Below, piece by piece: positions 1 through 64,000 of a stretch of 64,000 bases of DNA; within the stretch, counting starts at the first letter, position 1; every line of letters begins with the position of its first letter. Origin of the DNA: Squalus acanthias. Taxonomy: Eukaryota. Where the stretch lies: contig CM059431.1 of the NCBI GenBank assembly GCA_030390025.1, positions 105,278,001-105,342,000 on the forward strand, given 5' to 3'. The notes beneath the pieces were generated by a model. It had not been told where the DNA came from. It saw nothing but the letters and a program-made list of their open reading frames with translations, and did no database searches. The position numbers were made by a program, and so were the translations under genes.

Positions 1-341
1 TAAGACCTTTAAATAGTTGTTAAGGGTCTCTATAATCCTATTTTGACAGGCCTTTGCTATTTTGCCAAATTTTGTGCATGTTGTACGACCCTCCTAAACC
101 ACGCCAGCTAATCCTGGCGGGTGGCCTCCTCACAGCTGCAGCTCTACCATTAAAACGGAGCTTTCATCAGGGAGCAGTTGCAGGTGGCAGAACTTTTGTT
201 CCACAGGTCTTTCAGCACTTTTAGCAGGCCTGCAGAAGTTGGAGGTCCTGCAGCTTCTATCTCTCAACTTTGGGTCCTCCTTGGAAAACCCTCTCCCCGC
301 TTGGACTGAGCGCTTCCCCAACGGAGGTATCTGCCAGCAGC

Positions 342-3210
342 ATGGGAACCATTTATTTCCTTTCATCATTGACCTCAGATTCGGATGAGGAGCAGCCACG
401 GCAGCAGCAGAACCAGGCAGCTCAGCAGCAACAGCAGCAGGAGCGCCAACCTCCTGCTCACCCACCTGATGCTGCACAGGGCAGAAGGCACCAGCGCATG
501 GAAGCATGTCGCCGCAGGAGATACCCCCCTCTCAGGGTTTACAGAGGATGAGCTACCTCAACATGAGTGAGCAGCAGTGCCAGAGGAGGCTGAGACTTCC
601 GCGACAGGTTATCGGAGACATCTGCACACTGCTGCACCAACATCTGGAGCCCAGAGGAGTGGGTGGATCCCCTTACCAGTGGCTGTCAAAGTCACCACCG
701 CACTCAACTTTTTTGCCTCAGGCTCCTTCCAGGGATCATCAGCAGACATCAGCGGCATCTCCCAGTCGGCCGCCCACAGTTGCATCATGTAAGGGATTTT
801 GTCGTGCTTGTATCACAGACGGTGCTGGTGCGAGGTTAGGCCTTCGTTGCCTAATACTATTGCTTGCTCTGGTCTCCGGCCAGCCTTGTTGCAATAAGCA
901 CCTGTGAGTGGTTCGACCCAGTCGCCCTTACGGTTCTAACACTGGACTTAGGTGCGAGAGCAGTAATGCAGAGAAAAACTCAAATAGACTCGGTTGAATA
1001 GTACGAAATGGAAATCTTTATTGCATAGCGTCCAAAATCATGAAGTACATGTCATAGGCGCAAATTAACGAGAGTACAAGTATACATACATTCATAAAGC
1101 TTGGTCTATGGTAATGAAGAATGCACGGCACATCGTAAAAAGGGGAACACATTATACTTTATCCTTAATAAAACCACCCTCCCCGATCAATACCTACACT
1201 ACATCTAGATTTGTAGGATCGGGAAACATGCTCACCACTCGTGATACTTCGGAGAATTTTAAAGTGAGGCACTCGGCTCGTTCGCTGCAGCGCCTGACTG
1301 TCACGTGTTTGGAGGGGTCTCTGTACCCCACTTGTTTATCTTTGCTGCTGCGACAAGCAGGCCCGACTCCCCGTTGTCATGAAGAACTCGACAGAACTCG
1401 GGCACGGTTGTAGAACTCAAAGAAAAGTCTTCCTTTACCGACACCAGTTGTCGGTAGAATTCAATGAAGAGTCTTCCTGTTGTGATGAAGAAAACGATGG
1501 ACCCAAACCGGTTCATGCAATAACCCATAGAATTCAAGAAATGAGTTCGATATTTTCGGGCGCGGTCGGGGTTTACTGACCGTGGCGGCACGTGGATTCT
1601 TCTTTTCTTGTCATTTCGTCTTGTCTTTTGGGCCTTTGGGTCCAGACACCATTTACCGACTCTCGGGATGGTGCACCCGGTCACTTGCCCTTGTCGAGGC
1701 GGCTCGTTCCGATTGAGCTCCACCCAACATTCGAAGTCGAATCAAAAGTACAGCAGTCAGCAGCGAGATAAGAGAATAAGAGACGATTCGAGCGAATAAG
1801 AGCCGAAAATCAAGAGACCGATGGTTATAGTGCTGTGTTCCCTTATCTCCCACCCAAATCTTAATGTTTTTCCTTTGTATAATATTGGCACTCAAACCTC
1901 CCAGCATGGGGCGATTCTTTCCTTAACGGGTTTCAGTAGCACCTGAAACTGGCCAACTACCCGTTAATGTTTTCCCAATTGTTGATCCAGCCAGGATTGT
2001 CTCCCTGACTGGTTTTGGGGGCCCCCGAATACTCGTTTAATCACCCGTCGATGTCTCTCTCATTGTAGAACCGTGGGGGTATTTGTGTATTGATGTGTCT
2101 GGATGGGCCTTCGATTACCCAGTACAATGAACCTTACTTGTGCATGGAAAACGATTCCAGCACTTATATCTTTTGCTATTGTCACAAATGCAAACAGGTT
2201 GCATCCTGTCTTTATCAGTGTTTATCGAGTATGATCCAGTCTTATATTGAAATGTTTATTCAAACGCCATCTTGTCTGCCCACTGTACTTCTGGAAGCTT
2301 CTGCCACGATGCGCGGTGGCCATTTTACAGGCTTCTGTGTCCTTTATATCATGACAGCATTTCGTTTAATAAAACTGATCAAATGAATCTGCTTCTCTTT
2401 CGTTATTTTGAATTGCGATAATTGCGAAACTTTACAATCATGCAGGTTACCGATGCCCTTTTCGCAAAGGCGCACAATTATATCCACTTCTCAAGGGATC
2501 AAGAAAGTATTACCACGCGTTCAGTTGGCTTTGCAAATATGGCAGGCTTGCCAATGGTGCAGGGCGTCATAGACTGCACACATGTGGCCCTTAGGGCACC
2601 CCATCACAACCCAGCTATCTTTGTCAACCGCAAGGGCTTCCACTCCCTCAACGTACAGCTGGTGTGTAACCACAAGAAGGAGATTTTGCATGTTTGCGGC
2701 AAGTTCTGTGGTAGCTCCCATGACTCATTCATCTTGCGGAACTCTAGTGTCCCTCCGCTCTTCAATCCTCCAAACCAACTTAATGGATGGCTCCTTGGTG
2801 CCAAGGGCTACCCCCTGAAGAAGTGGCTAATGACGCCGATCAGGAGGCCAGCTAACGATGCTGAGGAGCGCTATAGCGCCAGCCACATTTCGACCAGGTC
2901 CATCATCGAGCAAACCATTGGCTTGCTGAAGATGCGATTCTGATGCCTTGACAGATCAGGTGGAGCCCTGCAGTATTCAGCAGCCAGGGTCTCCAGAATA
3001 GTCGTGGTCTGCTGTGCACTGCACAACATGGCACAGCGTCATAGCTTGCAGCTTCCTGATGAGCAAGTGGCTCAGTACATAGCCTCCTCAGATGAGGAGG
3101 AGGAGGAGGAGGAGCGAGCGGCGGCGTATCGACCAGCAGCAGCGGCAGCATGCGAGCACATGGCTGCCCGTGATGCAAGGGATGCACTCATCCTGGCCAG
3201 ATTTGCATAG
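342..3210 (+). pseudogene. Harbinger DDE transposase (HARBI1-like), disrupted
   Basis: Motifs [45 protein letters not shown] (D of GDxGY replaced by A), [18 protein letters not shown]. Frameshifts near 550 and 670, stop at 2941-2943, LTR insertion 788-2436; removing the LTR and one ATCA restores ...[11 protein letters not shown]... in frame. Confidence 0.9.
788..2436 (-). mobile_element. Solo LTR (1649 bp), ERV-like family 1
   Basis: TGTAA...TTACA termini; 4-bp TSD ATCA (784-787 / 2437-2440); homologous along its length to 16697-18336 and 61254-62929; AATAAA on - at 1017-1022. Confidence 0.92.
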
Positions 3211-3456
3211 GTTGCCCATTGTGGCACATGTGCTTGGCTCCTTCTTAACACATGATAGACAATGGCCATGACTCTCTGGCCTCCTTTCACTCTGACCACC
3301 AACCTGACCACGCAAGTGTTGCAGAGCCCGCAATGTGGAGCTGCCTAAGCCGAAATAACATATGCCATCACGCCAACAGTTTGCCATCACCTAATTTTAA
3401 TACATTCACACAGGGATGGCATTTCATCAATAAACAGAAACAATCACCCAATCAGC

Positions 3457-3633
3457 ACATCTGGAGGTTATATCCCTTGCCAGCTGGATCCACACAGCCT
3501 TAGTTTCTTTGGGAGGCCTCTTCCTCCCAGATGAGGGGAAGAGCACCTCCCTGCTAGCTCTCGCCCCCTCAACCAGCATACCCAGTGCCTCATCCGAGAA
3601 TCTCAGGGAGGCCCTTGCCTTGGAGCTGGCCAT
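3457..3633 (-). pseudogene. Harbinger Myb/SANT-like (NAIF1-like) DNA-binding protein, N-terminal part only
   Basis: RFSDEALGMLVEGARASREVLFPSSGRKRPPKETKAVWIQLARDITSR; paralogous to 45570-45780; truncated by internal deletion. Confidence 0.75.
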
Positions 3634-3902
3634 TCTTCAAGGAGATAAAAGTTTGGAGGTGGTGCAGCATCGACCAAAAACCAGTGGCATGAGCCAAGGC
3701 AGCAAGCAGCCCTTAAATGAAGCTGGATAAGTGACGTCAGCAGAGGCGAGTTTCATCCCAAAAGACTAATTGGCCCAGGGGAATCCACACCTCTGAAATT
3801 AACTGGCCAATTAGGGGAAAATTGCAATTTTTTTCCACCTGACAGTGGAGGCAGGTTTGGAACCCACCCAAACCGAAACCCGCCTTCAATGGGACAATCA
3901 CC

Positions 3903-6550
3903 TGTAGAATCAATTTGTTGGAGATAAGAAATAGTAAGGGAAAGAAGGCAATGGTGGGAGTAGTCTATAGGCCCCCTAACAGTAGCTACACTATAGGACA
4001 GAGTATAAATCAAGAAATAATAGGGGCTTGTAAGAAAGGTACTGCAATAATCATGGGCGATTTTAATATTCATATAGATTGGACAAATCAAATTGGCAAA
4101 AGCAGCCTTGAGGATGAGTTCATAGAGTGTATTCGGGACAGTTTCTTGGAATAATACATTGTGGAACCAACCAGAGAACAGGCTATTTTAGGTCTGGTAA
4201 TGTGTAATGAAACAGGATTAATTAATGATCACATAGTTAAAGTACCTCTAGGGAAGAGTGATCATAACATGATAGAATTTCACATTCAGTTTGAAGGTGA
4301 GAAACTTGGGTCTGAAACTAGAGTATTAAATTTAAACAAGGCAATTACAAAGGTATGAGGACAGAGTTGGCTAAAGTTGACTGGGAAAATAGATTAGAAG
4401 GTAAGATGGTAGAAAAGCAGTGGCAGGCATTTAAAGAAATATTTCATGACTCTCAACAAAGATATATTTCAGTGAGAAAGAAAGACTCAAAAAGAAGGAT
4501 GAACCACCCATGGCTAACCAAGGAAGATAAGGATGGTATCAAATTGAAAGAAAAGGCATACAATGTTGCAAAGATTAGTGGTAGGCCAGAAGATTGGGAA
4601 AATTTTAGAAACCAGCAAAGGATGACTAAAAAAATAATAAAGAGGGAGAAAATAGCTTATGAGAGTAAACTAGTAAGAAATATAAAAACTGAGAGTAAGA
4701 GCTTCTACAAGTATATAAAAAGGAAGAGAGTAGCTTAAGTAAACGTTGGTCCCTTGGAGGACAAGACTGGGGAAATAATAATGGGAAATAAGGAAATGGC
4801 AGAGGCATTGAACAAATATTTTGTATCTGTCTTCACAGTAGAGGACACTAAAAATATCGCAGTAGTAGTAGAAAATCAAGGGGCAAAAGGGAGGGAGGAA
4901 CTTAAAACAATCACTATCACGAGAAAAAATGTGCTAGGCAAACGTATGGGTCTAAAGGCTGACAAATCCCCTGGACCTGATGGCCTGCATTCTAGGGTCT
5001 TAAAAGAAGTGGCTACAGAGATATTGGATGCATTGGTTATATTCTTCCAAAATTCCCTTGAATCTGGAAAAGTCCCAACGGATTGGAAAACCGCAAATGT
5101 AACGCCCTTATTCAAAAAAGGAGGGTGACAGAAAACAGGAAACTATAGACCAGTTAGCCTAACATCTGTCATTTGCAAAATGCTCAAATCCATTATTAAG
5201 GAAGTAGTAGCAGGGCATTCAGAAAATCATAATAAAATCAAACAGAGTCAACATGGTTTTATGAAAGGGAAATCGTGTTTGACCAATCTATTAGCGTTCT
5301 TTGAGGAGGTAACGGGCAGGGTGGATAAAGGGGAACCAGCAGATGTAGTGTATTTGGATTTCCAAAAGGCATTTGACAAGGTGCCATGTAAAAAGTTACT
5401 GCATAAGATAAGAGCTCATGGTGTTGGGGGTAATATATTAGATTGGATAGAGAATTGGCTAACTAACAGAAAACAGACAGTCGGGATAAATGGGTCATTT
5501 TCAGGATGGCAATCTGTAAGTAGTGGGGTGCCACAGGGATCAGTGCTGGGGCCTCAACTATTTTCAATCTATATTAATGACTTGGATGAAGGAAGCGAGT
5601 ATATTGTAGCCAAATTTGCAGACGATACAAAGAAAGGTGGGAAAGCACGTTGTGAGGAGTACACAAGAGTCTGTAAAGGGATATAGATAGGTTAAGTGAG
5701 TGGGCAAGAATTTGGCATATGGAGTATAATGTGGGAAAATGTGAAGTTATCCACTTTGGTATGAAGAATAGAAAATAAACATATTATTTAACTGGAGAAA
5801 GACTACAGAATGCTACGGTACAGAGGGATTTGGGTGTCCTCGTACATGAAACAAAAAAAGGTAACATGCAGGTGCAGCAAGTAATTAGAAGGCAAATGGA
5901 ATGTTGGCATTTATTTCAAGGGGGATAGAGTATAAAAGTAGTGAATTCTTGCTACAACTGTACAGGGCGCTGGTGAGACCACACCTAGAGTACTGCATAC
6001 TGTTTTGGTCCCCTTATTTAAGGAGGGATATACTTGCATTGGAGGAAGTTCAGAGAAGGTTCACTAGGTTGATTACTAGGATAGAAGGCTTGTCTTGTGA
6101 GGAAAGGTTGAGCAGGTTGGGCCTATACTCATTGGAGTTTAGAAGAATGAGAGGTGATATAATTGAAATATATAAGATTCTGAGGGGGTTGGACAGGGTA
6201 GATGCTGAGAGGATGTTTCCCCTCGTGGGGGACTCTAGAACGAGAGGGCACAGTCTCAGGATAAGGGGTCGCCCATTTAAGACAGAGATGAGGAGGAATT
6301 TCTTCTCTCAGAGGGTCATGAATCTTTGGAATTCTCTTCCCCAGAGAGATGTGGAGGTGGAGTCATTGAATATATTCAAGGCGGAGATAGACAGATTTTT
6401 GAGCAACAGGGGAGTCAAGGGTTATGGGGAGCAGGCAGGAAAGTGGAGTTGAGGCCATGATCAGATCAGCCATGATCTTATTGAATGGCGGAGCAGGCTC
6501 GAGGGGCCGAATGGCCTGCTCCTGCTCCTATTTCTTATGTTCTTATGTTC
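3903..6550 (+). mobile_element. CR1 (HER1-like) LINE: partial endonuclease + RT, decayed
   Basis: [58 protein letters not shown]; 3' tail (TTCTTATG)n. Confidence 0.95.
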
Positions 6551-6699
6551 TACCTCCAGCTCCTACGTGGAAATTTATTGCATTATTCCGTGAGCTCCCG
6601 CATCTTTCATCATCAGTAAGGTACTTTTGCTTCAAGTCAGTAATGTGATAGATGAAGTAAATTTGATGTTTAACTGCAATGGACAAGCCATTGTGATGT

Positions 6700-7227
6700 T
6701 TCACCTCCAGATTCGGCTGGCCTCTCATCCTCCACCCTCCGTCAATTTCAGTTCATGCAAAGCTCTGCTGCCCATATCCTATTCCACGCCAGCTACCACT
6801 CACCCATCACCCATGTCCTTGCTGACCTACATTAGCTCCTGGTTCCCCAATACCTCTAGTTTGAAATTCTGGTCCTGATGTTTAAATCTCTTCACAGCCT
6901 CGCCCCTCCCAATCTCTGTAACCTACTCTAACCCTACAACCTCCACCCCCAAACTCTCCAACACTCTTACTTTTGCCTCATACATCCCTCCCTCCCATTG
7001 GCGGCCGTGCCTTTAGCCATCTAGGCCCCATGCTCTGGAATTCCCTTCTGAAACCCCTCCAACCTCCCTCTCCTCCTTTATGGCCCTCCTTAAAGCTCAC
7101 CTCTATGACCAAGCTTTTGGTCACTCCTCCTAATATGCCATTCTTTGTCTCGCCTGCCCATTTTTTTGCATTACGCCTCTGTGCAGTGCCTTGGGATGAT
7201 TTCCTAAATTAAACGTGCTTGTTGTTG
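6700..7227 (+). mobile_element. L2-type LINE 3' end
   Basis: Decayed GGRAFS..P.LWNSL ORF2 C-terminus; GTTGTTGT tail; homologous to 29760-30145 and 32345-32750. Confidence 0.7.
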
Positions 7228-7269
7228 TAGACTACGATAAACACCAGGAACCACAAGCCAGGTCCAACG

Positions 7270-8685
7270 CCTGTGGCTGCAGTGTGTACCACCTAAAATA
7301 TGCTCTGCAGCAACTTGCCTAGTTTTCTTCGACAGCACCTCCCAAACCCATGAGCTGTATCACCTCGAATGAAAAGGTCCAAGTCACAAACCAACCTGAC
7401 TTGGAAATATATCGGCTGTTCCTTCACCGTTGGAATAAACAGGTCTTTTTCCGAGTGGCAGGCAGTGACTAGTGGGGTACCGCAGGGATCGGTGCTAGGA
7501 CCCCAGTTATTCACAATATATATTAATGATCTAGACGAGGGAACTAGATATAATATCTCCAAGTTTGCAGATGATACAAAGCTGGGTGGGTGTGTGTGCT
7601 GTAAGGAGGATGCAGAGAAACTCCAGTAAGATTTGGACAGGTTGGGTGATTGGGCAGATGCATGGTAGATGCAGTATAATGTGGTTAAATGCTAGGTTAT
7701 CCACTTTGGTGGCAAAAACAGGAAGACAGATTATTATCTGAATGGCAATAGATTGGGAAAAGGGGAAGTGCAACGAGACCTGGGTGTCCTTGTGCACCAG
7801 TCGCTGAAGGTAAGCATGCAGGTGCAGCAGGCGGTTAAGAAGACAAATGGTATGTTGGCCTTCGTAGCGAGAGGATTCGAGTACAGGAGCAAGGATGTCT
7901 TGCTGCAGTTGTACAGGGCCTTGGTGAGACCACACCTTGAGTATTGTGTGCAGTTTTGGTTGCCTTATCTGAGGAAGGATGTTCTTGCCATGGAGGGAGT
8001 GCAGCGAAGATTCACCAGACTGATACCTGGGATGGCAGGAATGACGTATGAAGAGAGATTGGGTCGATTGGGCTTGTATTCGCTAGAGTTTAGAAGAATG
8101 AGAGGGGATCTCATTGAAACTTATAAAATTCTAACAGGACTAGACAGACTAGATGCAGGAAGGATGTTCCCGATGGCGGGGAAGTCCAGAACCAGGGGTC
8201 ACAGTCTAAGGATAAGGGGTAAGCCATTTAGGACTGAGATGAGGAGGAATTTCTTCACCCACAGAGTGGTGAACCTGTGGAATTCTCTACCACAGAAGGC
8301 AGTTGAGGCCAATTCATAAAATATATTCAAGAAGGAGTTAGTTATATTTCTTAAGGCTAAAGGGATCAAGGGATATGGGGAGAAAGCAGGGACAGGGTAC
8401 TGAATTTGGATGATCAGCCATGTTCTCATTAAATAGCGGAACAGGCTCGAGGGGCCGAATGGCCTACTCCTGCTCCTATCTTCTATGTTTCTTTGTTTCT
8501 GTGTCGCTGGGTCAAAATCTTGGAACTCCCTCCCTAACAGCACTGTGGGAGCACCTTCACCACACAGACTGCAGCGGTTCAAGAAGGTGGCTCACCACCA
8601 CCTTTTTAATGGTAGTTAGGGATGGGCAATAAATGCTGGCCTTGCCAGCGACGCCCACATCCCATGAATGAATAAAATAAAACAT
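7270..8685 (+). mobile_element. 3' fragment of the tRNA-headed LINE family (LINE-B), split by a CR1 insertion
   Basis: Matches the 3' end of 37622-40840 on both sides (7270-7430 and ~8502-8685); tail GGGCAATAAATGCTGGCC...CACATCCCATGAATGAATAAAA. Confidence 0.8.
7432..8500 (+). mobile_element. CR1 LINE 3' fragment (RT C-terminal half)
   Basis: [48 protein letters not shown]-type tail. Confidence 0.92.
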
Positions 8686-9649
8686 GTAAGCAGTGCCAAA
8701 GGGAGGCTTCCGTATACCATTTAGAAGATTTAGAGCACTGAATTTTATAATTTTCAAAAGTGTAGCTGAACTAGCTGGTTTGTTTGATGTTGCTATCTCC
8801 ATTATATTAGTGCTGTGAACATCGAGCCTCACAGAATATCACTTTACTGAAGCTTCACAATTACGAGGTTAATTCAAATAGCAAATTAGACAAAATTTAA
8901 ACATTTCTCTATAACAAATTATTAAAAAATAACATTTAACCTACTCAAGTTTATTCCTCTGGTAGCCTTTTGGAAACAGAGATTTCCCAGGGCAATTATT
9001 ATTTTCAAGTATTTCTTGCAAAAACATTAAATGGAATTTTCACACCCTATTCAACTTGTAGACCTCCTCTCACCCAGGACTGGTAAGGTGCTGTCTCACA
9101 GAAGTGATCCACGATCATGCCTCGCAGATCACAGAGTGATTGATGATAGCACAGAGGCCTTATAATGACATTCTTTGCAAAGAAAACACATTTCATCTGT
9201 ACTGTAGAATGATGGTGATCTCCAAAGCACCTGTCAGTGCCCAGTGAACACCAGGCCGTGGAGGCAGGAATAACCTGCAGCGAGGGAGTCATTTCGTCCC
9301 AGCTAAATATAGTCGAGGAGCTTTATTTATTGCAAAGTGCAGTCGTGACTTTCACTGGTTTGCTGCTTGTGGTTTTCATTACCTTCAGAGTGAATAAACG
9401 CAATGCATCAAGTTGCAAAAGTGACAGGGAATCTTCAGAACTGTAATTTACCCTGCAAAGCCTGAAAGAGCAAAGGCCGACAAAATGAAGATTGTCAAAC
9501 TAGGTAGAATATCTAAAGATTGGAATTACAACCTTCCTGGTTCTGATCAAAACATTCCTCACTGATTAGATTGCTGACAATTTTGATTTTATAAACTAGT
9601 GTCTTAGCTTCTGTTATACTTGCTGGTCCATAAACAAGCCAGGAAGATG

Positions 9650-10015
9650 AGGCTGCAGTGTGTAACATCTACAAGATGCACTGCAGCAACTCGCCAAGGC
9701 TTCTTCGGCAGCACCTCCCAAACACGCGACCTCTTCCACCTAGAAGGACAAGGGCAGCAGGCGCACGGGAACACCAGCACCTCCAAGTTCCCCTCCAAGT
9801 CACACACCATCCTGACTTGAAAATATATCGCCGTTCTTCTTCGTCGCTGTGTCAAAATCCTGGGGCTCCCTAACAGCGCTGTGGGAGTACCGTCACCACA
9901 CGGACTGCAGCGGTTCAAGAAGGCCACCACCACCTTCTCAAGGGCAATTAGGGATGGGCAATAAATGCTGGCCTTGCCAGCGACACCCACATCCCATAAA
10001 CAAATTTTAAAAAAA
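9650..10015 (+). mobile_element. LINE-B 3' fragment
   Basis: KMHCSNSPRLLRQHLP...HHPDL..YRR homology to 37686-38204; same tail. Confidence 0.85.
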
Positions 10016-10262
10016 GATAGAGGAGTGAACTTCTGGTTGTGGATATTGAGTTGTAAAAGGATAGGGATTTAATGAAATATACATGGATTATTGCAGTTGC
10101 AACGTGCAGACATCTCATACGTTATCAGGATCTAATGCTGAGTTTGGAGCTGTATAACACCGACTGTAGTGCTGTGGGAGGGTAGGCCAGCAACTGGGAG
10201 TCTTTGGGAAAAGTTGGTGGAGTTGGGAATAGAAGGATCAGTTTTGGGAGTGGCAAACACTT

Positions 10263-10670
10263 TGGAGGGAATTTCAACTCCCAAAAACGGGCGTATTTAG
10301 CCTTCGATCTCCACCCGACTCTGGCCTCCGATCTCTTCCCCCACCCCTGAATCCAGACCCTGATCTTTCCTCTGGCCTCTGATCTCTCCCCCGCCCCGCT
10401 CTGGCCTTTCTGATCCCTCTCTCCTTCCTCTCCGCTACCCGGCTGCGGCCTGGTGCCGAAGGCCTACCCGCCCGACAGCCAGCCAGCCTCTCATTCTGGC
10501 TGGCTGCAGCCGGGAAATGGAGATTAAAAAGTAAATGCTAATCAGGTCCTGCCGTTAAATTCAGCAGGACCTGAGGGAAACCCATTCTTCCCGGTTTCCC
10601 AACCTCAAAGCAGCCCTCCCGCTCTCTCCTCGCCTCCGAGTCATTACCAGGCCCATTGAATCCAATTGTT
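10263..10670. mobile_element. Probable MITE / nonautonomous DNA transposon fragment
   Basis: GC-rich island starting GGAGGGAATTTC (resembles Harbinger-type TIRs here), with internal CTCTGGCCTC..GATCTC repeats; no partner TIR found. Confidence 0.3.
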
Positions 10671-10689
10671 CCTGATGGTATATGAGGTT

Positions 10690-10993
10690 GAGAGGGAAGA
10701 GAGAGCGACAAAGAGGGAGAACACAATAAGAGAAGGTCAACAAGGAGGATTAGACAGATGGACACAGACAAAGGAACAAAAGGTGAGGAAAAAAGGGGAA
10801 ATGGAGAAATTAAGAAAATAGCTAGAAAAATAGAAGGAAAACAAAGGGGGAAAGACAAATCCAAAGAGAAAAGGTAGAGAAAGGAGAAAGACAAATAAAA
10901 TGAGAAGAAGCAGAATTAAAAATAAAGAGCAGGGCAAAGGCAGAGAAAAGGTATATCCAGAGAAAAACAAAAAGGAAAAGAGAAGAGATGCAA
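10690..10993 (+). repeat. Purine-rich (A/G) low-complexity tract
   Basis: Strongly A/G-biased composition; source of spurious Phe/Leu/Ser ORFs on -. Confidence 0.8.
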
Positions 10994-11362
10994 AAAGAAA
11001 GACTTGCATTTCTATAGCGCCTTTCACGACCACCGGACGTCTCAAAGTGCTTTACAGCCAATGAAGTACTTTTGAAAGTGTAGTCACTGTTGTAATGTGG
11101 AAAACACGGCAGCCAAACTGCGCACAGCAAGCTCCCACAAACAGCAATGTGATAATGACCAGATAATCTGTCATTGTTATGTTGATTGAGGGATAAATTT
11201 TGGCCCAGGACACCGGAGATAACTCTCTCTGCTCTTCTTCAAAGTAGTGCCATGGGATCTTTTACGTCCAACTGAGAGAGCAGACGGAGCCTCGGTTTAA
11301 CGTCTCATCCGAAAGACGGGACCTCCGACAGTGCAGCGCTCCCTCAGTACTGCACTGGAGCG
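10994..11362 (-). mobile_element. Deu-domain SINE (SacSINE1/AmnSINE1-like), 5'-truncated
   Basis: Minus strand has CAGTACTGAGGGAG..CTGCACTGTCGGAGGT..GTCTTTCGGATGAGACGTTAAACCGAGG core and an L2-like tail GGCGCTATAGAAATGCAAGTCTTTC. Confidence 0.8.
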
Positions 11363-11399
11363 TCCCAGAAATATCGACAGAGAAGAGAAATAAACAGAA

Positions 11400-11930
11400 A
11401 TTGGCACAGCAAAGGAGCAGTTTTTAAGCAGACTTTTGAAGGTGGGACGGTAGCAAGGTGAAGGAATTGAGGGAGTAAGTTCAAGATTGATTGGGGAGGG
11501 GGTGGGCGAGATGGTAGAAGGCTCTGTAATTGATTGTAGAGCAGAGAAAGCGGGGAATGCTTAGAAGAGCTGAGGGTGTGAGCCAAGATCTAAGACTGGA
11601 GGGAGCTGGAGAAGCAGAGGGGAACAAGACCATGGAGGGAATTGAAGACGATGATGAGGATTTCAAAGTGAATGCACCGAGAGATGAAGAACCAATGGAG
11701 GGCAGCAAGGACAAGGGTGGTGGGATTTTATGTGGGATAGGAACCAGTCGAGTTCTGGATGAATTGTAATTTATGGAGGACGAAGTTTGGGAGGCCATTG
11801 AAAAAGAAATAGAGTTTGGAGACGGACAAAAAAGGACAATATTTCAGAGGTGAAGGCAGATGGATTTGATGCTGGACTTGATGCGAAGTTTGAAGCTCAA
11901 CTCAGGGTCGAGCAGGAACTCTGAGGTTAA
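11400..11930 (-). mobile_element. Old L2-type LINE fragment
   Basis: Decayed L2 ORF2 C-terminus (..HWF....HFEI.IIVFNSLHGL..) on -. Confidence 0.5.
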
Positions 11931-12368
11931 GGGAAAGATTAAGGTTAGGCTAAGGAGCATGACAAAGAAAGAAATAAAAGAGAGAGAAAGTAACTGATGG
12001 AAAATTACACCTGGAAGACACATTTCAAAGGTCCTGATGCAGCAAATAAATGGTGTGAGGTGACAGAAATTTACTCAGACTGGCAATATCACAACTTCCA
12101 CAAGAGATTTTTGCTGCTTGTTGTTTCAGGGACATTTCTGAATGCTCTCAAGTACAGTGACTTTAATCACTGTGGGGGTATCCTTAACATTGTACTATGC
12201 TCATAAAAAAGGAGAGCGAGAGAGAACGAGAAAGACAACAACAAGGATTAGGCAGCTAGAAACAGACAAAAGAAGAAAAAGATGAGAGAAATGGGAAAAT
12301 AGAGAAACACGGAAAAGATGCAGAAAACTTACCGTTCCTGTACTAGTTTTCCTGTAGAAAAACAAAAA

Positions 12369-13078
12369 GGGGGAAAAATTCAGTATCGACCATTTTGGGG
12401 CGCTAACATCGTTTGGGCGCTAACTTTAGCGCCCAGTGCTAATTAGCGTCGGTATGGCAAAATTGAGTTTTCGCGCTCCAAGAGGGAAGTGGAGCGCAAA
12501 ATCAAGCACTACACTTCCTTCTTAGGGCGCGAATGTTGGAGAGCGGGGCGGAGACTTCAGCAGCGCTGCACACTGGGCCGTGCAGCACTGCCGCATTCAA
12601 AGGCTCTTTCCCTCCCTTAAAGAGGGAGGCTCTGCAATTTAAAAAGTAACCTTGGCCACCAAGGCAGCCGCCATCCCACACGATCAGCCCAGCAGTCAAG
12701 CAACGTGCCGGGCTGATCGATCGCGGGCAGGAACCCGCGAAAAAAAACTAGTACAGGGAAGGTACATTTTTTTTCCACTTACCTCGGCCACCTCGCCTTT
12801 AATCATTGCCCCCGAAGCGGCCGGCCGCCCGATGCACGCCTCCTGCAGCTGTCGGTGTTTTCGACCGGTGCTGCTGCAGGGAGCAGATGTCAATTTCGGG
12901 TCTGGGGCGTTACCGGGGCAATGCGCATGGCGATGACGTCACGATCTCTGGGCGAAGGTGCCGCCGCAAAACTTCCGCCGAATATGGCGGGAGTTGATGT
13001 CAGCGCCGCGCCTGGTCGCAAAGCCATTTGCCCTCCGAAGGCGCTAACGGGAGGCGCAAAGGCACCCGATTTCACCCT
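12369..13078. mobile_element. Harbinger-type MITE (family C)
   Basis: GGGGGAAAAATT ... GATTTCACCCT imperfect TIR; probable AAA TSD; CpG-rich; homologous to 57257-58005. Confidence 0.8.
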
Positions 13079-13546
13079 AAAGAAAACAAGAGGGGAGAGC
13101 CAGATAAAAGGAGATAAAAACAATTCTCCTATATTTTTAGATTTTTTTTCTCCTTTTAGGTGCCCTGCTCTATGCCTGAGTCTGTGTAACTGAACTGTAC
13201 TGACATCATTACAATTAACTTGTATCAAGTCATTACTCCAACTTATTTTAAGTGATAATTCTCTATTGATAACTGGGAAATAACACAGGCAACATGAGGA
13301 AGTGTGACATATGAATTGGTCAGGAAGTCCATGAAGTTTTTATTCCCCTCCCGTTTTTTCCTCCAGTTCTCTCCTCTTCTCCTTCTCTTGAAAGCAACCC
13401 GTTGTGCATCACAAGCAGCAGTGGTTTTCTGGTCCCCCACCTGAGTGGCCATTCTTTACACATGAGCTTGCATGCTGAGTAAGAATGGCCTGTTTGGCAC
13501 GGGGATGATCAGAATTTAGCTTGACCTAGCACAGGACAAGACTAAA

Positions 13547-13710
13547 AGAAAGGCTTGCATTTATAGAGCGCCTTTCATGACCTCAGGACGTCCCAAAACT
13601 CTTTACAACCAATTATGTACTTTTTGAAGTGTAGTCATTGTTGCAATGTAGCTCTCACAAACAACAATGAGGTAATGAGCAGATCATCGGGTTTTGATGT
13701 TGGTTGAACT
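13547..13710 (-). mobile_element. Deu-SINE 3' fragment
   Basis: Homologous to 10994-11160. Confidence 0.7.
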
Positions 13711-13899
13711 CTGTCCCTCCTTGTAGTTATTCTCTCCTTCAGGCCCATGGAGGGCTAAAATGGTTGGAAAAAACATCCCAAATGAAATGCAGCTCAATGT
13801 GGGAGAAAGGAGAATGAGAGAGTATCAGAATGGTGCAAGGAATGGGAATGGCACTTTCACTAGATTTCAAACAAGTTCGATTCTATTTGAATTAAATAG

Positions 13900-14150
13900 G
13901 GAATTCAGAAGAAACTTCTTTACCCAGAGAGTGGTGAGAATGTGGAACTCACCACCACAGGGAGTGGTTGAAGCAAATAGTATAGTTCCATTTAATGGGG
14001 AGGTTAGATAAGCACATGAGGGAGAAAGGGATAGAGGTTTATGCTGATAGAATGAGATGAGGAAAGATAGAAGGAGGCTCAAGTGGAGCATAAACACCAG
14101 CATGGACTGGTTGGGCCGAGTGCTGTATATTCTATGTAAGACCATGTAAA
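13900..14150 (+). mobile_element. CR1 3' fragment
   Basis: RRNFFTQRVVRMWNS; TTCTATGTAA-like tail. Confidence 0.75.
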
Positions 14151-14496
14151 AACTTCCAGCCCAGTTTTCACTCTCTGCGAGCTCATTGGCTTTCTACAAG
14201 GAATAATGATTAACACTTCGAACAGTGGAGAAAAATATGTACACCGAAAATTATTCCTGATATTTGCACACCATGGTGTTATTTCTCAGCTTTTTATGAT
14301 GGTGTAGACAAGTGCTAAAGTGACACATCTTGTATTAACCCTTGCTGAACTGAAAATGAATTTCCTGAAAATGTGTTGATAAAGTCAATGATGACAAGTA
14401 AACTTCTAATTCATTATCTACGATTAGATAAAAAATCAGGAATAACATTTCCAGTGAATTGGTGATACAGGCTTCCCTTCATTCAAAAACATTTCA

Positions 14497-14750
14497 TTTT
14501 TTTAAATTCGTTCCTGGGATGTGGGTGTCACTGGCAAGGCCAGCATTTATCGGCCATCCCTAGTTGCCCTTGAGAAGGTGGTGGTGAGCCGCCTTCTTGA
14601 ACCGCTGCAGTCCGTGTGGTGAAGGTGCTCCCACAGTGCTGTTAGGGAGGGAGTTCCAGGATTTTGACCCAGCGACGATGAAGGAACGGCGATAAATTTC
14701 CAAGTCAGGATGGTGTGTGACTTGGAGGGGAACTTGGAGGTGGTGGTGTT
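14497..14750 (-). mobile_element. LINE-B 3' fragment
   Basis: HHHLQVPLQVTHHPDLEIYRRSFIVAGSKSWNSLP...HHHLLKGN. Confidence 0.85.
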
Positions 14751-14798
14751 CCGAGTATTCCGAGCTATATAAATTGTACAAGGTGTAATAACATACAG

Positions 14799-15650
14799 GA
14801 GCTGGATTTTCCATCTTGATCCCATGCAACATCAGGAAGGATAGCGGAACAAAATGGGGCAAAATCAAGAAGCTAGGATTACTGTAGCAACCTTACTTTC
14901 CCTCGCCCTTCCCCCACTGACCAGCCCTTCCCACCTCCGCCTTGCAAATGCTAAAGGAAAAGCATGTTCCCTTTCGATTTTCCTGTTTTCCAAACCTGTT
15001 ACCTCTGCTTCCTGGTACCATCCTGAGAGGAAGGTAGTCCTTGGGGTGACAGGTGAAAGGTCCCAAAGCGTCAGGATGGAAGGAAACTTCAACCTTTTCT
15101 TTTTTTCCTTTGGAGTTCTTCTGTCCCGTTAAATCTTCTTCTGCTTCTTGTGGTGCTGCAGTAGCGTTAGTGCTGCAGCATTTTCCTCTTCAGCACCAGC
15201 TGACCCCATCTTCTATTTAATTCATTCCTGGGATGTGGGCATCGCTGGCAAGGCCAGCATTTATTGCCCATCCCTAATTGCCCTCGAGAAGGTGGTGGTG
15301 AGCCACCTTCTTGAACCGCTGCAGTCCGCGTGGTGAAGGTGCTCCCACAGTGCTGTTCGGGAGGGAGTTGCAGGATTTTGACCCAGCGACGATGAAGGAT
15401 CGGCGATATACTGCCAAGTCAGGATGGTGTGGAGGGGAACTTGGAGGTGCTGGTGTTCCCATGCACCTGCTGCCCTTGTCCTTCTAGGTGGAAGAGATCG
15501 CCGGTTTGGGAAGTGGTGCCCGGGAGCCCACCCTGCATAGTAAATGATCCCTGACCCAAGAAAATGTGGCAGGCTCACGATGGGGGTCAGAGGAACGGAT
15601 ACAAGTCCCACCCCCTCAGCTACCCCACCAAAAAGAGGAGAATCCAGCCC
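14799..15650. mobile_element. Harbinger-type MITE (family B TIR), containing a LINE-B fragment at ~15215-15515
   Basis: GAGCTGGATTTT ... AGAATCCAGCCC termini matching the TIR of 25191-25987; TSD not clear. Confidence 0.5.
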
Positions 15651-15671
15651 TATATGTTTGTTACACTTCAT

Positions 15672-16552
15672 GGCCCCGGATTTTGTGGCCGACAGCGTTA
15701 CTAAGGATTACGGCGCCGGCATCTGAACCGGACACGCACTTACCTGCCGGGAACCCTCCTCCGAGAAGTTGCTATCAGGCGCTGTGGAGTTGTGCTCAGC
15801 ATAATGGCCCACGGATCCCGGGGCGGACCGTGTGCGTAAACGTACCTGGGATCACGTGGGCCGGTGCTCCAATCACCAAACAGAAGGTCTCTCATTAATA
15901 CTATTGGAGATCATAGGGCTACTCTCCATTTAAACTTCAGTACTTCGAAACTCTTCTTAAATTTGTGATTTTGGAGTCTGGGCGTGCGCAGAATACAATG
16001 TTATTTCGTAAGTCATCTACATTTTCATTTTTTTACTCCCAGCAAACCATTTTAGAACCCTGACAATCAAGCTTTCTTCAAAAATCTATTGGAAGACAGT
16101 TATTTACTTTTCATGGACAATAAATATAACTGTAATAATCCTGTGGGTCATATGTAAATGCTTACATTTCCGGCCTCAGAATCTCAAAGATAGCAGCCTC
16201 ACACAGAACACCACCCACTCGACGGTAAGTTTGATAGACTGGCTTGTAGTTTAAGCTTTTAAAATTAAACATATACTTGGATTTGACAGGAGGTATCCCC
16301 TTACGCTGTGCAAACAGGCTCCTGCTCCTGTTTGCACCAGCCGTAAAATTTTCATATGTAATTGCTGGGCAGTTGGTGGGCAATTAGGATTTCAATGTCA
16401 GAATGGATGATCTGTCAAGTCGGAACTTGACACGTCGCAAGTTCGGGATTTAGCGCATGCACTTGGAAATCCCGCACTTGCTGTCCCTTTCAAAGGCGGT
16501 ATGATGGCATACTCTGAGAGTACGCCATCACAACAACCGTAAATTCTGCCCC
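15672..16552. mobile_element. Harbinger-type MITE (family D-related) with unrelated internal segment
   Basis: GGCCCCGGATTTT ... AAATTCTGCCCC termini; CAT TSD (15669-15671 / 16553-16555); arms homologous to 52607-53367 (CCTGGGATCACGTGGGCC). Confidence 0.7.
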
Positions 16553-16647
16553 CATATGTCAAGTCAAGTGGAGGGGTCGTAAATGATATAACGTTTCATC
16601 TTTTGGTTTGTGATACAATTTTGTAGCAGTTTACTTTTGATTAAAAG

Positions 16648-18615
16648 GCTTCTTTGGCAGCACCTCCCAAACCCGCGACCTCTACCACCTAGAAGCTGTA
16701 AGGGGTTACGGTTCGGGGTGCTTGTGCGGGGTTAGGCCTTCGTTGCCTAATACTATTGCTTGCTCTGGTCTCCGGCCAGCCTTGTTGCAATAAGCACCTG
16801 TGAGTGGTTCGACCCACTCGCCCTTATGGTTCTAACACTGGACTTAGGTGCGAGAGCAGTAATGCAGAGAAAAACTCAAATAGACCCGGTTGAATAGTAC
16901 GAAATGGAAGTCTTTATTGCATAGCGTCCAAAATCATGAAGTACATGTCATAGGCACAAATTAATGACAGTACAAGTATACATACATTCATAAAACTTGG
17001 TCTAGGGTAATGAGGAACGCACGGCACATCGTAAAAAGGGGAACACATTATATTTATCCTTAATAAAATCTACCCTCCCCTATCAATACCTACACTAATC
17101 TAGATTTGTAGGATCGAGGAAACATGCTCACCACTCGTGATACTTCGGAGAATTTTAAAGTAAGGCACTCGGCTTGTTTTGCTGCAACACTTGACTGTCA
17201 CGTGTTGGAAGGGGTCTCTGTACCCCACTTGTTTATCTTCTCTGCTCCGGCTAGCAGGCTGGGCTCCCCGTTGTCATGAAGAACTCGACAGTGCTCGGGC
17301 CCGGCTGTAGAACTCAAAGAAAAGTCTTTCTGGACTGACACCAGTTAGCCGGTAGAATTCAAAGAAGAGTCTTCCTGTATTGACACCGGTTGTCGATAGA
17401 ATTCAAACAAGAGTCTTTGACTGGTTCGGCAGCAACCTGATAGAGTTAAAAAATGGTCTTTATATTTACGGGCGCGGTCGGGGTTTACTGACCGCGGCGG
17501 CACGTGGATTCTTCTTCTTCTCTTCTCATCTCGTCTCGTCGGGCCTTCGGGTCCAGAACACCATTTACCGACCCTCGGGATGGTGCACCCGGTCACTGGC
17601 CTCCGTCGAGGTGACTCGTTCCAAAGTTCAAACGAATCAGCCCCGGGAGGATCAGAGGAATAAGAGCGTTCAGCAGCCAGCAGCAAGATAAGAGTCAAGA
17701 GTCAAGAGAGCGATGGACATTTGTTCACTATAGTTATAGTGCTGTGTTTTCCTTATCTCCCGCCCAATCTTAATGTTCATCCTTTGTAAAATCTTGGCAC
17801 TCAAAATTCCCAGTATGGGGTGATTCTTGTTTGTAATGGGTTTCGGTAGCACCTTAAACTGGCCAACTACCCGTTAATGTTTTTCCCATTGTCGAACCGG
17901 CTAGGAGCCTCCCTGGCGGGGTTTTGGGGGCCTCCGAATACTTGTGTAAGTACCCGAGAATGGCTCTCTCATTGTAGAGCCGTGGGGAATTTGCGTATTG
18001 ATGTATCTGGATGGGCCTTCGATCGCCCATTACAATGGTCCTTACTTGTGCATGGAAAATGATTCCAGCACTTATATCTTTGCTATTGTGTCGAATGCAG
18101 ACAGGTTGCATCCTGTCTTTATCAGTGTTTGCTGCGTATTAACCAATCTTATACTGAAATGTTTATTCGAACGCCATCTTGTCTGCCCACTGAAAATTCT
18201 GGAAGCTTGTGCCACGTGGCCATTTTACAGGCTTCTGTGTCCTGTTTAATCATGACAGCATTTCGTTGAAATAAAACTGATGAAACTAATCTGCTTTATC
18301 TCGTTATTTCGAATCGCGATAATTGCGAATTTTACAAAGGACAAGGGCAGCAGGCGCATGGGAACACCACCTCCTCCAAGTTCCCCTATAAGTCACACAC
18401 CATCAGACTTAGAAGTATACCGCCGATCCTTCATCGTTGCTGGGTCAAAATCTTGGAACTCCCTCCCTAACAGCACTGTGGGAGTACCTTCACCACACGG
18501 ACTGCAGCAGTTCAAGAAGACAGCTCACCACCACCTTCTCAAGGGCAATTAGGGATGGGCAATAAATGCTGGTCTTGCCAGTGACGCCCACATCCCAGGA
18601 ATGAATTTTTTAAAA
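16648..18615 (+). mobile_element. LINE-B 3' fragment split by a solo LTR
   Basis: ...CCACCTAGAAG | GACAAGGGCAGCAGG... is contiguous in other copies (e.g. 9737-9761). Confidence 0.85.
16697..18336 (-). mobile_element. Solo LTR (1640 bp), ERV-like family 1
   Basis: TGTAA...TTACA termini; 4-bp TSD AAGC/AAGG (one mismatch); AATAAA on - at 16913-16918; close homolog of 788-2436. Confidence 0.92.
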
Positions 18616-18894
18616 TGACATGTAGGAGCATTTTATTTGAGTCCTGTTGACAGTGGAGTGCTTTGAGACTGTTCTCTGTGGCTATTTTTATTCATTACCT
18701 GGTTATAATATCATAAGTCTACTTTTACACTTTTAATAGAAAATGGAAATGGAATCAAAGTGATCAGTGACTTTGAATGAATTCTGAATATAGGGTATTC
18801 ATTACAAAAGGGCAGTACCACAAGTGATGCCCCCTGCTGGGAATTCAAAACAAATGATTGTAATTGTTTGATATCTACATCTGTTTCTATGTAT

Positions 18895-20002
18895 AAACAG
18901 AAAATGCTGGAAACACTCAGTGGGTCAGGTAGCAGCTGTGGAGAGAGAAACAGAGTTAACATTTTAGGTTGATGACTTTTCATCAGAACTGGAAAAAGTT
19001 AAAGATGTAACAAGTTTTAAGCAAGTGCAGAGGCAGGGAAAGCGGGGAGGGGAGGAAAGAACAAAATGGAAGGTCTGTGATAGGGTGGAAGGCAGGAGAG
19101 ATTGAATGAAAACAGGGATGATCGTGCGAGACAATAGGTGTGGTAATGGGATGATAAAAGAAACATAAGAACATAAGAAATAAGAGCAGGAGTAGGCCAT
19201 ATGGCCCCTTGAGCCTGCTCCACCATTCAATAAGATCACGGCTGCTCATCGACCTCAACAAACAAAAGTTGGGTCTATAGGAGGTGTAAATGACAACAGC
19301 AGAATCATTACCAGCACCTGCTACCCAAAAAATGGGAGCAGTGGTTATGATCTGAAATTGTTAAACTTGAGTCCGGAAGGCTGTAAAGTGTATAATCGAA
19401 AGATTAGACTGTTCCATGAGCTTCACTGGAACAGTGTAGGAGGCCGAGGACAGAGAGGTCAGAGTGGAAGTGGAGCGGAGAATTAAAATGGCAAGTGACC
19501 GGAAGCTCAGAGTCAGGCTTGCGGACTGAATGGAAGCGTTCAGCAAAGCGATCACCCAATCTGCGTTTGGTCTCCCCAGTGTAGAGGAGATGGCATCGTG
19601 AACAGCGAATACAGTATACTAAATTGCAAGAAGTACAAGTAAATCGCTGTTTCATTTGGGAGGAGTGTTTTGGTGCCCGGGACGGTGGGAAGGGAGGAGG
19701 TGAAAGGGCAGGTGTTGCATCTCCTGCGCTTGCACGGGAAGGTGCCGTGGGAAGGGGAACGGGTGTTGGGGGGCGATTGAGGAGCGGACCAGGGTGTCAC
19801 GGAGGGAGCAGTCCCTTCAGAATGCTAAAAGGGGAGGGGAGGGGAGGATGTGTTTGGTGGTGGGATCGTGCTGGAAGTGGCGGAAATGGCGGAGGATGAT
19901 CCGTTGAATGTGGAGGCTGGTGGGGTGAAAGGTGAGGACAAGGGGGACCCTATCGTGGTTCTGGGAGGGAGGGAAAGGGGTGAGAGCAGAAGTGCGGCAA
20001 AT
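18895..20002 (-). mobile_element. Penelope-like element (Neptune-type) 3' part with GIY-YIG endonuclease remnant
   Basis: GTFPCKRRRCNTCPF Cys linker, then FTCTSCNLVYCIRCSRCHLLYTGETKRRLGDRF..R...V..HFN; small CR1 tail inserted at ~19162-19258. Confidence 0.88.
18952..18992 (-). ncRNA. Degenerate minimal hammerhead ribozyme motif of Penelope element
   Basis: Minus strand CAGTT-CTGATGA-AAAGTC ATC AACCT-AAAAT-GTTAACT: CUGAUGA box intact, helix II imperfect, GAAAC box decayed. Confidence 0.5.
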
Positions 20003-20096
20003 GTTTCTATATCTTTATTGACTGTTGGAGGAATGGTTCTTATTTATGATTTATGATTTACTCCTCAAATCAATAAGGCTCTTGAACATTGAAAAA

Positions 20097-20447
20097 GGAA
20101 AGAAAGATTTGCATTTATATAGCGCTTTTTATGACCTCAGGTTGTCTCAAACGCTTTACAGCTAATGATATACTTTTGAAGTGTAGTCACTGTTGTAATG
20201 TAGGAAATGCAGCAGCCAATTTGCGCACAGCAAGATCTCACAAACAGCAACGTGATAATGATCAGTCAATCTGCTTTTTTGTTAGTGATGTTGGTTGAGG
20301 GATAAATATTAGTCAGGACACCGGGGAGAACTCCCCTGTTCTTCTTCAAAATAGTGCCGTGGGATCTTTTAAATCCACCTGAGAGAGCAAACATCTCATC
20401 TGAAAGACAACACCTTTGACAGTGAAGCACTCCCTCAGTACTACACT
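20097..20447 (-). mobile_element. Deu-domain SINE, 5'-truncated
   Basis: Homologous to 10994-11362. Confidence 0.8.
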
Positions 20448-21606
20448 ATCCAATGTCATTGGTTTATTAAGCATACAGTGCCTGCGATACTACTTAAACA
20501 AACACTTAAAAGATAGTACTTGCAGCTGAGCCTGATGATTTAATTGGGGGACTCAAATGAGTCACATTTCCAAGGTTGGTGCATAGGTTGATTCGATCTT
20601 TTCGAACCCTAGCTATCTGTGCAAACACTCACTTTTTACACCTTTTTCTTACCCCCTCTACGTGACAATTAGCACGTTGCTGCATTATATGATTTTCCTG
20701 AAGTTAAACTGCAACCTGATATGAGGTGAATTTTAATGAGCCTGTCCCCTTATCAATAATTTTAGATTTCCGTACTTAATTAGTTATTTTTCTGTTGTGT
20801 TAACCAGATCGGTATAACTCCCTGTCTTATCGATGGTTTCACTCTTGTTACATATGATTACTATTCTCCCAAGTGAAAGCTTTCATTATAAATCTGTCTT
20901 TGATTCGGTATCACCAGTCCCAGTCAATATCCGGCTTCCACATAAACCCCAGTTAAAAAAGATGATGTAAACCCAGATGTTTTCCTTTACAGCACTAAGT
21001 TATTTTTCCCCCTGCTGTTGTTAACAATTGATTAAAGTTCTCCGAAACTTTTGAATCAGTATGCAATGGCACATCTTTAATTAGGTTCACTGAGGTGATT
21101 AAGCTGACCATTGCTCTGAGGTCAGCATAAGTTCAGTGGTCACTGCTTTAAATTGTCTTACGCATTCTCCGCTTAACAGGCAAAGGCTGAAGGTTAGTAT
21201 TATTACAATGTACAGATAAATCAACAGCAGTATAGCATTAATAGACGTCATCACAGTCTGATTAACCCTTTCCTTACATGACCATCATTCATACAGTTCC
21301 CGTGAGTAATGAGTTTCGATCAGATGGATTAAAAATGTGATTACATAATTATTATTTTTTTAAGTTAATATAATTCACGTTGAAATTTTGTCATTGAGCC
21401 TTTTTGAACTCTTGGGGATGAACAGCAGCAACACTGATTATGGTCTGGGAGTAGGACTCCTGCACGGCCACAGGGCACTTCCTGCCAAGGGTGGATTATA
21501 AAGTGTGGAAAAGTGTGCAACACCTTTGCAAAAACAGATTATCGCCATATTCAGCTCTTGACAAGACCCAATGTACTGGTCTAATGCTCAAATTCTATTA
21601 AGTGCA

Positions 21607-22047
21607 AGATTGATTCCTGGGATGAGAGGGTTGTCCTATGAGGAGAGACTGAGTAGATTGGGCCTATATACTCTGGAGCTTAGAAGAATGAGAGGTGATC
21701 TCATTGAAACATATAAGACTCTGAGGGGGATTGACAGGGTAGATGCTGAGAGATTGTTTCCCCTGGCTGGAGAGTCTAGAACTAGGGGGCATAATCTCAG
21801 GATAAGGAGTCGACCATTTAAGACTGAGATGAGGAGGAATTTCTTCACTCAGAGGGTGGTGAATCTTTGGAATTCTCTACCCCAGAGGGCAGTGGATGCT
21901 GGATCATTGAGTATATTCAAGACAGAGATCAATAGATTTTTGGAATCTAGGGGAATCAAGGGATATGGAGATCGGGCGGGAAAGTGGAGATGAGGTCGAA
22001 TATCAGCCATGGCCTACTCCTGCTCCTAATTCTTATGTGCTTATGTT
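21607..22047 (+). mobile_element. CR1 3' fragment
   Basis: RLIPGMRGLSYEERLSRLGLY...LWNSLP; CTTATG tail; followed by Deu-SINE tail 22092-22198 on -. Confidence 0.9.
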
Positions 22048-24236
22048 TTGGATAACTCAGCATTTTGTATATTTTCTTGGAACCATTATAAAAAAGATTT
22101 GCATTTCTACAGCGCCTTTCATGACCTCAGGATGTCCCAAAGCGCTTTACAGCCAAAGAAGTACTTTATATTTGAGGTGTAGTCACTGTTGCAATGTTAT
22201 TAACCGCACTGGTATTATCCGCTGTACAGTTAGATTGCCAAACATTTCCTTATTAAGTGGGGAGGCTGGACCGTCTTGAGATTAAAGTATTGAGACAAGT
22301 CCCTGCAAATTTGGCACTGAAATGCAGGGCTCATTATAGTTACTGTGGGTGAGGGGTGAAAATGTGCTGTTGACCAGAGAGGCAATTAAAGTGCGGCTCA
22401 GTTATGAGCAAAAGCTGTCCAGGTTTAGATACTTTTTGACAGATCACTTCAGCTGGCCCTATCTTTCCGTGTCAAGGATACACCTCTTTTATCTACACTG
22501 AGTGTGATGTGGGTGGAAATGACACAAGTTCTGACATCTCGTGGCATCCATCTCATTTGAATGTTAGCGCTGGTGAAAGGGCCGACAGAGGAAATAGCCT
22601 CTCCCATCCAGAGCGGAAATTTCAGCACAATCAGAAATGGGGTGTATCAAAATCTACGTGGTGCACCTGCGCTACTCTCCTATCTCAGCAAAAACAGTGT
22701 GGGTTTTTAAGGCAAACATCTTCGTGATCGCTAAACCCTAAATATTCCCTGGTTTCAACTTGGCTCATTACTGTTTCATAAGAACATAAGAAATAGGAGC
22801 ACTTCGAGCCTGCTCCGCCATTCAATAAGATCATGGCTGATCTTTTACCTCATCTCCACTTTCCTGCACTATCCCCATATCCCTTGATTCCCTTAATATT
22901 CAAAATCCTATCGATCTCTGTCTTGAATATACTCAATGGCTGAGCCTCCACAGCCTTCTGGGGTAGAGAATTACAAAGATTCATCACCCTCCGAGTGAAG
23001 AAATTTCTCCTCATCTCAGTCCTAAATGGCCGACCCCTTATTCTGAGAGTGTGACCCCTCGTTCTAGCCTCCCCAGCCAGGGGAAACAACCTCCCTGCAT
23101 CTACCCTGTCAAGCCCTGTAAGAATTTTGTATGTTTCAATGAGATCACCTCTCATTCTTCTAAACTCTAGAGAATATAGGCCTAGTCTACTCAATCTCTC
23201 CTCATAGTACAATCCCCCCATCCCAGGAACCAGTCTGGTGAACCTTCGTTGCACTCTCTCTATGGCAAGTATATCCTTCCTTAGGTAAGGAGACCAAAAC
23301 TGTACACAATACTCCAGGTGTGTACTCACCAGGGCCCTAAATAATTGCAGTAAGACATCTTGGGGGAAAAATGTGGTTGATTTGCACCTCCCATTAGCGC
23401 CCTAAGAGGGCGCTAACGGGGCGCAAAGCAACTAGCGCCTGGGCACGGCACCACTAACGCCTCCCACAAAATTCATCGGGAGGTTAGCAGCGGCGGTAAC
23501 TGTTAGCGCCCCGCGGCGCTGCGCTGGCAGCGATGATGTCATCACCGTACGCAGCGCCCCGCTCGCGCCCCGGCTGTGATCTTTGGTAGCACCCCCTGAC
23601 TTACCGCCGAACGCTATGTCCGACAGTGTCAGGGGGGCCTACCTGCGGCCGGGGCGGTGCAAATTAAAGGCCTCCTGCCAGCACCTGTACGCTTTGCCGT
23701 TCCCCGGCCTTCTGTGCAGCCCCCCCACGGAATGCCGGCTGCACTCCATGAGCCAGGCACTTCTCTTAAGTGCCGGGCTCTTTTGCTGGCACTCCGATCC
23801 CTGGAGGCCCAGCTGGGCCCCGTGTCACGCTGCGCTAGGCCCCTCCCCTTTAATAAGAACATAAAAAGAACATAAGAAATAGGAGCAGAAGTCGGCCAAT
23901 CGGCCCTTCGAACCTGCTCCATCATTAAATAAGATCATGGCTGATCCAATCTTGTCCTCAACACCACTTTCCCACTCTCTCCCCATATCCCTTGACTCCC
24001 TTGTAGTTCAAATGTCTGTCAATCTCCGCCTTGAATATATTCAATGACTCCGCCTCCACAACCCTCCGGGGTAGAGAATTCCAAAGATTCACGACCCTCA
24101 GAGAAGAAATTCCTTCTCATCTCCGTCTTAAATGGGCAACCCCTTATTCTGAAACTATGCCCCCTAGTTCTAGATTCCCCTACGAGGGGAAACATCCTCT
24201 CAGCATCCACCCTGTCAAAGCCCCCTCAGAATCTTA

Positions 24237-24680
24237 GAAACATAGAAACTAGGAGCAGGAGTAGGCCATTCGGCCCGTCGAGCCTGCTCCACCATTCAAT
24301 ACGATCATGGCTGATCATCCAAATCCAGTACCTTATCCCTGCTTTCCCACACAGAATCCCCATCGAGCCTGCACCGACACATATCCCACCCTATCCCCGT
24401 AACCCCACGTATTTAATTCCCCCTAACATATCCCATCCTATCCCCGTAACCCCACATATTTAATCCCCCCCTAACACTAAGGGTCAATTTATCATAGCCA
24501 AATCAACCTAACCCGCACATTTTTGGACTGTGGGAGGAAACCGGAGCACCCGGAGGAAACCCACGCAGACACGGGGAGAATGTACAAACTCCACACAGAC
24601 AGTCACCCGAGGTCAGATTCGAACCCGGGTCCCTGGCGCTGTGAGGCACCAGTGCTAACCACTATGCCACCGTGCCGCCC
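24237..24680 (-). mobile_element. HE1-like V-SINE, full length
   Basis: tRNA head with A box TGGCATAGTGG and B box GGTTCGAATC; V-domain GTGTGGAGTTTG..TTCTCCCCGTGTCTGCGTGGGTTTCCTCCGGGTGCTCCGGTTTCCTCCCAC; CR1-derived tail; 7-bp TSD AATCTTA (24230-24236 / 24681-24687). Confidence 0.9.
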
Positions 24681-25190
24681 AATCTTATATGTTTCAATAA
24701 GATCACCTCTCATTCTTCTAAACTCCAATGATTATAGGTCCAACCTGCTCAACCTTTCATCATACGTCAACCCCTTCATCCAGGAATCAACCGAGTGAAC
24801 CTTCTCTGTACTGCCTCCAATGCCAGTATATCCTTCCTTAAATATGGAGACCACAACTGTACGCAGTACTCCAGGTGCGGTCTCACCAGCACCCTGTAAA
24901 GTTGCATCAAAACTTCCCTATTTTTATACTCCATACCCCTTGCAATAAAGGCCAACATTCCATTAGACTTCCTATTTACTTGCCTGCATGCAAAGTTTTT
25001 GTGTTTCATGTACTAGGACCCCAGATTCCTTTGTACTGCAACATTTTGTAGTCTCACTCCATTTAAATAATAATTTGCTTTTTCATTCTTCCTTCCAAAG
25101 TGAATAACCTCACATTTTCCCACATTGTACTCCATCTGCCAAATTTTTGCCCACTCATTTAACCTATCTATATCCCTTTGCAGACTCTTT

Positions 25191-25987
25191 GGGCTGGATT
25201 TTGTGAATGGAGACAAGTTGGTGGCAGGACTGCTGCTTGTCGTGTCAATGTCCCGTCTCCATCCTCGCCTGACCAACCAGAGGGATTTTCCCCTGATTGA
25301 GCTTGTTAAGCCCGCCCTGCGGGCTCAGCAGGCCAATTAGGGAGGAAGTCACTGACAGAGCACGTCAATGTCAGACGTGCTATCTGTCAAGCCTTCTTGA
25401 AAGAAGAAATGTCAGCATTTGACAGCTCTGTGAAGCTGTCAAACACTGACATTCTCTGTAGTTTGATGAGTCCTTGTGTTCAGGACTCATCAAACCTTTC
25501 AACTTTGTTGATTTCATATGGCTGTTGGGTCTCCCGATCCAGCGCGGCTGAAGGCAGTAGGAAGAAAATAAGGTAAGTGAACATTTTTATAAACTTATCA
25601 CTCACCTTACATACTTACCACTCCACACTTGCACCCATCGCTCACCTCTACATCTTACTTCCAGGTGCCTCCGACCCCCGCAGACCTCCTTCACGTCTCC
25701 TCCAATCCGACGGGGTTTTCCGAGGTCGGGAAGCCTTCACCTGAGAAGGTAAAATGGCACTAATCCTTTTTTCTGCCTGTTAACTACCTGTTAACAGGCA
25801 GTTAAAAGGATTAAATGCCTTTCCCGCCTCCAGGAGACGGGACTCGAAGCAGCACATCTTCCCACCTCCTGGCAAAAGAGCATGGAGGCGGGATAGGGGA
25901 AGGTTTGCCATCCACCCCCACTTTCTGCTAATTTAACGGCAGTCCCGCCTCTATGCCCGCCTCCTCGGGGCTTGGAAAATCCAGCCC
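25191..25987. mobile_element. Harbinger-type MITE (family B)
   Basis: Perfect 12-bp TIR GGGCTGGATTTT/AAAATCCAGCCC; TTT TSD; interrupts the CR1 RT; shares TTCCC..GATTG.GCTTGTTAAGCCCGCCC with 45362-45391. Confidence 0.92.
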
Positions 25988-28069
25988 TTTGTATACTCCT
26001 CACACTTGCTAACTCACCTATCTTTGTATCATCAGCAAATTTGGCTACTGTACACTCGGTCCCTTCATCCAAGTCACTAATATAGATTGTAAATAGTTGA
26101 GGCCCCAGCGCTGATCCCTGTGGCACCCCACTAGTTACTGGTTGCCAACCGGAAAATGACCCATTTATTCCAACTCTCTGTTTTCTGTTAGTTAGCCAAT
26201 CCCCTATCCATGCCAAAATATTACCCACAACCCTGTGCACTCTTATCTTGTGCAGTAACCTTTTATGTGGTACCTTGTCGAATGCCTTCTGGAAATCCAA
26301 ATACACCACATCCACTGGTTCCCCTTTATCCACCCTATTTGTTACATCCCCAAAGAACTCTAGCAAATTTGTCAAACACGATTTCCGTTTCATAAAACCA
26401 TGTTGACTCTGCTTGATTGTCTTATAATTTTCTAAATGTCCTGCTATTACCTCCTTAATAATGTATTCCATCATTTTTCCAATGACAGATGTTAGGCTAA
26501 CTGGCCTATAGTTTCCTGCTTTCTGTCTCCCTACTTTCTTGAATAGTGGCGTTACATTTGCGGTTTTCCAATCCGCTGGGACCTCTCCAGAATCCAGGGA
26601 ATTTTGGTAGATTACAACCAACGCATCCACTATCTCTGCAGCCACTTCTTTTAAAACCCAAGGATGCAGGCCATCAGGTCCAGGGGACTTGTTGGCCTTT
26701 AGCCCCATTAGTTTGCCTAGTACTTTTTCTCTAGTGATAGAGATTGTTTTAAGTTCCTCCCTCCCTTTCGCCCCTTGATTATCTATTATTATTGGGATGT
26801 TTTTAGTGTCTTCTACCGTGAAGACCGATCCAAAATAATTGTTGAGAGTCTCTGCCATTTCTCTATTTCCCATTATTAATTCCTCAGTCTCATCCTCTAA
26901 GGGACCAACGTTTACTTTAGCTACTCTCTTCCTTATTATATACCTGTAGAAGCTCTTACTGTCTGTTTTTATATTATTTGCTAGTTTACTCTCATACTGT
27001 ATCTTCTCCCTCTTTATAATTTTTTTAGTCATCCTTTGCTGGTTTCTAAAAATTTCCCAATCCTCTGGCCTTCCACTTAATAAGGGGAGGAAAGGCTGCA
27101 GTACCGTGGCGCGACGTGCCACAGTGCGTGGTGCTGCGGCACATAGCGCCGCGATATTCACTTGCAGCGCCCCAAGAGGGAGGTGGGGCGCTTCCAGTAG
27201 CGCCCCGCCTCCCTCTTGGGGTGCTACTGGTGAATTACAGGCGTGGGGTTCTAACTTTCTCGGGGCGCTAACCCGGTGAAGCTAGCGCCCCAAAGGGGGC
27301 ACGACCCAATTTTTCCCCCCTTTACTCTTATACTCAAATCCTCATTAGTTCGGGGCCAGTTATTACCTTTACTCTTGTGAGTTCTCTCAACTGCTGCTTA
27401 AAAAAAGATGCAGAGGTGATAAAGAATTTTTATTTCACATGCATCATTCTTGGCTGGTTTTCAGTTGTTCTTACTAATATAAATAATGTATGTACACAAC
27501 AGTACTGTTATATATAAATGGGGGCAACAGCACTGAAATGTAAATCTAGCTTAAATTCTTAACCCTTTGTGAACGGGAGAATTTTAAACGATTGGGGCAA
27601 AAAAAATCCCAATAATACACACGTTTTTTATACACGTACTTACTACTTCGCTATAAATACTGATTAGCGGAAATCCTAACCCCTATATCTTGTACTCTTA
27701 ACACATGCATTTTTCCTGAGCCCTTGGACCTTCACTCTCTTAAATGGATAAATATAGGGCTCTAGAGAGAAAACCTGTAATTACGATTATTTTCAATAAT
27801 GAATTGCCAAGAAACTAAAACAAACGAATGAGCTGCCACTGATCTAGATGCTAAGTGTTTGCGGTTCCTGTTAATTATCTCTGCACTATCACTCCTCTTT
27901 AACCTGAGTTAGTCTCCAAAGTGAAATGCTCTTCAACGCAACTGCTTTGATGCACAGAACGTACGGGTGTGTTGTTGCCAAACTATTCAGGGCGACACAG
28001 CAGCTTCCTCATGAAGCAATAAAGTACTCAACTGACTTCAACATTTCACGATCTCAACACATTACAAAA

Positions 28070-28832
28070 TAATATTTTCCGATGCCTACGGGTGTGTACG
28101 AGCTGTGTACCCACCCGTAGAGACATCGGAAATGCCGGTTTCAGGCATGCGAAGCGCATGCGCTGAAAACCGGCATTTCCGATCTGTCAAGAATCCTCTT
28201 GACAGATCGAACGCCTGCCCTGGAGAAGGGCCTCTGCGGGCAAAGAGTTCCGCTTTCTGCAGAAACTCCACCCACTGAAAACCTTTAAAAATCTTACGCC
28301 TGGTAAAAGCAGCGTAAGGCCTGCTTTTACCAGCATAAGAGTTTAAAAAAGTAAAAATAAAAATATTTTTTTTTTTACTCATTTATAATTTACAAATACT
28401 TTTACAAAAGGGAAGTTTATTTTTAGCCCCGTAAAAAACGTTTATTATTTTTTCCAAAAAAATAAATTTTTGTTAAAAATATTTAATTTAATCTAATTTT
28501 AACTCATTTTAAAAGCGTGATGGTTTTTTAAAAATGTATTTAATGTTTTAGTGTCTTTTATCAGTGATCTCCATTCATATATGTGACAGTTCTATCTGTC
28601 AAAAGTATGAAGGGAGATTCCCTTCTTTCATTGGCTGGCCTGGCCCACGTGATCCCAGGGACGCTTGCGAACCGCCTGCGCCTCTGGGATACGTGGGCCC
28701 TGCGCATTTCGACTGTGGAGAGGCCCAGGATCGGAAGTGTCCGGACCTCGAGGGCCCTCAGGTAAGGGTGTAGATTTTTTCCCGATAGGAGGCATCCACG
28801 TGCAGGAAACCTCCTGTCCGAAATTACAGGCA
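28070..28832. mobile_element. Harbinger-type MITE (family D), degenerate ends
   Basis: Homologous to 58161-58923: GC-rich arms, AT-rich core, TGTCAA hairpins. Confidence 0.75.
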
Positions 28833-29759
28833 TGAATCTCATTCATGACTTATGAAATAATACTGAGTGGCCTGCGGGTGGCGCTGTCCAGGGAGAGTAT
28901 AAATACTCGGGCACGGGCCCAGCTTGCGCAGGACATTCTTAACAGGAACTAGTGAAGGACACAACTAGACCTCCATGTTGTAAAATAGTTGATTAAAGCT
29001 TTGTTTAATGCTTAGACCAAGTGCCTAGTGGTTTTCTTATGTCAAATGTCTTTCCGTTTTTCTTCACATGATTTCCCCTCCTGTCCCTAAGATGCTCATT
29101 CATGCACGGGTACAATTATACCAACGTCGGTGCCTTGCCTAAGTGACCGTTCTTCACGTGTAAGGCTAAGCAGTGAGTACCAGAATGCTATTGGACTGTG
29201 AAGATTATTACAGCTGAGTCGGGATTGGTGCTCATCCATAGGCGCACTTTTCCAGCAAATTGACCGGATATTGCGCCGAAGTGAGAAACTTGACTGGTTT
29301 CCCTCTCCTGGCCTAGGGGACGATGAGGCCAATTGCAGCATGTTAATTACCTCCCTAGCTGAGATAAGCCATCCAATTACATCGGTTCAGCGTTTTGGGG
29401 AGGGTGCTTCTGGTAGCATTCCTGGGCTTCCCCAGGGATCCTGCCAAAGTGCCCCTAGTAGATCCCTGGGACCCACATCTGCCCAAAGTGGGGCCTGGAG
29501 ATCTAAAAGGTGAAGGTATAGTCGTTGATCCCAGAAGGATCAAGTTCTTTCTTCCGGTGGCCCTTCTGCTTCCTGAGGCGAAACGGGAATATTTGTTAGC
29601 TACTGTCTGAGCTGTAGGGTGACACTCCAGCTATTTAAATGTGCCGGTCCTGGGATTTGGGATGGGGCATGGCAGGAGAAAAGACCATTAATATGGAGAA
29701 AAGTACAGTACTTTCAACTGAATGTGGTATTCCCCTCAACATTAGACAACCAAGGTGAT

Positions 29760-29938
29760 CCCTCCATGGTCTCCCCCCTCCCTATGTCTGTAACCTCCTC
29801 CAGCTCTACAACCCTCGGAGATATCTGCGCTCCTCCAATTCTGGCCTCTTGCACATCCCCGACTTTAATCGCTCTGCAGTGCCTTCGGCTGCCTCGCCTT
29901 AAGCTCTGGAATTCCCTCCCTAAGCCTCTGCGCCTCTC

Positions 29939-29974
<36 letters not shown>

Positions 29975-30145
29975 CTTTTAAGATGATCCTACAAACCTAC
30001 CTCTTTGACCAAGCTTTTGGTCACCTCGCCTAATATCTCCTTATTTGGCTCGGTGTCAAATTTTATTTGATAATCGCTCCTGTGAAGCGCTTTGGGACGT
30101 TTTTCTGCATTAAAGGGGCTATATAAATGCAAGTTGCTGTTGTTA
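29760..30145 (+). mobile_element. L2-type LINE 3' end with (CT)n microsatellite at ~29942-29972
   Basis: KLWNSLPKPLRLS; tail GCTATATAAATGCAAGTTGCTGTTG. Confidence 0.8.
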
Positions 30146-30365
30146 AGTGAATGGAAGCTAATTACTCTGGCGTCAATGTTCAAACGAAAGCTGAGAACCA
30201 TTGTGAGGCCCATCAGTCATAATGTAACAACAAAAACCTGAACAGAGAAAAATGTAGATGAAAGTTGTTCCTTGCTGCAGTGCAATTAAACACCGGGAAA
30301 TAACTGCCACCAAAAACAGAGATTGGAAAACACTTCCTGAAAGTAAATAGAATACAGAGTAATTA

Positions 30366-30800
30366 GGGCTAGAAATTCGTCTCCTTTGCGCCTGCCGTTA
30401 GCGCCTCCAGAGGGTGACCCCTTAGCCGTGACCCCTTACCATCCCACGGCAGAAATTCAGCTGCGTCCCGCGAGGCTGCCACGGGCGGTGTCAGCGCCAG
30501 CCTCGCGGGTCACGAGCCGGGCCGACCTCCGCTCGCGGGGCGGTAGTTAAAGGGGCGGCGCGGCCACGACCCGCGCCAGCATTTTATTTTTTTGGTCTAC
30601 CTCCGGGTAGGCCCTCTGCGGTGGGTCGTGGCGCGGTCCTGGCCGCCATCGCGCAGCCCGGCACCGTGTCTCGGCCTAGTGTGGGCCATCGGAGGCCCTG
30701 CAGAGTGCGCAGCGGCCCTCCCCTTTAACTGAAGGGGCGGAGCGTTGAAACACGGCAGCACTCCGACATCGCCTCAGTTCCCGCCCCCCCACCCCGGGAA
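30366..30800. mobile_element. Harbinger-type MITE fragment (family A/C-related)
   Basis: Begins GGGCTAGAAATT..TTTGCGCCTGCCGTTAGCGCC, the reverse complement of the 58005 end; CpG-rich; second TIR missing. Confidence 0.65.
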
Positions 30801-31059
30801 GTGCAGGTATCGTGCTCTAATGCCACAGCACAAGATCAGGGGTTGACCATTCCATGGAATAGTGCATTAGTTCCCAATGTGAATGACTGGCAATTAGCAA
30901 ACCTTAAAAATAATCAAGTCTTAGACACATCCAAACCATCATTTGTTTCAGATCAGCAATAAGCTGGATCAGCCAATACGATTGTTTGATTTTCTTTATA
31001 AATGGTAGATATTTTCTTGTTATAGAACATAACCTAACCCAACCAACATCGCTAAAACA

Positions 31060-31950
31060 GATAAGAACATAAGAATTAGGAGCAGGAGTCGGCCATACGG
31101 CCCCTCGAGCCTGCTCCACCATTCAATAAGATCATGGCTGATCTTCTACCTCAACTCCACTTTCCTGCACTATCCCCATATCCCTTGATTCCCCTAGAGT
31201 CCAGAAATCTATCGATCTCAGCCTTGAATGTACTCAAAGACTCAGCATGCACAGCCCGCTGGGGTAGAGAATTCAAAAGACTCACAACCCTCTGAGTAAA
31301 GAAATTCCTCCTCATCTCAGTCTTAAATGGCCGACCCCTTATCCTGAGACTATGCCGCCTAGTCCTAGACTCTCCAACCAGGGGAAACAACCTCTCATAT
31401 CTACCCTGTCAATCCCCCTTAGAATCTTACATGTTTCAATAAGATCATCTCTCATTCTTCTAAACTCCAGAGAGTATAGGCCCAATCTACTCAATCTCTC
31501 CTCATAAGACAACCCTCTCATCCCAGAGATCAATCTAGTGAACCTTTGTTGCATTGCTTCTAAGGCAAGTATGTCCTTCCTCAGATAAGGAGACCAAAAC
31601 TGTGCACAGTACTCCAGGTCTCACCAAAGCCCTGTACAATTGTAATAAGACTTCCTTACACTTGTACTCCAGCCCCCTTGCAATAAAGGCCAACGTACCA
31701 TTTGCCTTCCAAATTGCTTGCTGTACCTGCATGCTAACTTTGCGTTTCCTGTATGAGGGCACCTAAATCTCTCTGAACACCAACATTTAATAGTTTCTCA
31801 CCATTTAAAAAATGTTCTGTTTTTTTATTCTTCCTGCCAAAGTGAATAACCTCACATTTCCCACATTATACTCCATCTGCTGCCTTATTGCCCACTCACT
31901 ATTGCAGGCTCTTTGTGTCCTCCTCACAGCTTACTTTCCCACTTAGCTTT
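31060..31950 (-). mobile_element. CR1 3' fragment
   Basis: ORF fragments 31151-31762 with CR1 C-terminal motifs; followed by Deu-SINE tail 31955-32125 on +. Confidence 0.9.
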
Positions 31951-32344
31951 GTATCTGGTCATTATCTCATTGTTGTTTGTGGGAGCTTGCTGTGCGCAAT
32001 TGGCTGCCACATTTCCTACATTCCAACAGTGACAACATTTCAAAAGTACTTCATTGGCTGTAAAGCGCTATAAGATGTCCTGTGGTCATGAAAGGCGCTA
32101 TGTAAATCCAAGTCTATTTTCTTTTATAAATTATTGAAGCCTTTCAAAATCCTTTTGTCACATGTATGAAATATATATTACTGCACTGGGTCAGGTCGAA
32201 CTGGAGCATCAGGTGAAACAGTGCAGTTTTTAGGCTGACTGACTGTAAAGATCACAGGCCACGCTTGTGCTGTAAGGGTTACTTTTCTGAGTTGGGGATT
32301 CAGGTACATTGTTGGGAATGGAGCTTTACTCTTCATTTTACTTT

Positions 32345-32750
32345 ACATTGGCTCCTGGATCGATATTTAAAATTCTCATCCTTGTTTTCAAATCCCTCCA
32401 TGGCCTCGCCCCTCCCTGTCTCTGTAACCTCCTCCAGCCTTACAACATTCCGAGATCTCTGCGCTCCTCCAATTCTGACCTCTTGCGCATCCCTGATTGC
32501 CTTCGCCCAACCATTGGCGTCCGTGCCTATAGCTGCCGAGGCCCTAAGCTCTGGAATTCCCTGCCTAAACCTCTCCGCCTCTCTCTTCTCCTTTAAGTCT
32601 CTCCTTAAAACCGACCTCCTGGACTAAGCCATTGGTCACCTGTCTGAATATCTCCTGACGTGGCTCGGTGTCAAATTTTATCTGATAACGCTCCTGTGAA
32701 GCGCTGCGGGATGGCTTTACTACGCTAAAGGCCTTATAAATTGTTGTTCT
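32345..32750 (+). mobile_element. L2-type LINE 3' end
   Basis: FKILILVFKSLHGLAPPCLCNLLQPYNIPRSLRSS...RAYS..GPKLWNSLP. Confidence 0.85.
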
Positions 32751-33469
32751 TGTTTTCTATTGGTTGCGCTATACCTTATCCTGGTGTGCTTGATGCTCAA
32801 GCAAGATACCTTCTCTGGGAGAGTCCCATTCCCCAGCATTAATGTACCTCGGATTGATGAACACAAAAAAATATCATTTTGAGTGTATTCCAGTATGCAC
32901 TGCAATACTTACCTTTGGAAGTTTTTCCATTTTACAGGAGAATCTCTGCTGTGTGACACAATGAAAGTGTATTTCTCGGTTCAGTCATTACACAGAGCAG
33001 GAACACAGCACGGGCAACACAGTGAATCTTGAGTGGTTCAGAGTGCTGTGGATTTATTTCACCTTTAATTAGCACGATAAGAGTAGGGTAAGGAAGTCAA
33101 AGGTGTCGTATAAAGCTGCTAATTGTCCGATTAAAGCAGCATTAGTGTCCGCTCCAAGGAGTTAGTGTTCTATTGAAATTGGCCATGGCAATTTGGGAAT
33201 TGTAAATTTAAACAAAAAAAAAAGATGTGCATACATTGTAAGTGATACCACCTGTACTTAACTCAGATGCGTACTCCTGGAAGGAAAATTAAAGTTTTGT
33301 GTACGTGTAGAATTTTCAAAGGGAGGTGGGAAATCTACAAACATTTATCGAGTGAAAAGCCACCTCTCTCAGCTTTATGTGCAAGGTAACGAAAAGGCTA
33401 ATCAGACTGTCATATTGTACAACTATTGATTTCACTTTATATTAACTTTTAGCTTTTGCCTGTTGAGTG

Positions 33470-33820
33470 ACGATAAAGTAGATAGAGAGAAACTATTTCC
33501 TCTGGTGGGGGAAGAGTTCAGAACAAAGGGGCATAACCTTAAAATTAGAGCCAGGCCGTTCAGGGTTGATGTCAGGAAGCACTTCATCACACAAAGGGTA
33601 GTTGAAATCTGGAACTCTCTCCCCCAAAAATCCATTGAGGCTGGAGGTCAATTGAAAATTTCAAAACTGAGATTGATAGATTTTTGTACGGTAAGGGTAT
33701 TAAGGGTTACGGAACCAAGGCGGGCACATTCAGTTAAGATACAGATCAGCCATGATCTAATTGAATGGCAGAACAGGCTCGAGGTGCTGAATGGCCGCCT
33801 CCTGTTCCGATGTTCCTGTA
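33470..33820 (+). mobile_element. CR1 3' fragment
   Basis: KVDREKLFPLVGE..RTKGHNLKI...QRVVEIWNSLP. Confidence 0.8.
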
Positions 33821-34490
33821 ATCATAAGAGAGGCTTGCTATATTTTCTTATTTTAGAAGTAGTGAAAAGCAATGGTCGGTATCGATAGCAAACCTAATTA
33901 ACAGACATTCCAGTCAGAGAGCTTTAGGTAATAAGTTATTGCACAGACACAGAACACGCGGAGAAGCTTACGTTGTTCACTCGAACCTTGAAAGATAAAG
34001 AACCTGCCTGAGAAAGTTAGGCAGTGTAACAAGTTAAGGAGTTACAGACCTGTGTGCTGCAAGGACAGGACAAACAAATCAGTGTTGAATGATGACTATG
34101 TATGAGGTAATAATATGGAACATGCGAATTGTCACAGAGCAGGGTTAGAAAAAATGTATAAAGAGTAGCTGTTGGGTCAGATACCTTGGAATTCGCAGGT
34201 CTGGCCAACCAAGTACATCGAGCTTGAAACTGTAGCATGTTTTGGATTCTCCGGCTAATAACTCGCAAGGTTTTGGCGTAAGTGCTGCTGTTAATAATTA
34301 TTGTATGCTTAATAAATCTGTGAGTGTCTGACAATCAATGCTGTGAAACTTATTATTTTGTGGAGTAACCTAGAACACCCATCCTCAAGCATGCAAGAGC
34401 TCATTTAAATGCAGCCACGGATGGGATATCCTTCAAAATACCGTCACATTAATAGCGCGCAGTCTAAACTACCATTACTGGAGATCTAGC

Positions 34491-34903
34491 AGGGTATGGT
34501 AGCATAGTGGTTATGTTACTGGACTAGTTAATCACTGAACTAGTAGCGGCCTGGACTAATGATCTGGTGATGTGAGTTCAAATCCCACCATGGGGAATTT
34601 AAATTCAGTTAATTAAATAAAACTGGTATCAGTAATGGTGACCATAAAACTACCGGATTGTTGGAAAAACCCATCTGGTTCGCTAATGTCCTTTAGTGGA
34701 AGGAAATCTGCCGTCCTTACCCGGTCTGGCCTATATGTGAATCCAGACCCACAGCAATATGGTTGACTCTTAACTGTCCTCTGAAATGGCCCAGCAAGCC
34801 ACTCAGTTATATCCAACTCACCGCCGCCTTCTCAATAAATGCTGGCCTTGTTGCTGGTGAATGAATAAAAAAAATCCACGTCCCATGAATGAATAAAAAA
34901 AAA
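34491..34903 (+). mobile_element. tRNA-derived SINE made of the LINE-B 5' head/body plus the LINE-B 3' tail
   Basis: A box TAGCATAGTGG, B box GTTCAAATC; body matches reverse complement of 40503-40840; ends CTCACCGCCGCCTTCTCAATAAATGCTGGCC...CCCATGAATGAATAAAAAAA. Confidence 0.85.
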
Positions 34904-35742
34904 TCTAGCGAGACAACACAGCTGCAAATGCAAAATAATTTCCATGAGAATCCATTTTACATTTTCAGTCAAACACAAATGATACTTGTCCAAAATAAAA
35001 GCTAGAAAGCAAAAGGTTAATAGATTCTCACGTCTCATCGTGAAGTGATGCTCAGAGTCAATTGTGTGATATGTCCCTGTTCTGTATTGCACTGATGCCT
35101 GCAAAATATTTTCTTGTCTGTACAATAATGTCCTGACCATGGTCTCAAACTGAAAGCAGAGTCATGCCCCAAGGCAGTGAGGCACCATAAGATACAGTGC
35201 TGAACCTTCACATGTCATATCAATATGTGCATCTGCAGCAATACTTTCTGACTGAATAACCCCAAGGTAGATGGTACTCAGTTCTCCATTGCGGTACCTT
35301 ATAAGCTACAATCAGATTTTCAGCTTGAAGGCATCCATCCTGTCTCCAGCCAATTAGCCTGTCATGGCATTCTCGCTTTGAGAAGATGCTGTTCAAACTA
35401 GTTTAATTCAAACAGCACATCATTCTTTTGAGCTTTATGAGCACCAGTCCATTGTACAGTCTAAGTAATGATGTATTTAGGGATTTCTGATCAAGGTCTT
35501 AAGATTTACTATATACAAGTGAATAGTTTAATAATGCGGTTATAGTCATGCCGAACAGAATTACATTTTCAGTTCAATAAATCTTACAAAAATAAAAATT
35601 CCAACTGATCGCACTACCAATTTGCTCAGGATATCCAAATTGTGTAATAACAATTTAGTTAAACTGTGTTACAGTAAACTCATAAAACAAGGCTCCTATT
35701 AAAATAGACTGTTGCTGCAATACCCCCCATTATGACAGATTA

Positions 35743-36338
35743 CTATTGCAGGGATCCTATTATAGCAGACTGGTACAAGTTGTCATTGTTCTGAGAAAAA
35801 AAAATTGAGCACTGGGACATTTCAAAATGGTAAACTTCTTCTCCCACAGACGTTATTAAATGGACCATTAAGCAAGTGATTAATACAAAGGCAATATTTT
35901 GCAGGGGACTGCAGGAGCTAAGAATCCAATTAGCAACCGTACATTCTGGAGACCAAGGTGCTTGAAGGCCATGAGAGACTCTGTCATGCCCCAATCCGTT
36001 ACCAGGGCGATGGGCTTTGGTGGAACGGTTATTGGGAAAACCATCTTTCAGGACGAACTTCTGAGGAACAATTGGTGTAACAGATTTAAATTTAGAATGT
36101 TCTCTTTTATGCCCAAAACTGTCCTCTTCTCCCTTTCTTGCGCTATAGCTATTACCAGGTATTAAGAGAATACGATGGTTAAGAGGCTTGAGATGCTGTT
36201 TCGACTGAGAGTTCCCACCAGGTTCAGCAAGGTGCAGGTTCTGCAAGAATCGTATGCTTGCTGATAACTTACAAGAGTACGTTCGACTGTAAACACTGTC
36301 CAGCTCTTCAGAGACACGCCCAAGTATCACGGCAGGAC
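35743..36338 (-). other. Possible host exon (unassigned)
   Basis: ~198 open codons in non-repetitive sequence starting after TTCCTTTAAG acceptor-like site; no recognisable domain. Confidence 0.2.
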
Positions 36339-36559
36339 CTTAAAGGAACTCACAGCAGCAAAGACGTGCAAAATTCATGTCTTCATACTTGCCATGAGTT
36401 AAACCGCTGTTCCGACAAAGTAAACCAAGCAAGCTGATCTTATATTGCAGTCATGTTACACAGCAGAGTCCACAGTGCCTACAGAGAGCAGCATCAAACA
36501 GAAATGTAAAAGAAGAAATGTACTGCACTGAGGTCATTATCTCCAAACAGGAACAAAAA

Positions 36560-37120
36560 AGATCCTGTAAAGTGTAAAAGAAGTTTTACTTTGTAGTGCA
36601 TGCGGAACAGGAGTACTCATTTGATTAGTGGTTCTGCATGGAACCGCTTGCTAATGGAGTCCCAGAGGATCAATATTAGGACCAGTGCTCTTCACAATCT
36701 TTATTAATGATCTGGATGAAGGCGCTGGGGAACTGTCCGCAAGTTCACAGAAGATTCAAAGATTTGTGCGAGTTGGATGAGCAGAAATGATTACAATTAG
36801 ATCTAGATGCGATGGAGGAATAGGAAGAACATAGGAACATCGGAACAGGAGTAGGCCATTCAGCCCCTCGAGCCTGTTCCGTCATTCAATTAGATTCTGG
36901 CTGATTTTTATCTTCGCTCCATTTACCCGCTTTGGTTCCCGAATCTTTCATACCCTTGCCGAACAAAAGTCTATCATTCTCAGTTCTGAAGTTTTCAATT
37001 GACCTACGTTACATTACAGCAGTGATTACACTTCAAAAGTACTTCATGGGCTGTAAAGCACTTTGGGACATCCTGAGGTCATGAAAGGCGCTATAGAAAT
37101 GCAAGTTCTTTCTTTCTTCT
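36560..37120. mobile_element. Cluster: old CR1 RT fragment (+, ~36560-36820), CR1 tail (-, ~36825-37003), Deu-SINE tail (+, ~37005-37120)
   Basis: Decayed GVP.GS.LGP.LF.IFINDLDEG; AACATAGG tail; homology to other copies. Confidence 0.65.
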
Positions 37121-37621
37121 TTCTATCTTTACCAACCCTGTCTCCCTAATCTGTTGCTCACCGTTTGCTCAACCTGTTTCCCCATTTTATTTTGCTAAAT
37201 TCAAAATTCAAATAAACTTTAAACTTTACATTGGGATTGTTATTATTTTATGACAAGAGTATCAGACAGATACACCACAAGTCTAATCAATCAAATGATT
37301 TTTGCCTTCTGTTTGAACATCTTGGTTTTGCTTCATTCTTCCGAATCTCAGGTTTACTCTGTGCTTAAATTTTTTATTAGTTAGCCAGTCTCACAATTGA
37401 TCCAATCTTTCAGAAGCTTTGATGAAATGTCTTCTGTTCCTTCCCAAAAGCTGATCACCTTCTCGTATAATATATGATCTCAGTGTGTCACTTTAGGGCA
37501 GAGCAATGGCTGGTTAGACACCAGCTGATCATATCTGCAATGTGTGTGCCAACATACTAGGCCAGAACTAAACATCTCTTGTTAACCTTTTGGATTTTTC
37601 AATTCCTTGACGTCTTTGACA

Positions 37622-40600
37622 TTTAAAAAAAATTTGTTTATGGGATGTGGGCATCGCTGGCGAGGCCAGCATTTATTGCCCATCCCTAATTGCCCTTGAG
37701 AAGGTGGTGGTGAGCCGCCGCCTTCTTGAACCGCTGCAGTCCGTGTGGTGAAGGTACTCCCACAGTGCTGTTAGGGAGGGAGTTCCAGGATTTTGACCCA
37801 GCGACGATGAAGGATCGGCGATATACTTCTAAGTCAGGTTGGTGTGTGACTTGGAGGGGAACTTGGAGGTGGTGGTGTTCCCATGCGCCTGCTGCCCTTG
37901 TCCTTCTAGGTGGAAGAGGTCGCGGGTTTGGGAAGTGCTGCTGAAGAAGCCTTGGCGAGTTGCTGCAGTGCATCTTGTAGATGGTACACACTGCAGCCAC
38001 ATTACGCCGGTGGTGGAGGGAGTGAATGTTTAAGGTGGTGGATGGGGTGCCAATCAAGCGGGCTGCTTTGTCCTGGATGGTGTCGAGCTTCTTGAGTGCT
38101 GTTGGAGCTGCACTCATCCAGGCAAGTGGAGAGTATTCCATCACACTCCTTAATTGTGCCTTGTGGAAAGGCTTTGGGGAGTGAGGAGGTGAGACACTCG
38201 CCACAGAATACCTAGCCTCTGACCTGCTCTTGTTGCAACAGTATTTATGTGGCAGGTCCAGTTAAGTTTCTGGTCAATGGTGACCCCCAGAATGTTGATG
38301 GTGGGGGATTCGGCAATGGTAATGTCGTTGAATGTCAAAGGGCGGTGGTTAGACTCTCGCTTGTTAGAGATAGTCATTGCCTGGCACTTGTGTGGCACAA
38401 ATGTTACCTGCCACTTATCAGCCCAAGCCTGAACATCGTCCAGGTCTTGTTGCATGCGGGCATGGACTACTTCATTTTCTGAGGAGTTGTGAATGGCGCT
38501 GAACACTGCGCAGTCATCAGCGAACATCCCCATTTCTGACCTTATGTTGGAGGGATGATGTCATTGATGAAGCAGCTGAAGATGGTTGGGCCGAGGTCAC
38601 TGCCCGGAGGAACTCCTGCAGCAATGTCCTGGGGCTGTGATGATTGACCTCCAACCACCACAACCATCTTCCTTTGTGCTAGGTATGACTTCCGCTAGTG
38701 GAGCATTTTCCCCCCGATTTCCATTGACTTCAGCTTTACTAGGGCTCCTTGATGCCACACTCGGTCAAATGCTGCCTTGATGTCAAGGGCAGTCACTGTC
38801 ACCTCACCTCTGGAATTCAGCTCCTTTGTCCATGTTTGGACCAAGGCTGTAATGAGGTCGGGAGCCGAGTGGTCTTGGCGGAACCCTAACTGGGCATCAG
38901 TGAGCAGGTTTTTGGTGAGTAAGTGCCGCTTGATAGCACTGTCGATGACACCTTCCATCACTTTGCTGATGATTGAAAGTAGACTGATGGGACGGTAATT
39001 GGCCAGGTTGGATTTGTCCTGCTTTTTGTGGGCAGGACATTGTCAGATAGATGCCAGTGTTGTAGCTGTGGAACAGTTTGGCTAGAGGAGCGGCTAGTTC
39101 TGGAGCACAAGTCATCAGCACGATAGCCGGGATGTTGTCGGGGCCCATAGCCTTTGCTGTATCCAATGCGCTCAACCATTTCTTGATATCACGTGGAGTG
39201 AATCGAATTGACTGAAGACTGGCTTCTGTGATGGTGGGGACCACAGGAGTAGGCCGATATGGATCATCCACTCGGCATTTCTGGCTGAAGATGGTTGCAA
39301 ACGCTTCAGCCTTGTCATTTGCACTCGCGTGTTGGGCTCCACCATCATTGAGGATGGAGATATTCATGGAGTCTCCTCCTCCCGTTAGTTGTTTAATGGT
39401 CTATCACCATTCATGACTGGATGTGGCAGGACTGCAGAGTTTTGATCTGATCCGTTCATTGTGGGATCACTTAGCCCTGTCAATAGCATGCTGCTTCCAC
39501 TTTTTAGCATGCATGTAGTCAGTCCTGTGTTGCAGCTTCCCCAGGTTGGCACCTCATTTTTTGGTATGCCTGGTGCTGCTCCTGGCATGCTCTTCTACAC
39601 TCCTTATTGAACCAGGGTTGGTCCCCTGGCTTGGTAGTAATGGTAGAGTGAGGGATATGCTGGGCCATGAGGTTACAGATTGTGGTGGAATACATTTCTG
39701 CTGCTGCTGATGGCCCACAGCGCCTCATGGATGCTCAGTTTTGAGTTGCTAGATCTGTTCTGAATCTATCCCATTTAGCACGGTGGTAGTACCACACAAC
39801 ATGATGGAGGGTGTCCTCAGTGTGAAGACGGGATTTCGTCTCCACAATGACTGTGCGGTGGTCACTGCTACCAATACTGTCATGGACAGATGCATCTGCA
39901 ACAGGTAGATTGGTGAGGACGAGGTCAAGTTGGTTTTTCCCTCGTGTTGGTTCTCTCACCACCTGTCGCAGGCCCATACTGGCAGTTATGTCCTTATGGA
40001 CTCGGCCAGCAGTGGTGATGGACATTGAAGACCCCCACCCAGAGTACATTCTGTGCCCTTGCTTCTCTCAGTGTTTCTTCCAAAATGGTGTTCAAAATGG
40101 AGGAGTACTGATTCATCAGCTGAGGGAGGGCAGTAGGTGGTATTCTTGCCCATGCTTGAGCTGAAGCCATGAGACTTCATGGGGTCCAGAGTCAATGTTG
40201 AGGACTCCCAGGGCCACTCCTTCCCGACTGTATACCACCGCCCCTGGTGGGTCTGTGCCGCCACCAGGACAGGACATACCCAGGGATGGTGATGGAGGGG
40301 TTTGGGGACATTGGCTGAAAGGTATGATTCTGTGAGTATGACTATGTCAGGCTGTTGCTTGACTAGTCTGTGGGACAACTCTCCCAATTTTGGCACAATT
40401 CCCCAGATGTTGGTGAGGAGGACGTTGCAGGGTGTGCCGTTGCCAGCGTTGATGCTGGGTGCACCGTCTGGCCAGTTTCATTCTTATCATGTTTTGTAGT
40501 GGTTAGTTATAACTGAGTGGCTTGCTAATCCATTTCAGAGGGCAGTTAAGAGTCAACCACATTGCTGTGGGTCCGGAGTCACATATAGGCCAGACCAGGT

Positions 40601-40840
40601 AAGGATGGATAGATTTCCTTCCCTGAAGGACATTCGTGAACCAGACAGGTTTTTTACAACAATCCGATAGTTTCATGGTTACCATTACTAATACTAGCTT
40701 TTTATTCCAGATTTATTTAATTAACTGAATTTAACTTTCGCAGCTGCGGTGGTGGGATTTGAACTCACGTCTCTGGGATCATTGGTCCAGGACCTCTGCG
40801 ATTATTAGCCCAGTGACATTACCGCTACGCTACCGTTCCC
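37622..40840 (-). mobile_element. Apparently full-length single-ORF LINE (CR1/L2-group-like, LINE-B) with tRNA-derived 5' head
   Basis: 5' A box TAGCGTAGCGG and B box GTTCAAATC (~40833-40757); then APE endonuclease (LTNIWG..KLGEL..PDIVILTESYL, EPTRGKNQLDLVLTN, GSSDH) and RT (GPDNIP, QLGFR, LDIKAAFDRVWH, MFADD, ILGVTID, WNSLP); frameshifted. Confidence 0.88.
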
Positions 40841-41209
40841 ATATTTTTGTTAACATCACTTTTCTCAGCCTGGTAGACAGGAGAACTTTGTGATCTGCCC
40901 CCTTTCAATAGACAATTGATCTGGAAAAACACTACACTGTTGGATCAATTTCAGGTTTTGTGTCTGGAAATCCTTCCAGGAGCAGGGATTTCACAACTTC
41001 TGTAGTGACTGGTCTTTCTCAGATCCTGCTTTCATCTCCCCTAGTTTTGCTTGCAACATCCAGAGATATACCATGCACACAGTTATTTGATCATCTTTTT
41101 AATGTATGCTGTTGGTTTGAGGTAGGTAGTTTCACCTCAATATATCACTTACATAGAGCTGATTTATTTTGTACCTTTCTCGAAATCTACTGTCAAACTG
41201 CACATACCC

Positions 41210-42480
41210 TCATCGCCTTTAAAAAGTACTTGGATAGGCACTTCAAGTGCTATAACCTACAAGGCTACGGACCAAGAGCTGGAAAGTGGGATTATGCTGG
41301 ATAGCTCTTTTTCGGCCGGCACAAACACAATGGGCCGAATGGCCTCCTGCTGTGCCGTAAACGTCTATGCTATACATAGAAATTACAGCACAGAAACAGG
41401 CCCTTCAACCCTCCATGAGAGCAAATAGTTCTAAACACATTTACCCACCCTGTCCCCACATCTCTTCAATCCCCTTTGTCTTCATACCCTACCCAATCCA
41501 ATCTTGAATGTTGACATCGTTCCTGCTTCAGCTACGAACCCTGGAAGTGAATTCCACAGCCCCACAACGCTCTGTGTGAGGAAGTTTCTCTTGCTCTCTG
41601 TTCTAAATCTCTTATATTTATCATTTATCTGTGGCCTCTCATTATTGATCCATTGACTCCCCCTAGAAACAGTCTGCATCTATCTAATGAGTCCCATCCT
41701 TTCATAATTTTAAACACTACTATTATATCACCCAGTAACATAGAAACATAGAAGATAGGAGCAGGAGTAGGCCATTTGGCCTCTCTAGCCTGCTCCGCCA
41801 TTTAATGCGATCATGGCTGATCATCCAAATTCAGAACTCTGTCCCTGCTTTCTCCCCATATCTCTTGATCCCTTTAGCCTTAAGAAATATATCCAACTCC
41901 TTCTTGAATATATTTAATGAATTGGCCTCTACTGCCTTCTGTGGTAGAGAATTCCACAGGTTCACCACTCTCTGGGTGAAGAAATTCCTCCTCATTTCTG
42001 TCCTAAATGGCTTACCCCTTATCCTTAGACTGTGACCCCTGGTTCTGGACTCCCTGACCATCGGGAACATCCTTCCTGCATCCAGTCTGTCCAGTCCTGT
42101 CAGAATATGCGTTGTTCGAACAAAAAAACTATTTTTCAAGTTTTCTTCTTATCTGTATTTCCTCATACCAAGCAGCATCCTAATGAATCTGCACTGCACA
42201 CTCAATTAGCCACAATATCCATCCTATAGTGTGGAGCACAATACTGTACACAGCACTCTAACTGAGGTATTATTAAGGTTTTATATAGGCTCATCATTAC
42301 CTCTTGACTTTTATATTTTACACCTCTTAAAATAAAGCCTAGAATATTACTAGCTTTTTTTAACAGCCTTATCAAGCCTGTAATGTTTTATGAACCTATA
42401 TCCCCAAGTCCCTCTTATCTTCTACAGCAACGAGCCTACTTTCCATTCAGAGTATAATTACTGCTGTTGTTTTTGTTATC
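41210..42480. mobile_element. Cluster of CR1 fragments: + tail ~41210-41370; old - copy ~41375-41735 and ~42170-42480; younger - copy ~41738-42108
   Basis: RRNFFTQRVVNLWNSLP-type motifs and CATAGAAA tails. Confidence 0.75.
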
Positions 42481-42704
42481 CAAGACCACTGCTGCAGAAT
42501 CAGAAGGAGCAGGAGTCACGTTAAAGGGACAGAAGAGCCTCTAAGTACTGGATAACTGTACCACTAACATCCTTGGCCAAGACAGAGGCCATCAATGAGT
42601 AAGTGGAAGTAGTTGGACATCTTTCATCAGAAGACGTCAAAGTCTTCCTGCTGCTCCTTCAGGGACTATCACCAGGCTTCGACTGGTGTCGTGGGGAGCA
42701 GTGG

Positions 42705-42918
42705 GAACAACAACAAAAACTTGCATTTATTTAGCGGCATTATCTGAGTAAAATGCCCCAAGGTGCTTCACAGGAGCGATATCAGAAAAAATTTAGACAC
42801 CAAAGTCAGATATAGAGATACGAGGACAGGTAACCAAGTAGCTTGGTCATAGTGTTAGGTTTTAAGGAGCATCTTAAAGGAGGAGAGAAAGTGGTAGAGA
42901 GGCGGAGAGGTTTAGGAC
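42705..42918 (-). mobile_element. L2-type LINE 3' end
   Basis: Reverse complement of the 29960-30145-type tail. Confidence 0.7.
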
Positions 42919-43209
42919 GGTGTCAGAGGAGGTGGGGGGAGGGGGGGGGAGTTCCCGGGACAGAGGAGGCCCAAGGGATCCTTGTGGGACCAGGAGGTGC
43001 ATTCCGCTTGCAGCCAGGTTTTGCTGGTGGCTTTGTGACTGTGTACGATTCTCGGTTAAATTTGCCTCAGGGTCTGAGGTAAGTCATCGGATCCCAACTT
43101 TTGAATATTTAAGAAGCAATCTGTGTAACATAGCCTTCAACACCTGATTGCTATTTTAACCTCTTGCCTGCACCGTTCAATCTGAGCGGGCAAGGTTAAA
43201 ATTGGAGAT

Positions 43210-44065
43210 CTGGAAACAGGAGTAGACCACTGGGCCCATCTAGTACTGTTCACCATTTTGTGAACCATGGCAGCTCTATCTTTCTAGTCTTAATTCCCTG
43301 CCTGTTTCTCCATATACCTTAATACTCTTATCTCCAAAGTATATGTCGATCCCCCGTTTAAACACTTCAAATGATGTTGCATTTATCAAGTTCTAGGGCC
43401 GTGTATTCTACATTCTCAGAACTCTTTGTGTGAAGAGGTTTTTCCTGAATTTTTTTATTTAACTGGCTTTTCACAAATTCTAGATGGTGTTCCCACATTA
43501 TGGATTCTGTTACTCAAGTGCCATTCCTTCCCTAATCTGCCAATTCCCCTAATTATTTAAACATTTTCACTTAACTCAACTTGCTCATGTCCAGGGAATA
43601 TAACTCAAGTTTAACCAGTGGGTCATCATAGCTCAGATACTTCATCTTAGGTATCGACCAAGTGAATCATCACTGGACATTTTCCCAAGGTCAGTATATC
43701 CTTCCTTAGATGGAGTACTCAAAACTGAACATAAAACTCCAAATGAGTTCTGACAATTACTCTGTTTAATTGCGATAACCCTTTCTTGGTTTTATAATCT
43801 ACGCGTTTGTGATGAAGCCCAGCATCCCATTATCCTTTTTGATTGCTTTTTGTACCTGCAAGCTAGCTTTTAATGACTTACGTACATAGATCCTTAAATT
43901 CTTTTGTTCATCTACCCACTTGCCCAACTAAGTGTTTCCCCATTTGAATTGTACTCCATTCTGCCATTTTTACATCCAACACTCACTACCTCACACTTTG
44001 TTACACTAAAATACATATGCTATCGTTCTGCCAACTTGCATCATTTAGGTCTTCTTGCGGTTTTC
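43210..44065 (-). mobile_element. Old, highly decayed CR1 3' fragment
   Basis: Recognisable decayed counterparts of ..QFWSP.LRKDI.., QRV.R.., QA.KKA.GML motifs. Confidence 0.55.
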
Positions 44066-45362
44066 ATAGAATCATAGAATCATAGAAGATAGGAGCAGGA
44101 GTAGGCCATTCGGCCCCTCTAGCCTGCTCCGCCATTCAATGCGATCATGGCTGATCATCCAAATTCAGTACCCTGTCCCTGCTTTCTCCCAATATACCTT
44201 GATCCCTTTAACCTTAAGAAATATATCCAACTCATTCTTGAATCTCATCATATTACAGCCCTCTCATCCCAGGAAGCAATCTAGTGAACCTTCGTTGCAC
44301 TGCCTCCAAGGCAAGTATATCTTTCCTTAGATAAAGAGACCAAAACTGTGCACAGTACTCCAGGTGTGGTCTCACCAAGGCCCTGTACAATTGTAGCAAA
44401 ACTTCCTGACTCTTATACTCCAACCCCCTTGCAATAAAGGCCAACATGTCGTTTGCCTTCCTTATTGCTTGCTGTACCTGCATGCTAGCTTTTTGTCTTT
44501 CTTGCACGAGGACACCTAAATCTCTCTGAACACCAACATTTGAAAGTTTCTCACCATTTAAAAAATATTCTGTTTTTCTATTCTTCCTACCAAAGTGAAT
44601 AACCTCACATTTCCCTACATTATACTCCATCTGCCACCTTACTGCCCACTCACTTAGTCTATCTATATCCCTTTGCAACCTTTTTGTGTTCTCTTCACAG
44701 CTTACTGTCCCACCTAGCTTTGTATCGTCAGCAAACTTGGATACATTACACTTGGTCCCTTCATCAAGGTCATTGATATAGATTATAAATAGCTGAGCCC
44801 CAACACTGATCCTTGCGGCACCCCACTAGTTACAGCCTGCCAGCATGAAAAAGATCCGTTTATCCCTACTCTCTGTTTTCTGTCCATTAACCAATCCTCT
44901 ATCCATGCGATCGATTGCTCCGAAAGCTTGTGATTTCAAATAAAACTGTTGGACTATAACCTGGTGTTGTGCGACCTCTCAATTTTGTCCACCCCAGTCC
45001 AACACCGGCATCTCCGCATCATGACTATATTACCCCCAGCCCCATGAGCCCTAATCTTGTGTAATAACCTTTTAGGTGGCACCTTATCGAATGCCTTTTG
45101 GAAATCCAAATATACTATCTCCACTGGTTCCCCTTTATCTACCCTGCTAGTTACATCCTCAAAAAACTCTAATAAATTTGTCAAACACGATTTCCCTTTC
45201 ATAAAACCATGTTGACTCTGCCTAATCATGTTATGATTTTCTAAGTGACTTGATACCACTTCCTTAACAAAGGATTCCAGCATTTTCCCAATGACTGATG
45301 TCAGGCTAACTGGCCTGTAGTTCCCTGTTTTTTCTCTCCCTCCTTTCTTGAATAGTGGTGTT
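44066..45362 (-). mobile_element. CR1 LINE fragment with internal deletion and a ~110-bp insertion (44910-45022)
   Basis: [40 protein letters not shown]; (CATAGAAT)n tail. Confidence 0.9.
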
Positions 45363-46997
45363 TCCCTTGATTGGGCTTGTTAAGCCCGCCCAGTGCATTT
45401 GCCGGCCAATTGAAGGAAGCGGGTCTGATGACGTTATGTAATGATGCGTCATCAGCCGGTTTCTTTAAAGGGACCGTGCGCAAATTGATTTTGCCAGTTG
45501 TACTTTCAGTGTTCTACAGCATTGAGGTGCTGCAAACACTGACAAGCACTGCACAGAGGTGCACGGCTGCACTCAACCTCACGCATGACTCCCTCCATAT
45601 GCTTATGGAGGGAGTCACAACAAGTAGGGAGGTCCTCCTCCCTTCCAATGGGTGGAAGAGACCTCCCCAGGAGACAAACGCAGCCTGGTCGCACATTGCA
45701 CAGGAGGACACAAGTAGGGATGTTGTCAGGAGGACCTGGGTGCAGTGGCTCAAACCTTTCAATGATCTCAGTATATCACGAAATGTTACTGCAAAGCCAC
45801 ACTCAACCTCACCCTGCTGTGCCATCCATCACATCCCCATCACTCTGCCTTCCCTACCCTACTCCTGCACATCCTTACTCACACCAACTTACCTTGTACC
45901 TCCACCCATCCCTCTCTATCTACATTATCACATCCCCATCTCACTAGCCACCCCTCACACTCACTCTCATCCTAGTGCAATCATACCAACTAACAACACA
46001 CAAGGGTAGGCACTTGAGTGTTTTATCCAATGTTCATGTAAAGTTTCTGTTAATGTGGTGTCAAACATTGAAACCTTTATTTGCAACACTTTGCGTTCTT
46101 GGACAGATTTGTGTGCACCTTTGGAAAGGCTTAGTGAGTTGAAGTCAATGGTGAGACATAATGGTACTCCCCGCAATGGTAATGAGTGTGAAAGGAATGG
46201 CTTGGGCATGGGCAGTAGACGCAAGGGAAAACCACCACCTCCAAGTTCCCCTCCAAGTCACACACCATTCTGACTTGGAAGTATATCGCTGTTCCTTCAT
46301 CATCGCTGGGTCAAAATCCTGGAACTCCCTCCCTAACAGCACTGTGGGAGCACCTTCACCGCACGGACTGCAGTGGTTCAACAAGACGGCTCACTACCAT
46401 ATTCTCCAGGGCAACTAGGAATGGGCAATAAATGCTGGCCTTGCCAGCGACAGCCACATCCCATGAACGAATGAAAAAAAAAAGAAAATTGTAGGGATGC
46501 TTTAGGGTGTTGGTGTGGGGTGGTGCCAACCTGGCGCATCATGTGGCAGCCAGGGTGTACAGCGTCAAGTGAAGTAAATTAAGCCATGGTGAGGCCATCC
46601 CTGGCCTCCCGGGCAGCAATGTGGTCGGGTGCTGATGCCCTGTGTCCTGTGCAGCATCAGTTGATTGTGGAGAAGTAATGAGATGATTCCATATTCAGAC
46701 AACTCCCGACCTGCTTATCTGACGTGATCCCCGAGCAGCGTGGACCCCGTGGGTGACCTCATAAAATGTAAAGGTGAGCTCAAAATACTTCTTAATGGGC
46801 TGTTAACAAGGTCATAATGACCTGAATTGCCTCCCCCGCCGCTGTGTGTCAGGTCTGTTCAACTCTGACAGACCCGACATCTGGGAAAGTCACGTGGTGG
46901 CGGGTTGACAGCGGGGTCTCGACCCGCTGTCAAAAATTTTTTTTCCCACCCAACCCACCACCGAACGCACCCGATGATCCCCTGAAAAATTCCCCCC
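45363..46997 (+). mobile_element. Internally deleted Harbinger element: Myb-like remnant (+), transposase C-terminal remnant (-), right TIR; LINE-B tail inserted at ~46210-46485
   Basis: SLHMLMEGVTTSREVLLPSNGWKRPPQETNAAWSHIAQ...RTWVQW.K.FNDL; minus-strand HIAAREARDGL at ~46590-46623 matches HMAARDARDAL at ~3160-3190; ends AAAAATTCCCCCC. Confidence 0.8.
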
Positions 46998-47066
46998 ATG
47001 TGTCCAATAGCGTAACAGCTAACATACCCCTTGACATGAAAAAAGGATTCTGTGAACTTGCACATA

Positions 47067-47523
47067 AAGAAAGAAAGAACTTGCATTTATATATCACCTT
47101 TCACAACTTCAGGATGTCCCTAAGTGCTTTCCAGCCAATGAAGTACTTTTGAAGTGTAGTCACTGTTGTAATGTAGGAAACGCGGCAGCCAATTTGCGCA
47201 CAGCAAGCTCCCACAAACAGCAATGAGATTATGACCAGATAATCCATTTTTAGCTGTTGGTTAAGGGATAAGAATTGGCCAGGAAACCGGGGAGAACTCC
47301 CCTGCTCTTTTTCGAAATAGTGCCATGGGATCTTTTACATTCACCTGAGTGTGCAGGCGGGGCCTCGGTTTAACGTCTCATCCAAAAGACGGCACCTCCG
47401 ACAGTGCAGCACTCCCTCAGTACTGCCAACCTGGATTCTGTGCTCAAGTCTCTGGAGTAGCACTCTAACCCCCAACCTCCTGACTCAGAGGCGAGGGTGC
47501 TACTCACTGAGCCATGGCTGACA
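47067..47523 (-). mobile_element. Deu-domain SINE, near full length with tRNA-like head
   Basis: Head TGGCTCAGTGAGTAGCAC..GCCTCTGAGTCAG; Deu core; L2-like tail. Confidence 0.85.
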
Positions 47524-48505
47524 GACGTGCATCTCTCCGACCTTTTGATTTGCGGAAGTGATGAGCATTCTGGTGAGGCGAGGTCGATAACAAATCTGGT
47601 TTATTTTGCAAAATACACCAGTGAAAAAAAGTGTCGATTCCAGGTTTTCTTAAGTTTCTTTTACAACCCTTTCCCCAACAACACAAAACAACAAAGAACA
47701 CTGTACTCTCCTGAACAGCAGGCAAAATATTCAATTTTCATTTTATTTAATTTGAGTCAGTTCCTAGCTAGCAAAACTGATCTGTGACACTTTAATTCTC
47801 AGCTCAGGCTTTTGTTAGGCCTGACTGATCCCGAAACCTTCTTTTTTCCCCTCTTCTTTTTGTTGATTCTGACTCCAAGAAGCAAAAACAGATCAGGCTA
47901 CCCTGGCAGCTAACCCTGCTGAGCTCAAATGAATCAAATCACCTCAACTGGAGTAAGTATGGACGATCACTGAAGCGACCAAGGTAATTTTTATTTGCCC
48001 AAAGCACTCTGGTTCAGACACCCTGTCTGAATCGTAATCCATAACAGCCTTGCTCTCCTGTGAATTCAACCCTTTGAGAGGTCGATAGTTGCATTTTTAA
48101 CACATATTAAACCATGGTTCTCTCATGGTGGCATAGTCAGAAATCGCAAATCATGACACCTTATAGGAACATAGGAACAGGAGTAGGCCATGTAGCCCCT
48201 CGAGCCTGTTCCACCATTCAAGGAGATCATGGCTGATCTGTGACCTAACTCCATATACCCACCTTTGCCCCATATCCCTTATTACCTTTGGTTATCAAAA
48301 AACTATCAATCTCAGATTTAAAATTAACAATTGATCCAGAATCAATTGCCGTTTGCGGAAGAGAGTTCCAAACTTCTACCACCCTTTGTGTGTAGAAGTG
48401 TTTCCTAATTTCACACCTGAAAGGTCTGGCTCTGATTTTTAGACTGTGCCCCCTAGTCCTAGAATCCCCAACCAGCGGAAATAGTTTCTCTCTATCTACC
48501 CTATC

Positions 48506-50355
48506 TGTGAAGGGATAATTACTAGTCCTAGCCTCTTTAGCCGAATCCTAAAGATGCTTAATTGGGTCTAAAGGTCCGGACTATCTCTCCCTAAAGGAAA
48601 GGAACAACCTGAAAATGTTACTGTCCTCCAGATAGCACTTTTAACAAGTTTAGCTAGACTGTAACGTTCCGGATATTATGAGCCTCCGGAAAACTCCCCC
48701 AGAATTCTGCAACTCCTCACCAAAGAGTGTACAGAGATTGAGTTTGCAAGTTTGATACAGAAGTCTTATGTGAGACAATTCTAAAAATATATAGATTTAT
48801 TAAAGAACCGACATGTAATTTACAGTTGGTGAATCAGTCAATCGCAACATTAACCATTCCAAAAAGAGAAAGCTTACAATTCTATTATCAGAGAACCTTA
48901 CTCTCAAATCTTAACTTCGCTACAGTTTTACAGTTCTTAGTTTTCTACAGGATATCCACCAAAATCAAACACAGTACCTTTGATCCCCGAGGTACAAAGA
49001 GTTGAAGACTTACAGAGCCGCCTCTGAAGCCAAGAATTGCTTTGCCCCTTTCCAGCGAGTCTGTTATCCCATTTGAGAGTTCAATATTTATACCCTTTTC
49101 CAGTGGTATTTCTTTTAAGGTTTTCTGCTGATGTAAGCTAATTATCTCTAGTCATTTTTCTGCTGACCCCTGCAATTCTTACAGTCACCTCAGCTTGTAG
49201 CATTACAGAATTATGGGGGGAAAATTGAGTTGCGCCCCCTTTGGGTGCTAACTTCGCCGGGGCGCTACTCTTAGCGCGCCATAGAAATTAGCGCCCCCGT
49301 GCTGGAAATTGAGTGGTTGCACCCCAAGAGGGAAGCGGGGCGCTACTGGAAGCACCCCGCATCCCTCTTGTGGCGCTGCGAGTCAATATCATGGCACTAC
49401 ACGTCGCACCGCGGTATTGCAGGCCTTCCTCCCCTTCTTAAAGGGGAGGGGCCTTGCGCAGCCGAACCGGGGCCCAGCTGGGCCCCTGGGGATCGGGAGT
49501 GCCGGCAAAAGAGCCTGGCACTCAAGAGATGTGCCGGGCTCTTGGAGCGCAGCCGGCACTTCGCGGGGGGGTGGGGGGGGCTTCATAGGGGCCGGGGACA
49601 GCAACGGTGGCAGGTGCTGGCAGGCGGCCAGCAACAAAAATGGCTGCCCGCCACCTCCCCTATAACTACCGCCGCCCCGGCCGCAGGTAGGCCCCCCTGA
49701 CCCCGTCGGACTTGGCGTCCGGCGGTAAGTCAAGGGGCGCTACCGAAGATCGCGGCTGGAGCGCGAGCGGGGCGCTGCGCACGGCAATGATGTCATCGCC
49801 GGCGGCACAGCGCCACAGGGCGCTACCGGTTAGCGCCACCGCTAACCTCCCGCTGAATTTCGCGGGAGGCATGGGCGGCGCCGCACCCGGACGCTAGTTG
49901 CTTTGCGCCCCATTAGCGCCCTCTTAAGGCACTAACGGGAGGTGCAAACCAACTGAATTTTTCCCCCTATGTCTCTTCTCTAGGTGTTCTAAGTTTACCA
50001 TAAAAACCGGTGTAACGGCAGGTGCGTTTTACTTGATGTCATTTTTACGAAGGCAGATGTTTCTTACTTTTATGTGCTTCTTTACGAAGTGTAAATTACA
50101 ACATCTTATACAGGGTGAACCATTGTTTTATTCCGAAAGGTTCAGACTACCGGAGCCTTTAACCTTCTGTTTCAATAAGGCTATTGATTCAGTGTCAAAA
50201 ACTATCTTATCTCTATAGCCAGAATGCTTTCACAGCTTTTTCATAGTTCAGGTTTCTAGATTTCCAAACCCAGTTTGTCATGTTTTAATAAGGCCAGAAT
50301 TCTTTCATAGAATGGTGTATTTTTCTGAATAGGTTATATGGCTTATTCCTTCACA
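48506..50355 (-). mobile_element. Solo LTR-like element, family 2 (~1.1 kb without the nested MITE)
   Basis: TGTGAAGGGATAA ... TTATTCCTTCACA termini; on -: TATAAATA 49092-49085, GTAAGT 49013-49008, AATAAA 48801-48796; TSD ambiguous. Confidence 0.7.
49215..49967. mobile_element. Harbinger-type MITE (family A), intact
   Basis: GGGGGGAAAATT ... AATTTTTCCCCC TIR; TAT TSD (49212-49214 / 49968-49970). Confidence 0.9.
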
Positions 50356-50467
50356 TCTGTTCCCCTTAATATCTTGAAAACTTGACACCTACCTTGACAC
50401 AAGACCACATTGACTAATCAGGTGATTGTTTTCCATGTGCTCACATAGTCTGATAAATACTAACAAT

Positions 50468-50604
50468 CAACGTTCCCTCTAAGCTGCGCTGCCCGTGACC
50501 GGCTTTGACAACGTGAAATTTCGCGCATGAGCAAAACTTTGAATGGGCAGCGCAGCCCATTAAATGGACCGCGCACCCAAATTTAAAGTTTTGGGGGAAC
50601 ATTG
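50468..50604. mobile_element. Short hAT-like MITE inside an old CR1 RT fragment (~50400-50815, -)
   Basis: CAACGTTCCC ... GGGAACATTG TIR; 8-bp flanks CTAACAAT / CTAGGAAT (6/8 match). Confidence 0.6.
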
Positions 50605-50904
50605 CTAGGAATTTTCCTACTGCTGAAATTAAACTCACTGGCCTGTAGTTAATTGGTTTGTTCCCTACTCGTTTCTTCTGAATAAGGGTGCATTGTTTGC
50701 TTCCTATCAATCCTTTGCTACTATTCCTGAATCCAGGGAGCTTTGGAAGATTGTAACCAATGTGTTGTCAATTTCCTCTCCTATTTCGTTTCACACCCTC
50801 GGGTGCAAACCAACTTAGTGTGGATATATGTCTGACTTCAATCTCACTATTTTATTTATTACAAGTTTTCCATTAATGCTAATGACTTCCTGTAAGCTTT
50901 TCAT

Positions 50905-51402
50905 CTTTTTTATTATTCGTTCACGGGATGTGGGCATCACTGGCAAGACCAGCATTTATTGCCCATCCCCAGTTGCCCTTGAGAAGGTGGTGGTGAGCCG
51001 CCTTCTTGGACCGCTGCAGTCCGTGTGGTGAAGGTACTCCCACAGTGCTGTTAGGGAGGGAGTTCCAGGATTTTGACCCAGTGACGATGAAGGTATGGCA
51101 ATATATTTCCAAGTCAGGATGATGTGTGACTTGGAGGGGAATTTGGAGGTGATGGTGTTCCCATGCGCCTGCTGCCCTTGTCCTTCGAGGTGGCCGAGGT
51201 CACGGGTTTGGGAGGTGCTGCCGAAGAAGCCTTGGCGAGTTGCTGCAGTGCACTTTGTAGATGGTACACACTGCAGCCACGGTGCATCGGTGGTGGAGTG
51301 AGTGAATGTTTAAGGTGGTGGATGGGGTGCCAATCAAGCGGGCTGCTTTGTCCTGGATGGTGTCGAGCTTCTTGAGTGTTGTTGGAGCTGCACTCATCCA
51401 GG
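50905..51402 (-). mobile_element. LINE-B 3' fragment
   Basis: MSAAPTTLKKLDTIQDKAARLIG...HHHLLKGN. Confidence 0.88.
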
Positions 51403-51959
51403 TACACTAATTTCTATGGGTTGTCTGTGCATCTGGTATCATATCCTCCATTCCCATTGCTAAGATTGAAGATGAGTAATTATTTAACAATTTTGCCTTG
51501 TCCTTATTCTGATTTTATATTCACATGATTTTCACTCCCCTATGTCCTTGGGTACGGATCGTGGTAAAAGCCCTCTTTTTCTTGTTCATCTATTTTGTGT
51601 TCTACTGAACAGCTCCCTATCCCAGTAAAACAGAAAAAAATCATGCTCCCTTTAGGGTTGGGGCAAATGGATTGCTTATGGAGAGTTTGTCGATTCTTGT
51701 ACATGCTTAAGCACGTCAAAGTGTCTCCTTTTATTCTTAGGTTTACCTTATAAATCCAATTATCACTCAGCATCTTAGAACATCTTTGCAAATATTTGTA
51801 ATTTTATGAGAAAACATCTCTCTAACTCAAATCACCACTGCAGTAAGTCATGTTTAATTCATTCCACGTTACATGTCCTGCTCCTTTGTTCTGGGTAGGG
51901 CTGAAGAAATACAAAACTAGGAAGCATATCAATATATCTTGGGCCCTTACTGTGAGAGA

Positions 51960-52280
51960 TGGACCTAATAGCTGGTTAAGCCATTAATCTCATCTACTGC
52001 ACTTCACCCCTGGAGACCTAGGTTCAAATCCATCATCTTTAAAGGGTCACAGATAAATTGAGTCCCGACAGTTTCAACCTAATCTATAGTGAACAACAGA
52101 TTGCCGTATAAAGCCACCTTATAGTTAGCACCCAATTAGCCAGTCTCAAGTCTGAAAAGCCAAGGATTGATAGTGTGAAACTGTCATCCTCATGCAGCTT
52201 GGTGCTCTTTTGGGGGATGCGATGCATTTGTGGAGCAATACAAGGCATGCTCATTATTCCTGCTAGTCTGTGCTGTGCGG
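51960..52280 (+). mobile_element. Ancient LF-SINE-like element
   Basis: TTCACCCCTGGAGACCTAGGTTCAAATCC B-box head, then TTAGCACCC..CAGTCTCA..GCCAAGGATTGA blocks resembling the LF-SINE consensus as recalled. Confidence 0.45.
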
Positions 52281-52516
52281 CTACTACCATAGAGAGTCAG
52301 AGTTAATATGAATAGCTCTCCATTACCTGTCTCCCAAATAAATACAGTAATGAGCCTCCCTATGTATTAATGTAATCATCACTCCAGGAAAACAGTATCA
52401 GAATTGGATCAAGAAAACAATTACAAAGCTAAATCCTGATACACAAAATTGTTCAAACATTCTATTAAAGCTTCTTTAACCTCAGCCCCGATCAGTGCTG
52501 CACAATTGATCTGCAT

Positions 52517-53587
52517 TCAACAACAGCAACAACTTGCATTTATATAGCACCTTCAACGTCGCAATAAAACATTCCAAGGCACTTCACAGGAGCATTAAAA
52601 GACATTGGCCCAGAAATTCGGGTCGGAGGCTTCCCGCGGGTGCAAGCATAGCGGGTGCACTTACATAGCGCGCCTGCCGTTGTGCTGTGGGCACGCGTGG
52701 GATTCCGATCCTGGGCCTCCTCCAGCTGCCGGTGTGCAGGGCTCGCGTATCCCAGCGGCGAAGCTAGTTCACAGCGTCCCCTGGGATCACGTGGGCCATG
52801 GGGAGCCAATCGGAGCAGGGAATCTCCATTCATAGATTTGACAGGAAGACCTGTCAAATCTATGAATAGAGATCGGCCTCAAAACAGAAGTAAAACTTCA
52901 AATAAATTTAAAAAAACATCACATTTTTAAAAAAAACTATAAATTAGATAAATTAACTATAAACAAAAATTTTAATTTTTGAAAAAATTTATTAAAGTTT
53001 TTAACAGGGCTAAAAATAAACTTACCTTTCTTTAAAGTATTTAAAAATGATAAACCTGTGGAAAAAATGTTTCAATTTTACTTAATTCACCTCTTACCTT
53101 GTTAAAATCAGGCCTTGCGCCTGCTTTTTCCACGCGCAGCTGCTAGTGACTTACCCGCACGGAGAAACCTGTAAAAAAAGCCGAAGGTCGCTGCGTACGC
53201 GCTGCCTCTCCGGCGCACGTGGTTGACCCATGAACCCCTTCCTTCAAGAGACCGGAAGTTCCGGTTTCCCGTGCATGCGCAGTGCATGCGCGAAACCGAC
53301 ACTTCCAGTGGCCCTACGGGTGAGTACACAGCGCGTACTCACCCGTGGGGACCCGAATTTCTGGCCCAATATTTGTCACCGAGCCACATAGAGAGATATT
53401 AGGACAGGTAATCAAAAGCTTGGTCAAAGAGGTAGGTTTTAAGGAGCGCCTTAAAGAAGGAGAGAGAGGTGGAAAGGCGGATGAGGTTTAGGGAGGGAAT
53501 TTCAAAGCTTGAGGCCTAGGCAGCTGAAGGCACGGCCGCCGATGATGCAGCAAAGGAACCTGGGATGTGCAAGAGGCCAGAATTGGA
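52517..53587 (-). mobile_element. L2-type LINE 3' end split by a MITE
   Basis: Pieces 52517-52606 and 53368-53587 match the reverse complement of the other L2 tails. Confidence 0.75.
52607..53367. mobile_element. Harbinger-type MITE (family D)
   Basis: 18-bp TIR GGCCCAGAAATTCGGGTC / GACCCGAATTTCTGGCCC (17/18); 3-bp flanks ATT/AAT. Confidence 0.88.
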
Positions 53588-54029
53588 ATCCATCACAGTA
53601 TGCTGAGGCAAATATATGACAAATTCTATTCAAACACATGTTTGGTCCAAGGTGGATGGAACAGTTTGGATTTTTGCGTGCATTTAACATACTCCAAATT
53701 AAGAACATTACATTTAGAATAGCCTCATATTTGATAGCAACTTGAATGGTGCAGCAAGTTTATCCAGTGACCAAAATGATCCATACAGATGAGAAAGATT
53801 CCAGGTTTGGTCCCTGTTCTATAGTGAGTTTGCAGATCTCAAACTGGGGTAATAGTAAAGTTGTTACAATTGGCCTGAGGTAGAGGGAAATCAACCAGTT
53901 TTCCTGCCATACGAGAAATGCACATAACTGGACAGGAAATAAAGGCAAGATCAGGTCTGGCTTGGGTGCCTCCAATCATCTAATTGTCCGTCAATACTCA
54001 TACTTAAGGCTCACACATGAAGGAGGTCC

Positions 54030-54880
54030 TTTGGCCCATCGTGCCTGTGCCAACTCTTTGAAAGAGATACCCAATCAGTCTCACTCCCCTGCTCTTCCCC
54101 CAGCAACTTGCAAATTTTCCCTTTTCAATGTATATATCCAATTGCCTTTTGAATCTGCTTCCCCCACCCTTTCAAGCAGCGCATTCCAGATGATAATAAC
54201 TCTCTGTGTAAAACTTTTTTGCCAATTATCTTTAATTTGTGCCATCTGGCTACCAACCCTCTTGCCAATGGAAGGTTTCTTCTGATTTACACTATCAAAA
54301 TCCTTTATAATTTTGAACACATCTATTAAATCACCCCTTAATCATCTCAGCTTTAAGGAGAACAATCATAGCTTCTTTAGTCTCTCCAGGTAACTGAAGC
54401 CTCAGCTGGAGTACTGTGTCCAGTTCTGGGCACCGCACTTTAGGAAGGCTGTGAAGGCCTTAGAGAGGATGCAGAAAAGATTTATGAGAATGGTTCCAGG
54501 GGTGAGGGACTTCAGTTAAATGGATAGACTGGAGAAGCTGGGGTTGTTCTCCTTAGAGCAGAGAAGATTGAGAGAAGATTTGATGGAGGTGTTCAAAATC
54601 GTGAGGGGTCCGGACAAAGTAGATAAGAGAGAAACTGTTCCCATTGGCGGAAGGGTCGAGAACCAGAGGACACAGATTTAAGGTGATTGGCAAAAGAACC
54701 AAAGGCGACATGAGGAAAAACTTTTTTATGCAGCGAGTAGTCAGGTTCTGGAATGCACTGCCTGAGAGGGTGGAGGAGGCAGATTCAATCGTGACTAGCT
54801 GAAGTACTCTTGCAGAGAGCCGGCACGGGCTCGATGGGCCAAATGGCCTCCTTCTGTGCTGTAACCATTCTATGATTCTT
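54030..54880. mobile_element. Two CR1 3' fragments in opposite orientation (- ~54030-54395; + ~54405-54880)
   Basis: MFKIIK.FD, FTQRV..WNAL; LEYCVQFWAPHFRK; TTCTATGA tail. Confidence 0.75.
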
Positions 54881-56289
54881 TCTATGTCCCTCATCCATGG
54901 TTCCATTCCAGTAAATCTCCTCTACACCCTCTCTCTCCAAGGCTCTCAACTGGTGAGAAAAGAAACAGAAATAAATCATATTTTTTCCTTCCGTACGAGA
55001 TCCCTCTTTATTATGTGATATTGGATCCTGTCTTTTATTTATATGTTGTTAAATCTAGTGTGGTGTGAAGCCAGGTTTAAAGAGTAATGGGGCAGCATGT
55101 TGAGTCTCATAGCTACTTTATAAGCTTTAAGTAGAGTCACTTTTAAGTGTTCAAGAAAGTGAGTACTTCCAAGCTCTCAAAACATTTCAAATTCACCAGT
55201 TGGGAGCAGAGCTCTGCTTAGGCAAGTGAGCCCACGATCTCTGGTCCCACAGATAGGATTGCAGCCAGGCTCTGTTACATGGATTTTGCCTGGCTGTTTT
55301 TCGTACAATGCAACTGCTGGTCTCAAGTAGGTAGCACATTGTAACAGCCTTAAGAAAGGAGCTGTAAGTAATGGTATGTTCATTACTTTCAGTGTCCAGA
55401 CAATGCAGCAAGCTTGAGGAGCAGCACATCATCCTTCGATTAGGCACTTTACAGGTTCTGACCTCAACATTGAGGATAACCACCATTTTCTCGGACAGCG
55501 GATTTAAATCTAAACCTGTGGAAAGGTAAATTTAAAATAGATATTAGGAAGAAACCCTTTACTCTGAAAAGGGGATAAGAGTTTGGCAAACAGTGTAGCA
55601 GAGACAAAAAGCACGAGGGACCTTCAAAATGCAGTTTGATACTGAGATGGGAGAGTTTGGTTTCCAGAGGCATCAGCTTCAGTGGGTTGAAAGGTATCTT
55701 CTTGTCCTTGTCTATTCTTATGTTCTCATGACAACTGAGCCTGTGAGGAATTGGAGGCGTGAATCTGCATCCCATTACTTCATGAGCCAGTGTTCAATGA
55801 TACCATTTGTCATTTCATCTTTAAAAGCGGCTTTGTTGTTTTATCTTAGATTTGTTACCTTTCATTTTTCAATTCTTAGTTTTCTTTCTGTAACTCTTCC
55901 TTTTATTATTGCACTGACTGGGCGAACATGCCCTTTGGTGTGATACTTAGCAAGAAGGTTCTGAGTTCAATCCTGAAGCTGTATTGAATTTGCTGATCAC
56001 AGTCAGGGTGGCTGCGAGGTGCTATAATTGTCTAGAATGTCGCTTAATTTCAAGTTGTAGCTTATTCATATTTATATATATTCATACAGTTCTGGGATTT
56101 TATTTATTGCATCTTAAGGAAATATTAATTGATATTCCCGTTATAAACTGGTAAATCAGTTTGTTCAGTTATAGAATATTCTGGTGTGTTATAGCCAAGA
56201 GGTCTAATAGTCTAAACAAACAATCAAGGGTGCCTGAATGAAATGAGCTGCTACACATTTCTTCCAAACGTCTTTCAGGGATACACAAG

Positions 56290-56815
56290 TCAGGAGTATG
56301 CTGGAATACTCTCCACTTGCCTGGATGAGTGCAGTACCAACAACACTCAAGAAGCTCGACATCATCCAGGACAAAGCATCACGCTTCATTGGCACCCCAT
56401 CCACCACCTTAAACATTCACTCCCTCCACCACCGGTGCACCGTGGCTGCAGTGTGTACCATCTGCAAGATGCACTGCAGCAACTCGCCAAGGCTTCTTCA
56501 ACAGCACCTCCCAAACACACAACCTCAACCACCTAGAAGGACAAGGGCAGCAGGCGCATGGGAACACCACCACCTCCAAGTTCCCCTCCAAGTCACACAC
56601 CATTCCTGACTTGGAAGTATATCGCCGATCCTTCATTGTCACTGGGTCAAAATCCTGGAACTCCCTCCCTAACAGCACTGTGGGAGCACCTTCACCACAC
56701 GAAATGCAGCGGTTCAAGAAGGTGGCTCACCACCACCTTCTCAAGGGCAATTAGGGATGGGCAATAAATGCTGGCCTTGCCAGCGATGCCCACATCCCAT
56801 AAACAAATTTAAAAA
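56290..56815 (+). mobile_element. LINE-B 3' fragment
   Basis: MLEYSPLAWMSAVPTTLKKLDIIQDKA...; followed by an L2 fragment at 56880-57047. Confidence 0.88.
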
Positions 56816-57256
56816 ATCATAATTAGCCTGGGGCAGAGAAGTATGAGTTTTGGGAAGGCTTGAAGTTTTTGTGTAACTTGTCTCTGTAACCTCCTCCAGC
56901 CCTACAACCCTCCGAGATCTCTGTGCTCCTCCAACTCTGGCCTCTTGTGCATCCCCGTTTTTAGTCGCTCTGCCATTGGCGGCCGTGCCATCAGCTGCCT
57001 CGGCCCTAAGCTCTGGAATTCCCTCCCTAAACCTCTGCACCTCTCTAGCACTATATAACAACAGGAAGTATAACTATGCAGACAAGCAGCGCACACAGAC
57101 GAGGGATTTTTTATCAAGCTATTAGTTGATCTCTTATGAAGTTGCACATGGGGAATGAAGACGAAATGTACTCCTCAGTTGCACCAAGGCCATAGAGTGG
57201 GAGAAAATTGAATCTGAGTAATAACACTGAATGCAGTCCCAATTTTAAAGCCATAC

Positions 57257-58005
57257 GGGGAGAAATTCATTATAGCCCCGTTTGGGGCAGTAACTTTTAA
57301 AAGTTGAAAAAATTAGCGCCAGGCTCTAATGTTTTTCAACTTTTAAAAAATTCAGTTTTGTGCTCCAGGAAGGAAATGGAGCACTAAATCAAGCATTCCA
57401 CTTCCTCCCTGGAGAGCAACAGGCAGCAGGCGGGGCGGTAGGTGAGCAGCGCTGCACACTGGGCCATGCAGCATTGCCTCGTTGGAAGGCTCCTTCCCTC
57501 CGTTAAAGAGAAGGGCCATCGCTGCAGGCTCTGCAAGAGCAAAACTTACTTGGTCCCCAACGGCAGCCGCGACCCGGCCTGATTAGCCCGATGCACTGCA
57601 GCAGAGAGCCAGGCTGATCGCTCGCTGGCAAAGAGAAATGACAAAAAAAGAGAAAGAGCATTTGAGATTTTTTTCCACTTACCTCGGCCACCTCGCCTTT
57701 AAGTATCGCCCCCGAAGCACCCGGCCTCCCGATGACCACCTCCTGCAGCTGCCGGTGTTTTTGCCCGGCGATGCAGCAGGGGGCAGAACCGAAGTTTGGG
57801 TCCGGGGCGATGCACACGGCGTTGACATCACGATCTCCGGGTGAAGGAGTTCGGGGCGCAACGTCATACCGCCGCCGCAAACCTCCCGCCGAATATAGCG
57901 GGAGTCAATCTTCTCGCCGTGCCCGGTCAGTAAGTGATTAGCGCCCCATTATCGGCCCCCCGGAGGCAATAACGGGAGGCGCTAAGGTGCCCAATTTCTA
58001 GCCCC
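57257..58005. mobile_element. Harbinger-type MITE (family C)
   Basis: GGGGAGAAATT ... AATTTCTAGCCCC; TAC TSD (57254-57256 / 58006-58008); homolog of 12369-13078. Confidence 0.88.
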
Positions 58006-58160
58006 TACACTCTGTCCTTATTTTTATATTTGCTTTATAAATTCCTATGACCACATTTAAAATGGAAATTGCCTATATAAGTTTGCCACAACTGTAATTA
58101 CACCCCCCTGCCCCAATCCCTTACAGTGGTGGAAATGGAATGCCCCCACTGGTAGATGAT

Positions 58161-58923
58161 GGGCCAGAAATTCGGCTGTTGTCGGGTGAGTACGCGCTGT
58201 GTACTCACCCGTAAGGCCACCTGAAGTGCCGGTTTCCTGCATGCACTGCGCATGCGTGGGAAACCAGAACTTCCGTTCCCCTGAAGGGAGGGGTTCGGAA
58301 GTCGAACGCGTGTACGGGAGAGGCTGCGCGCACGCAGCGAACTTCGGGTTTTTTTCAGGTTTCTCCGGGAAGGTAAGTATGGAGAAGCTGCGCTTTTAAA
58401 AAGGAGGCGCAAGGCCTGTTTTTAACAAGGTAAGTGGTTAATTAATTACAATTTAAACATTTTTTCAACAGGTTTATCTTTTTTAGATACTTTAAAGAAA
58501 GGTAAGTTTATTTTTAGCACCGTTAAAAAGTATAGTAATTAATTTTTTCAAAAATTAAAATTTTTGTTTAAAGTAGTTAATTTATTTAACTTATAGCTAT
58601 TTTAAAAATGTGATTGAAAAAAAAAATTATTTGAAGTTTAAGTGTGGTTTTGGGGCCGATCTCTATTCATAGATTTGACGGTCTTCCTGTCAAATCTATG
58701 AATGAAAATGCCCTGCTCGATTGGCTCTCCATGGCCCACATGATCCCAGGGGACGCTTCGAACTAACTGCGCCCCTGGGATACACAAGCACTGCGCGCCG
58801 GCAGCTGGAGGAGGCCCAGGACCCTGAAGTCCTCGTGGGCCCAAAGCACAATTGCAGGCACGGTGGGCAAGTACGCGCGCGATGCTTGCACCCGCAGGAA
58901 GCCGGAAAGCCGAATTTCAGCCC
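58161..58923. mobile_element. Harbinger-type MITE (family D), opposite orientation to 52607-53367
   Basis: GGGCCAGAAATTCGGCT ... AGCCGAATTTCAGCCC; perfect GAT TSD (58158-58160 / 58924-58926). Confidence 0.9.
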
Positions 58924-59539
58924 GATGTCATTAGAGGGTAATAAGCTTAGATAGCAATTTCCATTAATAAAGGTGAAATAAGAATTTAGAATGGAAACAG
59001 TGACAGGAAATGCATCCAGCTTTGTTTTATATAGTACAGCACACAAACACACACGTAGAAGCAGAGACTTTAGAAGGCTCATAGATTTCATTCCATTTAT
59101 GCCCCACTGGAATAGTATCTGGTGAATTTCTGACAGCAGTACAAAGGCAGTCTTAAGAGCCGACTAAATATATTGCCACAGACAGCGTCTATCGACCTGC
59201 AATGCTCATTGAAATTTGGTTCATCTGAATTCTATCCAGGAGCAATTTCTCCAACTTTTTCAGGTAATCCTTCACTAATACTTCATCCTCAAATTATTTT
59301 CCCCCCCAACAAATGATTCTCCTCAGAGAACATCTATTGAATGTCTTCAATTGCCCAAAAGAAGAAAAATAAGAGCAATGCAATGATTTATTACACCAGG
59401 ATATGAAGAGCTCTGCTGAATTTAAGAACTGCGTCCATATAGGTTGTGTTTCTTACCCTGCACAAATGAAAGGTTCTGGCAATGGAAAACTGAGACTGCA
59501 TGATAGCAAACAACAACAATAACAACTTGCATTTATATA

Positions 59540-61253
59540 AGAATATAAGAACATAAGAAATAGGAGCAGGAGTCGGCCATTCAGCCCTTCGAGCCTGCTC
59601 CGCCATTCAATAAGATCATGGCTGATCTTCTACCTCAACTCCACTGTCCTGCACTATCCCCATATCCCTTGATTCCCTTAATATCCAAAAATCTATCGAC
59701 CTCTGTCTTGAATATACTCAACGACTGAGCATCTACAGCTCTCTGGGGTAGAGAATTCCAAAGATTCACCACCCTCCGAGTGAAGAAATTTCTCCTCATC
59801 TCAGTCCTAAATGGCCTTCCCTTTATTCTGAGACTGTGACCCCTGGTTCTGGACTCCCCAGCCAGGGGGAAACATCCTCCCTGCATCTACCCTGTCAAGC
59901 CCTGTAAGAATTTTGTATGTCTCACTCTTCTAAACTCTAGAGAATATAGGCCTAGTCTACTCAATCTCTCCTCATAGGACAATCCCCCCATCCCAGGAAC
60001 CAGTCTGGTGAACCTTCGTTGCACTCCCTCTATGGCAAGTATATCCTTCCTTAGGTAAGGAGACCAAAACTGTACACAATACTCCAGGTGTGGTCTCACC
60101 AGGGCTCTATATAATTGCAGTAAGATGTCTTTACTCTTATACTCAAATCCTCTTGTAATAAAGGCCAACATACCATTTGCTTTCCTAATTGCTTGCTGTA
60201 CCTGCATGTTAACTTTCAGTGATTCGTGTACAAGGACACCCAGGTCCCTCTGAACACCAATATTTCCCAATCTCTCACCATTTAAAAATTACTCTGCTTT
60301 TCTATTTTTCCTACCAAAGTGGATAACTTCACATTTCTCCACATTATATTCCATTTGCCATGTTCTTGCCCACTCACTTAGCCTGTCTATATCTTCTTGA
60401 AGCCTCTTTGCATCCTCCTCACTACTTACATTCCCACCCAGCTTTGTATCATCAGCAAACTTGGATATATTACATTTGGTCCCCTCATCTAAATCATTGA
60501 TATAGATTGCGAATAGCTATGGCCCAAGCACTGATCCTTGCGGTACCCCAGTAGTTACAGACTGCCAACCCGAAAATGACCCGTTTATTCCTACTCTCTG
60601 TTTTCTGTCCGTTAACCAATCCTCAATCCATGCTAGTATATTACCCCCAATCCCATGAGCCATAATTTGGTTTAATAACCTCTTGTGTGGCACCTTATCG
60701 AATGCCTTCTGAAAATCCAAACACACCACATCCACTGGTTCCCCCTGATCTATTCTGCTAGTTACAACCTCAAAAAACTCTAACAGATTTGTCAAACACG
60801 ATTTCCCTTTATAAATCCGTGTTGACTCTGCCCAATCCTATTATTATTTTCTAAGTGCCCTGTTACCATGTCCTTAATAATAGATTCTAACATTTTCTCT
60901 ACTACTGATGTCAGGCTAACTGATCTGTAGTTCCCCATTTTCTCTCTCCCTCTTTTCTTAAATAGTGGGGCTACATTTGCTACCTTCCAATCCGCGGGAA
61001 ACATTCTAGAATCTATGGAATTTTGGAAGATGACAACATCATAAGCCTCTTCTTTTGATCTAATACTATCTTTAACTTCTCTTGTTAGCCACGGTTGGAC
61101 CACTTTTCCTGTGAGGTTTTTATGCCTTAAAGGAATGTGTATTTGTTGTAGATTATGTATTAATTCTTTAAATGCTAGCCATTGCTTGTCTACTGTCATA
61201 CCTTTTAATGTAGTTTCCCAATCTATCTTAGCCAACTCGCCCCTCATACCTAC
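59540..61253 (-). mobile_element. CR1 LINE with internal deletion, interrupted at 61253 by the ERV
   Basis: MRGELAKIDW..., [47 protein letters not shown] tail. Confidence 0.93.
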
Positions 61254-62929
61254 TGTAAGGGTTTGCGAGCGTGTCTCTCAGCCCGTGAGATTCGTGTGGC
61301 TCTGTGCAGCCTGTATGTCAGTGCGGGTTTAGGCCTTGTTGCCTGTTCTGGTCTCCAGCCAGTCTGGGAACACTAGACACACCTGTGAGTGGTTCGAATC
61401 ACTCGCCCTTACGGTTCTAGACACTGGACTTAGATGCGAGAGCAGTAATGGAGATGAAACTCATGTAGACTCGGTTGAATGGTACGAAATGGAAAATCTT
61501 TATTGCATAATGTTTAAGATTACGAAATACATGTCATAAGCACAGATTAATGACAGTACAATCTGACACGCAGTTATGTAACTAATTCTAGGGAAACGAG
61601 GAACGAACGACACACCGTAAATGGGGGCACACATTACAATTATCCTTAGTACTTAAACCCTCCCCTATCAATATCTGTCCTAGCTAGATTCGTAGGATTC
61701 GAGACTCATGCTCACCACTCGTGATAACTCGGAGAAATTCCGAATAGCTGATCGGATGTTTTCACCGCAGCACCCACGTGTCGATCAGGGGGTCTCCTGG
61801 CCCCACTTGTTTACTTGCTTCTGCTCCGGCTAGCAGGCTGGAACGTCTGTTGTTATGAAGATCTGTGTTTGTGGGTTTCACGTACCAGTCAACACTTAAG
61901 AGAATAATCTCTCGGTGTTCGTCATGAGGATCTGCCCTGATGGGTTTCACAGACCAGTCAATACCTCAAAGAAGAATCTTCCGGGGTCCGTTCTTTAAAG
62001 TTCAAAGAAGTCTTCCTGGCAAGGAAAAATGTCTATTCGACCTACAGGCGCGGTCGGGGCTTACTGACCGTGGCGATAAGTATGGTCTTCGTCTCTTCTC
62101 ATCTCATCTCATCTCTTCTCGGGCCTTTGGTTCCGATGCCGGTTACCAACACAGGTCTTCGTGACACGACACGAGGTAGATCCGAACGGATCACAAAGTT
62201 CAACAGTCTTTTAAAAAAAGACACCAGGCAAACAGGAACAAGACGGCGAGTCAAGAACACAGGAGCAGCCACGAGGATGAACACCAGCAAGATAAGAGAA
62301 AGATGGACGGCTGGAGCCTGCAATTATAGTACAAAATCTTCCGTTTCCCGCCCAACCTCAATGTCCCTTCCTTTTGTTAGGGTTTGGCGCTCAAATGTCT
62401 TGTATAGGTGATCTCCGGTTTTAATGGGTTTCGGGGCTACTCGTAAATGTCTGAGTACCTGTTAATATTTCTCCCATTGTTTAATCGGTCGGTATTCTCC
62501 CTGGAGGGGTTTTGGGGCCTCCAAGTGTTTTCTGTAACTACCCGCTAACGGCTCTCTCATCGTAGAGTCGTTGGGATTTTACATATTAATGTCTTTGGAT
62601 GGGTTCTTGATTACTGGGTACAATAGCCTTTATTCGTACCTGGGAGACCGATTCCAGTATCTATGTGTATACTGCAAACCCAAGATGTCTCGTGTATTAT
62701 CTTCGATGTGCTGAATCTTAATCGATCTTGCACAAATGTTTATTGGAACGCCATCTTGTCTGCCTGTCGAAAAGTCTAGAATGTTCCGCCACGAGGTGCG
62801 GCGGCCATTTTACAAGCTGCTTGTGTCCACTTTGAAACCTGACAGCATTCTGCTGAAATAAAAGCTGTTTGAACGAAACTATGTGTTTTCTCCTTATTAA
62901 TAAAATCACGATATATTGCGAATTCTACA
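61254..62929 (-). mobile_element. 3' LTR (1676 bp) of an ERV-like provirus, family 1 (diverged subfamily)
   Basis: TGTA...TACA termini; colinear with both solo LTRs; AATAAA on - at 61499-61504; preceded on - by PPT and env. Confidence 0.9.
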
Positions 62930-62940
62930 GTCCCTCCTGT
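62930..62940 (-). promoter_or_regulatory. Polypurine tract (short)
   Basis: Minus strand ACAGGAGGGAC immediately before the LTR start TGTAG. Confidence 0.7.
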
Positions 62941-63376
62941 TGATGCGAATAACTCCGCTTATCGTATCAAAAATATTGTGGTGAGCAATATTATCTCGAT
63001 TTTCTCCGAATCCAGAAAATTAATCCCATAACTTAAACTAGCTAGGGTCTTTGTGTCATCCTTATTTCCCAAGAAAATTACATTTTATAGCACCGTAGGC
63101 ATTATTTGCCTTTAAACTTACACCACTTGTTTTCCTTCCAGGCGTAACCAGGCCGATGCCTCTCGTATCACCTGTATATTCATCTTTTATTCAGGGAAAG
63201 GAAAAACAAAACCCAAAACCAAACAATCATTTTTAACTACAACACCATTACCAAAATAATCAACACCAACTCTTAAAACATGTCAAGTTCCAAACGTATT
63301 TACAGTCTTTGAAAATCATGATCGAGTACAAACTTTCGCGGCGCACGTGGCGAGCGGGAGTGACGGCATTTTCCGA

Positions 63377-64000
63377 TCACACGGTGCTTTCATCGTGCAC
63401 GCGCACATAACGTTCTCGCCACTCTCCCGTGTTTTCATGCTTGGTGAGGCGTTTGTCTCTTTTACAATGTACGACCAATAGGTATACTACAATAAAAACT
63501 TGGCATACTACTAAAATGTGGGAGGCTATCCTGATCCATGAAGGTACTTCAATGTTGGTGAACAGATTCCACCACGGTGGAATTACTATATCCAGAATGT
63601 CTGTCCCTCTTTCGACAGTTTTCTGCTCTAATGTGTAAAAATGTTTCTGTGACACCGCGACGGCTTTTAAAAGCTTGGTGAGGTGTTCAGGGAGAGGGGG
63701 AATGAGGTATCCGAAATGCGCGACGAATCGCTGCAAGTCGGTGAAATTCTCTTTTACGGTGAGATGAACCGTGGATGGTTCAGGGATTGGGACAATTCGC
63801 TGTTGTGCTACTTGAACTTCCGCCCGGGGTTTGAAACAGAAACTGCTGTCACTCACCGGACACCGGCTACGGTTTCCATGCTGGTAGTGTCGCGCTGCAG
63901 TGGTAACACAATATGTTCCACCCCCGATGTATGCTACCTGCGGAGGCACATGATCTTGTGCCATTGCCTCCATGGTGCAATTCATGGACTTGGCGCCAGC
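63377..64000 (-). CDS. env: Envelope glycoprotein C-terminal (TM subunit-like) part of ERV-like element; ORF open off the window edge
   Basis: 207 uninterrupted codons directly upstream of PPT/LTR; Cys-containing ectodomain with NCT/NRS/NFT sequons, heptad-like helix LTKLLKAVAVSQKHFYTLEQKTVE, Trp-rich PPWWNLF..PSW, hydrophobic span IASHILVVCQVFIVVYLLVV, basic KRDKR. Confidence 0.8.
   Translation of the reverse strand, partial: AGAKSMNCTMEAMAQDHVPPQVAYIGGGTYCVTTAARHYQHGNRSRCPVSDSSFCFKPRAEVQVAQQRIVPIPEPSTVHLTVKENFTDLQRFVAHFGYLIPPLPEHLTKLLKAVAVSQKHFYTLEQKTVERGTDILDIVIPPWWNLFTNIEVPSWIRIASHILVVCQVFIVVYLLVVHCKRDKRLTKHENTGEWRERYVRVHDESTV

Follow-up and report, generated by a model that had tools for sequence, protein, structure and literature searches.

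A SINE-headed, ORF1-less LINE family in Squalus acanthias with a T-run-poor coding strand: a candidate for transcription by RNA polymerase III

The window, by which we mean the whole 64,000-nt stretch of Squalus acanthias contig CM059431.1 analysed here, contains on its minus strand an inactivated copy from a LINE family that is autonomous and lacks an ORF1, and in which a complete SINE head and body form a heritable 5' module. From 5' to 3', the element consists of a tRNA-derived head, a SINE body of about 250 nt, a short linker, an APE + RT frame, a 53-nt 3' UTR with a hairpin, and an A-run (Table 1). We established for the family this architecture, the heritability of the head, ends that are common with a SINE, 5' truncation, and a poverty in T runs on the coding strand. 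The family is a heritable SINE-headed autonomous LINE, and transcription of its template RNA by RNA polymerase III (Pol III), although only tentatively held, is the best reading of these features. The copy in the window is itself no longer functional: its longest open stretch is 191 codons, and alignment to sister copies reveals a deletion of about 45 nt in the region of the short upstream ORF.

Table 1. Features of the LINE copy, its SINE partner, and two control LINEs in the window
Feature	Position	Strand	Basis or remark
Degenerate 3.2 kb non-LTR retrotransposon copy	40840-37633	-	Sequence reading and sister-copy homology
tRNA-derived SINE-type head, exact 5' end of element	40745-40840	-	Sequence, Rfam, sister-copy starts
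A-box-like motif	40832-40822	-	Element positions 9-19
B-box-like motif	40766-40754	-	Sequence
SINE body, common to the ORF-less SINE partner	40511-40744	-	SINE match, contig joints; ends at ...CACTCAGTT
Short upstream ORF	40347-40481	-	Begins at the single ATG conserved close to the start of the endonuclease
APE + RT frame remnant, broken by frameshifts and stops	37686-40477	-	ORF fragments, Pfam, sister copies
Start of endonuclease N-terminal motif	near 40423	-	
Stop codon of APE + RT frame	37688-37686	-	
3' UTR stem-loop, common to SINE tail	37642-37686	-	Fold of -25.4 kcal/mol
Last conserved letters of family tail, before T/A-run	37633-37641	-	Sister-copy homology ends at 37632-37630
T8 run, only first T element-derived	37625-37632	-	Rest lies where sisters have A-run or flank
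ORF-less SINE partner with the head and body of the LINE, running straight into the LINE's last ~95 nt, then A-run	34492-34903	+	Alignment
Control: related CR1-like LINE copy, normal T-run content	3903-6550	+	T-run counts, RT match, shuffles
Control: related LINE RT fragment, 496 open codons, normal or excess T-runs	25791-27281	-	Same tests as for the other control

As the initial annotation had claimed, the 5' end of the element on the minus strand is a head with an A box and a B box. Both motifs were called using the A/B box consensus, and the distance of the A-box-like motif from the first base of the element is that seen in tRNA genes. The Rfam tRNA model matches 40833-40751 weakly (20.5 bits, E 0.94, gathering score 29), its alignment spanning model positions 7-64 without the acceptor stem and carrying 27 inserted nucleotides around the anticodon, and ARAGORN found no tRNA in the head, which is therefore a tRNA-derived SINE head rather than a tRNA gene. 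No cloverleaf fold was found in the head, and its stability is no better than that of shuffled sequences (z +0.25 and +0.43). The 5' end is nevertheless exact across the family. A GGGAA(C/T) start directly follows unrelated flank in 16 of 21 copies and does so with one substitution in two more, flank-derived 5' additions are absent from all 21 starts, and the SINE partner in the window opens with the same GGG as the LINE copies.

Exact 5' ends at tRNA +1 could also be produced by RNA processing, if the element were co-transcribed with host genes by RNA polymerase II (Pol II) and RNase P then cut at the 5' side of the tRNA-like head. Such an origin would parallel the ribozyme-defined 5' ends that are known in six LINE clades, according to the relevant passages of Kojima (2018, PMC5786205). 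However, the head lacks a cloverleaf, has shuffle-like stability, and is aligned by Rfam without an acceptor stem. The scheme also leaves the poverty in T runs unexplained, and we consider it very unlikely.

The leader between the 5' end and the endonuclease is about 360 nt long, of which about 345 nt are SINE head and body, and there is thus no room for an ORF1, as had been noted from the window copy. The same holds across the family: the full-length copies examined have neither an ORF1 nor an alternative 5' UTR. Within the leader, the short upstream ORF is about 50-56 codons long and extends into the big ORF, which is read in a different frame. Of 36 copies, 25 have the APE frame at -1 relative to the upstream-ORF ATG, the modal spacing being 92 nt. 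Eight upstream ATGs are conserved in the leader and the APE frame lacks an ATG of its own, an arrangement ill suited to cap-dependent scanning.

An apurinic-type endonuclease and a reverse transcriptase are encoded in one frame, as expected of a LINE. In the window copy, RVT_1 was recognised in two ORF fragments, and Pfam did not detect the endonuclease in this broken copy; sister L046 has both Exo_endo_phos and Exo_endo_phos_2 above the Pfam cut-offs in an open 542-codon stretch, and sister L035 has RVT_1 at 5.2e-39, likewise in an open stretch. Homologues of 930-990 aa contain APE and RVT_1; the nearest are unnamed proteins, and one homologue at 75% identity lies within a gene model named for a shark. 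The reverse transcriptase is related to those of the two control LINEs of the window at 31-36% identity (E 1e-40 and 1e-32; C-terminal match E 4e-06), for which "CR1" is a label from sequence reading, with RVT_1 as the only confirmed assignment. Most members of the CR1/L2 group have an ORF1 upstream of ORF2, a trait absent from this family, whose leader of about 357 nt contains only the short ORF. The lack of an ORF1, the length of about 3.2 kb, the very short 3' UTR, and the short overlapping upstream ORF are all traits of the RTE clade. Protein-atlas clusters of the element's reverse transcriptase are generic rather than clade-specific.

The ORF-less SINE partner in the window matches element positions 1-339 at 78%, and contig joints lead from 40511/40530 to 37699/37719, with ...CACTCAGTT marking the place from which SINE copies pass directly to the tail. 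A 20-letter string from the SINE body returned no matching paper in the literature search. Like the LINE, the SINE has an A-run and no terminator at its 3' end. SINEs are conventionally Pol III transcripts, and because the SINE partner has the same 3' end, a missing terminator does not separate the LINE from the SINE. Like a tRNA-derived SINE, the element opens exactly with a head of tRNA origin that has A and B boxes, and it has a 3' tail and hairpin in common with its SINE partner at 34492-34903, but it is not short and non-coding, being 3.2 kb long with an APE + RT ORF. SINEs, according to Kojima (2018, PMC5786205), are unable to encode protein.

Recurrence of the junction between head and ORF at independent loci had been set as a test by the initial annotation, and the junction does recur, at loci with unrelated flanks. 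Using a 466-nt query covering the head, the leader and the start of the ORF, we found that 32 of 39 non-self matches reach the last base of the query, and that the homology begins in the head and crosses the junction into the ORF at 29 of 29 fetched loci. It starts no more than 5 nt from +1 at 27 of these, and 6 and 27 nt inside the head at the other two, while 17 of 20 extended loci continue to the 3' tail. Copies picked by the endonuclease region alone, a choice blind to the head, lead to the same result: 15 of 20 show the head by eye (BLAST detects it in nine of the 15), with the start intact in 12 and shortened by about 9-30 nt in three. The remaining five have no head within the 131 nt fetched, which does not count as a head-less form. 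Two head variants occur among the endonuclease-picked copies, indicating that the head persisted while the family diversified.

The LINE and the SINE have both ends in common, much as they would if the LINE were nested in a SINE, and the arrangement could in principle represent more than one element, whether a chance SINE beside a truncated LINE, a LINE inserted site-specifically into SINEs between body and tail, or fresh template-switch chimeras. We regard this as extremely improbable. The junction and linker have the same sequence in all aligned copies, whereas template-switch chimeras would have variable junctions and no lineage, and recurrence of this fixed junction rules out a chance neighbourhood. 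Insertion targeted to SINEs is ruled out by the 29 loci selected by their tail: all 29 are 3' parts that begin at differing positions, a combination of variable 5' truncation and common 3' end typical of LINEs, and none is preceded by head or body, as site-specific insertion would require. Among the runs found to contain the sequence, none is on record as RNA; in contigs from four runs, whose RNA label is only a guess, depth over the element also climbs toward its 3' end. Further, deletion derivatives retain differing lengths of the ORF beyond the SINE body (up to element position 515 in L009, 448 in L026, and 393 in L082), and the big ORF itself extends into the sequence common with the SINE tail. 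Internal-deletion derivatives of the LINE are common, comprising L009, L026, L082, L085, and L092.

On the sense strand of the window copy, the few T runs and many A runs reported earlier were recovered on counting, with two internal T4 runs (40097-40094 and 40085-40082) and the T8 run against 14 runs of A4 or longer; the sense T4+ runs described as plentiful in the CR1-like copy number nine. For the window copy alone, this scarcity is no more than chance when dinucleotide content is kept (3 T4+ runs observed vs. 2.6 +/- 1.5 expected from a dinucleotide-preserving shuffle). At the family level, however, the depletion is real relative to base composition, to synonymous shuffles (for T3+), and to the two related LINEs. 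Among 18 aligned full-length copies, T4+ runs are absent from 11, occur once in six, and occur twice in the window copy. None of their sites recurs in four or more of the 18, and other runs amount to about 14 A4+, 10 C4+, and 9 G4+ per full-length copy. Runs of T>=2, T>=3, and T>=4 were observed 89, 9.7, and 0.44 times per copy, compared to about 106, 21.5, and 4.4 expected from base composition, a hand-calculated expectation that agrees with mononucleotide shuffles (T3+ 19.9-22.7, T4+ 4.0-4.7).

When synonymous codons were shuffled in open natural ORF stretches, T3+ runs were about half of those expected (P 0.022, 0.004, 0.002, 0.037, and 0.23, values that are not independent because the stretches are homologous). 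The two control LINEs are neutral in the same test. In separate counts they have T runs at or above expectation, with 37 and 19 T3+ runs (expected 30 and 13) and 9 T4+ runs each (expected 7.5 and 2.9), and the family is thus poor in T runs by comparison with related LINEs of the same window. Depletion of T4+ runs was not significant in the synonymous shuffles, nor against dinucleotide shuffles, which expect 1.4-2.1 in four copies that have none (P 0.09-0.2); a fifth copy with one T4+ run gave P 0.57. Since dinucleotide-preserving shuffles expect only 1.4-2.6 T4+ runs, only the depletion of TT and TTT is statistically clear, and it could have another cause. Phenylalanine codons are TTC 42 : TTT 12 in the ORF stretches of the family and TTT 25 : TTC 16 in the controls. 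Codon third positions in the element are C-rich (0.31-0.34) and phenylalanine is rare (about 2%), both of which lead by themselves to fewer T runs.

At the 3' end, the hairpin of the window copy folds better than all of 200 shuffles (z -3.37), the corresponding tail fold of L035 has z -1.96, and this stem-loop is presumed to be the recognition site of the reverse transcriptase. The adjoining T8 run had been taken for the 3' terminator of the family, a role that we reject, as apart from its first T it belongs to the flank of the window copy. Sister copies end in the conserved tail followed by 1-3 T and then 4-11 A, with one T in eight copies, two in two, and three in four, and T8 is found in the window copy only. 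We also considered whether a tail of T then A could signal that Pol III had terminated and the RNA had then been polyadenylated, and set this aside, because the single T is more simply part of the short 3' repeat unit. Target site duplications of at least 7 nt were not found in any of 18 copies, the best matches of 4-6 nt being at chance level; with no recognisable duplications in the family, those enclosing head and ORF are uninformative.

The tail contains AATAAA hexamers and ends in an A-run, as in polyadenylated Pol II RNA. LINEs are as a rule Pol II transcripts, and the family may possibly be a LINE of this Pol II type whose 5' end was inherited from a SINE, a less probable reading than Pol III transcription but one of real weight. 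An internal Pol II promoter would start at the same base, and the RNA would be polyadenylated, consistent with the hexamers and the variable A-run of 4-11. The head would have been gained once, via recombination or a template switch with the family's own SINE (with which it has the leader in common), and would be either a passenger or a Pol II-promoting module bound by TFIIIC. The scarcity of T runs would follow incidentally from the element's usage of codons and dinucleotides, which is in line with the T4+ counts under dinucleotide shuffling and with the C-rich third positions and rare phenylalanine, but leaves T3+ runs at half the level of shuffles that keep codon usage, in a test where both related LINEs are neutral. 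The start also argues against it, for in 16-18 of 21 copies it coincides with tRNA +1 and the first base of the SINE; a start further upstream would leave flank extensions and one further downstream would lose the head, neither of which is seen. The eight upstream ATGs without an in-frame ATG fit scanning badly.

The initial annotation had proposed a SINE-headed LINE made by Pol III. Its structural part is borne out by the heritable head and the poverty in T runs relative to the controls, whereas the T4+ statistics and the T8 terminator did not bear out the rest. Transcription by Pol III fits the lack of T runs without proving the mechanism, and we favour it, short of confidence. We infer the following course for transcription, from its start to the formation of the 3' end, and for the origin of the protein. 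The A and B boxes of the head would recruit Pol III, which would start at the first base of the element, as on the sister SINE. It would then read through 3.2 kb, as the sense strand offers it no T4 stop signal, and the RNA would end in the downstream flank. The reverse transcriptase of the element would recognise the common 3' hairpin and copy the RNA into new sites, where incomplete copying may give rise to the many 5'-truncated copies. Protein may come from unconventional translation of the same RNA, or from copies read through by Pol II. The full combination of a genomic RNA made by Pol III, a coding strand purged of T runs, protein made free of a cap (eight upstream AUGs and no in-frame AUG), and a link between SINE body and LINE leader is put forward with still more reserve than Pol III transcription as such. 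To our knowledge, neither natural Pol III transcripts of 3 kb nor natural Pol III-made mRNAs have been established.

Textbooks divide non-LTR retroelements into coding LINEs, made by Pol II, and non-coding SINEs, made by Pol III. This division is blurred by a long-lived and diversified LINE family in which every full-length copy opens with the Pol III promoter of a SINE. If Pol III does make its RNA, the family would in effect be a SINE with its own reverse transcriptase, that is, an autonomous retrotransposon with a Pol III genomic RNA. It would be a vertebrate case of protein-coding sequence transcribed naturally by Pol III and would allow the reach of this polymerase to be tested in nature, and its link between a conserved SINE body and the LINE leader would supply the missing case for the hypothesis that SINE bodies come from the 5' parts of LINEs. 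Even if Pol II is responsible, the family shows that a LINE can acquire promoter modules from a SINE and not only the reverse, and it provides a concrete LINE/SINE pair for testing the origin of conserved SINE bodies. Transcription by Pol III would further bear on how ORF1-less LINEs work, as Kroutter et al. (2009, PMC2666806) found that the need for L1 ORF1p is dictated by which polymerase produces the RNA.

We found no description of an autonomous LINE with a tRNA-derived head, or of a Pol III-transcribed LINE, among open PMC papers and bioRxiv. ORF1-less LINEs with a single ORF and a length of about 3.2-3.6 kb are represented by the RTE clade and, within the L2 clade, by eel UnaL2 and zebrafish ZfL2-2, and RTE-1 has a short upstream ORF overlapping the big one. 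The family resembles them in its 3.2 kb, its one APE + RT ORF, its tiny 3' UTR with a hairpin, and its overlapping short upstream ORF; we know of no tRNA head described for RTE, UnaL2, or ZfL2-2.

Other tRNA-headed SINEs are built from the 5' and 3' parts of a partner LINE, as described in passages on Bov-tA/BovB, WALLSI, CoeSINE4/5, and SINE1-1_EBu (Kojima, 2018, PMC5786205; Kojima, 2020, PMC7245038). The sister SINE is like these in consisting of a tRNA head, the LINE leader, and the last ~95 nt of the LINE. In those pairs, as far as these passages go, the LINE lacks a small-RNA head and bipartite LINEs are taken as Pol II transcripts, whereas here the coding LINE is itself headed. Elasmobranch and other vertebrate tRNA-headed SINEs with conserved bodies include the V-SINE HE1/HER1 and the DeuSINE SacSINE1, going by parts of two papers (Ohshima, 2013, PMC3747384; Luchetti, 2017, PMC5499810). 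Compared by description only, these are similar to the sister SINE in their tRNA head, conserved body, LINE-derived tail, and cartilaginous-fish-type context, and the same parts of the papers describe the partner LINE only by its tail.

In the U6-L1 chimeras, reportedly described by Buzdin in 2003, and in other chimeric retrocopies that arise by template switching, LINE sequence is likewise preceded on its 5' side by that of a small Pol III RNA. The junctions of such chimeras vary, and the copies are dead on arrival and do not give rise to lineages. In contrast, the family described here has a single fixed junction, two variants of the head, and first-look candidates that number in the thousands.

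The initial annotation described an element on the minus strand in which an A/B-box head is followed by an endonuclease and a reverse transcriptase (RT), and this layout is confirmed by the sequence and by Pfam searches of the window copy and of sister copies elsewhere in the genome. No stretch longer than 191 codons is open in the window copy, which is dead, and RVT_1 was matched twice in its ORF fragments; the endonuclease was confirmed in sister copy L046 (open stretch of 542 codons) and RVT_1 at 5.2e-39 in L035 (778 codons). The hairpin of the 3' UTR has a z of -3.37, and equal stability was reached in 0 of 200 shuffles. ARAGORN found no tRNA gene in the head, the Rfam tRNA model reaches 20.5 bits on it, below the threshold of 29 (the match covers model positions 7-64 and includes a 27-nt insert), and its RNA fold is no better than that of shuffles in the window copy (z +0.43) or a sister copy (z +0.25). 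A tRNA gene is thus ruled out for the head, and an RNase P-type processing role for it is unlikely because it has no tRNA fold.

Parts of the LINE copy in the window, from its 5' end
Feature	Position	Strand	Basis
Whole element, single unit	40840-37633	-	sequence
tRNA-derived head, A-box-like motif	40832-40822	-	sequence
tRNA-derived head, B-box-like motif	40766-40754	-	sequence
Non-coding body, ~250 nt after the head, then a short linker	down to 40511	-	sequence
ATG opening a short ORF	40481	-	sequence
Remnants of one long frame: endonuclease N-terminus	~40423	-	
Remnants of one long frame: reverse-transcriptase motifs		-	
Remnants of one long frame: stop codon	37688-37686	-	
3' UTR, 53 nt, strong hairpin		-	fold, -25.4 kcal/mol

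Judged by sequence comparison, the junction between head and ORF is a trait of the family. A search of the 3.7-Gb genome with a 466-nt query across the head, leader and ORF start gave 7920 candidates at first look, and 32 of the 39 scored non-self matches reach its last base at 83-89% identity. At all 29 loci fetched, homology starts in the head (within 5 nt of +1 in 27, and 6 nt and 27 nt inside the head in one each) and crosses the junction into the ORF; 17 of the 20 loci extended to 4 kb reach the 3' tail, 14 essentially collinearly and three with internal gaps. The start GGGAA[C/T] directly follows mutually unrelated flanks in 16 of 21 copies, while two of the remaining five have one substitution and three are different or truncated within the first 2-9 nt. 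All aligned copies share one linker and ORF start sequence, from which the window copy has lost ~45 nt. The predicted recurrence of the junction at independent loci is thus borne out.

The head was also looked for in 20 copies picked by similarity of the endonuclease region only, from which a 131-nt piece was fetched at the expected head position. It is visible by eye in 15 (BLAST detects nine), with the start present in 12 and truncated by ~9-30 nt in three; no head is recognisable in the 131-nt piece of the other five, which are mutually dissimilar. Two head variants occur among the endonuclease-picked copies (L105, L114, L117, L121 and L123 versus L107, L108, L110, L111 and L116), one of them similar to that of the SINE at 34492, so the head was kept with the LINE as the family diversified. 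In L117, part of the head start is duplicated in tandem.

This SINE, at 34492-34903 (+), consists of a head and body 78% identical to element positions 1-339, which run straight into roughly the final 95 nt of the LINE and an A-run; there is a partial internal duplication in its tail region. The same ORF-less form is found at locus L092, and L009 holds a similarly built, older SINE (1244-1495 and 2330-2440), 71% similar to the LINE leader and split by an inserted, internally deleted LINE derivative. The joints of the ORF-less form (40511/40530 to 37699/37719) are present in contigs from four public runs that carry four organism codes, whose depth increases toward the 3' end and is highest over the body but is no measure of transcription, since the RNA label of these runs is a guess. 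Among the best 20 head-plus-body matches, 14 run into the ORF, one is of the SINE type, and five are deleted or divergent.

Alternatives to a single element do not hold. At 29 other loci found with a 128-nt tail query, all of which are LINE 3' parts cut at differing points, neither head nor body lies upstream (0 of 29), so the LINE does not insert into SINEs; 5' truncation in this family looks like that of any LINE. The deletion derivatives L009, L026, L082 and L085 retain differing ORF lengths past the SINE body, as would be expected from internal deletions, and the last codons of the big ORF fall within sequence common to the SINE tail.

The features of the family, taken together, would be most simply explained by Pol III making the full-length LINE RNA, as it does SINE RNA, with the reverse transcriptase picking up this RNA via the shared 3' hairpin. 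The main argument is that the first base of the element is the tRNA +1 and the first base of the SINE; Pol III is also favoured by an A box in canonical position, by the fact that no copy has a 5' extension derived from the flank, and by a head that was retained while the family diversified. The chief competing reading has a Pol II LINE gain the 5' end of its SINE at some point, but the Pol II start would then have to coincide exactly with the tRNA +1. Pol III dependence was claimed early on for the human L1 promoter.

The T8 run at 37632-37625 had been taken as a 3' terminator, which did not hold up: in sister copies the conserved tail is followed by one (eight copies), two (two) or three T (four) and then by 4-11 A, and the window T8 occupies the place of this A-run or of the flank, which means that no terminator is built in there. 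Apart from the window copy, the other 3' ends are TATTT before the A-run (L033), no T before the flank (L049), and a tail that was not recovered (L050). Neither the family nor its SINE possesses its own terminator. AATAAA hexamers occur in the tail, and this AATAAA/A-run arrangement fits a Pol II LINE; polyadenylation through AAUAAA has also been reported for some SINE RNAs. No target-site duplications were recognisable in the copies examined. L039 has an A8 tail and then T7 in the 3' flank, and the window has T7 and then AAA (37631-37622) where the A-run is expected; both patterns may reflect insertion into T/A-run targets.

On recount, the T-run figures first given for the window copy (two internal T4, a terminal T8 and more than ten A runs) are correct, with 14 runs of A4+. 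Among 18 aligned full-length copies, sense-strand runs of at least four T (T4+) number zero in 11, one in six and two in the window copy; none of the T4+ sites recurs in at least four copies, and no T5+ run occurs. Other runs per copy are ~14 for A4+, ~10 for C4+ and ~9 for G4+. T runs of at least 2, 3 and 4 average 89, 9.7 and 0.44 per copy, compared with ~106, 21.5 and 4.4 expected by hand calculation from base composition, a shortfall that grows with run length; mononucleotide shuffles are in line with this expectation (T3+ 19.9-22.7, T4+ 4.0-4.7) and give P of 0.000-0.018 for zero T4+ in the four T4-free copies tested and 0.077 for a fifth copy with one. Dinucleotide-preserving shuffles lead to an expectation of 1.4-2.1 T4+ (P 0.09-0.2 for the four copies, 0.57 for the fifth), and the window copy has 3 against 2.6 expected. 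This non-significance fits a Pol II LINE, which leaves the T3+ deficit unexplained.

In five open natural ORF stretches, T3+ is about half that of synonymous-codon shuffles (5, 4, 3, 3 and 2 versus 9.8, 8.4, 7.6, 5.7 and 3.8; P 0.022, 0.004, 0.002, 0.037 and 0.23, values that are not independent because the stretches are homologous); T4+ in the same stretches (1, 0, 1, 0 and 0 versus 1.4, 1.5, 1.4, 0.9 and 0.5) is not significantly different. Phe codons in the family are TTC 42 : TTT 12. The two control LINEs in the window, a CR1-like copy (3903-6550, +) and an RT fragment (25791-27281, -), have 31-36% RT identity to the target, with a C-terminal match in one. Their T3+ runs number 37 and 19 (30 and 13 expected), their T4+ runs 9 and 9 (7.5 and 2.9 expected) and their Phe codons TTT 25 : TTC 16, and no T-run depletion was found in them by synonymous shuffling (P 0.50-0.95). 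The family is therefore truly and specifically poor in T-runs, with the statistical weight in TT and TTT, and the absence of T4 taken alone is only suggestive. The family-specific poverty argues for Pol III.

Near the start of the endonuclease a single ATG is conserved, at element position ~358, and it opens a short ORF of ~50-56 codons (window 40481-40347, -). Relative to this ATG, the endonuclease-RT frame lies at -1 in 25 of 36 copies (loci L002-L030 and L084-L103), and nine copies have the two in frame through differing indels; the ATG-to-anchor spacing is most often 92 nt (11 copies), and spacings of 86, 80 and 74 nt, multiples of six apart, also occur. From about position 330 on, the endonuclease frame is open and lacks an ATG, and it reads an arginine-rich stretch over a 6-nt periodic repeat (window ~40470-40430, -, and sister copies). 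A -1 frame without its own ATG suggests frameshifting, a near-cognate start or other unconventional initiation. Eight further ATGs conserved among copies precede that of the short ORF in the ~357-nt leader (window 40840-40482, -), and a leader so unfit for scanning is again consistent with Pol III. Weak translation of Pol III transcripts has been reported.

The initial observation thus stands and, the T8 excepted, has gained in strength. The idea of a SINE-headed Pol III LINE is supported in part: it holds in its structural predictions and, in direction, in its compositional one, the significance of which is only partial. We file the element as a LINE with a SINE 5' module, with a substantial chance that it is the more unusual Pol III-transcribed coding retroelement.

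Elsewhere in the window, a DDE_Tnp_4 transposase fragment (2422-2943, +; E 4.1e-25) and a weak Myb_DNA-bind_5 match (45371-46009, +; 20.6 bits, under the cut-off of 21.7) are DNA transposon remains. The LINE RT fragment at 25791-27281 has 496 open codons (RVT_1 1.9e-24), and a weak one lies at 44253-44825 (-; 23.8 bits, below cut-off). A stretch of a shark gene model named aldo-keto reductase (P0039) is 75% identical to the LINE protein over one third of the query, and is probably a LINE piece annotated into the gene.

No description of an autonomous LINE with a tRNA head was found in searches of open PMC papers and bioRxiv, and the family may have an uncommented entry in Repbase or Dfam. SINEs are known in which a small-RNA head is joined to the 5' and the 3' part of an RTE or Vingi LINE, and the account that describes them takes the head-less bipartite LINEs as Pol II transcripts and SINEs as unable to encode protein (Kojima, 2018; PMC5786205). 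More SINEs of this head plus LINE 5'/3' build have been added (Kojima, 2020; PMC7245038), and the shark SINEs HE1 (with HER1) and SacSINE1 are given by their tails only in the relevant sections of two other studies (Ohshima, 2013; PMC3747384; Luchetti, 2017; PMC5499810). In L1-driven retrotransposition, the need for ORF1p is decided by the polymerase that makes the RNA (Kroutter, 2009; PMC2666806).

Follow-up and report, generated by a model that had tools for sequence, protein, structure and literature searches.

What kind of retrovirus left the element that runs off the end of this window? The window, 64,000 nucleotides of Squalus acanthias DNA, ends inside an ERV-like element whose long LTR, 4-bp target site duplication (TSD) and foamy-like transmembrane (TM) region had led the initial annotation to propose a spumavirus-related or lokiretrovirus-related lineage, or an env-bearing Gypsy element. 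We consider it likely that the element integrated recently and is one copy of a simple retrovirus that branches deeply, is of class III grade and has a layout like that of snakehead retrovirus (SnRV); the host group is probably cartilaginous fish.

Followed beyond the window edge, the element is a 12,755-bp provirus with the order LTR, primer binding site (PBS), gag, pol, env, LTR and, within pol, PR-RT-tether-RNase H-IN, the canonical layout of the Retroviridae (Table 1). The gag and pol genes expected upstream of env are both there, and the far LTR ends as predicted, in ...CTACA, followed by CTAC and the resumption of the CR1; both flanks match adjoining parts (4539-4351 and 4344-4159) of another CR1 copy. 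The LTR (TGT...ACA, CTAC on its left flank), the spacer estimated at about 440 bp, and the short polypurine tract (PPT) with its AC spacer were also described correctly. The env frame said to be intact is open within the window, but upstream of the edge it is broken into two frames, of 423 and 489 codons, which overlap. With this frameshift and another in pol, the window copy is defective.

Table 1. Features of the provirus and of two solo LTRs (window positions, or locus coordinates where L013 or L014 is given)
Feature	Position	Strand	Remarks
Solo LTR, sister family	788-2436	-	1,649 bp; TSD ATCA/ATCA
Solo LTR, same sister family	16697-18336	-	1,640 bp; TSD AAGC/AAGG, one mismatch
TSD, 3'-LTR side	61250-61253	.	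CTAC, 4 bp, within a CR1 LINE
3' LTR	61254-62929	-	1,676 bp; TGTA...TTACA
PPT and spacer	62930-62938	-	AGGAGGG (62938-62932), AC (62931-62930), then TG
Non-coding spacer, env stop to LTR	62930-63376	-	447 bp; accessory ORF absent
env, C-terminal 207 codons	63377-64000	-	end of class Ib core, HRB-like helix, membrane span, short tail (predicted)
Window edge	64000	-	about 10 kb more of provirus beyond
Remaining env, two frames	L013 3001-4729		signal peptide, probable Ig-like head, F2-like part, RQRR, F1-like part
pol, two frames	L013 5027-9519		PR-RT-tether; RNase H-IN
gag stop	L013 9520-9522		UGA-CUAG
gag	first AUG at L014 3328		602 codons; one CCHC
PBS	L014 3310-3327		for tRNA-Arg(TCG)
5' LTR	L014 3333-5008
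Second TSD copy	L014 5009-5012		CTAC

The provirus family is young and numerous. The two LTRs are 99.7% identical, and all 150 scored copies reach at least 98% amino-acid identity, in agreement with the youth claimed for the element. Across 10 other copies, the PPT, spacer and LTR junction is identical in every case, and a 4-bp TSD is found in the window copy and in 9/9 others with both ends recovered (one of the 10 lacked its 5' end). One copy's 3' LTR, mis-cut or deleted, had 205 mismatches and was left out of the LTR-divergence range. The further idea that env had been retained did not hold up: the env of the window copy belongs to one of very many near-identical copies and is frameshifted, and therefore it is not a domesticated gene. 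In two parts of env not used for picking copies, dN/dS was 0.20 and 0.06 (against 10 copies); for RT and IN it was 0.16 and 0.04 (against 9, one copy being dropped for poor RT/IN cover). These are pairwise values to one reference, so not independent, from copies picked by similarity. The env values point to spread by reinfection, and we imagine that the family would have multiplied mainly by reinfecting the germ line, a process needing Env.

The predicted replication strategy is that of an orthoretrovirus. Gag has a coiled coil, a helical segment at its start, before the capsid, and a single zinc knuckle (CX2CX4HX4C). At the DNA level, gag, UGA-CUAG and pol lie in one frame in the window copy and in 9/10 others (one copy aligned poorly at the junction), and Gag-Pol would arise by readthrough of this stop. 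Pseudoknot-free folding of 120 nt after the stop found no stimulatory RNA structure (-30.9 kcal/mol, versus -36.2 +/- 3.6 for shuffles), and contigs from four runs yielded neither splice nor transcript evidence that could be used. The PBS matches an ARAGORN-called tRNA-Arg(TCG) gene plus CCA at 18/18 positions; among primer-motif matches, the two clustered ones tested are called tRNA genes and seven scattered ones are not. It seems likely that tRNA-Arg(UCG) would prime reverse transcription. Pol carries a tether and a second RNase H, and the integrase would trim two nucleotides (AC) from the U3 end, as orthoretroviruses do, and cut its target with a 4-bp stagger.

For the core of Env, the predicted fold is class Ib, that of the fusion proteins of paramyxoviruses and pneumoviruses (F) and of foamy Env. 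By Foldseek, the Env model matched hPIV3 F (E 1.9e-11); with VIA, nine F chains were matched at Z 10.2-11.5 and foamy Env 8RM0 at Z 7.8 (rmsd 5.4, 274 aligned), for a full model with a mean pLDDT of 57 and high rmsd to its best matches. Run against 164 ORFs, the Env family profile picked out the TM of foamy Env at E 2.7e-7, where shuffled controls reached 0.055 at best. The reading of env as non-gamma with a foamy-like TM and a fusion-protein fold is thus borne out by profile and structure matches, and the full env frame of another copy contains neither the ISD nor the CX6CC motif, as had been said. Of the two likenesses picked out by eye, C..A.....QV....G.Y.V falls inside the profile-aligned stretch; L.LPHL.GI falls beyond it and has no alignment support. 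Pfam and PDB sequence searches with the 207-aa env piece, and a PDB sequence search with the family profile, returned nothing significant; Pfam Fusion_gly appeared weakly in 3/36 family members (best E 0.026), and the ESM Atlas offered one chordate cluster at 0.83, a lead only. Cleavage at RQRR would divide Env into an F2-like and an F1-like part, and its way of fusing membranes would be that of paramyxovirus F and foamy Env. Possession of an F-like Env does not mark a virus as foamy: lokiretrovirus Env (PMC7947760) and the predicted Env of WEHV-1/WDSV have it as well.

In the 783-aa Env the helices end at residues 306-316 and RQRR stands at 327; about 230 extra residues are N-terminal. An Ig-like domain at the N-terminus is probable: among the matches listed in the structure comparison, almost all were Ig-fold chains or complexes (best Z 7.8), from a poor model (mean pLDDT 43; Z below 8), and Pfam Ig_3 did not reach its cut-off (E 0.07, and 0.003 in a homologue). 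This head would likely be a receptor-binding module. Gamma-type Env proteins (MLV, FeLV and Env-Pb1) have an IgV-like RBD-C at the N-terminus (bioRxiv 10.1101/2024.03.17.585361), and for an Ig-like domain in this place receptor binding is a plausible role. Here, by contrast, the core beneath the head is class Ib and lacks ISD and CX6CC, both of which belong to the gamma-type TM of class I gamma/epsilon viruses. In foamy Env, an RBD of about 330 aa is described as an insertion that separates the HRC helix from the furin site (PMC11468914); the provirus Env has no such insert, its extra module being N-terminal to the F2-like strand.

The comparison with foamy viruses cuts both ways. Common to both are LTRs in the 1.3-1.8 kb range, similar PPT letters and a class Ib Env core with detectable TM similarity, and foamy viruses also make 4-bp TSDs. 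Foamy Pol, however, is made separately from Gag, from its own spliced RNA, unlike the in-frame arrangement seen here. The foamy PPT abuts the LTR without a spacer in 5/6 records (the sixth being uninformative), whereas the provirus has its AC; and foamy viruses carry tas/bet accessory genes where the provirus has none after env. On this last point the initial annotation was right: no sense ORF of at least 75 codons lies in the spacer or LTR, and among 10 copies none beginning with a Met is common between env and the LTR end. Long LTRs and 4-bp TSDs do not diagnose a foamy virus either, because 4 bp is typical also of ERV1 (PMC4299795, Table 1). Foamy Gag is described as lacking a Cys-His box (PMC4299795) and the foamy primer as tRNA-Lys or tRNA-Asn (PMC5512871), in contrast to the CCHC and tRNA-Arg(TCG) of the provirus. 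ERV4, with 5-bp TSDs and no zinc finger according to PMC4299795, differs from it on both counts.

The layout of SnRV matches that of the provirus. Both the SnRV reference and the provirus have gag, a stop and pol in one frame, a coiled-coil Gag with one CCHC, a short PPT with a 2-nt spacer, an LTR ending in TTACA, a PBS that we take to be Arg-type in SnRV as well, and a long N-terminal Env part with an Ig-like motif before an F-like core. They differ in the gag stop (UGA-CUAG versus UAG), LTR length (1,676 versus 518 bp), the 3'ORF/accessory genes of SnRV, which the provirus lacks, and Env size (783 aa versus a 1,134-codon frame). The Env profile reached SnRV Env weakly, at E 0.0046 (0.055 for shuffled foamy-Env controls), a match that was not significant by BLASTP. 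Cartilaginous fish are already known to carry SnRV-related ERVs; these Huo or class III elements include CmiERV lineage I of the elephant shark (PMC12193657; PMC4422223; PMC6001957).

The RT trees, which held tetrapod foamy references only and no fish or shark FLERV, Ovex1-like or ERV4 reference, place the provirus among canonical retroviruses, apart from lokiretroviruses and Gypsy (97/98, 99/98 and 100/98 in three trees). Its nearest named RTs, about 50% identical, are from frog and coelacanth ERVs, and relatives carry NYNRIN-like names; its own PR-RT found no relative among viral contigs. RT stands outside gamma/epsilon and Gypsy, AU tests rejecting a grouping with class I (p=4e-6) or with Gypsy (p=0.017). 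One spumavirus-related reading would make the provirus a basal foamy-like ERV of the shark/frog type (CmiFLERV/XtrFLERV) that kept the zinc knuckle and readthrough later lost by tetrapod foamy viruses. Shark FLERVs are reported to cluster with a frog FLERV (PMC5512871), and frogs are among the sources of the nearest named RTs; the closest solved relative of IN is PFV integrase, and the long LTR, TSD, AGGAG-GG-type PPT and Env TM would all suit such a virus. Grouping with tetrapod foamy viruses was rejected weakly, at p=0.035, on RT plus tether, and quick trees on RT alone rejected neither foamy (0.20) nor loki (0.10). Yet the foamy RT clade does not include the provirus RT, which by eye is unlike the ZFERV-2, AciFLERV and AliFLERV rows; the sister of foamy viruses in the RT-only tree is a distinct pair, P0038/P0040, and joining the provirus to the larger group of that pair and foamy viruses was also rejected (p=0.02). 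With most foamy-defining features also failing, down to the Arg primer, PPT spacer, missing accessory ORF and missing RBD insert, we regard this origin as improbable.

Alternatively, the provirus may represent a separate lineage just above lokiretroviruses, basal to the split of SnRV, foamy viruses and class I, its resemblance to SnRV being a matter of shared ancestral traits. A mixture-model tree (35 rows, without class II, with long branches) excludes it from a clade of those three groups by a 96/95 branch, although AU gave p=0.21 for the grouping with SnRV; IN scores 215 and 196 bits against loki, compared with no more than 136 against foamy viruses and 132 against SnRV, and loki IN has been reported to lie close to CGIN1 (PMC7947760), which may be set beside the NYNRIN-like names. 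RT alone unites the provirus with SnRV at 94/97, RT plus tether giving no resolution; the IN tree resolved no placement, and the sampling is thin. We think this placement rather unlikely, and the mechanism would equal that of the SnRV-like retrovirus that we favor. That it is the first lokiretrovirus from a cartilaginous fish is very improbable. The F-like Env, dual RNase H and helical segment before the capsid are all loki-like (PMC7947760), as are the IN scores, but RT has LPQG..NSP in place of the loki CPFG..NSPAEFN and is 34-39% identical to two loki anchors, on which its placement rests, versus about 52% to non-loki ERVs (43% to SnRV); AU rejects the grouping (p=0.0075). The loki Env in the supplement of PMC7947760 has a short F2-like part without the long head seen here, and none of five cartilaginous-fish genomes in its Table S2 bears the loki-host asterisk. 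For RT a loki origin is largely refuted, which leaves a recombinant origin of IN. In favor of an env-bearing Gypsy, or of env as a domesticated gene, one may cite that predicted baculovirus F-type proteins match the Env fold too and that the env frame stays open within the window. Either is scarcely credible: Gypsy elements (Metaviridae) have a single RNase H, whereas the provirus has a tether and two, and the AU result and the near-identical copies with a broken env in the window speak against these ideas.

The provirus family thus offers a retrovirus, neither foamy nor loki, that has a class Ib core and, apparently, an N-terminal module arrangement. Foamy Env structures (8RM0/8RM1) established the class Ib fold, with receptor modules N-terminal or internal (PMC11468914), and four scenarios were left open for whether the retroviral common ancestor had an F-like Env (PMC7947760). 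Tentatively, we can envision a largely undescribed lineage, with hosts among sharks, skates, frogs and coelacanth, that branched before the split of SnRV, foamy viruses and class I. It would combine replication of the orthoretrovirus type (zinc knuckle, readthrough and a trimmed U3 end) with an Ig-headed class Ib Env, would have been reinfecting the germ line of a shark as late as the past few million years, and might exist in exogenous form even now. If so, the envelope ancestral to retroviruses would be the F-like Env, found also in loki, foamy viruses, SnRV and, by prediction, WEHV/WDSV, and receptor modules would have joined it N-terminally, as in coronavirus spike, or internally, as in foamy viruses. 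Our literature search, which covered few subscription journals and not Repbase, turned up no description of this family and none of an SnRV-like ERV whose class Ib Env has an Ig head. As described, a recent chondrichthyan env survey demanded ISD and CX6-7C motifs (bioRxiv 10.64898/2026.05.06.723177) and would therefore miss this type of Env. Because many young natural copies are under purifying selection, structure, readthrough and receptor binding are directly testable. A more general lesson is that a long LTR, a 4-bp TSD and a foamy-like TM together do not diagnose a foamy virus.

The LTRs have some features of their own. Both solo LTRs in the window are about 77% identical to the provirus LTR over aligned columns; the 4-bp TSDs attributed to them are exact for the first, the second having one mismatch. 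As an LTR of the provirus family, TGTAAGGG at 32271 was ruled out. An accessory gene in the long U3 was also considered and rejected, its sense ORFs differing between copies and mostly lacking a Met, as was a 156-codon antisense ORF (61941-62411), which ranges from absent to 212 codons across 10 copies. AATAAA lies at LTR position 1426, the equivalent positions in the two solo LTRs being 1415 and 1419, and the 3' LTR contains a single 69-bp tandem duplication at 61852-61989.

The minus-strand element is most likely a simple retrovirus that works by the whole of the following scheme: priming would be by tRNA-Arg; Gag-Pol would be produced via readthrough; the U3 end would be trimmed by 2 nt, with integration at a 4-bp stagger; a class Ib Env, carrying an Ig-like binding head, would be activated by furin; and the family would have amplified by reinfection. 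The anatomy of the provirus and its predicted folds are directly in evidence; these biochemical steps we infer. The element is in neither Spumaretrovirinae nor the lokiretroviruses and fits best among class III, snakehead retrovirus (SnRV)-type ERVs, its exact branch being uncertain. It is a known kind of virus with parts newly combined, and it is relevant to how retroviral Env originated; a search of a limited library of literature found no account of its family or its Env type.

Features of the element and related LTRs inside the window
Feature	Position	Strand	Details
3′ LTR	61254-62929	minus	1,676 bp, TG...CA; CTAC adjoining on left
Tandem duplication inside 3′ LTR	61852-61989		69 bp
AGGAGGG-AC	before 3′ LTR on minus strand	minus	then LTR
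Spacer between env frame and LTR		minus	447 bp
env open frame	leaves window at its edge	minus	207 codons
Solo LTR	788-2436		4-bp TSD
Solo LTR	16697-18336		4-bp TSD; one of the two solo-LTR TSDs has a mismatch

The features listed in the initial annotation (LTR, PPT, spacer, env frame, and solo LTRs with TSDs) are all present in the sequence, and its prediction for the flanking DNA was borne out exactly: past the window lies a far LTR, with 5 mismatches to the 3′ LTR over 1,676 bp, followed by the TSD CTAC and then the remainder of the CR1. The provirus is 12,755 bp long. Both solo LTRs are about 77% identical to the element's LTR. The first splits a frame (500-787 and 2437-2800) that we take by eye to be a Harbinger-type transposase; the other is inserted in a common repeat.

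Five bases past the 5′ LTR, an 18-nt PBS matches a host tRNA-Arg(TCG) gene plus CCA. Such genes, 92 nt long and apparently intron-containing, lie in long tandem arrays of 1,623-bp period at about 39.0-40.9 Mb of G000:C26 in the genome (L021, L022); the 17-mer motif has 561 matches genome-wide. Gag, 602 codons counted from its first AUG, looks helical in its N-terminal part and carries a single CCHC knuckle. That AUG (L014:3326-3328, outside the window) overlaps the PBS: its A is the final base of the 5-nt spacer, and the TG that opens the PBS supplies the rest; it has a strong Kozak context, is also found in 8 of 9 other copies, and precedes the second Met by 24 codons. If used, it would leave almost no leader separating U5 and gag. 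The gag stop is UGA, then CUAG, with pol in frame, in the element and in 9 of 10 other copies; UGA-CUAG is a leaky-stop context. Pol comprises protease, RT (YVDD), tether, second RNase H, and integrase. Past the integrase SH3-like domain is a long tail of about 270 aa, low in complexity and rich in Pro/Glu/Ala (approximately L013:5027-5850, also beyond the window), the corresponding SnRV tail being shorter. The window copy is defective, since pol and env each have one frameshift.

The initial annotation had proposed a divergent spumavirus- or lokiretrovirus-related lineage, or an env-bearing Gypsy element. In three of three careful RT trees (62, 34, and 38 rows in addition to the query, picked from about 160, with fish and shark FLERVs, ERV4, and Ovex1-like elements lacking named references), the element fell among canonical retroviruses but not in the foamy clade. 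References were anchored via words in a published RT alignment and via virus records. On RT plus tether, joining the element to foamy viruses (AU 0.035), lokiretroviruses (0.0075), class I (4e-6), or Gypsy (0.017) was rejected; in quick trees of RT alone, neither the foamy (0.20) nor the lokiretrovirus (0.10) placement was. The lokiretrovirus signature CPFG..NSPAEFN is absent from the element's RT. Integrase scores put lokiretroviruses above foamy viruses and SnRV, and the integrase tree gave no resolution. The top RT relative is a 90%-identical unnamed protein, followed at about 50% by frog and coelacanth ERVs and one unnamed protein. The link to SnRV varies with data and model: support was 94/97 in one RT tree, with no resolved grouping in others; a 96/95* branch excluded it under LG+C20; and its AU of 0.21 did not reject it. 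Two unnamed Pol proteins (P0038, P0040) were sister to tetrapod foamy viruses (92/88).

Layout also bears on this choice. The AC spacer and lack of tas, which the initial annotation had itself held against a foamy virus, are real objections, since 5 of 6 foamy records have no gap between PPT and LTR, and the foamy PBS is of another type. The AC spacer matches SnRV, not foamy viruses: SnRV has a short PPT, AGGGGGG, then 2 nt, as well as an LTR ending TTACA, as the element's does, a coiled-coil Gag with one CCHC, and gag-UAG-pol in frame, compared to gag-UGA-CUAG-pol. Unlike the element, SnRV has a 518-bp LTR and accessory ORFs (PMC12193657). Elephant shark carries SnRV-related ERVs (PMC4422223), and in cartilaginous fish the majority of RTs are clade III (PMC11089739).

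The suggestion of a foamy-type Env held for the fold, although not for membership in Spumaretrovirinae. In another copy, the open Env frame, counted from its signal-peptide Met, is 783 aa long; RQRR lies at 327 and a single membrane span near 734-752, and this Env contains neither ISD nor CX6CC. A profile of 36 family members, searched against 164 retroviral ORFs, gave the top 22 ranks to foamy and SnRV ORFs (best foamy Env, E 2.7e-7; SnRV Env, 0.0046); gamma and delta ORFs did no better than 0.37, and the best of 162 shuffled controls was 0.055. The Env model (mean pLDDT 57; core mostly 70-90) matched hPIV3 F (Foldseek E 1.9e-11), nine paramyxo/pneumovirus F chains (Z 10.2-11.5; RSV F, Z 10.7, rmsd 5.9, 288 aligned), and foamy Env (Z 7.8). 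Env probably works in fusion like foamy Env and F protein. Its closest named homologues come from sawshark, skate, and catshark, which points to a cartilaginous fish as host. Among predicted viral structures, lispivirus glycoproteins and baculovirus F also matched the model, as did Env from the epsilonretroviruses WEHV-1 and WDSV (BFVD ranks 9 and 24; E 4.8e-11 and 2.2e-8 against the class Ib model). This suggests that these fish viruses may also carry an F-like Env, and because their predicted Envs match too, the class Ib fold seems widespread among basal retroviruses.

The F-protein match begins at Env residue 238-245, leaving about 230 residues ahead of the F2-like strand; in the model, there is no space for a foamy-type RBD ahead of the furin site. 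This head is probably an Ig-like domain, and it may have a role in receptor binding. Folded alone it gave a poor model (pLDDT 43), for which nearly all of the matches listed were Ig-fold chains (best Z 7.8, rmsd 3.3, 97 aligned). Pfam Ig_3 scored below threshold, and UniRef labels a bamboo-shark homologue "Ig-like domain-containing." The SnRV Env (L024:6131-9535, in the SnRV record) has an apparent Ig-like motif near its N terminus (V-set E 0.12) and, from sequence, an apparent F2/F1-like core.

The env piece found 9,132 candidates in the 3.7-Gb genome, a figure that is not a copy number; all 150 scored were at least 98% identical. Ten further copies were taken in candidate-list order, passing over two located on high-numbered contigs. 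Nine of the ten yielded both ends, all with a 4-bp TSD and TGTA...TTACA ends; a copy's own LTRs differed by 2-11 mismatches in 8 of 9, and the env frame was at least 845 codons in 7 of 10. For the window copy, LTR divergence of 0.3% corresponds to 0.7, 3.0, or 6.8 Myr at rates of 2.2e-9, 0.5e-9, or 2.2e-10, respectively (rates from PMC7947760, PMC10699275, and PMC4422223). Compared to the window copy, as common reference for a biased sample, env parts not used in picking the copies had dN/dS of 0.20 (head) and 0.06 (core; n=10), beside 0.16 for RT and 0.04 for integrase (n=9); env is thus under constraint similar to that on pol, which is what an origin of the copies through reinfection would predict. 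Between copies, LTRs (61254-62929 against L066-L085, the DNA of other copies) are far more variable than env (dS 0.04-0.05), with best alignments 86-98% identical and lengths of 1,625-1,722 bp.

The same genome holds several older, more divergent families with this Env type (loci L086-L099); their identity is about 25% with the element's family and 33-81% with a bamboo-shark protein. Pelodytes and Xenopus tropicalis have homologues as well. Pieces of this Env are fused in frame to host-like proteins P0003, P0011, and P0151 (labels cadherin-related 5-like, Niban 1-like, and one F-box-like by eye); faulty gene models or exonised ERV fragments are the probable explanation.
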